DNA from: Penicillus capitatus | Lineage: Eukaryota > Plantae > Chlorophyta | Direction of reading: 5' to 3' | DNA length: 64,000 nt | Assembly (NCBI GenBank): GCA_965649825.1 | Contig: OZ287697.1 | Span: forward strand, 645,635-709,634 | Part shown: piece after piece, positions 1 through 64,000 of the stretch | Layout: the number at the start of each line of letters is the position of its first letter | Numbering within the stretch: position 1 is the first letter of the stretch | Translations under genes and position numbers: made by a program | The notes under the pieces: generated by a model | The model's input: only the letters and a program-made list of their open reading frames with translations | The model's database searches: none | Told to the model about the DNA's origin: nothing

Positions 1-310
1 GTTTTATTCTGGACACCATTTCCGTCGGATCTTCGACCTGCGTGTGATGTGTGGTTTGAAAGATCGGGAAGGAATGATGCAGGTACCGAGATATCCACTG
101 CTTGCTTCTCTTTGGCAACGACATAGACTGTTTCCATCATCTGCATACCGATGCCTTTCTGCTGATAGCCAGGTAGGACGAAGATCTGACCGATGCGATC
201 GCGATGCCTGTCGGGGAGTTGTTTCTTTTGAACCGCGTGTGTCACATGACATTCAAAGCGCCGACAAAACCCGGTAACCTTTGGATCATAAGATGAATGT
301 CTTTTCTGGT
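1..310 (-). CDS. HAT1: HAT1-like (type B) GNAT histone acetyltransferase, runs off the left edge
   Basis: Manual translation gives VTGFCRRF..PDRHRDRIGQIFVLPGYQQKGIG..AVDIS|VEDPTE, matching Hat1 motif A (RISQxLxLPxYQxxGxG) and the VEDP motif, with a GT-AG intron before VEDP. The 5' part is unresolved. Confidence 0.7.
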
Positions 311-692
311 GTGTTCGTGCATTTTTTTGTTTTTGGCCTTTCGTGGCATTTCAAACGAACTTACGCCAAATGAATACAGCCGCCGTAGTGCAGGCTTCGT
401 TAATCGACGATTGGGCCAATTGTTGTTATCGCACTGTAAAACAAAAGATATCGACCACTCGTTCAAAAGCACTTCAGAAAGTGCTAGCTGTCATTCGACT
501 GGCCCTTTAAGTGGACACGTGCGCAAGGAGGCTGGCTGGTTGTTAACTGTTTTTATTTGCGCGTTCATTTTGATCTTTATTCTCCCGGTTGCGTGTTGTC
601 CATTTTGGCCGTTACGAACCGTACGATTCTTTCATTCTGCTCCACTCACTGAATGTGATATCTCCGTTTGTCTTGACTCTTCAGATCTCAAG

Positions 693-1615
693 ATGCGAAA
701 GGAGATGCTGAACATGCGGGGCGTAAAACACCGACTCTCGCTTCGGCCGCGGGTACGGCGAACAAGTGTCACACGTGCAGTGAGTGAATTGGCGACGGAA
801 GGAACGACAGTCCGCGCAGCGAAGCACTGGAACGTCTTAAAAGACCCGTGTCATATCTATGCCACTGGAAACAAGAGCGTCCGCGTTCAGGTAATCCCTG
901 TGCTTGTCAACTCAGTATCTTCAGTTGTCATCAGAACCATGGAGGCCAAGTATCGCTTGAGAACTATATGACACTCCCAGTACAGCAGTACTACGTCCTG
1001 GATCCCCATCTGATCACTTCACTGGGAGATGATACGTTTGAATTTAATGTCCCGAAGTTGCAGGTGTGAGGTATTTCCGTCGCCCGACACTTTTTCTGAC
1101 AATGTGTGCCTGGAAAGCTGTTCAATGAGTGGATCCAACCGAATGTCGTGGCGAAAGTCAACGTAACGCCTCACAACGTTCACATTATCACAGAAGAATG
1201 CTCGATGGATGTATCGAAGATGCTCGAAACGCTGAAGCTGGAAAACCAGTGGTATATGGTATTTGAGTCGACCCTGACATGGGACAACAATTGTTCAACT
1301 GCTAATCAGCAGCCTCGTGGATTTCAGCGCATTGTAACCGGGTCGAATGAAACTTCTGCTGACAAGACTTACGGGATGATGCACGGCAAATCGAGAGTGG
1401 ATGTCTGGTGTGAGCTGGCACCTGGATTTACGTTCATGCCTAGAGATATACTGGAGAATGCCTGCAATCTGGCAATGAATACCTTGATGCAAAGCCTGTT
1501 GCCAATCTTTATGACACAACTATCAGAGGACTACAAGAAATGGGCAACAAACAAAGATTACAGAGAAGAACGCAAGACGTGGAATATCGAGCGTTTTAAA
1601 CAGAAGGTCCTATGA
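693..1615 (+). CDS. DUF1997 family protein, probably plastid-targeted, 2 introns
   Basis: SLENYMTLPVQQYYVLDP, FEFNVPKLQ|LFNEWIQP and LENACNLAMNTLMQSLLPIFMTQLSEDYKKW fit DUF1997. Exons join through GT-AG introns. Confidence 0.8.
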
Positions 1616-1730
1616 TCCAGTACGGCATGAATCTAGCAGCCGCCGTCTGTATGTTTCTACGGAACAGTGCATTTGTGGTGAAGATTTTTTCTGTGGTGAG
1701 GATTTTTCTGAAAAGAGACGGACGGTGGGA

Positions 1731-4391
1731 TCACCACACTTCAACTCTGCGAGCATCGCAATTGCGCTGAACGGCAAACCGACTCGAGCAGCCACGAAAG
1801 AAATCGAGATTGGGGGAATGGAGTTTGCGTTTCGCATGTCCTGCGTGGCAGATGCGATAAAGCCCTTCTGGCGTGTCCTCTTCAATCATCCAGGTCACCA
1901 TCGACTTCGAGCATGGCATGACTCTCAAACCAAGGAATGGCTTCCACAAGAAACGCGTGTTCAAGTCGTCATCTGTGGCGACGAGGATCCATTCCGATGC
2001 ATCGTCTATGTATCTCTCGACTGTCAAGAAAGTATGATTTAAGTGTGGTAGACTGTTTCTTGGATTCGCCGACCTAGAGGCATGAAATGAAAGACGCATA
2101 CAAGATGGCGCACGGAACAAACCAGAATTCTGCCACGACCGTCTCGCCCGGAGCATAACAGTCTTTTTTGCGATCGAAGGAGATATCGCCGAAACGAATG
2201 GTGAGAGGTACGCTGTCCAGAATGACGGGAAGAGAGAAGGACCACTGATCAGCGATGTAGTTTGGCGGCTGCAGTGCACTCGATCGATGCACACCGTTTA
2301 CCATGTCCCGAGCCAGTTCCACAAATTCCTATACAATCGTTTATCGAGACATATCCCGAGACAATCCGTCCTGTGCCTTGATGTAGCCTTCGAGCGTATG
2401 TGGTCCAAAAATTGTGGAGGCCCCTTCGTAACGTTGCATCTGATATTCTTCGTATGTGGTGACATAGCTTGCGTAGCCATTTGTCATACCAGAAATGACG
2501 ACCTCGATATCATCACCCCAATGAGACTGCACGACATCCATGACGGCAGATTGTAGTCTTCTTCCAGCCATCGTAGTCATTTCAGCAGGGATGCAGACCA
2601 CGACCAGCTGCCCGATCTTCAGAATCTGGAACTGCAGTATCTCAGGCTGCCTACGAAAGCAGAATCAGAAGATGCGATTCGGCCTTCTGCGATAACCAAG
2701 GTATCGGCTGCGTCATTTCTCCGGTGTCGAGTAAAATCGGTTTCGGATGGTGACAGGTCTGCTGATGTCTGGATGCCTTTTTGAGAATCGAACTCGCGAA
2801 ATCCCAAAACGGCGAATGTTTGAGACAGCCCTGTACGAAATCGAATGCCCCGGGTCCTGCACACAACAACACTCTGCTGAAGGCCCGGCAATGAGAGACT
2901 GCCACCATCTGTGGTCCCGGCAGCAAAACTGTATCCCATGGCAGGACGGCACATGTCTCTATGCTCGTTCCCTTTCAGGGACAAACTGGAAATGTTCAAG
3001 AAGAGACTGCGAGCATCAATGCTTCCTTTCAACTTAAAGGATTCTTTCTCGTACAGCTCTTTCGCTTTTAGAAACTGCTTTTCGGCAATCATGCCGCTGC
3101 TTCTGAAGCTATCTGGCCATCCGGGCCCTCGACCGTGGCACAGCTCATTTCGTCCACCACATGTGCTTGTGGAAATTTCACACGGCTTTTGAGTATCGCT
3201 GCAGAAGGCACCGCCAGTGTTGGGAGATACATCACCGCTGTTGCTTTGAGCAAATCCAGCCACAAACGCATCCTCGCTACTGCGGTTTGTGTACCCTCCA
3301 CCGCTCCTCTGTCGGCCGATGTATTTTTCAAACAACTGCGAAGCTGCTCCCTTGTTATCGCCGCTGATCAGGGTCACTGAATTATTCAAGGCTGTTCCGT
3401 GAACGGCAAACCAGTTTAGCAAACCTATCTCTCTAAAAAACAAGACGATCCACGATAACGATAACAACACAGAGCTTTGTGACCGGCCGGATTCTTTCAG
3501 GAATTTCAGTTGGACCATCGTCTTGTCGGTATCGTATGGATATCGTGCCCGTTCTTCTCTAGGATTGTTCAGATAGGCTGTGGGGCTTCGATTGATGCTT
3601 GCGTCCAGTAACTCGCCCTTTGACAGTAACACCTGTCCCACAACTGCACTTTCATGTGCCATTCGGATTGCCTGCATGCACACACAGAGCACACGCACAT
3701 CGTCATCCAGTTCCATCACAAATAGAGAGAGCATTCGCACTTTGACAATGCCTGAGATCTGAGCATCAAATGTGTCTTGGACGAATCCCATGGTGGCAAG
3801 GCTGTAGAGAAAGTACTGTAGATATCCACCAGGCGCGGTGTGGGTGTGTGTTGGATTGATGGCCACATTCGATTCCGTATACAGATCACCGTACATATCC
3901 TGTTCCAGCAACATCTCTCTTAAGATGGTGAGATGCAAGAATGGCGTCATTACCTTCAATTTTTTAACGACATGCATCGTCACTGCTTGTGAAGCCGCAC
4001 AAGCTTCCATGCTGACGTAAACCACTCTCTTCCTGACAGGAAGGACATGCTTCTCTCCTTGCTAACTGCCCAAAGTCGCATGTGTTTCGTACTCTGTCTC
4101 TGTGGGATGACCCATAAGAAATGCTCGAGCCCAGAGGCGAGTGTGAATCCCGTTCAGTACCTGAGCTGTCTTGCCGTAGCCCATCGCCTCTGTCTGAGCA
4201 GCAGGTCCAGTGATGTCTGCCTTTCCGACGCCAATGAGGTACTCGGCCGAGACGGAAGTGAAGGAGACGAGCAACAAGGTGTGCAGGAAAACATGTCTGT
4301 ATGACAAGACAGGAACCGCTATCGCTGCAGTGGCCACGAGTGCTGCTTTCGCACGCTTCGCTTTCGGACAGGACAATAGGGATTCGTTCAT
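1731..4391 (-). CDS. Neutral/alkaline ceramidase, multi-exon
   Basis: YLIGVGKADITGP, GIHTRLWARAF, THTHTAPGG, NWFAVHGT, QSNSGDVSPN, FAAGTTDG, GYASYVTTYEEYQMQRYEGASTIFGP and the C-terminal PEGLYRI segment. Confidence 0.95.
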
Positions 4392-4820
4392 GATGGAGCT
4401 TTCAGGAAAGTGCCGCTTTCTCAGGGACAGCTTGCGCAACGCAGCTGTCACATCATAGGGCGATTCAGATCAAAACTAGAAACTCACAATTCTTATCACT
4501 TCTGTCCGACATACCGAAAATGTCCAACCACCATATGTCCTTCACAGTGGACTTAGCAACAATGGTCATTTCCATTTGCACGTGACAGAGTGTTCAGCCC
4601 AGTTTCATACGAAATGGAATCCTCTAGAGGATCCTTATTGAAACGTACACGCTGACAAAGCTTAGAGTGGCATACCAACATAGGAGTCACACAGTATGTG
4701 TGATTTATGGTCACGACTTATAAACAGATGTGGATGAAATATGATGAAATTTCACCTAGAAACATACAGATGCCGCCTTCAAGGAGCTGCCATTTGTATG
4801 ATCCTATCTAGTGACTGGCT

Positions 4821-5910
4821 TTAGGCTTCCTTAAACGCCTTGGATTTCACTGCAACAGCACAGGGATCCTCGTTTGATGAAGTGTGTCATGCAAGAGCAG
4901 ATTTTGTGCTTACGTGTCTTCTTGATGAATTTCCTGTATTTATAGACGTCCATGAAAACAGCAACTCCTTTCGTCTCTGTGCACTCTCCTGTGGCAAAGG
5001 ATGCGATGCCAATCAAAACATCCTTATACTGAAGGACGGTTGGCCGTAAGATCAGCGGACCTCCATCGTCGCCATTGCACAAACCGATGCTTGATTTTTG
5101 TCGCACACAAAGATCGTTCGTTTTCAACGGCGGGTCAATGTCGTATCTGGTATTGCAGTGTGAATTGTTAAAGGTCTGGAAATCGGAAGCTTGGAGAGAG
5201 AAAGAAAAACTGCCACCAACAGACGTGCGGCCGTATCCCATGAAAAACAGATTGTCGCGGTCCTCAGCATCTTTGGCTCCCAATGTCGGTATCGGTGAAG
5301 CACACGTGTCCTTATTGAGTTTGAGAATGATGATGTCATTGCCATCCTCTGTCGATCCCGTCCAATCCGGATGCGGAAAAGCACGAACCGTCTTTCTTTT
5401 CTAACAAAAAACAGACCCCATTCGATCATACGCATCTATCTCTCTGACAAAGAAGGTCACTTGAATCGGCTCATCGCTGTTCACCCCGCCAATGTATAAA
5501 TCGGGAGTGATGGTTGCTTTCTTGCTCGTGCGGGGGTCAACACAATGCGCTGCGGTCAGCACGGCGTCCTTAGCAATCAACACTCCGCCACAAAGATGCT
5601 CTTTCTGTGCCGTCTTGTCACTGTCACACTCCCAGTCACATCGCATATGCTTCCCCGATGCATCCCGCCCACACTTACCGGACGGAAACGATGAACGGAT
5701 GCTGTCCTTGGAAATCACACGTAAAGGTCGGGAAATCAAAGTCCTCAGGTAGCTCTGGTATCTCCGACGTCGGTTGTTTCGGAAGGACTCCTTTCTCTAA
5801 TAAGCAACTTTACACAAGAGCGCCTACTGATGACGAAGCATACGTGCCACAACGGTCGTTATTGAGCAGACCAAAAGCAGAAAGGGTAAGTATTTCTGCG
5901 CGCGAAACAT
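4821..5910 (-). CDS. Secreted trypsin-like (S1) protease homolog, catalytic Ser replaced by Asp
   Basis: Signal peptide, HLCGGVLI..LTAAHC, GNDIIILKL, and CNGDDGGPL where GDSGGP is expected. GT-AG introns are at the same positions as in the neighbouring paralog. Confidence 0.88.
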
Positions 5911-6426
5911 TTTCGTTCTCGTAGAGATTGTCTTAGCGAAGAAGAAACGCATACAACAACGTAGTACGATGGTTATAGTGATGTCTGACTGTCTACTCGT
6001 TCGCTGGGTCTTGTCAAACAGGCGGCTGATGACAAATAGACTCAGCAAGAAAAGCAATACCTGTATGGATGTCCAAACGAAGCAATGTGGGGAATGCCAT
6101 CGGCGGGGCTTTGACAGTGACGCTGCTGTTTGGGATATCTCTCGGGAAACGCACGTGGTATGTTGGCGACGGAATCCAGGAGGCCATCCGCGTCAGTCCC
6201 ATCACCGACGTCTCGTCTTCGGTATCGATACGAGCACAGGACACACAAATCATCATGATTTACCATTTCAGTTTTCTAGTTTCAAATAACGGCACGACTC
6301 TTTCGTGACAGATACTGACTAGGGTGATCCATAGGCGATCATCATTAAGGGCGATCAATGAATGAGCAGTATCTCATCGGTCGAATAAGAAATTGGCCAT
6401 TGGAGGAATCAGAGACTCTATCGAAT

Positions 6427-7482
6427 CTAGGTCGCATTCTTAAAATCCTTGGATTTCACTAGACACGACACGCAAAGATCACGACACTTTCGTAGCAACA
6501 CAGAGATTTTACGTACTTTCACTCTCGATCCACTTTCTGTATTTGTAGACTTCGGTGAAGACGGAAACGCCTTGTGATTCTGTACAGGACACGGATGAAA
6601 AGGATGCTATACCAATCACCACGTCCTTAAATCTGATGACAGTCGGTCGTCGGATCATCGGACCGCCACTGTCGCCACTGCACAGCCCGGCATCTGTTCT
6701 TCCTCGCGCACAGAGTTCATTCTCGTGCAGAGGTCGGATTATTTCGTATCGACTGTCGCAGAATGTGTTGTTAAAGGTAGTGAAATCCGCTATTTGAAGC
6801 CTGGCGGCGAAGATCGACCCTTCCGATCCGCGACCATAACCCAGAAACGTCAAACCGTCACGATTTGTTGCATCTGGGGCGCCGAGCTGCGGAATCCTCC
6901 AAATGCACGATGGTTTGTTGAGCTTAAGGACGACAATGTCGTTGCCATCTATTTCAGATCCTGTCCAATCTGGATGGGGAAAGGCGCGGACTGTTTGACG
7001 CACCTAATGAAAAGAGTGACCTTGTTCAATATGGTCTCTCACTCAAATAGATCATTACTTGAATCGGGTTATTCCTTTGCTCGCCGCCGATGTATACAAC
7101 GGGAGTTGTTGTTGCTTTCTGATTGGCTCGAGGGTCGACACAGTGCGCTGCCGTCAGTACGGCGTTTTTGGCGATCAACACTCCGCCACAAAGATGCTCT
7201 TTCTTAGCCGTCTTGTCACTGTCACACTTTCAATCACATCATACCGTCAGACGCATGGCACATACCGAACGGAAACGATGTAGGCATACTGCCCTTGAGA
7301 AGTACATGTGAAATCCGTGGTCTCGAAGTCCTCAGATAGCTGTCGAGCACGTCGAGGCAATCTCCCTGTCAAACGCTTCTTGCTCAAACGGTCGTTCGCT
7401 GGAACAAGGCGTTACATGCTGATGTGACGGCCACTGTCAAGACCATAAGCACAAAGAGGAAGCATCCTCGCACGCGGAACAT
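6427..7482 (-). CDS. Secreted trypsin-like (S1) serine protease, intact triad
   Basis: Signal peptide, HLCGGVLI..LTAAHC, GNDIVVLKL, CSGDSGGPM. Tandem paralog of 4821-5910. Confidence 0.92.
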
Positions 7483-7704
7483 TTTTGTCGCAGCTGGCAT
7501 TATCTTTAAAAAATACAGGCCACTGGATTCTGTGTTCAGTAATATGACGCTGATAATGCGTAAACGTCGCATCAGAACATTCTGGGGGAGTCGCGTTGTG
7601 CGTACGTGCGTGTGTGAAGATCGTTGTTGCTTGCTCGGTTGGGGTCTTCGAATTTTGCCCGTCACTTGTGCGCCGCACGCGAGAGTGGCACGTTGTGGAC
7701 GCCC

Positions 7705-9582
7705 ATGGCGGCGGATCCCGAAAGCACTGACCTCATCGAGAAGCTCCTTTCAGGAGATGACCCGTATCCCTACGAAGAAATCGAACAAGTCCTCGACGAT
7801 GACCCTAACGACTCAGACTATCGAGAAACGCCTGCCAGAAAGAAACCACGTGAATGCGTCCGTCACTTTCTGTCGTGGTCGTAGGCCTTTTCGCGCAAAC
7901 TTAGGTGGTGCGAAGCCGCGCGGAAGGAAGGGGAGCGATTCCACGAGCCCAACGAAAAGGGAAACGCAAGAAGGGTCACGACGACGACGCAAAGATTCGG
8001 GACAACACCGTGGAAGGGGTCGGTTTTGGACAGAAGAGGAGGAGACGCTCTTTCTTGAGGCGCTCGAAATGTATGGACGCGATTGGAAACGCTGTGCCGA
8101 GTATGTGGGTTCGCGCGATGCCCGATCCGTGACGAGTCATGCGCAGAAGCACTTTATCAAATTATGCCTTCATGGAAAGCCATTGCCTCCAAAAGTCGCC
8201 GAAAGCGGTTTAGGTTACACACTCTCTGGAAAACCGTTGGATCCGTTATCCGCTGCAGCTCAGTCTTATGGTTTCAGAGATGAGATCATACGGAGTGCGT
8301 TCCGAGTTTGTGAGGTCGTGTGTGAGATGCGGTGATGTTAGATCTAACTTCGGAGCAACTGGCCGTCATCCGTGGAGGTATCATCATGGAGAATGTGGAC
8401 AGAAATCCGGCGACAGTGACTGAAGTGGATGCAATGGCAACTGAACAGGAGGATGCAAAGATGGCCGTCGATATGCCCAACGCAACGACATCGGCGCCGG
8501 CTCCACACACCGAGCAGCCTTCTCCCGTCAAGGCAGCCCCGGCAAAGGATGAGAGCTGGGAATACATCCGCAACATGCGAACAGACTATGCACTCAATCG
8601 ACCGCAAAGAGCAGCCACGCGTAATCGCAGAGTTCAAATGGGTAGCACTTCAGAGAGCATTCAGTTAGTTGAATGTGAGGAGTTTATGAACGCGGCGTCG
8701 GATGGAGAGGGCATTGAACAGCCCTTTACCATCGACATTACGGCAGAGGCCTTGTTTTTGATGGATTTTCATGCACATCTAAGCGAGTTCGAGGTCATTG
8801 GCCTGTTGGCTGGAAAATGGGATGCCGATCGCCGTCATCTATCCATCCGCGAAGCCATTCCTTGCCAGAGAGCTCAAGGCAGCGAAACGCGAACTTCTGT
8901 CGAACTCGATCCAGCATCTGAGGTTCAGGCACGGTCTGAGATGGTCGAAAAAGGATTGGTCGGTTCAGGATGGTACCATTCCCATCCTGTCTTCTCAGCG
9001 ACGCCTTCGCTAAAGGACATCGAAAATCAACGCAACTATCAGACGCTGTTTCGCAGAGAAGACTCACATGTGGAGCCCTTTGTCGGATGGATCATCAGTC
9101 CTTATGATCCTCTACTTCCATCGCCCATCTCTCGCATGTGTGGATTCTTTGTGTTGGAGAGGAGTCAAGGGATCAAACCCTTTCGATTGAAGTCTTTCGC
9201 GATTTTCTCTCTCTATGTGTCATATCTGGGGTCTCTTAGGTTTGATGTGGTACATCGACTGGCAGAGATCTCACCAAATCTGCTGTATACATGTGAGCGC
9301 GTATTGCAGATGACGAAGTCAGAATCAGGCCGAATGGAACTGACAGCGACTTGGCGAGAATGGACATCGGTCAAAGAAGAACAGCAGACGGGTGGACCGC
9401 TGAGGAAATTTGACAAAATGAAGCTCTCATTGATGTCGTACTTCGAGGATAGCCAGGCAGACGGGGCACAAGAACTGGGAGAAGCACTCGAGAGGAAAAT
9501 AGAAGAGACTTGGGGTGTGACATTGACAGAGAGAAAGACGGAGATTCCCACCGAAGAAACCATCACCGATGCAAAAATGTAA
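7705..9582 (+). CDS. Myb (SHAQK-type) plus MPN/JAMM domain protein, MYSM1-like deubiquitinase
   Basis: FWTEEEETLFLEALEMYGRDW..SHAQKHF; FEVIGLLAG..GWYHSHPVFSATPSLKD gives an intact JAMM motif. First intron is about 35 nt. Confidence 0.88.
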
Positions 9583-9730
9583 ACAAAGTTTTTAAGATCG
9601 AGATATTTACATAACATGAGGGCACTATCACCCAATAGTCTCAAATCCAGAGCAGTTTTTCAGGCTCGTCCCATACGGCAGCGATGAAAGAGCATTAAGT
9701 GAGGGGTGCATTCAAAAGAGTGAGATATCG

Positions 9731-11276
9731 TTACTCTGTTTCGCCTCTGGTGACATCCTCCTCTTCGGACGTCATATCTACTTCGTCCAGATCATCTGGG
9801 CGGCTTGGTAGAGGAGCGAGGAGTGAGGCCAACATATCTTCGGCGCCAGAAGGCTCCACATCCGTCTCACCTTGTCGTTGTTCCTTGACATCGTTCAGTG
9901 TTTTTCCCATGATGGTCGTGAATCTGTGCTGGACAGTGCTGTGGATCTGATCCCACGCCTCGGATGTTAACCATCCAGTATCTGCTGAGCACGAGGTTCG
10001 TGTGTGAGAGGCGTCTTTCAATAGAGATTGAATCAAATCGTCCTCGAGGTCACACAACTGCAGAACTGTGTTCTTCTCCAAAGGCCACGTTTCAAATCTA
10101 CATACGCCAATCTGGCATCTGATCTTTTCGCATATCGCGGATCACTCAACCGATTCATCTGCACGATTGTGTGACCTTTCACCAGATCTCTCATGCTTGT
10201 CAGTTTTGCCGATTTAGCTGCTCGATAATACCTATCCATCGAAAGAAGCCATCAAGAAACGGCGTCTCGTTGTGGCAGCGCATGCCATGTTTGTGGAATG
10301 GAGTAGAGAATTGTTTGAAGTACTTTGGCTTGGGCGTCTGTGCGTGGATCGTATCCTTTCTTAATCCATAGCTTCCGCCAGGGACCTGCATGTCACATGT
10401 CACTCTTTCTCACACATTTCGACAGACACCGTCTCCAAATCGATAACAGAAATGCGACAGCAAGGAAGCCATCTCTTCCTTTGGAAGGATCGAAGAGGTA
10501 TGGTGCAGCAACATGTGCTTCGACCAGACAGGCCGTTCGGAAAACAGTTCTTCGATGCATGACCATTTTTCCGGGAACGATGCGTCGGCATCTGTCACGA
10601 TCACATCCATCCGTTCGTTCGTTCGTTCAGCAAAAAAGTGGACAATGACCGGCATCCATCGGCGGTTCAGTCATTTGGGGCACCGCCAAGGAAGTGAAGT
10701 GCACGAACTGACGTTTCTGTCGAACATTGCCTGCCAGTCACATTATCAATCCAGTATATCTCCTCTAAACACACCTTTCATCACATGCACCGGCACACTC
10801 TTGTCCTTCATGATCGCTTCCGTCATATAGGGAATTTTTGAGAATCGAGGGGCCACTGCCATAAGGGGTTCCGGTGCAAAATGCGGTTGCTCGGATACCA
10901 TTTTCTCAAAGAGGCGTCCTTGAGCTGTCACGACCGACGTCATTTTCCCAAACGTATCCGTGGGAAGTCGGTCTGGCGTGTAGGCAAAATCGCAAATCTC
11001 CTCACAGCGATACACGCCATCAACAAGAGCCACAATTTCGGCTGTCCCATCATTCCCGAGTCTCAGAATGCCACTCTTTGTCTCACTCCTTTCGAATTGC
11101 AACGCGTGATCAGCAGGATTGTCCTTCTGCCACGTCAAGGACAGGCACTGTCTGTCGATTTCCACCTTCCTCACAGCTTCCACTCCTCCAAGAGTCTTCA
11201 GAGCAGCTGTCACATCTTCCACCGCTGCCGGGTACTCGACCACGAAGGCGCGCTGCTCGGGAAGCTCTCCTTGCAT
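9731..11276 (-). CDS. GTF3C5: TFIIIC subunit tau95 (GTF3C5/Tfc1)
   Basis: N-terminal AFVVEYPAAVEDVTAALKTLGG, DFAY, a GPWRKLWIxKGYDPR motif near 10340-10385, and an acidic tail. Confidence 0.85.
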
Positions 11277-11597
11277 CTCATTTCACGACAGGACAGATGT
11301 GACGTCTATCTTGTTATATCTTCTGTGTCGCATCGCGGCTCGGTCGAATTGAAGCGGAGGGTTCTCGACTCTCATTCCAAGCATTGTGCCGAGTCATTGA
11401 ATGCAACCTGGCTCTTTCTTTTGTTTCGTCCCAAAGTGCGTCTCCTTCGCGCGTCTTTATGTATCCGACGTGGGCGCGCTCTGTAGGAAAGGCGCTGTTA
11501 CGGGTTGGCTGCCTTTCTGCAAAACAGTCCAACGTGGAATCTATCGAACACTGAATGCTGTTCTGAAAAAGTACGGTGTCCGTATGTGGGCCCCTCG

Positions 11598-12461
11598 ATG
11601 CAATATGTGAACGTTAGAACGGACGACGGGGACCTGACCGTAGGCGAAGACGACACCGGTGAGCATTCCCCTGAAGGTCTGGACGACAGCAATCTTTTCC
11701 ATTGCACACACGTCGATACACGTCGCCGCCAAACATCGCTTGTCTATCCTGGCGCGGGAGTGACCGTGCGATCGGGTATCCTCGAACTGACACATCATCT
11801 GTCGCGCAAGGAACCCAACGTCTACGCAACAGAGAAGGCGTTTATTGTCTTACGTGGCTACATTTCAAATGTCGAAGATCTTTGCGCCCGTATGGGTCGT
11901 TTCAGTCCCTTCGCGGCAAAGGACATTGTCGCGGAGAATGATGACGGCTCTGAGTTAACTATTGGTGATTTGACAGCCCGTGTGCTGTTGCATCTCTATC
12001 TGGGCGACAAAGCAAAGGATCCCCTCCTTGTCCTCTCCGAACTGCAGGGACATTACGCATTTGTCATCTACGACAGCGAGCAGAAGAGCGTTTTTGCAGC
12101 TCGGGACGCTTCAGGAAAGCAGCCATTGTACTATACAACGAATCGCGAGAAGGGTATGTCGTTGTCGAGTGTGCCTCTGACAGAGATGGCGACGTGGAAG
12201 GAGGTCCCGCCGGGGCATTATCTGTATGGCCGTCATCCTCAACTCATGCAGTTTGCCCTGACACCGGATCAGCTGATGGCGCGTTGGAGTTTAGATCTCG
12301 ACGATGAGCCGGAGTTCTATTCGTCTCTGGACAGTGCCGATCCTGAAACGCGTCGCAGTCGCAGTCGCAGTCTTGGCCTGGTCGATACATTTCGTCATCG
12401 GATTTCTCCTTTTTTCCAGCATCATGAGCACTCGGATCCTCGTCATACTCAAACGCTTTGA
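11598..12461 (+). CDS. DUF3700 / TSJT1 / aluminium-induced (Ntn-hydrolase-like) protein
   Basis: LSELQGHYAFVIYDSEQKSVFAARDASGKQPLYY and EVPPGHY. Start codon uncertain. Confidence 0.8.
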   Translation: MQYVNVRTDDGDLTVGEDDTGEHSPEGLDDSNLFHCTHVDTRRRQTSLVYPGAGVTVRSGILELTHHLSRKEPNVYATEKAFIVLRGYISNVEDLCARMGRFSPFAAKDIVAENDDGSELTIGDLTARVLLHLYLGDKAKDPLLVLSELQGHYAFVIYDSEQKSVFAARDASGKQPLYYTTNREKGMSLSSVPLTEMATWKEVPPGHYLYGRHPQLMQFALTPDQLMARWSLDLDDEPEFYSSLDSADPETRRSRSRSLGLVDTFRHRISPFFQHHEHSDPRHTQTL

Positions 12462-12785
12462 CTGATTGATCGATCCTCTTGATTCGCCGATGTACTGCTT
12501 TGATATTGTCGGACATGGATTTTATAAGTGTCTGTCATCATCTGAAAAGAAAGATAGAATGGAGAAACTTGTCATAGGGACGGTGTTTTACAAGCACAAG
12601 ACTATGTTCTTTGTTTGACGCTGTGGCTGTTATTGTGACATCAACTAAGCCATTTTTCCAGTGGGTACTGGATTCTGTGGGCATATGTGCTGATGACGGT
12701 CTGTACAACATCGGATGTGTAAACGCGAATGCGTGGAATGGCATCTGTCATGAGTTAGTCGATGAGGTACTCAGATGGACAGAAA

Positions 12786-13806
12786 ATGAGTGCATTAAGG
12801 GTCAACAAAGCTGAAGGAATGTCAGGGTCCTATTACCAGGACTTCTTGCGAAAGAAGAAAATGAAAGAGAAGGAGATGACTGAGGCGGCGGAAACGACAA
12901 AGAATCTTGCTAGACAGATACATCAGCTCAAGGCAGATGTCAGACAGCTGAACGAAAAAGTGAGATGCCATGTCCATCCTTCCGTTCCTCGTGTTGAGGC
13001 ATCGGCTAAGGTAGGTCGGGGAGAGACGGATGTCAACATCTGATCCTCATCCGAAAAACATCGCCGAACTGAAGGATGTCGTGGCCGAGAATGCGACACA
13101 GCTGAGAGATATGAGAGACGAGATTTCTCAGCTGCGTACAGAGCTGGACGAAACGGCGGCGAAAAGAGTGACCTGCCCTGCCAAGGAAGCTGTCGAACAG
13201 ATTCGTCAACAGCAGCAGATGTTCAGAGAATCCATGGAAGAACGCTATCGTCACGAATGGATGTCCTTTGAGACCAGGCAGAAGAGATTCATCGAAGCGA
13301 AGATCTCAGAACTGAAAGACGTCCTGATGACCATAGAAAGGTCACAGGTCGGTCGTCATGTCCACGGCAAAGAGAGCCGCCTGTCTGGCAATGGAGATAC
13401 CCCAGCGGCACCTCTGCCCTGTCTAGATGCATCACCAACACAGGACACTGTGATAGAGGGAGAAATGGAAGGCGTCTATCCCAGACGCAAAAACAGCCGA
13501 TTCGCACAAGGTCGTGCCGCGTCATCAACCACACGGTACAGAGCAACGGTCCGCAGTAGATCATACAAGGTTCCTATGTCACACATCCTCACTCTTCTCC
13601 ATCATCATACACAGGATCTTCAATGGCATCCATCTACCCGAGCCACAACGGCGGCGTGTCCATTGCTGTCGCAGTTGCCTCGGGAGGATACACTGGATGG
13701 GCATTGCCTCAAAATGCAAGATCTCTTTGGAGCATTGCATGAGGAGATTCTTAAACTCAAGAAAAGATCGAGCGCTGTTCACAGAGATACACGAAAGCAT
13801 TCCTAA
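12786..13806 (+). CDS. Hypothetical coiled-coil protein
   Basis: Heptad-rich ORFs 12762-13043 and 13030-13806 join in frame through a GT-AG intron (GAAAAA|gtgaga..gtag|GTC). No family recognised. Confidence 0.6.
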
Positions 13807-14879
13807 TGTGCATCTTCGATTCCATGGATGTGTGTCATGATGAATCTTCTCAGCGTTTTGGGATTGAGTGGCTCTGTCTTCATTTCCTGTAAGGCCATCA
13901 GAATATCGGCACAGGTCACCTCGACGCCATCACACCATAAGCCCTCATCCATTCCGTTATCCCTCCGGCGGTGAATCTTGAGATGATAGGGCTGGCCGGA
14001 TGCTTCTGTCTCAGCTGTGTCCGTCTCTTGTGTCCAATGCAGTCGATGAAACTGACACAGCGCTTCGTAAATCATCCGGAGATATCTCGAAGGATTCTCG
14101 AGCGTCAGCACCCTCTACACAACCAAATCACGCAACTGTCACATCAGTCAACGTCTTGTCGAGTGACCTCAGAACGCTGTCGTTTGAATTCCATGAGTTG
14201 CACCTCCACTTCCAACACAACCGTAGGGTTTGCCGATCGCATGAACTTTCTCAGGCGCTGCGAGATACGTTGCCAGGATTTAAGAGCTCCCTTTGCTCCG
14301 TTCTGGACATATGTTCTCTTCTTGGTGTGCGATTCGAGATCGCAGATGAGCTTCTGCTCAGATTCAAGGTCGATATTGCACAGCAGTTCCCATAACGACC
14401 GGTGCCGTTCGCACAGCAGATCGAAGGGCTCTTTCTTTGGGGGGATGTCGCCCCATGGAGGTGGACAGAACTGTGCTTCGATTTGGTCCAACGTCATGGG
14501 ACCTGTCATATCACGCAGCATTCTACGACGACATCATGATCAACTGCTAGCTTCCCAACAGCTTCCGCACCTGTCGTTTACCCAACGCGTCCTGCGCCGA
14601 CTGCCCATCCTTGCAGCAATGGAGAACTCATCCTGTTCGCTATTGTAGCCAGAATTCGATACATGAGACTGTCACATCAGCATCGCTGTCAGAAAGAGTG
14701 AGATGCTCACTCTTCAGTACCTGCTGTTTTTTGAGATGTTCCCAGATTTCGTCTTTGCCTCGAGGGCGACGTTTCTGGCTCTTCTTCTTGCTTTTTTTCT
14801 CGGGAGAGTCCTTCTCGAGCGTCAGGTACTTTGACAGCGGCTGTCCATCGGGCATCAGATAAGGCGCGTGGCCTGGCAT
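13803..14879 (-). CDS. R3H-associated/R3H domain protein (R3HDM4-like)
   Basis: Spliced GSRRRTRWVNDRMLRDM, WELLCNIDLESEQK, WQRISQRLRKFMR and SRYLRMIYEALCQFHRL follow the R3H-assoc plus R3H architecture. Confidence 0.65.
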
Positions 14880-14925
14880 CTTGTCCACGTTGCGTCAACA
14901 ACAGAATCTTGTCGTACATAATACA

Positions 14926-15915
14926 ATGGCATCTTCCGAAGCCGCCGTCTCACGCGAAGGCACCGGGTTCAATTTCGACTATGTCCATCGCAATACGCTA
15001 CTGACGCGACGTGGCGTCCAGCAACCAACGCAGCGATCGACGGGGACGACCCTCGCCGGTCTGATTTTCAAAGCACAGCGAAATGACGCCTATCGATCGT
15101 ATCCCCTTAACCCTGCTTGTTTGTGACTTGTATAGGACGGTGTGGTGTTGGGGGCGGATACCCGAGCCACAGCTGGAACGGTCGTGGCGGATAAGAACAT
15201 CGATAAGCTGAGTTACCTGACGCCCAACATCTACTGCGCAGGGTCTGGCACATCGGCCGACTGTGATCAGGTGACCGATATGGTCTCCTCTGCTCTTACT
15301 CTCCATGCTCTCGATACTGGACGCCAAGTTCGTGTCATTACAGCCGAAACGATCATCAAAAATCACCTCAGAAGGTTCGATCCACACCGCAGAGATTCGG
15401 ATCGGATATTCGGGATAGGTACGGAGGACATGTGAGCGCGGCATTGATCCTCGGCGGCATGGATCTCAATGGACCACATCTCACATCTGTAAGGCGATGT
15501 GCTTGTCCATCGACGAAATCTGATACGACTGTCTGAGATGCTGTAGATTTTTCCCCATGGGTCAACGGATTCGGTGCCCTATGCCACAATGGGATCTGGC
15601 AGCTTGAATGCGATGTCTGTGCTGGAATCGGGATTCGTTGAGAATATGGAAAAGGCGGCGGCGATGGAACTGATCACCCGTGCGATTCGTGCCGGCATCT
15701 ACAACGATTTGGCATCGGGTTCGAATGTCGATCTGGTCATCATCACCAAAGATGGTACCGAAAAAATCCGTTCGCATCAGTACCTCATGGGCAAGACCTA
15801 TGCACGAGCCAATCCACCTCGCTACCCTCCGGGCACTGCAAAAGTGATCAAAGAACAGACCATTGCTCTAAAGGATCTCGTTATTGACGACGGCGATGCT
15901 ATGGACACCAGTTGA
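14926..15915 (+). CDS. PSMB7: 20S proteasome subunit beta2 (PSMB7/PBB)
   Basis: GFNFDY propeptide, TGTT(L)AG, VLGADTRAT, YCAGSGTSAD, YATMGSGS, DLASGSNVD. First intron is GC-AG. Confidence 0.96.
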
Positions 15916-15947
15916 AAACATATCCATTGAATGCGGCGGGCCTTGTT

Positions 15948-17921
15948 CTATGAGTCCGTGGGACGGTTTTTCGAAACAGCTTTCTCGCTCGCAAAAGATA
16001 GTCTCCGTTTGTGTTCCTTCACCTTGAAGTCCAGTACTTGGGTAAAGAGATGTGGCGTGAGAATGGCTTGTTTTGAGCCGTAAACGGCGGCTTGGACACT
16101 TGCCATGCATTTGGCCAGTTCTCGTCCCGAAAATCCATCTGTCTGTTCGGCAGCATCGAACAGCATCTGCTCCGTAATACCTTGCAGTTGGATCCGATCC
16201 GTTCCTACTCTTCTTCTGCCCAAGAGAGCAAAGAACCGGCGTCGAATTGTCGTGCTTATGTCATCTGCATCGGCAGGAGCTTCCATCAAGTACTTCTCCA
16301 GATACACGTGCAGTATCCGCCGTCGTTCCTCCAGACCAGGGAGCGGAAAGAAAAGCGCCTCATCGATTCGATCGATGATCGCCTCATCCAGATCAGAAGG
16401 TCGATTGGTGGCGATGACGACGAGGAAGTCTTTGGATTGATCGCCAGTTCTAAACAGCATGGCATTCAGAGCACCCCTCAATCCCTCGCTCATGAAATCG
16501 CTCCGTCTGCCCAGAAAAGCATCGGCCTCGTCGATGAACAAAAGCAGACCTTTGCTGCTACGCTCTGCCCAGTCAAACACGGCATGCAGTTGCGTCACGG
16601 CACCTCCTGCCAAGGGAGCCACATCTCCACCGCTCATAATGGCATAATCCAAGCCAGATGTACGGGCCAATCTCTTGGCGACCATCGTCTTGCCTGTCCC
16701 CGGAGGTCCTGCAAGACATTTCTGCACTCAGATATCGCTCTTTTGGCAAAAGGAGGGAACCATAGAACAACATGTGACGGTATGGAGCCCCGTGCCGTTT
16801 CGTATTGGCCGTGACGGCAGCCAAGGCCCGAACGTGATCATGAAGTGTCCCTGGGAGAATGATATCTTGAAAATCGCGCTTGAGCTCTTCTACAGATTTC
16901 GCTCCAGATCTCCATCTCCGGAGCTGCCAAGGACGCAGACGGGATGTCTCCCGGATCAGCTTCGGCGTCACCATCCACCTTTCCACAGCTCTGCCCACGA
17001 CGCGGACTCCTTCGCGTGTACTGAAGAACCCCAGGAGCAAAAGACTCGTCATGGCCGTCGTTCGAAAGAGCAGATCGGTATCGCTGACCAAGGCCAATGC
17101 TCCTTGGCCTAACTGCGAAAATGTACTGCCTATTGCCTGGAGCACCAATTTCGTTTGCTCCTGATACTGCAGCATCATAATCCGACGGTTAACATCTTCA
17201 TTCTCTCTCTGTTCTTTGATTCTGCCCTCTGCCTCAGCTAGGGCCTTCTCCCTCTGCACCTGCTTTTCCAGGTCAGCCTTGTATTGATCGGCCGCCCGGC
17301 GCTCGGCCTGGATCTGCTGTTCAATGATGAGGCGTTCGCGTTCCTTGGATTTGGCCGATTCTTCCTGTAAATGCACCAGCTCGGCGTTGCGCCTTCTCTG
17401 CATTTCGTGCTCCGTCTGTTGTCGTTGCTTTGCGAGCTCGTCTTCGTATCTCTTGAGTTCTGCATTCTGTGACGCCATCTCTCTTTGACTCTTCCTCTGT
17501 TCTTCCCATTTCACAGCCTCATGTTGCTAAACACAGATCTGTGGCCATCCTGTACGTCCCTTGTCAAAGAGGGACTACTTTGGCATAGAGATTGGACTGT
17601 GCCATGTATTCCGCCTCTTTCGCTTTGGCCTGTTGCCCTTTCGATATCTCCTGCTGCTTCAGGATTTCATACGCCTTTGGCATCACTCCTCTGATCAAAT
17701 CCGACGAAGGTGTGAGAAAAGAGTGAGACTTGTTTGGCGTTGGGTCTCTCATTGATCTCTCGGAAAACCTTGGCGGCGCGTTCGAGGGGTTCTGGATCCC
17801 AATAAGGGCCTTCCTTCTCGCACATCGTGGCGGCCCTCTGCGTCATCAACGCCGCCACCGTTACGGCAGCGCCGCCGAGACAGGATGCACTCCATTGCCA
17901 GCGCATTGAAGTCAGAAACAT
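15948..17921 (-). CDS. ATAD3: ATAD3 mitochondrial AAA+ ATPase
   Basis: DPEPLERAAK N-terminus, coiled coil, PKLIRETSR, GPPGTGKT, LLFIDEAD, LVVIATNRP, FSGRELAK. Confidence 0.95.
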
Positions 17922-17940
17922 CTCATAGATGCATCTCAAT

Positions 17941-17956
17941 CATCATCATCATCATC

Positions 17957-17958
<2 letters not shown>
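17941..17958 (+). repeat. (CAT)6 microsatellite between the divergent ATAD3 and CysRS start codons
   Basis: catcatcatcatcatcat running directly into the CysRS ATG. Confidence 0.9.
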
Positions 17959-20712
<2,754 letters not shown>

Positions 20713-20862
20713 ATGCTTCATGCACGAACGCACGCGACATACACACGCACATTAAAGCGTGTTTACATGAATGGTCTCATTCTGTGGTCTGGTCGTCTCT
20801 GTACTCGGTGCTCGTTCGTCGCTTGTCGTCTGCTTTGAATAAGTTACTGTTTGCTGTACAAT

Positions 20863-22630
20863 ATGTTCGACATTAAGCTGCTCGCTGTCGCCTGCGCTGC
20901 CTTCTTTTTAGTTTGGAGAGTTTTTAAGAGAAAAAAGCACGTACGCACGCCTTCTCGTCAAGAGCCCTTTGAAGGGTGTCGCTGGCAGGATGTTGAGAAG
21001 GACGAGGACCTTTTTATGAAGGAACCTCATGATATCCTCCTGTCTCTGTTCGCAAACGAATCTGTTGTCTCTGCAAAACTAAGAGCATCACACACGCAGA
21101 ACGCCGTCGGACCTATATTCTCACACACCTCATACAGAGAAGGTCACACTTTGTGTTCCTGATTAGGTCACCGTCGGTCGCATGCCCTTTAATGTGCTTC
21201 CCATTTCGAATCCGATGATCTCGGGCGAACATGCAATTATCAAATGGAATGCCAACGAGAATTGCTGGAAATTGGTGCGTGACGCATGATGTGTGAGAAA
21301 GTGTGAGATGATATCATTCATCTGTGTCTGTTATAGAAAGATGTTGGCAGCATGAACGGCACACGTTTGAATGACGTGGTGATCAGTAGCGAGCACAGGA
21401 GGCCGAGCGATGAGCACGCTTTAAGACATGGCGATGTCATTGCATTTGCTGAAGATATCAAAGTCGAGGTCGCACTAACAAGACCAGAATTAATGCCTGG
21501 AGCTGAGCAGTCTTGGCATCGTCGTCGTTCAAACACAGCATCTCTTCTGAGAGTGGCACCGCGGAAAGGATTGATCAATGTGCAAATGCCTTTAGAGATA
21601 TCCAGGAATATAACGGCTCGAGATCATCAAACGTCTATTCCGATATCATATGCGCCAAATGCTGAACAGGTGGAGTACTATAGCGCCGTTCTGGATGCAG
21701 AGTTTGCTGTTCTGACACAAGTGTGATCCGATCTGCCAAAGTTTGAGTGAGATACTGAATGCTGTCTGTGTGTTTGCTTGTGGAATCGCAGGTGGGCATG
21801 GAGCATGCTTCCCAGGGACGTCCTTCTGAAGACGTCGCATTCTGGAATGCACCGTTTGCCAATTTTATTCACTCTGGCATTTTTGGAGTCTGCGATGGAC
21901 ACCTTGGCTCCGATGCTTCCATGGCCATTCCCCAAATATTCCCTTCTGTTCTATCAAACCAAATAAATGACTCATCAAACTCATTATTTTCATCTTCGAG
22001 CTGTTCGCCTTTTCTACATGCTGCATTTTTGGAAGTGGATTCTCAGCTTAATACAGATGCAGGATCAACGGCAACAGTCCTCCTTGCAGAGAAAACGCGC
22101 CACGGAGAAGTGTACATTCAGGCGGCAAACGTAGGCGATTCTTCAGGCATCCTGATCAATGCAAACACGTATGCCTGCCTGTCTCTTTCTCACTTATATC
22201 TCACTCTTTTTGTTTGCTCTATAGTGGCCATGTGACGTCACTGACTGCGGATCACCGAGTTGCCAATGAAAAGGAGCGACAACGACTTCAGCAACTTGGA
22301 AACCCAGTGACTAAGAACAGTACACGACTGTATATGTTGAATCTGGCTAGAGCGATGGGAGACACAAATCTCAAAAAAATCAACACGGCACTGATCGCTG
22401 AACCCTATATTTCTCCTGTTATTCGACTTCCTGCGAATAAATCTCAGCTGATTGTGATAGCATCGGACGGATTGTGGGAATGTGTGGGGCCACAAGAAGT
22501 GGCCACACTTGCTGTCCAGGCAGTTCAGAATTGGGAAGGGCTTAGGGCATTTGGAAATGCCTTAATAAAACTAGCAACTCAAGAAAGAGGGGCTACAGAT
22601 GATATTAGCATCTTCTTGACTAGAATCTAA
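20863..22630 (+). CDS. N-terminal TM anchor + FHA + PP2C phosphatase (KAPP-like)
   Basis: Hydrophobic N-terminus; FHA VTVGR..ISGEHA..DVGSMNGT; PP2C GVCDGHLG, ANVGDS, LARAMGD, IASDGLWE, DDISI. First intron boundary unresolved. Confidence 0.88.
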
Positions 22631-23007
22631 TTTAATGGACCGATTCACAAATGGGAATAAGGTATATGAAATATCTCACTTCTCACACTTTCTCTATCAT
22701 TCCAGTGAATTCCACACGCGCTGTCGTGTTAAGGCGTAGCGCTCGCGATAATGCGCTCATCTACCTACACTTGTGTCGATCTCCAGGTGACAGGTCGTAG
22801 GTTCTCTATACCTTCCTATCCACAAATAGACCCGCGGCTCTACGTCACAGATTCCAAGTAGATTCCGGATCTTTGCAGAATATTCCTTTTTGTTACTAAA
22901 AATAAAGTACCCTATAAAAGCGTTGTAGATGTACAGAACTTGTCTTTCGTTTGTAAGACTTTACGTTTCACAGGTCTACGTGCGCCCACCTTTAAAATTG
23001 TTTCCAT

Positions 23008-23690
23008 CTAAAAACCTACGCGACAGCGCTCCACGTGACGCACGTAATCTGATAACCCATAAACAGGTGGCACAAAATGACAGCCTGGAAAGCAATAATG
23101 TTACCCTGGAAAGATGGATCGGACAGGTAGGTCTGGTCAGGACAAGAAATGTGTGACTGCCTGCGAAAAGAGTGACCAGAATCGTGACCTGGATCATTGC
23201 GGCGATGTCGGCATCGCGATCTGCTTCGTTGCGAGGTGGTTCCATATCTGTCACATGGGTAACGCCTTTTGCTTTGCCTTTTGACTGACAAGAATAACAC
23301 AACGTCGCCAAATTGTGTGAGATTATGTGTGAGAGTGATACCTCTAAGTACAGCTGAAAGTCACGACTGTCCGATGAGCCTTCGAACCGAAAGAGAAAGA
23401 ACCCCGAGGCCTCGAATGCAGATCATTCGACATTCTACTCAGTCGTCGTGTACTTGATAGAGGACAACGACGAGCGAACCGTCGGGCAACTGCCAGAGAT
23501 CGATGTCGTCACGGGCGATGTCCATAGATACAAGGCACTGCTCATCGATCTCAAGGACGATCGCGTTGTCTTTGGTCGTTTTGAGAAAGCCGCTGCCATC
23601 GCTCTTCATCAAGAACGCCTTCTTTTGATCAGCACCCTCCACGGCCATCGCAATAGATCCTGGCCAACGGTATTGCTCCTCGTCGCTCAT
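23008..23690 (-). CDS. Probable REC114/PHS1-like meiotic double-strand-break factor (about 160 aa, 4 introns)
   Basis: Manual splicing gives a beta-rich N-terminal region (RWPGSI..FFLFRFEGS) and C-terminal ADIAAMIQTYLSDPSFQDYVRHVER, resembling the REC114/PHS1 terminal helix motif. One acceptor is an atypical GAG. Confidence 0.55.
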
Positions 23691-23753
23691 TCGAATCCTC
23701 AAACCGTCACATCGCAGATCGTCTCCGAACGTACCAACACTCTTTCCATCGAC

Positions 23754-24546
23754 ATGTCGCAGAGCATCCAGCCATCTCTGGCGTTGGATCGTTCGACGGG
23801 GTATCTCCGCCGTCACACGACATCGGCACAGTGGTGCTCCTCTGGGCGGGATGCCGTGGTTCGGTGCTCCGCTTCGAGACGAGCCGTCCTTTTCGGGAGT
23901 GCCCTTGTCGGCTGGAGTCTCACCGAGGCGACTTCCCCTGCATTTGCTGCCAAACTGCCAAAAGGCTTTACCATCATACAAGACAAAGCAGATGGTTACC
24001 AATACCTCGCACCCTTTGGTTGGCAAGAAGTCGATGTGGAAGGCGTCGATTCACTCTACAAAGTAGATATCCATTCACCAAACGCAGTCCCTCCTTGATT
24101 CCATCAACACTGTCGTCAGGATTTGATCGAGCCGTTGGAAAGCGTCAGTGTGAGTCTGCTGCCGACAGAAAAGACCTCCATTACCGAGTTTGGTCCGATA
24201 AATGAAGTGGCGTACAATTTGGCAGATAAAGTACTGACGCCTCCGGATCAGTCTGTCAAGATTCTGGACACTTCGGAAAGGACGGTGCAGGACATTCAAT
24301 ACTACTCTTTCGAATTCGAGACGGCCGCACCGAACTATACCCGTCACGCGCTAGGTGTTGTGGCGGTTGGTAAGTACTGGCTGATGTGACAGATGAGAGA
24401 TGCATGATGGATCCTGTGTGATGTCTAGCTAACGGAAATTTCTACGCCTTGACGACGGGATCGAGCAAACGGCGGTGGCCCAGAGTGGAGGCACGACTAA
24501 GAACCGTCATCAAGTCTTTTCAAGTGGTGGATCCCATTGTGACCTA
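23754..24546 (+). CDS. PPL1: PsbP-like protein 1, thylakoid lumen
   Basis: RR..AFA Tat-type signal, DGYQYLAPFGWQEV, IEPLESVSV, YYSFEF..YTRHALG, FYALTTGS..RW. Confidence 0.93.
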
Positions 24547-24784
24547 GACTCTTGTCTCGGTGTCTTGTCGGCATCAACGTTTTTGAGTTTTGTTACCCAT
24601 TCTTGACAGACACGCCGAGATTTCTGTCATGATGTGACGTTTCGTACGAGAATGCGAAGACAATCGATGGAATGAAGGGCAACGGTAACGCTTCATCCAC
24701 GCGGACGTTTTCCTACGGAGCATGACCTTGTCGACATCGTGCACGTATTCGACTGGATCGCTTAATCGAACACGTCGAAGAGGT

Positions 24785-25428
24785 ATGGGTCCCAAGGCAG
24801 CGGACATCGCTAATTCTGTCGTGCTTCGTGCAGAACCACAGACGACGCTGCGAAGAACGACGACATACCAAGTACTACATATGGTTCGGTGATGAGAAGT
24901 CACATCAAATGTGTGATATCTCTTAGCGATGCTGTTTGGTAAAGTGTCAGTCAGATCCAAGTTTGCAGAGGCCAAAGAATCCAACACCACCTCTGCAACG
25001 ACCCACTCTTCGAGAATCGCCGCCAGCTGAAGTCCAGGAAGACGAAACGGATTTAGGAGAAGCGTTCGTCGAATCTGAGAAGTATAGCGACTGTGGTATG
25101 TCACTCTTTGCTCGAAACATGGCGGTGCGCAGGGGACCGACGATCGAGTTTCAGAGACGTCAAGCAGTCGCCATGCGGAAGTACTTTGAGAGCATCAAGT
25201 TCAAAGAGACCACCGAACAACCGTGCTCTCTCATTTTGTGTGAGAAAAGAGTGATTCGTGGTGTGTAGTATTTTTGGCTGGACGCCGAATAATGAGATCG
25301 GAAACGGCCGTTGGGTGATGTTCGGCCTGTTGGTCGGATTGTTGACAGAGTACGCAACAGGCGTCAATATCGTGGATCAGATCAAACTTATGATCAGCAA
25401 CTTAGGCATTGCCGATATCTATGACTAG
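24785..25428 (+). CDS. OHP2: One-helix protein 2 (LHC-like)
   Basis: TIEFQRRQA..YF and spliced IFGWTPNNEIGNGRWVMFGLLVGLLTEYATGVNIVDQIKLMISNLG. Confidence 0.93.
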
Positions 25429-25533
25429 AAAGAGTGAGAAATTCAACATGACGGATCATGCAGATGATCCTTTGCTGCTCTCAGCAACAGCATTTTTAAA
25501 CATTTCTTCATTCTTTTCCCAACGCCTCTTTGT

Positions 25534-26204
25534 CTAATACGTTGGCACCGAGTCATCGACTGTTCTGGAGAACGCATCGATGCCGCCCGTTACGTTAAAG
25601 ACGTGATCGAAGCCGTGTTCAAGGAGATGATAGGCTGCTCTCTTGGAGCGTACCCCGTGATGACAGAGCAGAACAGCTGGCTTGTTGACATCGAGGTCCA
25701 TGCCGGAACTGCCGAGAAGGGTGCCGAGCGGCACGGTCTTGAAAAGAGGGAGAGAAGCTATCTCCACTTCCCACGGCTCTCGGACATCGACAAATTGATA
25801 CGTGTTCTGCAAAGAATTGCTGAGAATTCCTACATGTTCGAAATTGAGGGGTACCGTGGCCGTTGAAGATTTTAGGATCTTCGATAGCTCCTGCACCGAA
25901 AGTTCTTCGTATGAACCTCTGAGAACAGCAAGGCGTTTAGGAGAAACGGCGTTGCGTCAGATCTGCTCGGATGTTACGTTTGGGTATCATCCTGAGATAG
26001 ACAGCCGAATCGTTGGTGCCTCGGATCGCGCCATTTCAGCAACGGTAATGTCATGCGGCCTTCCAGTTGTCTTTTCGAAGCGCGTGTTGCTCGAGAAACG
26101 GATCGGAGTCGCGCAGTACCGTCGTCTCGCCATTTCGTACAGAGAAACGCGGCTTGTCCGCCGACGACGCGTCGCAACGTCGTCGCTGCAGGAATCGACA
26201 ACAT
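25534..26204 (-). CDS. Single-domain rhodanese/sulfurtransferase with transit peptide
   Basis: FVDVREPWE..IASL, CHHGVRS (catalytic Cys), NVTGGIDAFS..VDDSVPTY. Confidence 0.9.
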
Positions 26205-26317
26205 CGCAGACAACGATCGTGAATGTTGACATCGCCTGCCCGTTGGACATGACGTTTTCGTCCATCTCTCCGTCTGCCTTCATCCAACGCCATCGCCTCT
26301 CGGCACTTTCGCAGAGA

Positions 26318-27317
26318 ATGAAGACGCTCTTCGCTTGGGATTTCGACTGGACGCTTGTCAATGAAAACAGCGACCCGTGGGTCATCACAAAACTCGGCGC
26401 CGATGACATCTTTGAAGAGTCCATCCAGCCCATATCTGACCTCACTGACAAACACTCTGTTTATCAAGGGTGATGCAACAGAAGGATGAGATTGGATGGA
26501 CAGGCGTTATGGATCGAACATTTCAGAGAGCGCACGTAATTCTTGGCTACCAGGAGAAAGATATCAAAGAGGCGTGTGCTTCAGTACCAATAGATGCCGC
26601 TCTCCTTCAGGCGAGTGATCTGAAACGATGGCAATTGCCATGAGCGTTGTTTAGTTTGTGAAAGGGATGAAGACACAGCGTCCGGATATAGATTCGGTCA
26701 TCATCAGCGACGCCAATTCTGTTTTCATCGAAAACATTCTGCATTGTTACGATTGCAGCGTTCAGTATCACACCGAGCTATCTCGCTGACATGCAGAACA
26801 TCCTGACACGACAGGACTGCTTCGCGGAGGTCTACACAAACCCGGGATACTATGACGCAACGGGAGCGCTAAGAGTGTCACCATATTGTGAGACACCACA
26901 CAACTGTCCTCTCTGTCCCCGCAATCTATGCAAAGGAGTCGTGCGTACCTCGCCGTCAAGAGATACGACTAAGTGTGTTCCCCACAGGTGTTGGATGCAT
27001 TGAGGTTAGGCTATGATCGAGTGGTCTACATTGGCGATGGAGGCGGCGATTTCTGTCCCTGCACGCGTCTCTTGGCATCCGATGTCGCCTTTGCTCGTCG
27101 TCGTTACCCAAAATCGGACAAAGTGGCCCCTCTGTTGGCAAAGATCCAAAAAAGTGGACGATTCATCATAGAACAGCAGAACCGCCTGCCACAAGGACCG
27201 TCTTACACACAAAATGGTCGAGTCCATGATGTCGACCGTCGACCGTTTGTCTTTGTTTGGAACGACCCAACAGAGTTGGCATTTCTCCTGGAGACGTTCG
27301 TTGACACCAGCATTTAA
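26318..27317 (+). CDS. HAD phosphatase, PHOSPHO1/2-PPsPase family
   Basis: AWDFDWT, IISDANSVFIE, CPLCPRNLCKG, VYIGDGGGDFCP. One GC-AG intron. Confidence 0.92.
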
Positions 27318-27430
27318 TCAAATGCTTCACATCTAATGCCTCTACACATATCGAAAACGGACGAAGAGCAGAAAGAACGAAACACATCCAACGATCTTCT
27401 TCTCGTCTCTCTCCTCACAGTAAGCAGACT

Positions 27431-28518
27431 TCATGTTTGCTCTGCTTTTGGTGGACACGTTTTGAGCATTGACTGAACAACGGACAGGATAAAGTACAGA
27501 CGGACCCAACTGAATCGCTGCACGAAATAATTTCCATCATCGAGACGACACCAGGCACTCGGAATCGGATTCCGTTGGACAGAAGAGAGCTGAGCGAACA
27601 GAACGGGCAAACGGAAGACAGGAGGATCTCGGAAGATGATGTTGTCCACCGAATGCTCGTAGATCATTCCATGCCTGATACCAAACAGTCCTTCAAAAGT
27701 GCAAAAATCTCAACAGGGCGATCTGCACCTGTCCAGTCTGTACTCGGACACGCCATCGAATACGCTTTGGGATTCCCACGGAATTCTGGGAACAGCGTGG
27801 ATGGACCAACGAACACGGATGACGCCTTCTGTCCGTGGCCAGAAACTGTGAATGCGTACATAGACGCCTTTGAAGAAGATCCGGCCATGCCATCTGAGAG
27901 AGCGCAGCATATACTTGTAGAAGCGAATCCCTAAACCCATCATTCCATCTCGGTGACCTCTATCATCTCAGGCATTATGGTTCTTGCCTTGAAAGGAGTT
28001 GACAGGATCTCGGAAAACCAAGTCCTTACGGTAGATGCTATCTACACAGAGGTGTGAGAGAAAGAGTGAGAAATGAGAGAGATACAATCGAACTCTCGAT
28101 GAAAGAGATGTGGAAAATCGTCCTTGATCGTTTCGATCGCTCGGCCGAAATTCACATAGTAATCATCTGGCTGCGTCTCGCTCTTCTCTCTGGGTTCCGT
28201 CGATATCATGGGGTCGCGTTTTTCCACGACCTTCAGTTCGTAGACGGTAGGGAAAGCGTAGAGACTGTCCAAGTAGCGCTGGAGTGTCCAAAGAGGCGTC
28301 TCTTCGTCGACGCCGGAACGCCAAGAGGCCAATTCGAGAGCATCAAACCACGGACGCCGCTGTGTCGCGGCTTTATCAGTCATTGGTTTGGCTGAGAGCT
28401 GCGAGATACGTCGCCGAAGCGACATGGAACGTATCCGAGACGAGAGCGTCGGATACCATGACGGTGTTGCTATGCTCTTGGATGTATCGCATATCCTCGG
28501 GCAGCTGTAGCAACTCAT
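27431..28518 (-). CDS. DUF2358 (SnoaL-like) protein, probably plastid-targeted
   Basis: YYVNFGRAIETIKDDFPHLF, LRWHGRIFF, VRWSIHAVPRIPWES..FDGVSEY, IYEHSVDN. Confidence 0.88.
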
Positions 28519-28595
28519 CGCACAAGACACAAATGCAACGTCGATGCGCGAATATGTGATGTGACAGGCAGGCAGTTATCGAAGGCTCGGTGAGA

Positions 28596-29829
28596 ATGCA
28601 GACGGCTCGGGTTTTCGTGAGGGAATCGGATTTTGGCCATCCTCGACATCGACTGGAGCAAATGATCCTGCGACATCCTTTTAACTCGCGGCTGCAGATC
28701 ATTGAGCCGTTTGCGGACAGGAATGATGGAATGGAGGACATCATGGAAAAGACGCCGTGCTTTGCCATCGTGCGCTTTCGTTTGGCGGCGCTGCTGTCTG
28801 CAGAATTCCGCGAGAGATGGATCGAAGATTCCTCTGCTGAACTGTATGGCATTTCTGTCGGGAGATCGGCAGATGTGGCCGATGTCTTGTGTCTCTGTCA
28901 CAAAGTACTGCGCCTTGATGTGACGGACGAAACATACAGATCTCTGGGATTAACAGGCAGACGGAACACACAAAGAAAAGGCAACCGCAGTGAACATTCT
29001 GATGTGACGTGTGCCATCTTCTTCGCTGCAGATCGTTACGTCATTGATCTCAAACTCAACAGTCAGCACTTCCGTCCCGGCCATCGCCATTTCGATCGCG
29101 TTCCGACAAGATCACCGCCTCAGAATTCTTCCAATGTTTCGAGTTTAGGTCAAGAAATGCTTTGAAAAGAGTGAGAAATGTGTAACCATGTGGATGGTGG
29201 GTATGAAGGATGGTCACATCGTCGACCTTGTAGGATTGGAGGGTGAGATTCAACGAGAACACGTGTCGTACCATACCGCTCTTCTGCATCCCCTCTATCG
29301 ACCTCACTTCCCGCAACGGTCGTCAGCCAACGATACCTTCTGGTCGCATCCGACAACACTCCGCAGCATCTTGGACTGGTTGGGTGCCATGACGCTGTCC
29401 ATCGAAGGTTCTCCCCTGCTAATGACAGTGTATGTGTGTTCAACGATGGATGACTGCTACATGAATCTAGATTATCCATTACCAGATGTCCAACAGAGCT
29501 CAGTTTATCGGACACTCAGGATACATCAATGGGGCGGATTGTTGTGCCCTTATTCGATCTCGGTATGCCTCAAGCAATGTCAGTCCATTATACACCATCA
29601 GAAAACCCCATGGATCGCGATCTGTGTGCACGGCTTCATTGACACGCCCTTGAGCTTCATGCCAGCTTCGTCCGATCCTTCGTCTGCTTTTGATGCACTT
29701 ATCTCTTGTGATCATGCGGTTGTCGATGACATGAGTGGAGAGAATGATTATGTCATTCTGCTGCTTCCAGGGGGTCAGTTCTGTCTGTTCGTAGCGACTG
29801 GGAATGGAGAGAGCTTTGGCTCTCTCTAG
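28596..29829 (+). CDS. RPP40: RNase P/MRP subunit RPP40-like
   Basis: LRLDVTDETYRSLGLTG, PWIAICVHGFIDTPLSF and GENDYVILL match the Ribonuc_P_40 pattern. Confidence 0.75.
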
Positions 29830-30332
29830 ATGTAACAAAGGTTCTGTGTTACAGAGAAATAGATAGGGCTGTGTTCTTCTGTAGTTAACGCGTAACGAAT
29901 GGCAGACCATCCTTTTTCGTTAACCCGATCTCCATTTGTTTTATTAGTGCTGTCAAACCCATCACCAGATCTTGTCAACTCAAAGAATTGTAAGAACTTG
30001 ACACCAAAGCAGGTTCATTAGAAGACAACACAACCTGAAGCCCATTCAACTAGTGGAATAAAAGTGAGACACTACAGCTTGACAGAGACACAGGTGCCTC
30101 CACTAGGGTGCAGGAAAGAACAGCACATTTAATAATCAATCTCCCCTAGCAAAGTGCGATTATTAGCAGGATTCATGCATGTTTAGACTTCACGCCCTTT
30201 CTAAGAATTGAACCTGAATCAAATCTCTTTAGTTAGGCAAAAAGGAAAGAACAGCAGCTGGTATGGCATGACCGGTGTCCAAATCAACGAGTTTGTGCAG
30301 AAAAACAGCGTTGTTTGCATAGATCACGAAAT

Positions 30333-32090
30333 CTATCTTTGTTGCATTGAGTTAGATCGTACAGGGTGATGGGTCGATGTGCTCTTCACAGAACCGCTCT
30401 TCGATGTGGAATATGAAGAATGCAGACGCTCAGAGACTGTCATACCACGGACAGCATAACCTAGATTGTCAATGCTTTTGGCACGATCATGTGCTGCCTT
30501 GCCATCGTCGATTGAATGCCGGGACGTGAATCTCGCAGCCTCTGTTTGATACTCCTGGACCCGTTCTCGGGGAATCGATCCTCCGGGGTGCAGAGGTCGA
30601 GCAGATCCGACTGGAAGAGCAGGGTGTCCATCCAGATGACCAAACTGCCATTTAAATGTATCCAGTGGACTCGGATACACAGATCGCGGAGGCGGTGCTC
30701 GCGAAGCCATGTACTCATTCATCGCTGCAGGATGGTACTCTAAAATCTCCCTAAACGCCATCTCTCCTCAAAATCATGCAAAGAGAGGCAGGCTACCGAA
30801 ACAGACCTGTAAATCAGTTCGCGCACTTCGTCGACAGACAGCTTCCGGCGTTCAAAGTCAAATGCAAGTTTGCTAATAGGGGTGGATGTGGGCTCTCTGG
30901 CAGGAGATGCGAGTCCAGTGAAATAAGGATCGGCCAATGCCTCTTCTGCTGTGGGTCGCGCGGCTGGGTCAAATTCGAGCATCTTCTTCAATAAACGTAA
31001 GGCGCCGCGATCGGCTCTTGGAAACGTTTGCTCAAAGAGAACTCCATTTTTATGACGCATTTGATTCAGAAAACGTCGAGCTTTTTCGTTCTTGACCTAA
31101 AACAAGGCACATTGCCTGTCAGATGCGTCTGTCTTGTCACCATGCGATGGATGTACTTTAGCAATGACTTCTGGTGGTGGTGTGCCTAGTTGATCTGTGA
31201 TGAGTTCCAGCTGATGTACCACATTTCTTCCTGGGAAAAGTGGTTTCCCCAACAGCACTTCAGCGAAGATGCATCCCACGCTCCAGATGTCAATGGCAGA
31301 TGAATACTTTGCAAAAAACGAACCACAAAGCTCCGGGGCACGATACCAACGCGTCGCCACATAGTCTGTCCAATAGATCGTAGATGGCATGTCTTGCAAA
31401 GATGGGCGTGCCAATCCAAAGTCGCAGATCTTCAACTTGCAATCTGAGTTTGCAAGGATGTTCTTGGGTTTTAAATCTCTATGATAGACGCGAGCCGAGT
31501 GAATGTACTTCAAACCACGCAACATCTGGTAGAGAAAGAACTGATGATGCTCGGGAGTCAAATCATCATTGGCTTTTATCACCTACACACAGCAAGACAC
31601 CCATAACATGCATCCATCTCTGTCATGGGTAGGGGATCCCGCCCTCGTTCACGCACTTGATGCAAATCTGTCTCCATCAATTCAAAGACGACATAGATAT
31701 CTTTAAAATCACGAGGATTCGGTGGCAGCATGATGTGCTTGATCTCCACAATATCTGCATCGTGTTGTTGCATGGAGAGGGTATGCGTGCATGGACTGGA
31801 ATCTACCGCTGTGTTTGAGCATTCTGAGAAGCTTGATTTCGCGCAAGATTCGCGTAGCGTCCGATACGTGGTCGAAAACATTCGTGATCTTTTTGATGGC
31901 GACTTTGATGCCTGTACAACACAAGAACGTCCCACCGAGGCGATGGAAGTTGGTCGTTACCGGTGACGGTGTCGAGCGCGGAGCAGACGACTCCGTAGCT
32001 GCCCTTGCCTATTATCTCTTTTATGACGTAGCGACTGGCTTCGCCGTACTCGGCGAAGAAGTCACTCGTGTCAACAGCTGACCGCGACAT
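30333..32090 (-). CDS. Plant group D (TDY) MAP kinase
   Basis: [54 protein letters not shown], plus a C-terminal extension. Confidence 0.96.
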
Positions 32091-34451
32091 GTATTTCTAA
32101 AAAACAAAAGATAAAGCGTCAGTGGCGGTCAACGCTTCCTTGCCGACGTGCCTCGCGTCTAACACAACGCCTCAGAACACAGGAACGGTTCAATGCAGCG
32201 GTGCGCAGTTTTCAGACAAAAACGCAGGGTCGCGCGAATGAAGGGCAGAAATGAAAATGAACGAAGACGACGACCTTTGGATTGAATCCTTTTTGCTGTG
32301 GATGAGTTTTTCGGTTGGATGCTTTGATGTCTGCCAGTGCTCCTGCATTCGGGTCTGCGGCTTTGCGCATTTCAGAGTGACAGCTCGATTTCGAGCGTGG
32401 CAAACAAGAAATGCACGAGACCACGGGTTTGGCGGAATGGACGCTTTCATCGCTCTGTGAATTTTCGGTCGTCGTCGCCCGTTTATACCACGACCGAAAT
32501 CGTTCCATGGCTCTCATGTCCAAACTTGGCCAAGCTTCAAAACTGCTTCGAAAAATTAAGCAAAATTCGATCCACAACTGGGAGCTCGCTTCGTCGAATG
32601 GAAAATCGAAGTTTGACGTTTGAGGGGGATGCGCGCTGCGTGCGTTGCCGGAGCCGTTCGCAAGAACTCCGCACGGAACTAGGACTGCCGAAGGACTACG
32701 CGATGTAGAATAGAAAGAATGCAAAGTCTACTGCAGTTTACTGGAAGAAACGATGTAAGTCCCTGCATACATTCGTAACGGTTATTTGCTTTAATGGCAT
32801 ATTCTATCTCATTAAGCTCAACGGACGGACGAGCGCAAGAAGCAACAAGCTTCGGTCAAATGGACCCAACCCACACAGTTGCGGATCCAAGGATTTGAGA
32901 AGTAACGTGAGTGGACTCTTCATGATTCTGCGGTTGACTGATTATCAACCGCACCATCTCTCGTTGTATCATTGCCATTTGGCATGTCCGCCAGACACTG
33001 TCCATCATCTTGTGCTCTGTCTGCATGATGGACGGACGTATCATCCATGGAACGAGATCCGATTCTCTCATGAGCAAATTCAATCTCGTTCAGTTGATAT
33101 GGGAATGATATCGGTAGGCGTGTGGCAATGTGCTTGCAGATTCTATTGGAAGAGAGCGAGGAACGAAGTGACAGTGTTACAGAACCGACTGAGGGTAGAA
33201 ATCAGATCATGGCTCGCTTTCATTGACGGATCGCTTTCGAGCTGAATGGCAAAACGCAGGACAGATAGTGAAATTCGCGAGTAATTCATGAAGAAAAAAC
33301 GGTCGCAGCCGCAAAAGACGTCTCAGGGTATCACTTTATTCTTCGTTGGCGGACATACAATGAACGAATAAGAACCGCGCAAACCGTCCGATGCTGAATT
33401 TTCTCGGTGGTTTCCACCAGCCAGGCGACAAAACCTGTCGAAGTGCCAACCTACGTAATGCCGTGTTTTTGTAATGCCGCAACGCGGAAGACACGTATAC
33501 AAGTGAAGGCATTGGGGCCAAAGGGTGAACAGTCCTCTCCTCATACTACACATCTCATCGCGCAAAGAACGGTCGGCAGTGTCCGGTCTAGAAGTGGTGC
33601 CGTTAGGCCGATGCGCAATGTCTATCGCCACAGTTGCCTGGCCGCGGCTTCGACGAAACGCGCGGCCTTTTCGAACAGCGCAAGATGCCGCGGCACCATC
33701 TTTACCGTTTGCCGTCACAGCATCCAAACGATACCTTACATTGTCTGAACGCTCTCTTAGCGCCGTATACATGTCGCTATCTGTGTGCAGGCTGTGAAGC
33801 AGAGTGTGGGGTGTTGTATTGCCTATGAATTCTTGATAGTGGCCAGAGAAGAAGGTCTATTTGCTATTGCAGATCATGAATGAAGGAAACAGTCGTGACA
33901 GGTGTTCAATGCCACGCATTACTTTCTGTTACGAATGCCTTCACCGGATGTGCGTGTCAGCCAACGTCCATGGCGGCAACAGCATCTCCTGCACGACAAG
34001 GCCTTCAAAGCAATCCTCCTGGTTCACATGCCACATCGAGCACCGTCTCTCGCGGGACGAATGCCGAACATGGCATGTCAATGAAATCATCTTCTCTCCA
34101 GATATGTGGCCAACATTCGAGCCCCTTCTTCGTTCAGATTTCACGATTTTTGATTCTTATGAATGGAAACATCGCAATGAGCCGTCCTTTTCATTCACTA
34201 TACACGCCTGCTGGGGTTTCCGAAGTCGCCAAGTGAGCGAAAACATGGTCCAGGTAGGTCAGTGTTCTCTTTAATGGAATGCACCACGTCCTCACAAAGA
34301 TGAAAATCATCCACGACTGAGCGTTTGGTCTGCACTTGTGACCATTCGACAAAGAACACAAGCTTACATGACTCAACCAGATTGTTTCGTTAGTGAAAAA
34401 GGTATTATTTGACTAGTATCTTTGGGTTTGGAAGAGAGTAAGGAATAGTGT

Positions 34452-35083
34452 TCATCCATCGACTTTGGGTCTTTTGAATGCCTCGGATCGAAGAAGTCTC
34501 TTCTCCACATCGTTCGTCTTTTTAACTGTGATGCCATACCGCGCCAGCATTCCCACGGCGATCGATATAAACGGCGTAGCATAGTTCAACAGAGGCTTGA
34601 GATCTTCCGGAATGTCCACCCGGTCTTTGCCTTTCTGCAGGGCTAGTGCACTCGCCAGTCCTGCCATAATTGCCGCACCATGTTTCGATACGAAACCACG
34701 AGCACTATTGAATGCAGCGAGTTTCAGAACCTTCACCACTGTTGACGGCGACATGGCTTTCGTAGAGAGGCAGATACCTGACGATAGAAGAGCGAGAACT
34801 CATGTTCGTCAAGCGTATCGTTGTTATCCACGTCAACGCTCTTCAGCAGGTCCTGGATTTTCGAAAGCGACGGCTTGTCGACTTTGATGTTTGCTGCGTT
34901 AAGAGCATCGTCGAGATCCAGAAAGATCGCATCCACTTTCGTCAGGACTTCGGATAACGAAAGCCGTCCGTCGTCGTTTTTGTCGGCCTCGACGAATAGA
35001 CGGTCACACGCCGCTTGAAACGCGTCATTCTCTTCGATGAACTGGTCAATGTTCCTCTCGATCCGTTCCAGCACGCTGGACAT
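34452..35083 (-). CDS. Two-EF-hand protein with C-terminal hydrophobic segments
   Basis: DKNDDGRLSLSE and DVDNNDTLDEHE loops. The second exon has two short apolar stretches. Confidence 0.75.
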
Positions 35084-35431
35084 TGAGGCAAAGAGCAACC
35101 AAAGAATTGGATTTTCAATAGGCGCAGCCGGCGGCGAACGTACCAACAACAAAAAGCGGATGACGATAATGATGCATGACGGGCGCAGTAATAGCATCAG
35201 GTTTGCTTAAAAACTCATGTGTCCCGTCAGAGTCTGCATTCCGCCACGATGTCAGACAAAAAGGAACAAAAGACACTGTACATGTGGCTTGTCAGGTGCA
35301 GTACGCGTCATGCGATAACTTCGAAGCTTCATCATTATCTTCACAATCAAATAATAAGATCGATGCGATAGCCATCACTTCCCGCATTCTTAACTTACAG
35401 ACCCTTTTCCCATGGCCACAGCAAATTGATT

Positions 35432-37166
35432 TCAAGCAGCCGCTGTTTCAGCTGACGCTTCTCCCTCGGGTTCGGATTCCTCTGGATTTTCTTTTTCTTC
35501 TGAGGTGGTGTCTTTAGATGGTGCCGTTTCTCTTCCACTGTTTGAAACAGCTGCAGACTCCTCTGTTGCCACTTTTTTAAAGTAGTCCGTAAAGTTCGGC
35601 AACGGACGGGTGGACACGACTCCCATCTTTTTGTAGTATTCATAAATATCGACAGGATACGCATCTCTGAAACTGGCACGCGTTCGGCTGTTGATGGTGG
35701 GTCCATGTGCTTTCTCCACATCACTCGCCACTTTGAGAAGTTCCTTCACGACGGGTTGCAATTCTTTGATGCTGTATTGCGTATGCTCTTCCAAGGCTTG
35801 GGGATATTTTACACGCGTCGGTGGAGTACTGGTTGTCTCTGTGGGCAGCGGATCGTCATCCGGATAGGGATACTTGTTGTAAGCAATGAAGGCAGCTGCA
35901 GCAGCAATCTTTGAGTAATAATGCCCTGTCAATGGGAAATGCGCCACGCCTAGTGCGCAAAGATATCGGGCAGTATGTACAGCTGATAGATGAACCTCCA
36001 GATCCACGGCCTGCAAGTACCTACATCGATGACACATGATCCATAACTCTTTTCTCCATACAACGGGCACAGACCTGTGGACAAAAGAAGTCGTCGTGGG
36101 ACCCATTAAAATATGTGTGGTTTCTTCAAAAAGCGGTTCCAAACGTAGTGTGGCCTCCTCTCCCACCTCCGTTCCAAGAGGCGTAGATCTGAAAAGTGTG
36201 TCAAGATACACAGGCTCCACATCTTCGTACTTCGATGCTAAGAAGAGAGCAGTTGAGAACATCTACAGATGCACAGATTTTCTCTTCCCCGACGATCATG
36301 CACTCCGAGACTGTCTCACATTGGCAATGGGGACCATCCCATCTCCTTCATAACGTTCAAGGAAGCGATCGACGAGATAAATTGCCAAGTGGATGGTATC
36401 TGTCGCCACCTAAAGGAGCCATTCCACATCGTAGGCGGTGGAACAGACGAGTAGAGGTCGCTGACTTGGTATTGCTTGCGACCTTCGTGGTAAACGTTCA
36501 TGTGAAAGAGAGAGTTGATGTAACGCATTCGAAGCTCCTTCAGATTTTTGTAGCGCTGCGAAATGGAAGGTCGGTTATGACGGTTGGTTGAGGATCACAA
36601 AGGTATACCTTTGCGGGCTGCAACACGTCGTTTGTCCCGGGAAGGACGAGGCGTTCGTAGTGGCGCAAGAATTCGAAAATCTGTGGCGCCAGCTGTGATG
36701 CGTATTGCGGATCGTCCGCGTGCTTCTGATCAATATCCGTCGGAGCCGAAGGCTTATCCTCTTGGCGTTCCCCGTAGTCGAACTCGGTTCGCTCGGCAGC
36801 GGTTTGCTTCTTTGCTGCTGGAGCTAAAGGTGAACGATCCTTTCCGGTCCCAGTCGAGTTCTATAGACACGAGGGTTTTGCGGTGTGTTGGTTTGTTCGG
36901 TTCTTGCCGTCGAAGTAGCGTTTTGGTAGGTGCGCTTATTTCCGCGGCCCCGTGGAGGTCTAAAGAAGTCAGCGGTCAGTCAAGAACGGCGCTGTGGAGC
37001 CTTGGGCTTAAGAAGAGAGGACATACACGGAAGGACGGTTTCGCTCTGTACGCTCAAATGCCCCGTGCGACGTCGTCTCTTGGGGATCGACGCTCTGGGC
37101 TTCGACAGCAACTTCAGCCGCCTGTTGCGTGACTGCATTCTTAGACGCGTTTGTGTTCGTCGACAT
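35432..37166 (-). CDS. Divergent A/B-type cyclin
   Basis: DIDQKHADDPQYASQLAPQIFEFLRHYE, DTIHLAIYLVDRFL, ALFLASKYED, LEEHTQYSIKELQP. The cyclin-box MRAILVDW position reads LRMRYINSL. Confidence 0.85.
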
Positions 37167-37295
37167 TTTGTGCTGACGCGGAATGCAAAACGAACAAACA
37201 AACAACAAAAGAAGAACGAATGAACGCCGAAACACACGACAGAGTTGACCGCTTGGTGTTTACATTTGTAAACGCGTTTCATGAGAAAGTCACTG

Positions 37296-37845
37296 TCATG
37301 AATCATTCCGCTGACCCAGCGCGGTCAAGGCACCTGCGTTCGTCTGGGCATCCGGTCGGTACACACGAAAAGAGCCATAACCAACTAGGGCATTGTAGCC
37401 GATAGGCATGCATGTGGATAGCTGATTGCCAAGAGAAGCATTACGGACACCGTGCACGACTTGAATGGGATCAATCAGCCTTGGGAGGTGTAGAGTCAGC
37501 GGCTTTAGCCATGAGCCTTTCAGAATCTTCTTTTGTGAGACAGCCGGCGAACACGTGTGCTTCCTCTTTACAGTACTTAAGGGTCATCTGCCGAACGAAC
37601 CCGGTGTCGCAACAAGTTATGAGCAGTATACACTTCCGGACAACGTGCCATGGTACACTCGGAAAAACCGCTGCAATACGAACGTCGTCAGAATAACGCA
37701 CAACGTAAACAGAAGATACATGAAACACGTTGTGTCTCGCGTTCTTGTCGAACAAACACGCCCGACCTAACGCAAACGGTCTTACGGCCGGAGATCGAGC
37801 TGAGTATCGTTATCCCCCACTTCTGTACCGTGATGGTGACGGCGT
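37296..37845 (-). pseudogene. Internally deleted, frameshifted copy of the SDR gene at 42585-43553
   Basis: 37508-37845 aligns closely with 43312-43650. TGCDTGFG has become TCCDTGFV, with a frameshift just upstream. The core (about 42755-43305) is absent, and the remaining 3' part reads DPIQVVHGVRNA..IGYNAL. Confidence 0.9.
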
Positions 37846-37857
37846 GTCTTTGGAAGA

Positions 37858-39015
37858 CAAAGGGTTCGCGACCTCGAGAAACCAGAGTGCGGCCCGTCCT
37901 GCGGACCTGACCGGCGTGAAGCGACGTTTGACCCACTTCTGGCCGACGTCAGACTGTCGTGGACGGAATGGAGCGTTCTGATTGGCCGAGAGCAGTTCGA
38001 ATTGTTCCAGACGTCACCTCGGCTGCAAAACGGATATAAAATGCGCGACGCCGTACCCATTTCCACATTTCCTGTTTTGTCTTACTCTGCGCAGGTTTCC
38101 GAAGCGCATGCTTCAGGTACGGTCCGCCTGCATTATCGACGCTGAGCTGACTCGGCGTCGTAAACGCGCAGTTCTTTTCCGCAGGTGCGCGCCGAAGGAC
38201 AGGCCCCCCGAAGACTCCAACACTCAAAGGTTCGTCCGTTCGCGTTCTCTTGTGTGTCTGCCCACCTAGGTAAGGCCGCGACCACGTGGAATTTCTGCGG
38301 CGTCGACCGATGCCGCGTCGAGCGGCTTCGGCCCCTCGGCCGCGGCTAAAGCGGCGCTCGACGCGGCATCTGTCGATCGACACCGCGTCGAGCGGTCTAT
38401 GCCTCTCGGCCGCGGCTAAAGCGGCGCTCGACGCGGTGGCGATCAACGCCATCTCTCCTCTTACCCAGGTCTCTCGAAACCGGCTCCGGTTTCGAGATGC
38501 ACCTAATTTTTGTCTGCGGTCTATCCGCCAGATGGGCGCCGCGTGGCTGCACAGATCCTGTTCGGCCGCGCGACGCCCATCTGGGTGATACTCCAGGGCA
38601 AAAATCTTCTCTATTGGTTACCGACTTGTCTTTCTTTGCAGCCGATCCTTACAGAGTGCAATAGGTTAGCTACCACATCGCTTCCGGCTGTCTCCTGTAT
38701 AACATTCGCTCGTGGCAGCTGCAATACAGGAATGATCCCGCGAAGATATTCGCATCCTTCAGTGCCACAATCTGTGGACCGTATGAAGGCCGAGAGGCCT
38801 CGTCACCTTGCGGTTGTTCAGTGCTGTAAAGACCTGTCTCCTTCCGTGTGAAGACGACTGAGCAGTGATCCTGCCCAAGAAGAAGAGGTGATGGTCTAGG
38901 ATACTATTCTCTGTTAAGAGGGCAATGACAGGCGTGCCGTCGTTTCCACTTTACACAACTTCTGGCGAAACGGCATGGTTTTTAATCGCTGACAGCTGCA
39001 TCATCTAAGTTCTGT
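37858..39015 (+). repeat. Copy 1 of a 1.16-kb direct repeat rich in hairpins
   Basis: Colinear by eye with 44698-45856 (offset about 6840), with scattered substitutions and 1-nt indels. Confidence 0.95.
38303..38438. repeat. Tandem pair (70-bp period) of GC-rich inverted-repeat units
   Basis: ccgcgtcgagcg..cgctcgacgcgg occurs at 38313 and 38383. Stems are 38303-38324/38355-38376 and 38381-38394/38425-38438. Confidence 0.9.
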
Positions 39016-39953
39016 TCTGAGATTGCAACAATAAGAGAACAGCTTGTTTCAAGTGTTTTGTGAATAACTTCTGATAACAAACAAGAAACGATGATCGATA
39101 AATGCGATAAGTCGTTGTCGCATTGTGTGTTTGCGCGGTTTGGACAAAGAGTAAAGAGCGCGATGTGATGGAAAGTGCCGTCTTGTTTGGAAAACGTGAG
39201 GGTAAGCTCTACTCTGCAAGATTGCGAAATGTACGTGTATCGCAGAATATCCTTAACGTGGTAGAGGAGCAAGTACAACAAAACCTGTTGGACTGCCGTT
39301 GATAAAATTCCAAAAAAGAAAGACGACTATCCGCAATGTTTCAGCAGATAGTAGCCACCGTCAAAGAGTCTAACAACAAACCGACGGAAATGACAATGCC
39401 GTGAGCAGTAATAACATCTATTCTAGAAATTCACTCGCCGCCTCACGTTCAACGGTCGCTGTGGCGTTTGCAAAGCTCTATGGCAACTTCCTAATCAAGT
39501 GGCGTAAAGTCCGTACTAACTTCTTAATGGCAATACAAAGTGCCAAGTGCATTGCGGCCTTGTCAACTTCCAACTGAAGTTCTTAACGGCACGTGAAGTA
39601 TCAAGTGAAGTTCCTACCGAGTTCCTAGCGCCACTTCCATTTATGAATATTTGAACGGTCCCAATTCTTGTATGGACACATTGGCTTTAAACATCTATTG
39701 CGACGCATGTTACACCGAGTGTCCATTTGGCGACGTAATGGGGACCGTCATTCTAGCCTTTCACAGTCGGAACATACAAAAAATAGTAGAGTTTTGGGAT
39801 TATGTTTAGGACAACAGATACATGTTTTGTCACAACGGGATTGGTTTTTAAAGGGATTTTGTGTTTTCAAGACCGCTCGTTTAAGTACGGAGAGTGTTAT
39901 ATTACGTATTTGCCTGTAGAAGAGCAACCCTCACTGGCTTAGGTATTTCTAGC

Positions 39954-40826
39954 TACGTGTTGAATGGAAAACTGGGCCAGCTGAGAAAGGGACAGATCGA
40001 ATTCATGAAAAGCCTGCCATCCGGAGACTACATGATCCAGGTTGATTAGAACGATCTTGAATAGCTAAGAAAAAAACACTTCCCAGAAGCAGACTTTGAG
40101 ATTTGCGGAACATGGATACCAAAACCATCACATTTTGAAATAAGCATACCATCCGTTATGATTGAGGGGCAGATTAGTCGCTGACTTATCACGGAATCAT
40201 ACATGAAGTTAAGTTAAACGCAAAGATGTCTATTTACCCCGGACAAGAGACGGGAAAGCCTCTCTCACGTTTGTACGATTCCACCGAAAATCGAATCTTA
40301 GCAAAACTTAGGCCAATCGAGAATTGTCATGCCCTCACCGATTAAACGAGGATATCCTCCACCGACAAGGAATGTTCATTGGCACACTTCCAGTGTACGC
40401 ATGACGATTTGTTCATTACCACGCAATCCGAAACGCAACCCTCTGCCGCCACCCATCCATTTACGAAATCTTAGTTAAAAAGGAACTGAACCCCAAGACT
40501 GTTAAGGTATTAATCGAGATGTGCAAGGAGAAGAATGAGAAACGGAAACTGACGAACTCCACTTAGAGCACTCACTGGCAGCGTCAAAGTTTAGACGTGT
40601 GTATGAAAGAATTTCTTTGCTGAAAAGTTACTCCATCGAAACGCGGCCATACAGAAACTCCGACGATCCGACCGCGGAATCACAACGAGACCTTGTACAA
40701 CATGATGATTTGCGGTCACTTGCACGAGGGAAAGACGCTTTTTCCAAATTAGAAGAACAAACGTCACAGGACAGATTGTGGCTTCAAGAACCTGAAAGGA
40801 GACTGGAGAAAACACAACCATGTTAA
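39954..40826 (+). pseudogene. Decayed intronless reading frame of unknown origin
   Basis: Protein-like frame YVLNGKLGQLRKGQIEFMKSLPSGDYMIQVD*NDLE*LRKKHFPEADFEI is interrupted by TAG, TAG and TGA, then continues after frameshifts (EDILHRQGMFIGTLPVY, ELNPKTVKVLIEMC). Confidence 0.4.
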
Positions 40827-42584
40827 AACCAGGAACGCATGTTCGCGCTGTGTCGTGTTAACGAAGGTATAGAACCGCTGCTTTTTCCGTTATTGAATTA
40901 ACAAACAGCGTGAGGAATCACTTCATAATCTTACCGAGTCTTAAATCTAGTGAGCCATGCAAAAGCTAGTTCGGATGACATCACAAGTCGGTAAACAAAG
41001 AATATAATGTTAAGAGGCAGAGTCATACTCTATCAAGTAGAATTGCCCCGGTGGTTTTGGCATTTAGTTTCGTAAAATCGCATCGTCAAAAACAATTATC
41101 TGTACTACGTGTCTCCATTGTTAACAAGTTTCTGAAGGTATCGACTCTTGATCTTTTGAATTTGTTGACCATTTTATTACATGAAGTCTCTTATCAAAAA
41201 GCTTTCGAAAAACAAATCATTGGTTTTATCGACTAACGACATTTGCTTGGAAGGACTGATCGCTTCTGCGTAAACTGCAATGGCCGTCTTTACGAGATGC
41301 ATGTGCTCTTTCGGAGGTTTAGACAAAGTCCAATTTCCTCTGTGGATTTTGCGCCGAGTGCATCCACGGGCAATTATCGTTACAACTCATCGATTGTTGG
41401 CGGCTTCAAATTTATGGAACACTTCTGATGGATGAGATGGCTGTTTATTCCAAAGACTGGCTAGCTAGAATACCGATGATCGTCTAAGTTAGAGATCGAC
41501 ATGTTTTCGTTGTATTCGATCAGTTTTCCTTTATGGAGTGAAACGTGTAATTTCCAAATAGTCTTATGGAAAGAAAGCCTTGTGTAGTCATTTCGTAAAG
41601 GCTACAATGTTTGCGTATTTTGATAGAAAACAGAGCTGTTTGCACGCGACAAACACGGACAAAGGTAAGAGTGTATTCTGATCTAATTGTAATTGGATAT
41701 ACAAGGTGTTTTCTTGGTTAATATAACTCGAAAGGATTGCGTTGGATGGTTAATACAAGCAACTGCGGTACGTTCGACAAGTCTAGGGTAATATTCAAAC
41801 GTCGTGAAGCCCATCAGATTGTTCGCGATGACGCAATCGTCAAGCAATGACGATTTCTTTTATGACACTAGGACGACTCTGGGAGTTCGCAGAACACATA
41901 ACCAAGCCAAGTTCTGATTGGTTGGATGCATTGTGTTTTTGTGCAGTGCGAAACAACACTGCACTTTCTGTTGGTGACCTTTGCATGTTCAATTGCCGAT
42001 TACACCGGAGACTCGACTTTTGCAGAACAAACCGTTGGTTCCCTTCTCTCATCGACTCACAGTTTCTATTGTAGGTTACGACAGGCGAGCTGTTACCAAC
42101 TTTCGGTATCTGTAACGACACAAGACGGATGAATTTTCTACCTTTCCTGCGTCTGAAGGGTCCTCCCTCCAGTTTTCATCGTATCCACAAAGAGCGACGA
42201 TCTTCATACCCAGTTGAAAAGTTGAGATCACTCATTCTTCACCGCAGAGGCATGTGGATAGCAGCTTCATCAGAACGAAGTTTTCTGGTGGGGATTACTC
42301 ACGCAAAGGGGAACAACCGTGGAACGATGTTTCAGGACACGTCTCGAAGGTATTCTTTTCTGGGGACTGGGATGGAACTACGCCATGATATTATTAATTC
42401 TACAGCACGATACATGCAAACCCCTCATCTTCGACAGCGACACAATTAGATGTGAGAGGCTGTGCACTTGTCACCACAACAATTCCCGGATGCAGGTGCA
42501 GAGAATACATAGACATCGATGGAAACAGAACTAACTGTCAGTGACTATGTGTCATAGGGGCACCACTGTTACAGAAAATTAAAT

Positions 42585-43553
42585 TCATTGACTTATTCTG
42601 TTCAACACATCCACAAAAGATTCCGGTAAGAGAGAAAGATGCCAATAAAGCCACAAGGCGTCATAACCGATAAGAATGCGCGTGGCTGGATAACGGCAAA
42701 GAAGAGCATCACGAACACCGTGGACGACTCGAATGGGATCACCAGCCATGCGCCTATACTCCTTCGCTTTTTCTTCGTACGCAAAAGGATCTCTAGGGTA
42801 ACGTTTGCGGACATCGGATGTCGCTCTGTCGCATCTCTCTTTGACTGTTGGTCGACGCTCTTCGGAGTCCAAGATGGGTGTGTTGAAGAATCCAGGAATA
42901 ATCTTAATAACACGGATACCCGAGAAGGCTAATTCGCGCCTCAGACAAGTGAAGAATGCGTCCTGTGCGCTTTTGGAAGCAGAATAGGCGGAGAACATTG
43001 GAGCCGGTATGAGAGATGAGCAGCTCGTGATAGCAACGATTCTGCCTCCGGGCTGATCCATCAAGGGGAGGAACTTCTTGGTCACGCGCACGGACCCAAG
43101 GAAATTGATGTCCATCACTCTTTCGTACTCCGACATCTTCGTCATCTCGACATAAAACCCCGCAAAGATACCAGCGTTGTTGATGACGGCGTAGAGGCTC
43201 TTCTGTTCCTTCTCTAAGAACGTCTTGACGACGTTATAGGCGGCCTGGATCTGCGTTTCGTTAGTGACGTCCAGAGGGAGCGTCGTCACTCGTCCCTTTC
43301 CAGTGGCCTCGGCCATGAGCCTCTCAGAACCTTCTTTTGTGAGACAGCCGGCGAACACATGTGCTCCCTCTTCACAGTACCTGAGGGCCATCAGCCGACC
43401 GAACCCGGTGTCGCATCCAGTTATCAGCAGTGTCCTTCCGGACAACGTGCCATGGTACTTTCGGAGACACCGCTGCAATACGAACGTCGTCAGAATAACG
43501 CACAACGTAAACAGAAGATACATGAAACACGTTGTGTATCGCGTTCTTGTCAA
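42585..43553 (-). CDS. Intronless short-chain dehydrogenase/reductase, SDR9C (retinol/hydroxysteroid dehydrogenase)-like
   Basis: N-terminal TM segment, LLITGCDTGFG, LDVT, VINNAG, INFLG, YSASK, IIPGFF in one uninterrupted 322-codon ORF. Confidence 0.93.
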   Translation of the reverse strand: MTRTRYTTCFMYLLFTLCVILTTFVLQRCLRKYHGTLSGRTLLITGCDTGFGRLMALRYCEEGAHVFAGCLTKEGSERLMAEATGKGRVTTLPLDVTNETQIQAAYNVVKTFLEKEQKSLYAVINNAGIFAGFYVEMTKMSEYERVMDINFLGSVRVTKKFLPLMDQPGGRIVAITSCSSLIPAPMFSAYSASKSAQDAFFTCLRRELAFSGIRVIKIIPGFFNTPILDSEERRPTVKERCDRATSDVRKRYPRDPFAYEEKAKEYRRMAGDPIRVVHGVRDALLCRYPATRILIGYDALWLYWHLSLLPESFVDVLNRISQ

Positions 43554-44697
43554 ACAAACACACCCGCCCTAACGCGAACGATCTTACGGCCAGAGATCGA
43601 GATAAGTATCGTTATCCCACTTCTGTACCGTTGATGGTGACGTTGTGTTCAGAACAACAACCGCCAACCACACAGTTCCAGCCTCAAATGAAGAGATGTG
43701 GAAATTTCTTGTTACACCGGAGATGGACGAGGCAACATCAACCAGGTCTTTCATCTTGGCCTTCACCTTTATCGAGTCTGCTAAGAAAGACTGCTGCAAC
43801 TGTCAGATGTAAATGGATGGATACGTGTTAACTGTCAAGTAACTATTTCCTTCCAGAATTGACATAGTCCAGGAAGACAGCAGAATTGTGACGAAAACAA
43901 ATGTTCCTCTCTACACGCACGACAAATACGAAATACTATGCTGGTTGCTTTGGATCCAGTCTGCCCAGGATGAGAGCAAGGATCACTGCCAGCACCATTT
44001 TCATAAAGCATACGTCGTTTCCCATTCAGGCTCCCACCTCCCGTCTCCTTCGTATGCGTTGTCATTAAGATGGCGACCACTCTATTCACTAGATCTACAA
44101 GCCTTGAATTCCTTTTTCGAATGACCAAGTAGTCATTCACGACGGTGACGGCGCAGAGACTGTTGACAATCCTCCTGACGTTGGCCTAGGGCCCTCCTTT
44201 AAGCTGCAATGCTGTCTGTGTAAATTGCATGTAGCAGAAAAGAAGGGGGAATCGTTTGTAATTAGCAAAGCTGTTGGATAGGGAGTCGGATCCTTTTACT
44301 CGGTTTCCCGTCGCAGAAAATCTTGGTTTGTTGTTTCTTTCTCAGGAAACATTTTGCGGGTCCGTCGTGATCGGAAAATCTCCATTGGATCCTTATCTAC
44401 CTTCTCGCATTGAATGCAATCTGTTTGGCGTCCACGTCCAGTCCATGCTTCGCTGTGCAACATAAGGCAAAAAACCAGTTCAGGATGGATCTCTGTCGAG
44501 GTGTGCAGTTCGGGATTGTGTCCTTCGTTTCCTTGACTCGTCTTCGATCTGCGGAAAACCGCCGAATTCGCGAGCGCGTTTCATCTCGAGGCGCGTCAGC
44601 TGGTCGTCAACCTTCCACGGGGTCGATGAAAGGACGGTAAGACGCACGTTCGCTATCGCCATTATGCGGCAAGCTCTGCCTATATCACCCTGAAAGG

Positions 44698-45856
44698 CAA
44701 AGGGTTCACAACCTCGAGAAAACAGAGTGCGGCACGTCCTGCGGACCTGACCTGCGTGAAGCGACGTTTGACCCGCTTCTGGCCGACGTCAGACTGTCGT
44801 GGAGGGAATGGAGCGTTCTGATTGGCAGAGAGCGGAGTCGAATTGTTCCAGACGTCACCTCGGCTGCAAAACGGATATAAAATGCGCGACGCCGTACCCA
44901 TTTCCGCATTTCCTGTTTTGTTTTACTCTGCGCAGGTTTCCGAAGCGCATGCTTCAGGTACGGTCCGCCTGCATTATCGACGCTGAGCTGACTCGGCGTC
45001 GTAAACGCGCAGTTCTTTTCCGCAGGTGCGCGCCGAAGGACAGGTCCCCCGAAGACTCCAACACTCAAAGGTTCGTCCGTTCGCGTTCTCCTGTGTGTCT
45101 GCCCACCTAGGTACGGCCTCGACCACGTGGAATTTCTGCGGCGTCGACCGATGCCGCGTCGAGCGGTTTCGGCCCCTCGGCCGCGGCTAAAGCGGCGCTC
45201 GACGCGACGTCGGTCGATCGACACCGCGTCGAGCGGTCTATGCCCCTCGGCCGCGGCTAAAGCGGCGCTCGACGCGGTGGCGATCAAACGCCATCTCTCC
45301 TCTTACCCAGGTCTCTCGAAACCGGAGCCGGTTTCGAGATGCACCTAATTTTTGTCTGCGGTCTATCCGCCAGATGGGCGCCGCGCGGCTGCACAGATCC
45401 TGTTCGGCCGCGCGACGCCCATCTGGGTGATACTCCGGGACAAAAATCTTCTCTATTGGTTACCGACTTGTCTTTCTTTGCAGCCGATCCTTACAGAGTG
45501 CAATAGGTTCGCTACCACATCGCTTCCGCTGTCTCCTGTATAACATTCGCTCGTGTCAGCTGCAATACACGAACGATCCCGCGAAGATATTCGCATCCTT
45601 CAGTGCCACAATCTGTGGACCGTATGAAGGCCGAGAGGCCTCGTCACCTTGCGGTTGTTCAGTGCTGTAAAGACATGTCTCCTTCCGTGTGAAGGCGACT
45701 GAGCAGTGGTCCTGCCAAAAAACAAGAGGTGACGGTCCAGGACAGTGTTCTCTGTTAAGAGGGCAATGACAGGCGTGCCGTCGTTTCCACTTTACACAAC
45801 TTCTGGCGAAACGGCATGGTTTTCCATCGCTGACAGCTGCATCATCTAAGTTCTGT
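44698..45856 (+). repeat. Copy 2 of the 1.16-kb hairpin-rich direct repeat
   Basis: Colinear with 37858-39015. All hairpins are retained. Confidence 0.95.
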
Positions 45857-46320
45857 CCCCGAGAGTGCACGACGGAGATTCGATCGTCCAGACAATCGGA
45901 CGACCTCCACTCGGCTATCAGACAGACTGCGTTTGTACAATGCCCAGATCGGGGCCTACAGGGTGCCTGGCTGCACTGTCAACATACATTCTCTCCCATG
46001 AAACGATACTCCGCTCATAATCTCACGAGACCTGATCGCAGACCGCCTTGAAAGCTACCAGAGTGGCGGTGCTTTCCCGTTTTGCTGTTGCACTCTATCG
46101 TCTCTTTGGTAGCACCGATCTGAAACCGAGAGGGATGAGAATCGGGTAGAGCATCCGACAGCTGTTCGAGAGACGCGTACCGACATGTTCTGTACGCTGT
46201 GTCACCTTCCAAAAGCTCTTTTACAAATTTTGTCATTCTTGCACAGATGGGTCCATCCATTTCTATCAACGTCGTCGCCGCCGCTCTCCGCAGCGTTGTC
46301 TGAGCGATCGTTGTGGTACA

Positions 46321-47231
46321 ATGGGTGCGTAGCTCTTCCTTTAGGGCATCGCGTGTAGCTGCTTTATGGCCCATTTTCGTTCTAGGCATCACACGCGGGA
46401 CACTGCACAAACGCAAAGCGACGGGAGGCCGCAAGAAAGCGTGGAGAAAGAAAAAGAAGTAACGCTGATTCGGCATCCTTCCTTCGAACTGCCAGATCGC
46501 TGCCTCCAGATACGACATGGGACGACCTTCCGCCAGCACGAAGCTCTCCTCCAACGTCGAGGTGCGCCGCGTTCGAGCACGCGGAAGACTGATCAAACGC
46601 AGAGCCCTTCGCCTCGACTCCGGCTGCTTTGCCTGGCCCTCGGAGGTCACATCATCTCACATCCTCACATCTCCCTTCCATCGGTCGACCCGTGCAGGCA
46701 TGCACCAGGAAGACACGCATCATGGATGTTGTCTATCATCCCAACAGTAATGAACTGGTGAGCGCGGGCAGATCAAGAAGGGCGAAAACCGTGAGCGGCA
46801 GGTGCGGACGAAATCTCTGACGAAGTCTGTGGTGGTCCAAGTGGATGCCAATCCCTTCAAACAGTGGTACCAAAAGCATTACGGCGTGGAAGTTGGCGTG
46901 AAGGGCAAAGACGATGGGACGTCCGAAAACCTGCCAAACTTTGAAAGCATGAAAGACGTGCCGATGCTCCACATCCGTCCACGAGGACGCGAACTCTGTC
47001 GTTTGCTAGGTTTCGGAAGAGCAGATCAAAGAGATGAAAAGCCATCTGGCAGCGAGGAGGGCACTGGATGCGCGAGTGGCCGAGCAAATGATCACCGGTC
47101 GCTTGATGGCAATCGTCGCATCGCGCCCTGGTCAGATAGGAAGAGCGGATGGATACGTCCTGGAAGGCAAAGAGCTCGAGTTCTACATCAAGAAGTCCGC
47201 CAAGAAGAAGGGAAAGGCAGCAGCCGAATGA
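46321..47231 (+). CDS. RPS8: 40S ribosomal protein S8 (eS8), divergent, 5 introns
   Basis: ATG G|..[67 protein letters not shown]. Confidence 0.93.
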
Positions 47232-47290
47232 CAGAAACGCTGTACGATGCTTCTGTTTAAAACGGAGGCGCCTCCACGGCCCACTGCCCC

Positions 47291-48430
47291 TCAGAACGCT
47301 CGGAATGCGTTCTCCGCTTCTTCAGCGTCCAACGGCTCTCCCGTTTCCGACGTGGATTCCTTGTAGCTGTCGAAGTAGCTTGTGTCGTTGGCCGTCTTGA
47401 TCTTCGGAACAATCGGAGCACGCATCGTCCCTGCACCCCATCGACCTCTGTCCACACTGTCCTCCCCTGACGTATCCCTCACCGTTGGCAAGCGCGTTCC
47501 AGTCGAAGCCCTTGAAGAATCGGTGCTTCTTGATGTCGTCCACGCCGTTGTACAGGTTTCCGATGCGTTTGCTCTGATCTCCGTTGAGCAGCTTTCTTAT
47601 CAAGTCCTGAAGACACCCGTCGTCGACGTGTGCCCACGTCTGTGATGTCTGTGTGCCTTGGCCCACGGATCCATCGCTTTTGGATAGACGACGCGGCCGT
47701 CGAGGATCTGTTGGTAGACCACAAAAGGATTGTCGTCGCTGAAAGGAGGATAGCCCTCGAGCAGCTCGTAGAAGAGCACACCGAGACTCCAGAAATCCAC
47801 AGCGACGCCATGACCGCGACTCTGAATCACTTCCGGCGCCAAGTACTCGGGAGTCCCGCACAGCGTCCACGTTCTACGGGGAATAATGCGAGGATCTTCG
47901 ACAGCATCGCCACAGCGTGTGACACACCTCTCGCTCACTTTCTTCGCAAACCCGAAATCTGTCAGCTTAGCATAGCCGTTCTTGTCCAGCATTACGTTTT
48001 CAGGTTTGAGATCTCAATAGGCCACGTTGTGTGCGTGCAGTTCTTCCAGGATCAACGTCAGGCAGGCGATGTAGAAACGCACGATCGCCACCGAAAAGCG
48101 TCCAGCGCGTTGCAAATGAAAAAAGAGCTCGCCGCCAGGCACATACTCGAGAACCATGTAGATATGCGACCTGTCCTGGAACGCTCCAGCCCTGCACACA
48201 TGTTGCGTCGCCGCTGAGAATGCGAATGGGAGACAGACAGATTGGCAATGCGTGGATGCTGGATGTCCTGCAGAACAGCCCTTTCGCTGAGGATATGCTC
48301 CACTTGTTTGCGCTTGAGCAGAAGCGATTTCTTCATGATTTTCAAGGCAAAGAATTGCCCATCGCGTTTGTCTCTCACAAGCCGGACACGCACACAAGAA
48401 TCTATGAATAGAGCAACTGCTTTTACACTA
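47291..48430 (-). pseudogene. PKA/PRKX-like kinase with an in-frame TGA in the YRD motif and no intact Gly-loop
   Basis: FALK, EYVPGGELF, AY*DLKPEN (TGA at 48014-48016), [36 protein letters not shown]. Confidence 0.85.
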
Positions 48431-48830
48431 ATGGTGTCTATAAACAAAATGTCGACTTTCTCTGAATAGATGGGATGTTTCAGATTAGGGATCGTCGTCT
48501 GAGTTCCTTCGCACAACTTTCACAGACACGCTTGTGTGACCTGGCGAAGCAGAACAGTCTCGCCCAGAGAGTGAGCGTTTTAACAAAAGAGATCCGCACG
48601 CTGATTTGTGAAGATATACTGAAGTTTGAGGAGCAGAAAGACAAAAAGCACAGTTGCCAATGCCTTCCGACTCTCCCGCCTCAGCCGCAGACGGTTGAGA
48701 ACACTTCTTTTGCTCTTTTGACTCCTCCTCTTCACTCGCAGAGGATGAGTGCGAATATCTTCGCTGCCTTTGGCGATTCTGTCCTCGCGAACCGCGATGA
48801 TGCTCTTGTTTATCGGACATCCTTGACATA
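48430..48830 (-). pseudogene. Broken C3HC4-type RING domain, paralogous to the RING at 61692-61930
   Basis: CAFCLSAPQTSVYLH|SHKRVCESCAKEL against CVICLSAPQTSGFVH|SHRCVCEDCARRL, with the same phase-2 intron. A frameshift follows, and the last CxxC reads HPIY. Confidence 0.7.
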
Positions 48831-49532
48831 ACGGTCCAAGCAATCACACACACCGTCATGGCTGGTAGCCATAAAGGAACTGGCGACGAGAAAGAGAATG
48901 GGAACATGAAGGATCGAGACGGTTGCACACGGAAATTCGATAACGTTCCAATATTGCTTTCCGGTAAGAGTCTATGAAAAGACAGGGTGTTTGAGTATGC
49001 TGCCTCGAAGAATCCTCGAAACAACCAAACGAAAGAGGGCGACAACGGCTTCCGAGGTTTCTGGCGTTGTACTTAAGAACCCTCGGACAGTCTGTCAATG
49101 TCACTCACGTCAGGCGTCCTATCCACACCGTCGTCGTCGACGACAACGATGTGACGATGAATCCGGAGGGCCTTCGTCTCAGAACCTCGGCATCGATGTC
49201 AAACAGACGTTTTCATATTTGGATATTGGTGTCGCAGCGAGGTTGTCAGCCAGGTATCCCGCGTAGATTTTTGAGAATGGCAACAAATCACCAAGGTCGA
49301 AAACTGACGCCGTTCAACAGATCTCCACTTCATCCGCCAACTAAACTCCGTCGACATGCGATTCTCTTTTGTACATAAGACTGTTGCCGGATCGCTGTGA
49401 GAGAGGACAGAGTGCGGCTAAGCAAAACGTCTTCCAAAGACAACGAGTATAATGCTTCACATCCGCAATTGCTAACGATCTGTGTTGTTGATCCTCACAA
49501 TGTTCGTTGTCCTTCTCGCGACGCGAGAGATA

Positions 49533-49720
49533 TGGAGAAGACTTCGTACGACTTACACAAAATCCCATCGCCTCCCGAGAACTGGCTCTTCGGTCACACC
49601 TTGAAATTCGTGTATGGGAACGCAGCAAACCAAATTTCTCAGTGGGCGCGAAAACAACATGAATAACTCGGCCAATCCAAAATCATGAACATGCGAATTC
49701 TTCATAAACGCTTTCAGATC
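49533..49720 (+). pseudogene. Cytochrome P450 N-terminal fragment
   Basis: IPSPPENWLFGHTLKF..ISQWARKQHE*LGQSKIMNMRIL resembles the Pro-rich hinge/A-helix region. It has an in-frame TAA, and no downstream P450 motifs were seen. Confidence 0.45.
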
Positions 49721-50924
49721 TGTCTTCATGCGACGCCGCTCTTGTTGGCCATGGATGAAGCCATCAGCAAAGAGAGCATGAGAATCGCTCACATACATAC
49801 TCGCAGTGACTTTTTATCGTATGGCGATAATGGACACCGTGCTTGCGGGATACAGAATTCCGAAAGGGACCCTTGTCTTCACGCCTGGCAATCATACCTT
49901 CGCTGTCAAAGAGGATTGGGGCGATCCAGACGTTCTCCGTCCAGAAAGATAACTTACGGGAGGGGACATGTCGGTTAAGTACAATCTGGGTTTTCTCATA
50001 GGTCCAAGGGACTACCGGACAGCGATTGTCGATTTGTTGAATGAATATCGCCCAGGCCTGAGTCAAAGAGAGATCTCACTCTTCATGCAGCGAAATTTTC
50101 GTCGGACAGGCTAGACAGCTATTTTCTGCCTTTGTTTCTCAGACGGTGGCGTTGATTGTACAGAGTTTCGTCTTTTTGTAACGGTGAAGTGGGAATCGTC
50201 ATCTTGCAATCTCTACGCGATTCCGAAGGCCACACGCCCGTGGTGCGAGCGCCGTGGAAGAGCAACATGTTTAGCTCTAGTGCGTAACTGACACCTACCT
50301 CCATCCACCATCTAGCTGGCTTCCCCTTCGAGTATCCGCACTCGATTTTTTCCTTCAGTTGCCATGAACACCGGACAAGTAAGACACCGCCACCAGGTAG
50401 ATCATTATGCACCTCTGGCTTTTTCGCAATTTCCCTCGACGCGTCGTTGACGTCATCAGAGGGTAATCCGCCAGCGTCATTACCGATGGGTTGGAGTTTC
50501 CTCATCGTTTCCGTTCAGTCAAAACTCCCAGGTCGCCACGCGTCCCCCGCGTGAAAACTTTTGTTCTACTCTGTTAGCGACGTAACGCCACTGACGCCTT
50601 CTGTTTTTTCGCGCTGAACATCCCAAAGCTTGTTGAAAAAGAAGCCGCTTTTCCTGTCGATTCAACACTGAGTTGTACTCGTCGTACCGTGTAAGATGTG
50701 CTTCTCGAAGAAGGATATCCATAACTTCTCTATTCCGCTGCTTCTCCTCGCAGCGCTCGTCGTCTCCATTCGAGGGCAGAATATAGGTAAGCCACGCACT
50801 CATACACAACGCATTTTTCTTTCCTACAACGTCAACAGATAAATCGCTTGACGCTAAAATTCGTCCGCACGAAAAAAGAAAAACAAAATTCTTTGGCGCG
50901 TTTTTTGGCATTTCGACGTTGCTC

Positions 50925-53900
50925 ATGTTGGCCGTCTACGTCAAACGACCGTGTTGTGTAGATGGTGGTCGTTGCGTACTCTCTGATGCGGAGATCGAAG
51001 ATGTCTTCAACGAAGAGAAAACGACGTGGATGATCACAGACAGACTCTACCAACAGCACGGAATTCAGGAGATCCTCGACTGCGCGGCAGACAACGACGT
51101 CATTTCGCTGAACCTAACAAAGACCGTCGCCCCTACCGAGAGAATCGTCGTTCGCCGCAACGTAACGATCGACGGAACGCCGCCGTCTGATGCGAATCCC
51201 TCAAGGGCACAAACAAAATTTACGTGTCCATCGGGCAAGGGACTTTTTCTCGTAAGGTACGCATAGCATCTCACACATTTTTGTTGTCGTACAATTTTTT
51301 CTCACACTTTCCAGAGACTGTGACTTTGCATTGAAGAATGTTGTCATCCAAAACTGCAAGCACGCTAAGACGGATGGCGTTGCCAGCATCATCGAAACCG
51401 CCAGGTGCTCGCACAAGTCTTCTCAGGAACGCGAACTGCGTCTATTCAATGTGACATTCAAACGGAATGAGAATCTTGGAGGCTCAGTGGGACTCGTCGT
51501 GCACGATCCTGCGTGTCATGTCCGTCTTTTCATGCGCGACGTTCTTTTTCACGGCAATGGATATCGACGTGCATCGCGTCTAGCGAGAGAGAATATTCTT
51601 GAGAACGTGGTCGTGAAAGAAAATGAAGGCCCCAAAATCAGAAACCGAAATCGTCCTTTCTTTTTCTTCCCTCGGAAATTCATTGCAAATCTGACAGATC
51701 TCGTCGTGGCGGACAACCGAAGGACGGCTTTTGTTACGGCGTACGACGGACAGTTAGAGATCGCGGATTCTAAGTTCATCGGCAATTCGGGGAACAACAT
51801 CGGCGTCGTTTTCGCCTTTTCGACTCGACTGACCGTAAAGAACTCTCAGTTCATCCGCAATGACTGTCAAGGCAGTGGGGCTGCCATTCTAGTATACAAA
51901 GGCTCTACAGCCGCTTTTTCCTTTTGTGAGTTTTTGGAGAATAATTCGACGGAGATCGGAGGCAGTGTGTACATTAAGCAAGTGCGAAGCGTTTTGTTCG
52001 AATCTTGCCGTTTTGTGCGAAACACTGCTGCTCATGATGTTGACACCGATGAATTTGTTCCTCTTGGCCAAGGGGGAGCCGTCTTCTATCAGGGCCACTT
52101 CTACCGAATAGACAGATTCGATGTATACACGAGCAAGATAGTGTTCAAGAAGTGTGATTTCATTCAGAATCGAGCTTATGGAGGGAGTGCTGTTTATTTT
52201 ATACACGTCGGCGGAAAAATTCTGTTTCGTTCGTGTATTATTCGCGAGAATGAAGAGCTCTTTCATCATAAAGTGCTATATAAGGATGTCGGTGGGGTAG
52301 TTCAAGTTTTTGCGAGCCGTATCTCAACCTTTCGAATGAGGCAGTCTGTCGTCGAGCGGAACAGCGGAGTCCGGGGAGGCGGTGTGTCCATCATCGGCGC
52401 ACCGGGCAAACTGTATTTTGAGAAGACTATTTTCCGCAAGAATCGTGCACTGCGTGAAGCTGGAGGAGGGGTATTCGTCAGGGCGATCATAAATCACGAT
52501 GAACCAACATCCTTGAAGATTCGTCAGTCTGTCTTCCGAGAAAATGAAGGAAGTACACTGGGAGGTTCTGTTTACGCCTCGGGAAAGCGCATAGAGGCGG
52601 AACTCTACAACTGTACCTTTGCAAACAATTCAGCAGTGAAGGGGGCGGCCGTGCTTGCAGATGCTGTCGACGCACTGGTTATCACAGATTGTATCTTTAG
52701 AGGTAATGGCGCCGCGATCAGTGGCGGCGCCATTGCGGCCGAGGCTGTGGTCACTAAGGTGTTCGAGAGTACTTTTATCGAGAACAAGAGTCAGTATGGT
52801 GGTGCCATTGCTGCGTTTTCCGGCCTTCTGATTTCCAGATCTGCCTTCCGCGGAAATGAAGCAGGCGCTAGTGGGGGAGCTTTGCATGTCAACTATCGGT
52901 ACTACGATCCCATCGACGAAGTGGGCAGTTACAGTTATATTGGACTCTTTAAGAGTACATTCGTCAACAATCGTGCAGATGGTTCTGGAGGCGCTGTCCA
53001 CAACATCATGAACGTCGATTTGAAGACAGGAGACTGTATATTCAAGCGAAACAGAGCAAGCGTTGGTGGAGGTCTGTCGATTCTGCATGGACCGAAAAGA
53101 CAGTGGAAGCATGTCGTCAAACGCAGTAAGTTTTTTGAGAATCGCGCTCTGATCGGAGGTAAGAAAGAAGAGAATACGGTGTATTGGTGATGGAGTGTTG
53201 TTCGTAGGCGCCATCTCGTTGATCGATGCCTCGGCCTATTCCTTCCCTCCTGACCGTGAGCCGTACATTGGTCGTTACAATTTTCGGTATGACGCGAAGC
53301 GCAATTTCAGCTTGACGCACACAGAAGGCGGTTTTCGATTTCGAAAAAGTGTGATTGAGAGGAATACAGCCGAACGCTCCGGTGGAGGCATCTACTGCGA
53401 AGACATCACACTTTTGAAGATCGACGATCAGCCCATGAAACATTTTAGGCAACAAAATGTCGAGTGCCCAAACACTGTCGCCATTCCGTCCGTCGATATG
53501 GAGAACATTCGAAACAATACGGTGCGAAAGAGCGCGAGCGAGAGTCACGAAGAAAATCTGTCAACTATATCGAGCAGCTTCTGCGTGACAGTTCTCGAGA
53601 ATGATCAGCCCATTGCGTCGATTCGTCACGGAGGCGTGTATCGCATTGAGCAGTGGAAAAGTGGAGAGATCTTTCCCGTTCTCCGCGTAACGATGCATGA
53701 CAGTTTGGGAAACAACTTTTCTCAGACGAAGCCACCACAGCCGCTGACAGGATCACAAATCAGTGAGCCGCAGAACGCCTACGGAAATGTTGCAAGCGCC
53801 ATGCTGCGATCAAAACGTGATGCGTCCTTTCCGCACAGCTTTCTGACGAATGATGTTTCGGCAGACCTGTCCTCAGGCGTCGCCGTGATAGAGCCTGGTC

Positions 53901-55974
53901 ATCGATATGCCAAACCTGGTCACTATCAGCTAACACTCAGCGTTGAGGGATTTCCGTCATCGGAGGTCATCATCCAGATCGACGTCCGTCGCTGCACCAT
54001 CAATGAACAGGCAGATGTCGATGCAGCCGTCTGCACACAGTGCGATTCGAATCAGTACAATTTCGATGCTGGCAACGATCGGAGCAAGTGCATTCGATGT
54101 CCCGAGCACGGTAACTGCTCGACGGTCTTCACTCTCCCGCAGGCAGGATACTGGAACTCTTTTCCTTGCTCGCATCACATGGATCGTTGTCTGAATGAAG
54201 ATGCTTGCACAACAGTGAATGAGAGTTTTCTGGAGGGACTTCTGAAAAACGAAACATCTTGTGCGTTTGATGACGCGACCAGGGTGGAGTACCAGTCCAG
54301 TCACTGTGCAGAAAACTATGAGGATGTCCTCTGTGGATCTTGCAAGAACACTAGTGGACGGTTGGGTGCATTTGTGTGTGCTGCATGCATTCCTAAAGAA
54401 CTGGCAGCGATGGGACTGATTGGGATGATCATCTTACAACTGTGTCTTGCCCTCTTGCAAATCAAGGAGACACTGGATTCCGACGAAACAAATTCCGATC
54501 AAGACGCTCTCTCCTTGAGAGTCATCGCCAGCAGCAGAAGATCTGTTCGTTCTGTCGCACAGTACGAATCACTAGAGCATGGTCTGGAAGTGGACAGAGC
54601 TTCCATCGCTGCAAGGAGTATCCAAACGACCTCCTCGCGCAGAGCCACAGACATCAGAAACGCAAGATGGCGATTTCTGCAGACTTTAAAGGTATGCTTG
54701 TTATGAATGCGTGCTTTTCATAGAGAGCTCACTGCAGATCACTATCAACCTGTTGCAGACAGTGGTAGCTGCTGCATCGCTCGATGTGTCATGGACTCGT
54801 CCCTCTCTTGATCTGTTCAAATCTTTCGGTGAGTATCAGCAGATGGATCTACATCTCTTATGAGTTCCTCTCTCTGACAGATAGCATCGGAGGATCTTTT
54901 GCCATCACATCTTCGTTCTCCCTGGATTGCCTGTTACCGACAGGGACAGCAGCTCCGAGAACGATCATCCGGCAGATCCTTATTGCGCTGCTGCCTGTGC
55001 TGATCAGCCTAGCGATCTGTGTCTCCTGGTCATTGCTCGAGATCAAGAGCGAGAGAATAGCTGGACGGTTGGCAAGAAGGATCATCCTGGTGCACATTGT
55101 TGTTGCTTACAACTTCTATCTCCTGCTTTTCAAGGTCGCTGTCGATGCTTACAACTGTATCTCTGTCCATGACAGCAGCAACCTCGATGACATCCAGTCC
55201 ATCGATCGCTACTGGGCACTGGACACGTCAATACGATGCTACACAAGCAGCCATCTGCTTTTCATTCGGACAGTTTCGATTCCTTTGCTGCTCTTTGGCG
55301 TCAGTTATCCAGTGCTGCTGGCTGTGTTCCTCGTCAACAGCCGCAAAAATGGCACCCTGTCCTCCACGTGGACACAGGAGACAATGGGCTTCTTGTTTGC
55401 GGGTTTCGAAGAGAGGTTCGTTCACTGGGACTGTTTGATTCTTCTACGAAAGGCAGTGATCTCGGTTATCGTTGTCTTTGCTTATCAACTGGGTCGGGAC
55501 TTGCAAGGTCTTCTTGCCATGGCTGTCCTTGTCCTTGCACTTTTCTTCCAGGCGCGTTTTGCCCCCTTTAAACACGAACTTGGAAATCTGAATGCCTTGG
55601 AATCAGCGTCGCTCCTTGTGAGCTTCTTCACTTTCTTTTGCGGTCTCCTTTTTGGCAATGAGAAACTGAAGGGTGTTTTTCTCAGAGGAATACTCACTGT
55701 CCTCGTTGTCGGTAGCAATATTGGATTGTTTGTTGTTCTCTTTTTTCTTTTGGCTAAACTGAAATTCCGGCAGATTAAACTCAAGCTTGACGAGAATCAG
55801 GTCCACTGCGGTCAGGGGAGACCACATGAAGTCATTCTTGCTTTTGCCAAGTATCAGTTCACTAGCTTCTGCATGCTGATGTGTAAATGGTGGCAAGTTG
55901 ACGACCGAGAGACGACGACCCAACCAACTGTTGAACTCTCGCGTGCTGATAAAAACTCAGTCCATAAAAACTGA
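50925..55974 (+). CDS. Large membrane protein: pectin-lyase-like beta-helix (FxxN/GGA repeats), Cys-rich region, multi-TM C-terminus; 4 introns
   Basis: Repeated FxxNxA..GGA(I/V/L), CTQC..NQYNF..CIRCPEHGNC and CAENYEDVLCGSC, then about 7 hydrophobic segments. Exons join in frame through GT-AG introns. Confidence 0.85.
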
Positions 55975-56393
55975 ATCTCTTCTGCAGAGGAGGAATTGTT
56001 CGATCGAACATCATGTTGGATGACATGCTCATGGACCCGAGACATGAACTGTAAAAACACGTGTAATGAATTGACCTTCTACGGAGTTTTTCCGCATGAC
56101 ACCTGCCTCGATGTATCCAAATAGCCCACGGAGATGCATACATGGAACGATCACCTCTGCTCTGTCGTGATTTTGGAAAGTCTATGATCGCATATCAGCA
56201 CACTTCTTCAAACTTTACAGTATCTTTGTCACTCCATATTTCAAGGTATCTAAGTTTCAAATCTCTGTACGGTGGGTGCAGACAACGATGTTCTGCAGCA
56301 TTTGACATCCATTCAAAAACAGATATTTTGACTTATCACATCTTATCTGCTCTTTCAAGGTATGTTTGAGCAGGACCCGCTTCACAGGGTTTC

Positions 56394-59300
56394 TTATTCG
56401 CTGCTGGAATCGCTAGCCGCCTTCGAACCTTCAAAATCTGAATCGCTATCGTGATCGGATACTTCGTGGACATCTGAGTCTTGCAAGAAGTCCTCGTCGA
56501 TATCTCTATCTTCGTTTGGCCGCCGAGCCTGTCGTCTTGGTCTCTTTCGGGGCTCTTCAGTGGCAACAACTGTCATCTCCAGTGGTTCTTCTTCGGATTC
56601 GGTATCATCATCGAGCATAAGAACAGCAGCTACACATCAGCGATCCGTTGAACGAAATGCAACAGAGAAAAACATACTTCGCTCTTTTCGTTTAGGCCTT
56701 TGAACTGGTGAACTCACTTCTGCGTCTTCTGCGATTTCAGCAAGTGGTTGCCTCGCTTGCTGACTGGTTTGGGCCATCGATGGGTTAGACGATCCACTTT
56801 GAAGCCCAAGTACATCGAACTGACTGACCAGTGGCTGACTGGTCGATCCTGCGCCACTGTCCATGCTCACATCTGTCGATGTCATCGTCCTGCCGTTTCC
56901 TGCTCCCCTGCCACGTCCTGCTCTTCCCCTGCCTCTGCCTCTTCTTGCACTTGTTTGCGATTCTGCCACTTCAGCAGGCTGTTGATTAGAGCTTCGTCCC
57001 GCAGTACTGCGTCCACGTGCACTTCCCCGTCGACCCTGAGTGTACAAACCCTGTCTTTTCGATGCACTGCCAATTGGACAGAAACTTACACGACCTCCTC
57101 GCCGACCTCGTGACGCCGCTGGTTGGCTGATCCTGCCATACGCTTCCATGCTCTCCAGACACGTGTTCAAGTAGTTCATATATTTCTAAAGAACACAGTC
57201 ATTGTAGACGAGGAAAAATGTTAAGTTACCTCGCGTAGTGTACGAAGATCCTCTCGCCACATATCCTTTGGTTCCCTCTGGCTGATCTCGAGGACATACC
57301 GCTTCTGCGCTTCCAGCTCTGCCTGAAGCTCTTGGACTTTTTCCAATGTCAGCTGATCGATGGGCATTCTTAGTAGATAGTTGTAGGTGGCCCTATCTGT
57401 CGTGCCTTCGCCATCCTCGACTGTCGCTTCTGTCTGGTGTGCTTTCTTCGAATCTGGAAGTTGTTTATCGAACGCCATGTGTTCCATATCTTCAATGACA
57501 TCTTGTTTTTTCCGGTTTGCCAACACCAGCTTCCCTTCCACTACTGCCGTAATGAACCGGGCCTTGTTGTCGAGAACGTTCATCTCGTGCTCAGCATTCT
57601 GCACATAAGCTTCCAAAAGCGGCATAGATAGAAGAAACACTTACGGCGACGATAGAGGCTTTTCGCTTGAAGTAATATTCCATTCGCACCGTGAAGAACT
57701 GCGAGAGTATCTCCTTGACATTCGAGTACTTCTGTATGCGCCCATCTGGACTAAACAACACCATGTTCGTCGTCGACAGTTTCGTCTTCAGTTTGAGGCC
57801 CTCAGCAATCCCTTGCAGTTGTAAACGCTGCATCTGCTCGGAATCCACGTAGATGGTAAGATGGACGAGTGTATCTGTCGTTCCATCGGAATAGTCTGTG
57901 ATCAGTGCTGGCGTATCTGGTCCAGGAGAAACCATAGCCTTCTTCAGGAAGTCTTTGTAGTCATCTGTCCATTTTCGCAGGGCCAGATCAAATATCTCAA
58001 TGATCCCCTCCTCTTCATTCACTGAATATCTTCCAGTCACTGAGAAGGACTCTCCATGAGGAGGGATGGGCTCAATGGTTCCAGTATAGCCCATATACCA
58101 CGGCTCCATCATCTGAGGCTCTTCACCATCCAGCATGCCCAGTAGATTGTCGATGATGTTGAGAGGATTGTAATTAGGTATGCTGGTACTCCATCCAGTG
58201 CCAATGCCTTCGGCGCCGTTTACCAGGACCATGGGAATGATCGGCACATACCACTTCGGCTGAATGGACTTGCCATCGTCGTCCAGATATTGCAGAATAT
58301 CATCATCGGGTTTAAGGAAGATATAACGGGTCAAAGGACCCTGTGAAGTATGCAGGTATCGCGCACTGGCAGCATCTTTTCCGCCCTACAGGAAAGAAGA
58401 ATAAACAACTGTTTATGTTACTTGTCATCAGCATTGATCACCAGTAGTCGTGTTCCAAATTGTCCGTTGGGCTCCAAAAGGTTGATATTGTTAGACCCAA
58501 CATGGTTTTGGGCAAGTCCAATGATGGTCGCGCTAAGACTTGTGTCGCCGTGATGGTATGCTGCATGCTGACTGACGTATCCAGTGAGTTCGACTACCTA
58601 AACGCGCCAATGAACACATGTGTTTTGGTAGTGGGACTGAGCAGAACCTTCATTTCGGCAGGACCCTTCTTCAGGATGCTGTAAATGATTTTTCTCTGTC
58701 CAACTTTTAACCCGTCCATCAGAGCTGGAATCGATCGGTCGATGTCTGCCATCGAGAACAGAATGAGCTCCTTGTTCACGAACTCTGTGTACGTCAGTTG
58801 AGATTCGTTGTGATCGATGCACGTTCCTTCTTCGAAAGCTGCCAGCCATTCCTTCCGATCTGCTGCGCGTTTCTTAGAGAAAGCCATGTCGATGGCCTCG
58901 TCGGCTTCCGTCCCTGGCACGAACGACACACTTGCAATAGAGGGATCATAGGACTGGGGATGTGCTAACCTTCATACGTGAACTGCTTCCTGTGAAATGA
59001 CAGCGCCTTAAAATAGTTGACAGCATCCATCCGATTGGACGTTCCGAGTCCTTTGTAGTATTTTATGGTCCATTTCTTCCTATCTGCTCCCAACTCTTCC
59101 TTCCACCGCTCATACTCGGGGATTGTATAGAAAGCTTTCACATCTTTCTTGTATGTGGCCTATGACAGCAAGCAGCATCAACTGACTCGAGTCGAGGTGA
59201 GGCAGGAAGATCACTTTAACGATCGGCGTAACGAAAACCTGTATGAAGTTCGGCAATTGTAGCAACGATGGATGGCAATGATGCAGGAAGTTAATGATGA

Positions 59301-61285
59301 GTCCCTTTATATGGGATCCATCAAAATCCTGATCGGTCATAATCATCACGTGCCCGTAGCGGAGTTTCTGTGTATCCGAGTACGCCTATACTTAAACATC
59401 ACATACGAAACACCGTTACTCCGGATCAGTATTCCTTACTGTATGATGCTGAAGCCCAATGATTTGTTTCAGGTTCTGAATTTCTTTGTTGTTCGAAATC
59501 GCCGCAGTCGAACTATCTCTGACGTTTAATAGCTTCCCCCTAAGGAAAGAGGTATCTATCTCTGTAATGCAGGCAAGATCGGATGAGGGATGACCTTAAG
59601 GGGAAAACCCCAAACGTGTCCCGACCAACCACAGCAATTCCTGCCATTGCAAGAGCTTTGGCCGAATCCCCTTCCGTCAAGATCAGAGTACACTCTGTCG
59701 ATTTCTTCGTCCCCGCCAAATTTGCGTCATCCAGCTTTTCAACTGGACAGCACATGTGAAAGTGAAAAGAGAGTTTGATGTTACTTTTGATTCTCGATGA
59801 TTTTGAGCCGTCGGTTTTCTTCAGCATCTGCTGCGCTTTGATCGCGGCGAAGGTCATCAGGTGATCCAGCACACCGCACTTCGCGACTTTGTCGAAGAAC
59901 TCCTCTGGTAAGGTGCATTTCGATCCAAAGTCTGCTGCTCTGGTCGTCATGTTTTCCTTCGTCTGAGAATCGAAGGCTGGATTCTCGATCATGCAATTGA
60001 TGAAGACATGCAAATAGTTCTTGACATGTGCAGGGCGCATAAAGGACGTCTTAGTCTTCTTGGAGGCTCTTTCCATCAAGGCCTTGGTCACCTGGTCGAC
60101 GACGTGAGTCACATGCGTGCCTCCTTTTATCGTGCAGATCGAATTCACAAAGCTTATCTGTCACATCATTCCTTTCATCAGCACCGACCACATGTGTGGC
60201 GACGTCAGATCACACCTGTTGGAATTCTCCGTCTGAGCTTGCAATGACGATCTCCCATCTGTCATTGGCCTTGTAATGCACCCTGACGTTTCCTCCATCT
60301 TTCTTCTTTCCCAAGAACAGATCCACATAGTCTTCGAATGTACGGACGGGGAGTAATTGATCGTTGAAAGAGACTTTGACATCTCGACCCAGTAATCCAG
60401 CCATATCATATGTACGCTTTCTCATGATCGATACAATGTCTTCATCCAGATGCGTCATGCCGAATTTCACCAGATCTGGGCGGAAGGTAACGCAGGTCCA
60501 ACTGCGCTTCGTTTTGGAAGCTTTGATCTGAGGCTCCTGTTTGTCATTCATATTGTTGGAGAAGATCTGTCGGTACTCTTTGGTCCCATCGCCCGTCTCG
60601 ATCACAAATTCCGTCGAAAAGATGTTCGCCAGTTTGGCACCGAAGCCGTTACGACCTCCTGTCATCTGCACCGAACCACCACCACCAAAGATCCTTCAGG
60701 TCAGCTCCTCTCATCTGTACAGATTTCACCTTCTTCTCATCGTCGTCGAAGTTGGAGCTGGTCAAGAGATGGCCAAAGATGAGCTCTGGCACATAGACGT
60801 TCTCTTTCTTATGCACCTCAATGGGCACTCCTTCGCCGTTGTTCCAGACCCGTATCAGATTCTCCTCCTGAAAGAGACGTTTACCGACAGACGTCGACGA
60901 TCGGACAGTGGGGTTACCGGGTTGACTTGGACGCGGAGTTCACTCATCGACGAGTCTCGGACTTTGTTATCGGCGGCGTTGACCAGAATCTCGTCGAAGA
61001 TCTTGTACAGACCAGGGACAACGCTGACCTGCTTGCACTGCATACGTTCGCCGTCGTGGATCCATGTTCTGTAAGATTGACTCTCGACGCTCCCTAGAAA
61101 CAGCTATCGGATCGAAGGTGAAGAGCAATAAGCAAGGGCTTGTACCTATGTACGTGTCTGGTCGTAGAAGTATGTGCTCTAGCTGGGTCTTCTTTTGGTA
61201 TACTTCTTCGACTGCCTTCTTGGCCTACGGCGGAAAGGAAGCCGATGTTGATCAGGATATCAAACGGATGCCAAACCTGCGGCAT
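56394..61285 (-). CDS. TOP2: DNA topoisomerase II, multi-exon
   Basis: YQKKTQLEHILLRPDTYIG, KIFDEILVNAADN, GGRNGFGAKL, LTEGDSA, PLRGKLLNV, IMTDQDFDGSHIKGL, AASARY (catalytic Tyr), NGAEGIGTGWS. Confidence 0.97.
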
Positions 61286-61691
61286 CGTCGACAGAATCCG
61301 CGCGGCAAAAAACGTCGGGTAGGGCGTTGACTGGCGGTGATAACGAATGCAATGATATCATTTGTCTCATCTCTGCACAGCCAGCCTGTCACATCGTTGT
61401 CGCATAGACTGCATTCATTCTCAATGCATGCGTGCGTGGGATGACGTCGAGAGTGAGAGTAAGTGTGACCCAGAGAGATATCGATGAGGAGGAATCATCG
61501 TGTTAACAAGGAATATGTTGAAAGATATGAGTTCAGGTGTTCACGATGTGCTCCACGAGTCTTAGACTAAATCAAATGCTAAGTGATGATCGTATGAATA
61601 CAGTCAGTCCATTGAAGCCACATATGCACAAATGCGACGGGTCATTGATTTGCAGTGTTTTATCAGAGTGCAGCAATGTGGCGTCTATGTG

Positions 61692-62656
61692 TTAAAAGTA
61701 TTTGTAGATGACTTTCTCGACTTTTGCCATACAGACTGGGCATAGTAGATTCGGATCTGCAGCGAGTCGTCTGGCACAGTCCTCACAGACACATCGATGC
61801 GACCTGCAGAAAAGGTAGATGTGTGTCATTCCGAAAAATCTGTATGTTTGTGCAGACAGACAGACACTCACAGTTCGCCATGTACAAATCCAGATGTCTG
61901 AGGTGCAGATAGGCAAATGACGCATTCTGCTGCAGTGGAGACCGAGTCTTGTGGAATAGGACGCTGTACAGAACACCGCTGTTCGAAATCCGTCATGAGT
62001 TCTCTCCATGAGTCCTGGATCTTGATGGTCGCCACAAGTTGCAAGACATTGTCCTGATAATATCCAGTTTGACGATTGTGGGCAAGCTTGTGATGAAGAA
62101 ACTGCGAAAATCCCCACACATGCTGACTCTCCGTGAAAACAGCACTTCCACCTTCAACCGTCATCCCTATTGGTGTGAGAAGAAAAGTGTGATACGCACC
62201 CATGCACAATCGATCACCGGATGAAGATACCGCCGTGATGGATAAGAACACTTGATGTTCTTGCCGAGTCTCGCATGACAAGTATACCCCCAGAAAATCT
62301 CGATTGTCTTCTCTTCTTCCACAAGGACAGATATGCCAATTCCTGTACCATACAGACAGCGTCCATGCATTCTGGCGACGTGAATGGCGTGACCAGATGG
62401 AGTCGGAGAGAGTGAAGTTTGTCGAGAAGAGGCGCATTTTTCCGGCACTGAGTGGATGTCGAATGTGCCACTGGACAAGAGTTTCTGTTAGCGGGATAAG
62501 GTTGACGGACGGACCATGTATTCGGCACGGTGTTCGTCATATTTTGTTAGTCTGTATGAGTACGGGACACCATTCGTCGTGTTCTGGCCATCTGAAAGAG
62601 AAACCTCATCGTCTTCAGCAAAGAACTGCGTCCGACATCGTACTTGTGACCGACAT
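61692..62656 (-). CDS. MATH/TRAF domain plus C-terminal C3HC4 RING protein
   Basis: Spliced YMWHIR..LFSTNFTLSDSIW|NWHICPCG..FLGVYL..WGFSQF..GYYQDNVLQL (MATH) and CVIC..H..C..C..CPVC (RING). Start codon uncertain. Confidence 0.8.
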
Positions 62657-62874
62657 GAATCGACAATAACGAATCGAGAAAGATGCAGGCGACGGTGGTG
62701 CCGACGTCATTAGCTTCGCAGTCGAGTAAAGAGCCCAGGGCCATGACAATAACCGTCTCGCATCCGGCAGCTGCGGTCGCCCCGTATGAAACCGATCTGT
62801 AAGTGAGAGTGCGGCAGGGGAACGAAGTCGTCAAGAGCGAACAGCGCGAGAAGAGTCGTTCGTCGGCGCGTGCT

Positions 62875-63751
62875 TCATTCGCATGGTGGTTTTGCTCTTC
62901 GTAGACAATCCGTCTTGGAGTGAGCACGAGACATTGCCGAAAGGGCCGACGAGTTCGGAGATTTAGAATCCCCATCTCCCGTTTTCTTCTCTTTTTGATG
63001 ACAGAAAGAGTGTGATCGTCTGTTCTGCGATCGTTCGCTTATCTGCCGTGCCAATGGGGAAATCTTACCTTGAGAGAATGTATGATAGACTCTCTGTAAC
63101 CGAAGGTGGGTACGGCTGTCCTTAAGACGCGTCCGTTTTCCTTTAACAGAATGTTTAACGATCGATATGTATCGTAGTGGGCTGCTTGAGGGCACACATG
63201 AAGAAACAAAAGTGCATGCCAGTCATCTCACGAAAGGACGTCGATCCCTGCTGACATTGAACGCCCTCGTTCGATCGATCTGTTGAAGGGATGGCGGCTC
63301 ATCGGTTTCAGGATTTACCTTCACGTTGTCTTGAAGCTGCATCTTCTTTCGAGCATCTAAAAAACGGACCAAAAGCGAAACGGTTGTTCAGGTGACGCAC
63401 TCCACACAATCTGTCTGTACGAGAAATTGACGCTTCGTCATTAGTACTACTCGCAAATGACTGTAGCTACTTTTCGACAGGTTAGGACATTTGTAGCCAT
63501 GAGGATTGCACCGTCCTCGAAGACGCTCTGGGACAGCCTGGGTAAATAGTTCAACGTTGACCCAAGAGGTCTCTCCTGCCCCTTGTGTAGTTGATGAAGA
63601 TCATGCAAGCGTGCTCACTTCCTTCTTCTACCGTAACTGATGCCAGAGAAGGCTTCTTGAGCTTGAACGATGATTTCTTTGCTGCGTAGAATGACGTCAT
63701 CTCGAAGGATATGGGTTCCGCAACTTGGTTACAATTACAGATCACCGTCAC
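62875..63751 (-). CDS. Possible unknown spliced gene
   Basis: Several protein-like frames (ISFEMTSFYAAKKSSFKL, LNYLPRLSQSVFEDGAIL, FLDARKKMQLQDNV) but no family recognised and no complete model. Confidence 0.25.
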
Positions 63752-64000
63752 TGCCTCTGCGAGTGAATTCCGAGGTTACATAGTAAGGGTAAGATTGACT
63801 CATTGTCAGCGCGTTGAGAATGGATAGACGTCGGGAAACTGCCACACAGCGAAATTTTACGCGAACGAAGCGATATCGTGTGCCTTAAACGATCAATAAT
63901 ACGGAACGATAGAGAACGAGACAACGTCGCTCCGGACGACGCCCTTCAGATGTCATGATCTCAGTATTACCTCTGCCAGATGCCACATCTCCCTCGGAGT

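Follow-up and report, generated by a model that had tools for sequence, protein, structure and literature searches.

A segment of 10-13 kb within the window, that is, the whole stretch of 64,000 nucleotides analyzed here, is a true island of gene copies that appear dead from their sequence lesions, in a compact algal chromosome. They were produced when sequence was copied locally between a pair of dehydrogenase genes and when a rearrangement beheaded a kinase gene; the island is a case of ordinary genome decay. An earlier note on this DNA had described an island of fragments, duplication and decay inside a compact chromosome; that core reading holds, and the note's overall interpretation is partly supported. 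The contrast in gene density is real, with approximately one Pfam-supported gene per 1.7 kb in the flanks versus two functional genes in the 9.9 kb spanning 37.4-47.3 kb, and the non-coding parts of the island diverge from a sister species (species B, syntenic at the locus) at the same rate as pseudogene and intron sites. The comparison also included two contigs from an ENA metagenome assembly, one of 6 kb (L001) and one of 1.46 Mb (L002), the latter representing a second haplotype (H2). L001 is 100% identical to positions 38652-44717 of the window over 6,066 bp, and L002 is collinear with the window over 20.8 kb, spanning the whole region. Mis-assembly, a concern raised in the earlier note, was assessed using these independent contigs and the synteny with species B and was ruled out, because L001 and L002 agree with the window. 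A structure created by collapsed or chimeric haplotypes is exceedingly improbable. Mis-joins do classically arise from repeats such as the 1.18-kb pair described below and from samples containing two haplotypes, and the 6-kb contig, which belongs to the minor haplotype, terminates within both repeats. The structure is nevertheless reproduced by both contigs: L001 is identical, and L002 (H2), although 2-8% different, stays collinear across the two repeats, the kinase junction and the P450 relic; the backbone of the structure is common to the window and the sister species, and the contig names suggest a long-read metagenome assembler.

In agreement with the earlier note, only two genes of the island, SDR and RPS8, were confirmed as intact. 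The short-chain dehydrogenase gene SDR (43523-42585, minus strand, 312 aa; Pfam adh_short, E 3e-42) presents both the TGxxxGxG and YxxxK motifs, is retinol-DH / 17-beta-HSD-like (SDR9C-type) according to its matches, and shows a dN/dS of 0.36 against species B. RPS8 (eS8; 46321-47231, plus strand) comprises six exons separated by GT-AG introns some 45-60 nt long, ends with a TGA stop, matches plant eS8 with E 3e-76 and has a dN/dS of 0.03 against species B. A further decayed ORF, which the earlier note had listed without coordinates, was not confirmed. One candidate, on the minus strand at 46015-46650, was rejected as a gene remnant, as it lies antisense to the RPS8 exons, and the others, ORFs of 167/193 aa within the 1.18-kb repeats, had no Pfam match and no homologue outside this organism, the repeat ORF forming a single-member cluster, from one contig, among 15 billion proteins.

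The deleted SDR copy reported earlier was recovered as an internally deleted pseudogene (37357-37722, minus strand), disrupted by a 2-bp insertion that shifts the frame and by stops. Its 3' piece (37357-37483) aligns with SDR positions 42624-42750 and its 5' piece (37508-37722) with positions 43312-43523, the missing segment of approximately 560 bp including the catalytic YxxxK. The same deleted copy is carried by species B, and the pseudogene predates the species split. In species B, homology between pseudogene and gene ends at the ATG; in the window, the pseudogene adjoins a copy (37723-37841) of the 119 bp of SDR upstream flank next to the start codon (donor 43524-43642), and the combined segment 37508-37841 is 90.4% identical to 43312-43642. 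Over the SDR 5' segment, the distance between the window pseudogene and the window SDR is 9.0%, versus 26.8% between the window and species-B pseudogenes and 10.7% between the two SDR genes. Hence, the window pseudogene was re-copied or converted after speciation.

A 1.16-kb duplication described in the earlier note was likewise found, as direct repeats of 1.18 kb with 1181 bp aligned at 95.6% identity. Copy A (37851-39027) is specific to the window lineage, and copy B (44691-45869), which occupies the ancestral position, is partly alignable with species B. Two 70-nt hairpin units are located at 45143-45276 in copy B and at 38302-38436 in copy A. The left junction of copy A consists of approximately 10 nt of filler after the upstream-flank piece and skips 1,048 bp of the donor, part of a unique spacer upstream of SDR (43524-44690) that is 66-73% identical to species B; on the right side, clear homology runs out near 39016. 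At the place of copy A, species B has about 3.6 kb harboring an intact P450 (384-aa ORF, Pfam E 1e-62). Donor order and strand are preserved, with 37508-37841 corresponding to 43312-43642 and 37851-39027 to 44691-45869, as befits duplication or ectopic conversion, and the SDR locus, 5.8 kb away, is the source of both the SDR fragment and the 1.18-kb copy. When the four repeat copies, two from each haplotype, are compared, every one of the three possible two-by-two partitions is supported by sites (11, 10 and 9) that lie clustered in runs, which is a signature of gene conversion among the copies. Such mosaic sites, together with within-species paralogues that are closer to each other than between-species orthologues, conform to the pattern of duplication followed by ectopic conversion. 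Copy A differs from copy B by 4.1% and from its own H2 allele by 5.5%, and conversion therefore blurs the date of the duplication. The island thereby resembles known systems of segmental duplication and non-allelic gene conversion (birth-and-death of tandem families) in its neighbor-derived direct repeats, its mosaic sites, a pseudogene that resembles its in-species paralogue more than its orthologue, and the internal deletion of one copy. In contrast to those systems, the tracts are tiny (0.3-1.2 kb) and the genome compact, one tract ran past the homology into a neighboring P450, overwriting it, and one junction resembles end joining rather than homologous resolution.

The kinase relic (47291-48391, minus strand) corresponds to a PKA-type catalytic subunit with five exons and intact GT-AG introns, but without exon 1 and the glycine loop; its PKA match (E 1e-95) starts at PKA residue 56, just past that loop. 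The nonsense hit noted earlier was verified as an in-frame stop at 48016-48014: the Arg codon of Y-R-D reads TGA in both haplotypes versus CGA in species B (CGA>TGA). As in a unitary pseudogene, the lesions have an intact counterpart, since species B retains both GTGSFA and CGA. The dN/dS against species B, however, is 0.10 (dS 0.38), far from the approach to 1 that relaxed selection would produce, and can be reconciled only with inactivation in the very recent past or with conversion templated by an intact copy elsewhere. Given this ratio and the intact splice sites, the apparently dead kinase would have died recently. Synteny with species B breaks off at 48391/48392, 16 nt into kinase exon 2, defining an evolutionary rearrangement breakpoint past which species B carries kinase exon 1, RPS13 (uS15), TTL and HAT1. 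Gene truncation at rearrangement breakpoints is known, e.g. from inversions in Drosophila or yeasts, and here too synteny stops inside an exon, unrelated sequence adjoins the break, and the kinase is otherwise well kept, so that it would be a young pseudogene. Unlike in those cases, the reciprocal product (the other half of the kinase with exon 1, RPS13, TTL and the N-terminal part of HAT1) was not found in approximately 85 kb of the window species. The rearrangement may have been an inversion, a translocation or a partial duplication, and the relic may accordingly be a partial copy of a kinase that is intact elsewhere.

Past the breakpoint, an orphan segment (48392-50900) with no counterpart in the species-B locus contains homologue-less ORFs and a P450 relic; between the window and H2 it shows zero substitutions and one 1-bp indel, at 48400. 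The relic, previously noted as a P450 scrap, is a pseudogene at 49547-50063 (plus strand; Pfam p450, E 5e-6) of which N-terminal and C-terminal pieces are left, with the heme Cys changed to Tyr, one stop and an internal deletion of about 0.85 kb. It shares 69% DNA identity with the species-B P450 and is therefore probably an older paralogue. The broken RING thought to be joined to the kinase could not be substantiated: the minus-strand ORF at 48488-49072 matches no RING family in Pfam at E<=0.05 and has zero relatives among 1.84 billion representatives. The truncation of the kinase at a breakpoint, the replacement of the P450 orthologue and the gene conversion between paralogues are all absent from the earlier note.

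Besides its decay, the island stands out for its allelic divergence. The window differs from H2, the 41x haplotype, at 3.2% of all sites in a sharp-edged block of 9.9 kb (37378-47283) versus approximately 0.25% elsewhere, and at 11/320 synonymous sites (3.4%) in island genes versus 11/3326 (0.33%) in flank genes (Fisher p 6e-7). This ten-fold synonymous excess in two functional genes is beyond relaxed constraint alone; the added factor may be balancing selection, deep coalescence by chance or a cold spot for recombination. It is not a local hot spot of mutation, since between-species dS in the island (0.33-0.52 vs 0.38) is not raised, and the even split of derived alleles between the window haplotype and H2 offers no indication that sequence introgressed from a species-B-like donor. 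Both results, together with the synonymous excess and the co-occurrence of the haplotypes in one sample (41x and 12x), would fit a balanced or anciently maintained polymorphism, e.g. on SDR or a regulatory element, to which the decay is incidental. We nonetheless consider this improbable: the haplotypes are collinear (largest indel, 11 bp) and identical in gene content, their amino-acid differences amount to two in SDR and zero in RPS8, a single deep-coalescing segment per genome may arise by chance when two haplotypes are sampled, and collapsed haplotypes in either assembly may lower the apparent divergence of the flanks. The sex-linked region envisaged in the earlier note is unlikely, because the haplotypes are collinear and lack any haplotype-specific gene. 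Known green-algal mating-type or sex-linked regions are similarly discrete blocks with allelic divergence far above that of their flanks, holding pseudogenes and duplications, but the present block is only about 10 kb long, is fully collinear, undergoes active gene conversion and contains no haplotype-specific or known mating-type gene. A haplotype-specific accessory segment, also proposed, is contradicted by the same structure in both haplotypes, with only small indels, and by the presence of the gene-poor layout and the SDR pseudogene in species B. Capture and movement of gene fragments by a mobile element (Pack-MULE- or Helitron-like) is very improbable. Fragments of three gene families do lie within 13 kb, and transposition does occur in this genome, as indicated by a MITE-like insertion polymorphism of 308 bp in another part of the window. 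Yet ORFs of at least 50 aa encode zero transposase or RT domains, no terminal inverted or long terminal repeats flank the copies, the MITE terminal motif is missing from the island, the repeat ORF has the one-member cluster mentioned above, and the copies come from the neighboring SDR locus and keep the order of the donor.

Low recombination in a centromere-proximal region, a further proposal of the earlier note, is compatible both with the sharp-edged block and with the AT-richer gene-poor tract that the note had pointed out. This tract (39028-42584, approximately 3.5 kb, GC 40-43%) is gene-free, its ORFs of at least 50 aa having no Pfam match, and contains the lowest 3-kb GC of the window (0.42 at 39001), about 3.4 sd below the mean of 0.495 (sd 0.022). 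Species B has a syntenic tract with 53-71% identity per 200 bp, in keeping with the neutral rate, and no conserved sub-blocks; the position is retained between the species, and the sequence drifts neutrally. Being free of genes and low in GC over a few kb (39.0-42.5 kb, GC 0.40-0.43), and lying about 0.515 Mb into a 1.458-Mb contig, the tract might be the small regional centromere of a chromosome of approximately 1.5 Mb, and the pseudogenes, duplications and uniformly divergent haplotype block would then follow from crossover suppression. Centromeres of Cyanidioschyzon merolae (2-3 kb, 48.4% vs a genome GC of 55%, without repeats) and of diatoms such as Phaeodactylum tricornutum are likewise short and lower in GC (10.1101/096016), and the tract shares with them its gene-free 3.5 kb, a GC dip of about 7-9 points, the lack of repeats, an unconserved sequence, a kept position and a chromosome-interior location. 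We regard this reading as rather unlikely, however. The dip is modest, with no 100-bp window below 30% and a tract GC well over the <33% that is reported to suffice in the diatom (10.1101/096016); gene conversion is active within the block; low recombination alone does not raise mean coalescence time; and the analysis covered approximately 85 kb of the 1.46-Mb contig. It is quite unlikely that the desert is a centromere with the 9.9-kb block as its crossover-free mini-pericentromere, in which haplotypes would persist about 10 times longer while conversion, duplication and pseudogenes accumulate.

Birth-and-death by ectopic recombination, in a small, weakly constrained neighborhood whose enzyme genes (SDR, P450) are dispensable, on a compact, intron-bearing chromosome and beside a lineage-specific rearrangement breakpoint, is favored here as a fairly probable account. 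Comparison with species B shows that, before the split, the locus ran from a cyclin gene through the deleted SDR copy, the P450, the low-GC desert, SDR and its long spacer to RPS8 and the PKA kinase. In the window lineage, a tract templated by the SDR locus replaced approximately 3.6 kb, including the P450, beside the SDR pseudogene; it comprises the SDR 5' coding end, the 119 bp of upstream flank and 1.17 kb from 1 kb further upstream. The filler at one junction and the abruptness of the right end suggest that a break was repaired by one-ended invasion where SDR homology was available and was then closed by non-homologous end joining. Afterwards, the 1.18-kb direct repeats and the SDR/pseudo-SDR pair have kept exchanging sequence via gene conversion. 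The rearrangement severed the kinase gene 16 nt after the start of exon 2, eliminating exon 1 and the ATP-binding glycine loop, and a CpG transition then turned the catalytic-loop Arg codon into TGA. The region presumably tolerates decay because selection acts on little of it and crossovers seldom occur.

On a small scale, the island cleanly illustrates gene death in a compact eukaryotic genome, with a P450 apparently overwritten by a paralogue-templated repair tract and a kinase beheaded, both datable by means of the sister species and the two haplotypes. It is worth following because three features coincide in 10 kb: a position-conserved, unconstrained desert, active paralogue conversion and a ten-fold deeper haplotype block. 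If the region is neither a centromere nor a cold spot, the finding is ordinary; if it is one of them, this coincidence would allow such regions to be located from sequence alone in metagenome-assembled, uncultured microalgae.

The structural history of the pseudogene-rich island at 37200-50900 is well supported as one of birth-and-death through ectopic recombination, together with a breakpoint. The surrounding window has the features of a compact eukaryotic genome: GC is ~49%, GT-AG introns are numerous and short (~45-60 nt), and the flanks of the island are gene-dense, with approximately one Pfam-supported gene per 1.7 kb and PsbP-domain genes in the neighbourhood. The window was compared with contigs from two assemblies. 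A 6,066-bp contig of ENA assembly ERZ25074695 (ctg220730_12x, L001) is 100% identical to window positions 38652-44717, and it starts and ends within the 1.18-kb direct repeats of the island (copy A, 37851-39027; copy B, 44691-45869). A 1.46-Mb contig of the same assembly (ctg340516_41x; pieces L002, L004, L005, L006 and L007) is collinear with the window over 3030-64000; this second haplotype or strain is hereafter called H2. The third comparator, ctg297313 of ERZ26696514 (L003), comes from a sister species, species B, with an SDR protein 78% identical to that of the window, dS values of ~0.33-0.52 and synteny spanning from the cyclin gene to the kinase. Taken together, these comparators rule out both mis-assembly, which the earlier note had named as a possible undoing of the island, and a haplotype-specific accessory segment, which it had offered as an explanation. 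A variant genetic code was likewise rejected as the source of the in-frame stops, since TGA, TAA and TAG all terminate long ORFs and the RPS8 stop is itself TGA. When codon usage was scored as log-odds after training on long ORFs, genuine genes could not be told apart from antisense ones, with a value of 0.087 for the ORF antisense to RPS8, and the score was therefore left unused. Exact-protein look-ups returned no match, probably owing to start-codon or allele differences; a tRNA search found none, and Rfam searches (gathering cut-off; E<=1) yielded sub-threshold hairpin matches only.

On the left side, the 5' exons of a cyclin gene on the minus strand reach ~37170, which places the left edge of the island at ~37.3 kb. 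Two pieces of the deleted SDR copy remain, 3' at 37357-37483 and 5' at 37508-37722, and the copy has acquired a 2-bp frameshift and stops and lost ~560 bp including the catalytic motif. The same deleted copy is found at the same position in species B and hence is older than the species split. The duplication, previously put at 1.16 kb, extends over 1,181 bp at 95.6% identity plus 335 bp at 90.4%, and is missing from species B, where an intact P450 (a 384-aa ORF with Pfam E 1e-62, together with an N-terminal exon) separates the SDR pseudogene from the desert, the low-GC gene-free tract that occupies 39028-42584 in the window. The copied tract of the window stands where species B has this P450-bearing segment. 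Homology between pseudogene and SDR stops at the ATG in species B; in the window it runs past the ATG, 119 bp into the SDR upstream flank, up to a junction with ~10 nt of filler at which 1,048 bp of the donor are skipped before a further 1.17 kb of homology. The right end of the copied tract is abrupt, near 39016, where the desert resumes. Such an arrangement probably arose when a break was repaired via invasion at the SDR homology, synthesis beyond the homology and end joining. Over the SDR 5' segment, pseudogene and SDR differ by 9.0% within the window and by 14.8% within species B, and across species the two SDRs differ by 10.7% and the two pseudogenes by 26.8%. These distances show a re-copying of the window pseudogene, or its conversion, from the paralogue after speciation. 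When copies A and B are compared across the window and H2, the informative sites of these four sequences form clustered runs of 11, 10 and 9 that back all three groupings, which indicates that A-B gene conversion has been recurrent.

On the right side, the kinase relic (47291-48391, minus strand) is of the PKA catalytic-subunit type (E 1e-95), with a match that starts at PKA residue 56, right after the glycine loop. It aligns with species B at ~87% across five exons until the alignment ends abruptly at 48391, 16 nt into exon 2; beyond this break, species B has GTGSFA, exon 1, RPS13 (uS15), TTL and HAT1. Kinase exon 1 with GTGSFA, RPS13 and TTL were not found within ~85 kb of the window species. 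The C-terminal acetyltransferase part of HAT1 was located at window positions 269-3 (minus strand), continuing left into L006 9629-9973, with 68% amino acid identity to species B. It is inverted relative to species B and lies 48 kb from the kinase (2 kb in species B), and the Hat1_N part was not found within the same ~85 kb. Given that Hat1_N, TTL and RPS13 were not recovered from this interval, HAT1 marks a second synteny break, which may be intragenic. A model in which one inversion produced both breaks, at the kinase and at HAT1, was discarded, as the neighbours that it predicts are absent from the ~85 kb. The reported nonsense hit in the kinase was confirmed, with the Arg codon of Y-R-D reading TGA in both the window and H2, and CGA in species B. 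GT-AG is kept in 4/4 introns, and dN/dS is 0.10 at a dS of 0.38. This low dN/dS and the intact splice sites suggest that purifying selection acted on the kinase throughout almost its entire divergence and that its death would be recent; alternatively, its similarity could be maintained by an intact copy elsewhere.

At the species-B locus, nothing corresponds to the orphan segment that follows the break on its right (48392-50900). The ORFs of this segment are orphan, matching only this organism's own ORFs when searched against a representative protein library. Neither this library nor Pfam lends support to the broken RING that had been described as joined to the kinase. The P450 scrap was recovered at 49547-50063 (plus strand) through Pfam (E 5e-6) and a tblastn match to the species-B P450, as a relic with a substituted heme Cys, one stop and ~0.85 kb lost internally. 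It is unlikely to be the relocated orthologue of the lost P450, since it differs from the species-B P450 by 31% at the DNA level and a decayed orthologue would be expected to differ by ~20%; it is probably an older paralogue. Directly right of the orphan segment, a 619-aa ORF (51331-53190, plus strand) is rich in Chlamydia-PMP-type repeats (PF02415, E 6e-14), and 10 haplotype differences are clustered in its 5' region, at 51069-51483.

Capture of fragments by a mobile element, also proposed for the island, was not borne out, with no transposase or RT and no bounding repeats around the copies. The concatenated ORFs (>=50 aa) matched no Pfam families, and hence no transposase or RT, and the repeat ORF is the one member of its cluster and comes from a single contig. 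Each 1.18-kb repeat contains two tandem 70-nt units (38302-38436 and 45143-45276), and each unit has a 12-nt inverted repeat (CCGCGTCGAGCG ... CGCTCGACGCGG) that makes a hairpin possible. These units are confined to the repeat copies of both haplotypes, are missing in species B and gave only sub-threshold miRNA-like matches in Rfam. Elsewhere in the window, a 308-bp low-GC insertion (22718-23025) missing from the 41x haplotype ends in 12-nt inverted repeats (GCGCTGTCGTGT / ACGCGACAGCGC) with TCCAC on each side, and looks like a MITE-type insertion polymorphism. The rest of the window, island included, lacks its terminal motif.

Two genes within the island were confirmed as intact. The SDR (43523-42585, minus strand) is uninterrupted in the window, H2 and species B, matches Pfam adh_short (E 3e-42) with both the TGxxxGxG and YxxxK motifs present, and has a dN/dS of 0.36 versus species B; its nearest named relatives are animal (metazoan) retinol-DH and 17-beta-HSD types. 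RPS8 (46321-47231, plus strand) was reconstructed from six exons, with a dN/dS of 0.03; its best PDB match is plant eS8 (E 3e-76; animals 1e-60), and its best named matches among 5.8 billion proteins are from Bryopsis (66%) and other chlorophytes (~60-62%). Together with the PsbP-domain genes, these matches suggest a microalga of the green lineage. An ORF at 46015-46650 (minus strand) was discarded as a gene, being simply the RPS8 antisense strand. The gene set is animal-like for a green-lineage alga, as seen in the SDR, the PKA-type catalytic subunit (47291-48391) and a nearby cNMP-binding kinase (L006 447-1811). Nowhere in the window does GC fall lower than in the AT-richer, gene-poor tract at 39.0-42.5 kb, and no Pfam domain was detected in desert ORFs of at least 50 aa. 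The desert retains just 53-71% identity to species B per 200 bp, with no conserved sub-blocks, and the spacer at 43.6-44.8 kb shows the same behaviour. With the SDR pseudogene at 73% and introns at 78% for comparison, the desert diverges at about their rate. The SDR-RPS8 spacer of species B holds a 2-kb stretch without window counterpart, a piece of which (L003 8287-8631) resembles a segment lying ~3.5 kb beyond the left end of the window (L006 6456-6647), at 72% DNA identity over 123 bp and 38% amino acid identity over 58 residues. The island of species B, too, may contain a gene fragment that originated at another locus.

Across ~52 kb beyond the island, divergence between the window and H2 is 0-1.6% per kb and ~0.25% overall, an underestimate if either assembly collapsed haplotypes there. 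These differences are clustered, an argument that the window carries a haplotype of its own in the flanks as well. Within 37378-47283, divergence is 3.2% (1.8% in unique parts, 6-8% in the repeats), with sharp edges. Relaxed constraint is rejected as the sole cause, because synonymous sites are elevated too, with differences at 11 of 320 sites in SDR and RPS8 versus 11 of 3,326 across the 17 coding segments compared in the flanks (p 6e-7). A local hot spot of mutation was rejected because between-species dS values are similar inside and outside the island, and introgression from a species-B-like donor because derived alleles are split almost evenly (69 vs 57). In an orphan and apparently non-coding stretch of 3.4 kb (47649-51068) that adjoins this most divergent block on the right, no substitution separates the haplotypes and the sole difference is a 1-bp indel at 48400, which fits recent common descent through a single origin or a sweep of the rearranged segment. 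For the deep haplotype block itself, balancing selection and chance deep coalescence are both possible. The build-up of junk, the absence of breaks in the deep haplotype block and the conservation of the desert would all be accounted for together if crossovers are rare in this region, which might then be a small regional centromere. Regional centromeres in C. merolae span 2-3 kb at 48.4% GC versus 55%, and small ones also occur in diatoms (10.1101/096016). We regard this reading as rather improbable. The inventory of the earlier note was largely right, in seven of its nine items, and the causes it proposed are mostly either wrong or still only candidates. The island is a fresh instance of known processes, and its stand-out feature is the deep haplotype block lying over a conserved desert.

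What the first reader, a model, noticed from the sequence alone, without database searches (positions are those of the whole stretch)
38138..38584. Array of five conserved hairpins: candidate structured ncRNA or small-RNA precursor cluster
Within about 450 bp there is a 9-bp stem (38138-38159), a 22-bp stem with one mismatch (38303-38376), a 14-bp stem (38381-38438), a perfect 12-bp stem (38472-38497) and a 20-bp stem with one to two imperfect pairs (38528-38584). All persist in copy 2, where the 22-bp stem carries a different single mismatch plus a G-U pair. The 70-75 nt foldbacks are pre-miRNA sized, and chlorophyte miRNAs are known to arise from intronic hairpins. A DNA-level role (cruciform, origin, MITE relics) is the alternative. 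This is the least explained structure in the window.
Basis: partly seen in the sequence, partly recalled or inferred. Interest (0 to 1): 0.8.

Follow-up and report, generated by a model that had tools for sequence, protein, structure and literature searches.

The report
Palindromic hairpin cluster upstream of RPS8
Five strong hairpin-forming inverted repeats really do sit together in a duplicated non-coding module of a green-alga genome, but the evidence says mainly that DNA-level copying errors and gene conversion made and maintain them, and whether they also yield small RNAs cannot be decided from sequence.

Summary
Each folds far better than shuffled sequence (z -3.9 to -7.6). They are the only long inverted repeats in about 105 kb of this genome.

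They lie in a 1.18-kb non-coding module, X (37851-39027; copy 2 at 44691-45869). X has a conserved promoter-like core: TATA, CCAAT and two GACGTCA boxes. A sister genome from the same ENA sample carries both copies plus a third, 5 in all. That third copy lies upstream of a second RPS8 gene.

- **No RNA-specific signal:** folding is equally good on both strands, and none of 94 stem pairs shows a compensatory change. There is no Rfam family, no snoRNA box layout and no conserved ORF.
- **DNA-level signals:** one loop is inverted exactly (CT to AG), which is a template-switch signature. The copies are conversion mosaics, and the hairpin tract is the GC-richest 300 nt of the window.
- **Stems versus loops:** stems vary less than loops and flanks (6/168, 15/138, 64/321 variable columns).

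My best reading is a young, lineage-specific fold-back locus made and kept by DNA-level processes. If it is transcribed, it would give Dicer-type hairpin RNAs. Small-RNA function remains untested. Interest is modest.

The parts
37851..39027 (+). Module X, copy 1 (X1): 1.18-kb non-coding repeat that holds the five hairpins
   Evidence: 95.6% identical to 44691-45869. No ORF of 35 aa or more is intact in all four copies then aligned (W_X1, W_X2, L2_X1, L2_X2), apart from ORFs that lie inside the invariant hairpins.
37900..38065 (+). Promoter-like core: GACGTCA 37945-37951 and 38010-38016, CCAAT box (GATTGG, minus sense) 37980-37985, TATAAAAT 38035-38042, then a pyrimidine-rich tract 38057-38089
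   Evidence: Read from the sequence. Nearly invariant in all 5 copies, except that TATA is changed to TATGAAAT in L2_X2. Promoter function is inferred, not shown.
38137..38160 (.). Hairpin 1: 10-bp stem (one G-U), loop CUGA
   Evidence: -17.2 kcal/mol, z -5.3 (+ strand); -13.4, z -3.9 (- strand). 1 variable column of 24 in 5 copies.
38303..38376 (.). Hairpin 2: first copy of the 70-nt palindromic unit, 22-nt arms, 30 nt between them
   Evidence: D4; I4; -55.7 kcal/mol, z -4.9
38372..38447 (.). Hairpin 3: second copy of the 70-nt unit, 20-23-nt arms with one A.G mismatch
   Evidence: D4; I6; -48.0 kcal/mol, z -4.9
38472..38497 (.). Hairpin 4: perfect 12-nt arms. The central CT is replaced by its reverse complement AG in copy 2 (45326-45327).
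   Evidence: I19, I20; z -5.0. Followed by CCTAATTTTT at 38502-38511.
38522..38590 (.). Hairpin 5: 33-nt arms, 82% complementary, 3 nt between them. Outer pairs extend it to about 38505-38605.
   Evidence: I2; -60 kcal/mol, z -7.1
38117..38718 (+). Candidate introns of a non-coding transcript: 38117-38184 (68 nt, holds h1), 38270-38468 (199 nt, holds h2+h3), 38519-38641 (123 nt, holds h5), 38665-38718 (54 nt). Alternatively one long intron 38230-38641.
   Evidence: The GT and AG dinucleotides are kept in all 5 copies. Inference only; there is no RNA evidence.
44691..45869 (+). Module X, copy 2 (X2), with hairpins at 44978-45001, 45144-45217, 45213-45289, 45314-45339 and 45359-45437
   Evidence: I1, I3, I8, I20
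46321..47231 (+). RPS8 gene, about 450 bp downstream of X2: 6 exons, introns of 61, 51, 52, 44 and 52 nt
   Evidence: A third X copy precedes a second RPS8 copy in L045.
37386..37721 (-). Truncated short-chain dehydrogenase pseudogene left of X1. It marks X1 as part of a partial tandem duplication of the SDR-X unit.
   Evidence: tblastn of the intact SDR (42588-43523, - strand) gives fragments at 37721-37635, 37626-37501 and 37472-37386. blastn.

Best explanation
The five hairpins are GC-rich imperfect DNA palindromes; one of them is a 70-nt unit duplicated in tandem. They sit in the non-coding body of a 1.2-kb low-copy module, X. X carries its own TATA/CCAAT/2xGACGTCA promoter-like core and lies upstream of RPS8.

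Most likely the palindromes were created, and are kept nearly perfect, by DNA-level processes. These are replication template switching between arms, conversion between the two tandem units, and gene conversion among the paralogous X copies.

On this reading they are a young, lineage-specific fold-back locus. They are not a conserved structured RNA or an established miRNA cluster. If X is transcribed, as its promoter suggests, the RNA must fold into 20-33 bp duplexes. The likeliest consequence is then removal within short introns and/or dicing into hairpin-siRNA or proto-miRNA-like small RNAs, as happens to transcribed foldbacks in Chlamydomonas.

Shown here: existence, statistical excess, copy structure, conversion mosaics, loop inversion, absence of coding capacity, absence of covariation.
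Inferred: transcription, splicing, dicing.
For: 1. The palindromes are real and exceptional. z is -8 for the tract and -3.9 to -7.6 per hairpin. They are the only long inverted repeats in about 105 kb.
2. Folding is equal on both strands: -252.5 against -254.7 kcal/mol. Single-sided stem changes give G-U on the + strand in some cases and on the - strand in others. This is what DNA palindromes predict.
3. The two central bases of h4 are CT in four copies and AG, the exact reverse complement, in W_X2. Loop inversion is a documented outcome of template-switch mutation, which also creates perfect hairpins in one step (PMC10710096).
4. The loop of h3 in L2_X2 has become that of h2, which indicates unit-to-unit conversion. 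Type-B copies differ from type A by clustered changes that create local direct repeats.
5. The copies are conversion mosaics. Paralogues within the window are closer to each other than alleles are in three of five X segments. Allelic divergence inside X is 2.6-13.5%, against 0.6% just outside X and 1.85% over the whole 20.6-kb locus.
6. The hairpin tract is the GC-richest 300 nt of the window, 66% against 49.5%. This fits GC-biased conversion.
7. Stems vary least: 6/168 variable columns, against 15/138 in loops and linkers and 64/321 in flanks. Arm-to-arm correction would produce this.
8. X is non-coding. No ORF is intact in all copies, and a hypothetical spliced 69-aa ORF is broken in both L2 copies.
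9. No Rfam family, no tRNA and no snoRNA box layout were found.
10. Dispersed copies were not detected. ORF-based searches of billions of predicted proteins found only X copies on one contig. A 24-mer of the 70-nt unit (h2/h3) gave no hit in JGI metagenome or viral contigs.
Against: - Four unrelated palindromes packed into 450 bp, directly downstream of a conserved promoter and nowhere else nearby, is not what a neutral mutational process obviously predicts.
- Lower variability in stems than in loops is also what selection for pairing would give.
- The hairpin tract differs by 4.6% or less in every pair of the four copies compared, while adjacent parts reach 11-16%. X3 is near-identical to W_X1 in this tract. 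This could be constraint rather than conversion.
- The comparison rests on five copies from two closely related genomes, so selection and conversion cannot be separated.
- No expression data exist.
Confidence: 0.45

Rival explanations
1. A functional small-RNA precursor cluster. X is a non-coding Pol II gene whose introns and exons hold several independent hairpins. A Dicer-like enzyme processes them into regulatory miRNA-like RNAs, partly in a mirtron-like way.
For: - The promoter core is conserved in all 5 copies, and the GT/AG boundaries are conserved.
- 20-33 bp near-perfect duplexes in 70-100-nt foldbacks match the duplex length Dicer needs.
- Stems are less variable than loops.
- In Chlamydomonas, 11 of 18 high-confidence miRNAs come from introns or UTRs, and the rest from non-coding RNAs (PMC4817775).
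- Template switching is a known route to new miRNA genes (PMC10710096).
- Each candidate intron minus its hairpin is 44-54 nt, like the real RPS8 introns of 44-61 nt. This is inference.
Against: - There is no strand bias in stability or in wobble pairs.
- No compensatory change was seen.
- No complementary site exists in 64 kb.
- No lower stem lies below the 22-bp duplexes of h2 and h3.
- TATA is mutated in L2_X2.
- Whether this alga has Dicer or Argonaute is unknown.
- No homologue exists outside this organism.
Confidence: 0.22
2. A cis-acting element of RPS8. The hairpins, as DNA or as upstream RNA, would regulate the ribosomal-protein gene downstream. Possible modes are an enhancer or insulator, an RNase III-type fail-safe terminator that shields the RPS8 promoter, or an autoregulatory structure.
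For: - Two independent RPS8 copies each have an X module at the same distance upstream: window X2 and L045 X3.
- The X promoter is conserved.
- Inverted-repeat expansion at promoters can change expression in yeast (PMC13100816).
Against: - The X-RPS8 linkage is explained by block duplication (4 kb at 95.2%), so it is not independent evidence.
- X1 has the same hairpins with no RPS8 downstream; only AT-rich non-coding DNA follows it.
- RPS8 has its own proximal pyrimidine-rich start region and a 5' acceptor at 46293.
- The palindromes, with 22-66 nt of paired sequence each, are far longer than transcription-factor sites.
Confidence: 0.1
3. Relics of mobile or imported DNA: MITE or foldback elements, Helitron ends, or short palindromic repeats transferred from organelle DNA.
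For: - h4 is followed, 9 nt later, by CTAA-T, which resembles a Helitron 3' end.
- Chlorophyte organelles spread short palindromic repeats, and inert copies of them occur in the Volvox nucleus (PMC2670323).
- The GC content is foreign to the surroundings.
Against: - No target-site duplications are present; the flanks of h5 are part of the palindrome itself.
- Dispersed copies were not detected in the window, in the other loci, or by ORF-based searches of the same assembly.
- The Volvox-type repeats have 3-5-nt TAAA/TTTA loops, unlike h2 and h3, which have 30 nt between arms.
- The Helitron-like end has about a 4% chance of occurring at random (my estimate).
Confidence: 0.1
4. A conserved structured non-coding RNA, such as a snoRNA, snRNA-like RNA or telomerase-type RNA, transcribed from the TATA promoter.
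For: A TATA box with upstream conserved boxes and a T5 run after h4 (38507-38511) superficially recalls snRNA-type genes.
Against: - No Rfam match reaches its threshold. The best hits are generic miRNA-hairpin models at 27 bits against gathering scores of about 80.
- There is no C box on either strand and no H box between hairpins on the + strand.
- The stems lack internal pockets.
- T4 runs at 38075 and 38175 would stop Pol III early.
- I saw no telomere-template motif on reading the sequence.
- There is no covariation.
Confidence: 0.05

Closest known systems
Intron-, UTR- and ncRNA-derived hairpin precursors of miRNAs and siRNAs in Chlamydomonas reinhardtii (DCL3 substrates; PMC4817775), and animal mirtrons
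   Same: - Green-algal setting.
- Foldbacks with duplexes of about 21 bp or more.
- Position in candidate short introns of a Pol II-type unit.
- Lineage-specific, with no conservation outside the organism.
   Different: - No small-RNA reads, no Dicer dependence and no target are shown.
- The host transcript is itself non-coding and hypothetical.
- Several unrelated hairpins are clustered.
- The stems are equally good on both strands.
Hairpins created and remodelled by replication template-switch mutations (PMC10710096), and inverted-repeat expansion at yeast promoters (PMC13100816)
   Same: - Near-perfect inverted repeats.
- An exact loop inversion between copies (h4).
- Clustered multi-base differences that raise local repeat identity.
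- Location next to a promoter.
   Different: The ancestral, pre-palindrome state is not available, so no individual creating event can be reconstructed here. Only the loop inversion is directly visible.
Short palindromic repeats of chlorophyte organelle genomes and their inert nuclear copies (Volvox carteri; PMC2670323)
   Same: - Green alga.
- 50-80-nt hairpin-forming repeats in non-coding DNA.
- Mismatches accumulating in the stems.
   Different: - These are GC-rich, and h2/h3 have 30 nt between arms.
- They are not dispersed.
- No organelle sequence was available to compare.
- The loops lack the TAAA/TTTA signature.
MITEs and foldback transposons
   Same: Terminal inverted repeats of about 20 nt around a short internal segment, with hairpin potential.
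   Different: No target-site duplication and no detected dispersed family. The copies exist only as part of larger segmental duplications.

Membership tests
miRNA / hairpin-siRNA precursor | Foldback with a duplex of about 21 bp or more and few mismatches | tested here: met
   h2 has 22 nt at 95%, h3 20-23 nt at 91-95%, h5 33 nt at 82%. h1 (10 bp) and h4 (12 bp) are too short.
miRNA / hairpin-siRNA precursor | Transcription of the hairpin strand | not testable with these tools
   Only promoter-like motifs and GT/AG sites are seen. No RNA data exist for this organism in the collections searched.
miRNA / hairpin-siRNA precursor | Discrete 20-22-nt miRNA/miRNA* reads with 2-nt 3' overhangs, dependent on Dicer | not testable with these tools
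   No small-RNA data. Whether the genome has Dicer or Argonaute was not determined.
miRNA / hairpin-siRNA precursor | A complementary target | tested here: inconclusive
   No site with 3 or fewer mismatches to any 21-mer of the arms occurs in the 64-kb window outside X. The 4-mismatch hits are at chance level. The rest of the genome was not available.
Conserved structured RNA (any Rfam family) | Score at or above a family's gathering threshold | tested here: not met
   0 matches at gathering thresholds. The best sub-threshold hits score 27 bits against thresholds of 79-83.
Conserved structured RNA (any Rfam family) | Compensatory base-pair changes among homologues | tested here: inconclusive
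   0 of 94 pairs changed on both sides and 83 pairs are invariant. The five copies are too similar to test this.
Box C/D or H/ACA snoRNA | C (RUGAUGA) and D (CUGA) boxes, or a hairpin-ANANNA-hairpin-ACA layout with pseudouridylation pockets | tested here: not met
   No C box on either strand. No ANANNA between hairpins on the + strand. The stems are continuous and lack pockets.
MITE / foldback transposon | Target-site duplication flanking the terminal inverted repeats | tested here: not met
   The flanks of h2-h3 (GGCGT...ACGCC) and of h5 (TATC...GATA) are inverted, not direct, repeats.
MITE / foldback transposon | Many dispersed copies in the genome | tested here: inconclusive
   None in 105 kb. 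ORF-based searches found only the X copies on one contig. A direct whole-genome DNA scan was not possible.
LTR pair of a retrotransposon | Two direct repeats flanking gag-pol or other internal element sequence, with no homology outside the repeats | tested here: not met
   Homology continues to the left of X1 into a dehydrogenase pseudogene (37386-37847 matching 42664-43648). The interval holds a host SDR gene and no long ORF.
Organelle-derived palindromic repeat (NUMT/NUPT) | Sequence identity to the organism's mitochondrial or plastid DNA | not testable with these tools
   No organelle genome of this alga was available. ORF-based searches of the same assembly gave no organelle-like hits.

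The most novel reading that the evidence does not exclude
X is a template-switch-born, polycistronic hairpin-RNA gene of a green alga with ultra-short introns. Each hairpin would occupy its own mirtron-like intron, and folding would bring the intron back to the genome's length of about 50 nt. The hairpins would be diced into regulatory small RNAs, and the gene would have been co-duplicated with RPS8.
Probability: 0.12. Interest if true: 0.6.

Novelty: new member of a known kind. Interest (0 to 1): 0.3.

Why it matters
If the hairpins are only DNA palindromes, the locus is a clean natural example of three linked processes. Template switching and gene conversion create and preserve perfect inverted repeats, they raise the local GC content, and they accompany segmental duplication in a compact algal genome. 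It also explains why an assembler broke a contig there.

If the hairpins are diced, the locus would be a very young small-RNA gene caught close to its birth in an unstudied chlorophyte. It would then bear on how miRNA-like genes arise, and on how genomes with 50-nt introns tolerate long insertions. Either way the question can be settled with one RNA-seq library and one small-RNA library.

Tried and rejected
- **Known RNA families:** Rfam at gathering thresholds over the whole window, and Rfam at E up to 10 over 37700-39200, gave no family. ARAGORN found no tRNA.
- **Exact pattern scans with a unit 24-mer:** 0 hits in JGI metagenomes and 0 in viral contigs.
- **Arm-gap-arm pattern in 185,579 prokaryote genomes:** 4 hits. 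All are bacterial or archaeal hairpins with unrelated loops, and two are orthologous Rhizobiales loci. I judge them chance matches.
- **RPS8-based search for related loci in metagenomes:** only distant relatives. Most matched at 56% or less over nearly the whole protein; two reached 62-65% in their best segment. Many were cDNA-like contigs, and the four longest showed no comparable hairpins.
- **Translated-ORF trick to find DNA homologues:** this gave the second genome (L002) and the third copy (L045), but nothing outside this organism.
- **Coding hypotheses:** no ORF is conserved. A spliced 69-aa ORF that is intact in the window copies is broken in both L2 copies.
- **LTR-pair hypothesis:** rejected, because homology extends beyond X1 and the interior holds a host gene.
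- **snoRNA and Pol III readings:** rejected on box and T-run scans.
- **Helitron 3' end after h4:** only a 4-base resemblance, and not pursued.
- **Heuristic ORF-joining intron finder:** meant to calibrate splice signals, but too noisy to use. Intron sizes were taken from the RPS8 model instead.
- **Purifying selection on the hairpin tract:** this could not be separated from a gene-conversion tract.

Full report
**What is there**

The tract 38120-38600 contains five inverted repeats.
- h1 (38137-38160) is a 10-bp stem.
- h2 (38303-38376) has 22-nt arms at 95% complementarity.
- h3 (38372-38447) has 20-23-nt arms.
- h4 (38472-38497) has perfect 12-nt arms.
- h5 (38522-38590) has 33-nt arms at 82%. 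Outer pairs extend it to about 100 nt.

h2 and h3 are two tandem copies of one 70-nt palindromic unit. The loop of that unit holds smaller palindromes such as GCCGCGGC.

The tract folds far better than dinucleotide shuffles, with z = -8.0 on the + strand and -8.8 on the - strand. Each hairpin on its own gives z between -3.9 and -7.6, and no shuffle did as well. No inverted repeat of similar quality occurs elsewhere in the 64-kb window, or in 41 kb of two further loci of the same organism.

**Setting**

The window is nuclear DNA of a green alga. An ATAD3 exon has its closest named relatives in Helicosporidium, Chlamydomonas euryale, Picochlorum and Haematococcus. Genes are dense and introns are tiny: the RPS8 model at 46321-47231 has introns of 61, 51, 52, 44 and 52 nt.

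The hairpins lie in a 1.18-kb module that I call X. X1 is 37851-39027 and X2 is 44691-45869, and the two are 95.6% identical.
- Left of X1 is a truncated short-chain-dehydrogenase pseudogene. The intact gene (42588-43523, minus strand) lies left of X2, separated from it by an extra 1042 bp. X1 is therefore part of a partial tandem duplication of an SDR-X unit and not an LTR.
- Right of X1 are 3.5 kb of AT-rich DNA with no convincing ORF.
- Right of X2, about 450 bp away, is RPS8.

**More copies**

Translating ORFs that run through the palindromes and searching predicted proteins recovered a second genome from ENA sample ERZ25074695.
- Locus L002 lies on a 1.46-Mb contig at 41x coverage. It is colinear with window 27784-48361 at 98.15% identity and has both X copies.
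- A 6-kb contig at 12x coverage is identical to the window. It ends at 38652 inside X1 and 26 nt inside X2, so the assembler broke at the repeat.
- An exhaustive phmmer search found a third copy, X3, about 40 kb away on the same 1.46-Mb contig. It lies in a 4-kb block (L045 9575-13617) that is 95.2% identical to window 44379-48391. That block contains a second RPS8 and part of a kinase gene.

All five hairpins are intact in all five copies. Nothing similar was found outside this organism. The scans covered a 24-mer of the 70-nt unit against JGI metagenomes and viral contigs, an arm pattern against prokaryote genomes (4 chance hairpins with other loops), and three protein-space searches.

**Is X a gene?**

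A 165-nt core is almost invariant in all copies. It holds GACGTCA at 37945 and at 38010, GATTGG at 37980, and TATAAAAT at 38035, followed by a pyrimidine-rich tract. Downstream, GT and AG dinucleotides that could bound short introns are kept in all copies.

No reading frame is conserved. No ORF of 35 aa or more is intact in all copies, apart from frames inside the invariant palindromes. A hypothetical spliced 69-aa ORF is open in the window copies but has stops or frameshifts in both L2 copies. If X is transcribed, it is non-coding.

The candidate introns are 38117-38184, 38270-38468 and 38519-38641. After subtracting the enclosed hairpins they are 44, 47 and 54 nt long, which matches real introns here. 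I find this suggestive, but it is inference without RNA data.

**RNA or DNA?**

There is no RNA-specific signal.
- Stability is the same on both strands.
- In the five-copy alignment, 92.8% of pair cells are paired, against 25-44% when partners are slid. However, 83 of 94 pairs never vary and none shows a compensatory change, so covariation says nothing either way.
- The six variable stem positions are single-sided. They give G-U on the + strand in two cases, G-U on the - strand in two cases, and plain mismatches otherwise.
- Rfam gives only generic hairpin hits at about 27 bits against thresholds near 80. There is no C box and no H/ACA layout.
- No 21-mer of the arms has a near-complementary site elsewhere in the window.

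Several observations point to DNA-level dynamics.
- The two central bases of h4 are CT in four copies and AG, their reverse complement, in W_X2. Loop inversion is a described outcome of replication template switching, the same process that can create a perfect hairpin in one event (PMC10710096).
- The h3 loop of L2_X2 has been replaced by the h2 version.
- Type-B copies (L2_X2 and X3) differ from type-A copies by clustered changes that create local direct repeats: TTGTCGACGC twice and CGAAGACT twice.
- The copies are mosaics. Paralogues within the window are closer to each other than to their alleles in several segments. Allelic divergence inside X reaches 13.5%, against 0.6% just outside X and 1.85% over the whole 20.6-kb locus. 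W_X2 carries a type-A 5' part while its downstream part is closest to X3.
- The hairpin tract is the GC-richest 300 nt of the window, 66% against 49.5%. GC-biased conversion would produce this.

**Conservation**

Variable columns make up 6 of 168 in stems, 15 of 138 in loops and linkers, and 64 of 321 in the flanks of the tract (Fisher p = 0.02 and 1e-7). The hairpin tract differs by 4.6% or less in every pair of the four copies compared, while neighbouring segments reach 11-16%. In the third copy, X3, it is near-identical to W_X1.

This pattern fits selection for pairing. It fits equally well with a conversion tract of about 500 nt combined with arm-to-arm correction. In the RPS8-linked copies, the non-hairpin DNA downstream of the tract is no more diverged than the hairpins. 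Five copies from two near-identical genomes cannot separate these explanations.

**Verdict**

I judge the most likely account (0.45) to be a young, lineage-specific cluster of DNA palindromes, produced and maintained by template switching and gene conversion inside a low-copy segmental repeat. If the module is transcribed, fold-back RNA, and possibly hairpin siRNAs, would follow as a consequence.

The rivals, with my probabilities, are:
It stays open because of the promoter, the intron-like context and the precedent in Chlamydomonas (PMC4817775);
- a cis-regulatory role for RPS8 (0.10);
- a transposon or organelle relic (0.10);
- a conserved structured RNA (0.05).

The unexplained point is why four unrelated palindromes cluster behind one promoter. 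One RNA-seq library, one small-RNA library and a whole-assembly scan would settle the matter.

Noticed in passing
window 37386-39027 and 42588-45869; L045 9575-13617; window 1-215 against L045 16806-17020: The neighbourhood is a nest of segmental duplications. There is a partial SDR-X tandem copy and a 4-kb X-RPS8-kinase block repeated about 40 kb away at 95.2%. The first 215 nt of the window (inside an acetyltransferase/HAT1-like gene) match L045 in reverse at 96.7%. The palindromes may contribute to this instability.
   Followed up: partly
L001 and L002 (ENA ERZ25074695): The same metagenome assembly holds two versions of this alga. Contigs at 12x coverage are identical to the window. A 1.46-Mb contig at 41x coverage is 98.15% identical over 20.6 kb. 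These could be two strains or two haplotypes. The 12x contig breaks exactly at the X repeats.
   Followed up: partly
window 46246-46324: Upstream of RPS8 exon 2 there are two possible ATGG|GT mini-exons, at 46246-46249 and 46321-46324. Either could supply Met-Gly. An acceptor (ctctccgcag) at 46293 implies a 5'-UTR intron. The real first exon is not established.
   Followed up: no
window 39060-42585: A 3.5-kb AT-richer stretch (42.7% GC against 49.5%) has no ORF of note and lies between X1 and the 3' end of the SDR gene. Its origin is unknown; it could be an insertion or decayed duplicated DNA.
   Followed up: partly
window 43649-44690: A 1042-bp segment is present between the SDR promoter region and X2 but absent from the X1 copy. 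Its last 310 nt are shared, at about 80%, with the X3 locus. No protein-family search was run on its ORFs.
   Followed up: no
window 4920-5754 and 6523-7341: Two tandem trypsin-like serine-protease gene copies lie on the minus strand, 67% identical at the DNA level.
   Followed up: no
window 51331-55974: Long ORFs encode a protein rich in Pmp-type (chlamydial polymorphic membrane protein-like) repeats. A Cys-rich region and a multi-pass membrane region follow. This is unusual-looking for a green alga. The identification is by eye only.
   Followed up: no
window 46073-46110 and 38057-38089: The pyrimidine-rich tract after the X TATA box (TTTCCTGTTTTGTCTTACTCT) resembles a tract upstream of RPS8 (TTTCCCGTTTTGCTGTTGCACTCT). 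It may be a shared initiator-type motif.
   Followed up: no
L047 3155-3211 and L048 1572-1628: Two Rhizobiales MAGs share an intergenic hairpin whose 13-nt arms (CCGCGTCGAGCGG) happen to equal those of h2 and h3, but the loop is different. I judge this a coincidence.
   Followed up: yes
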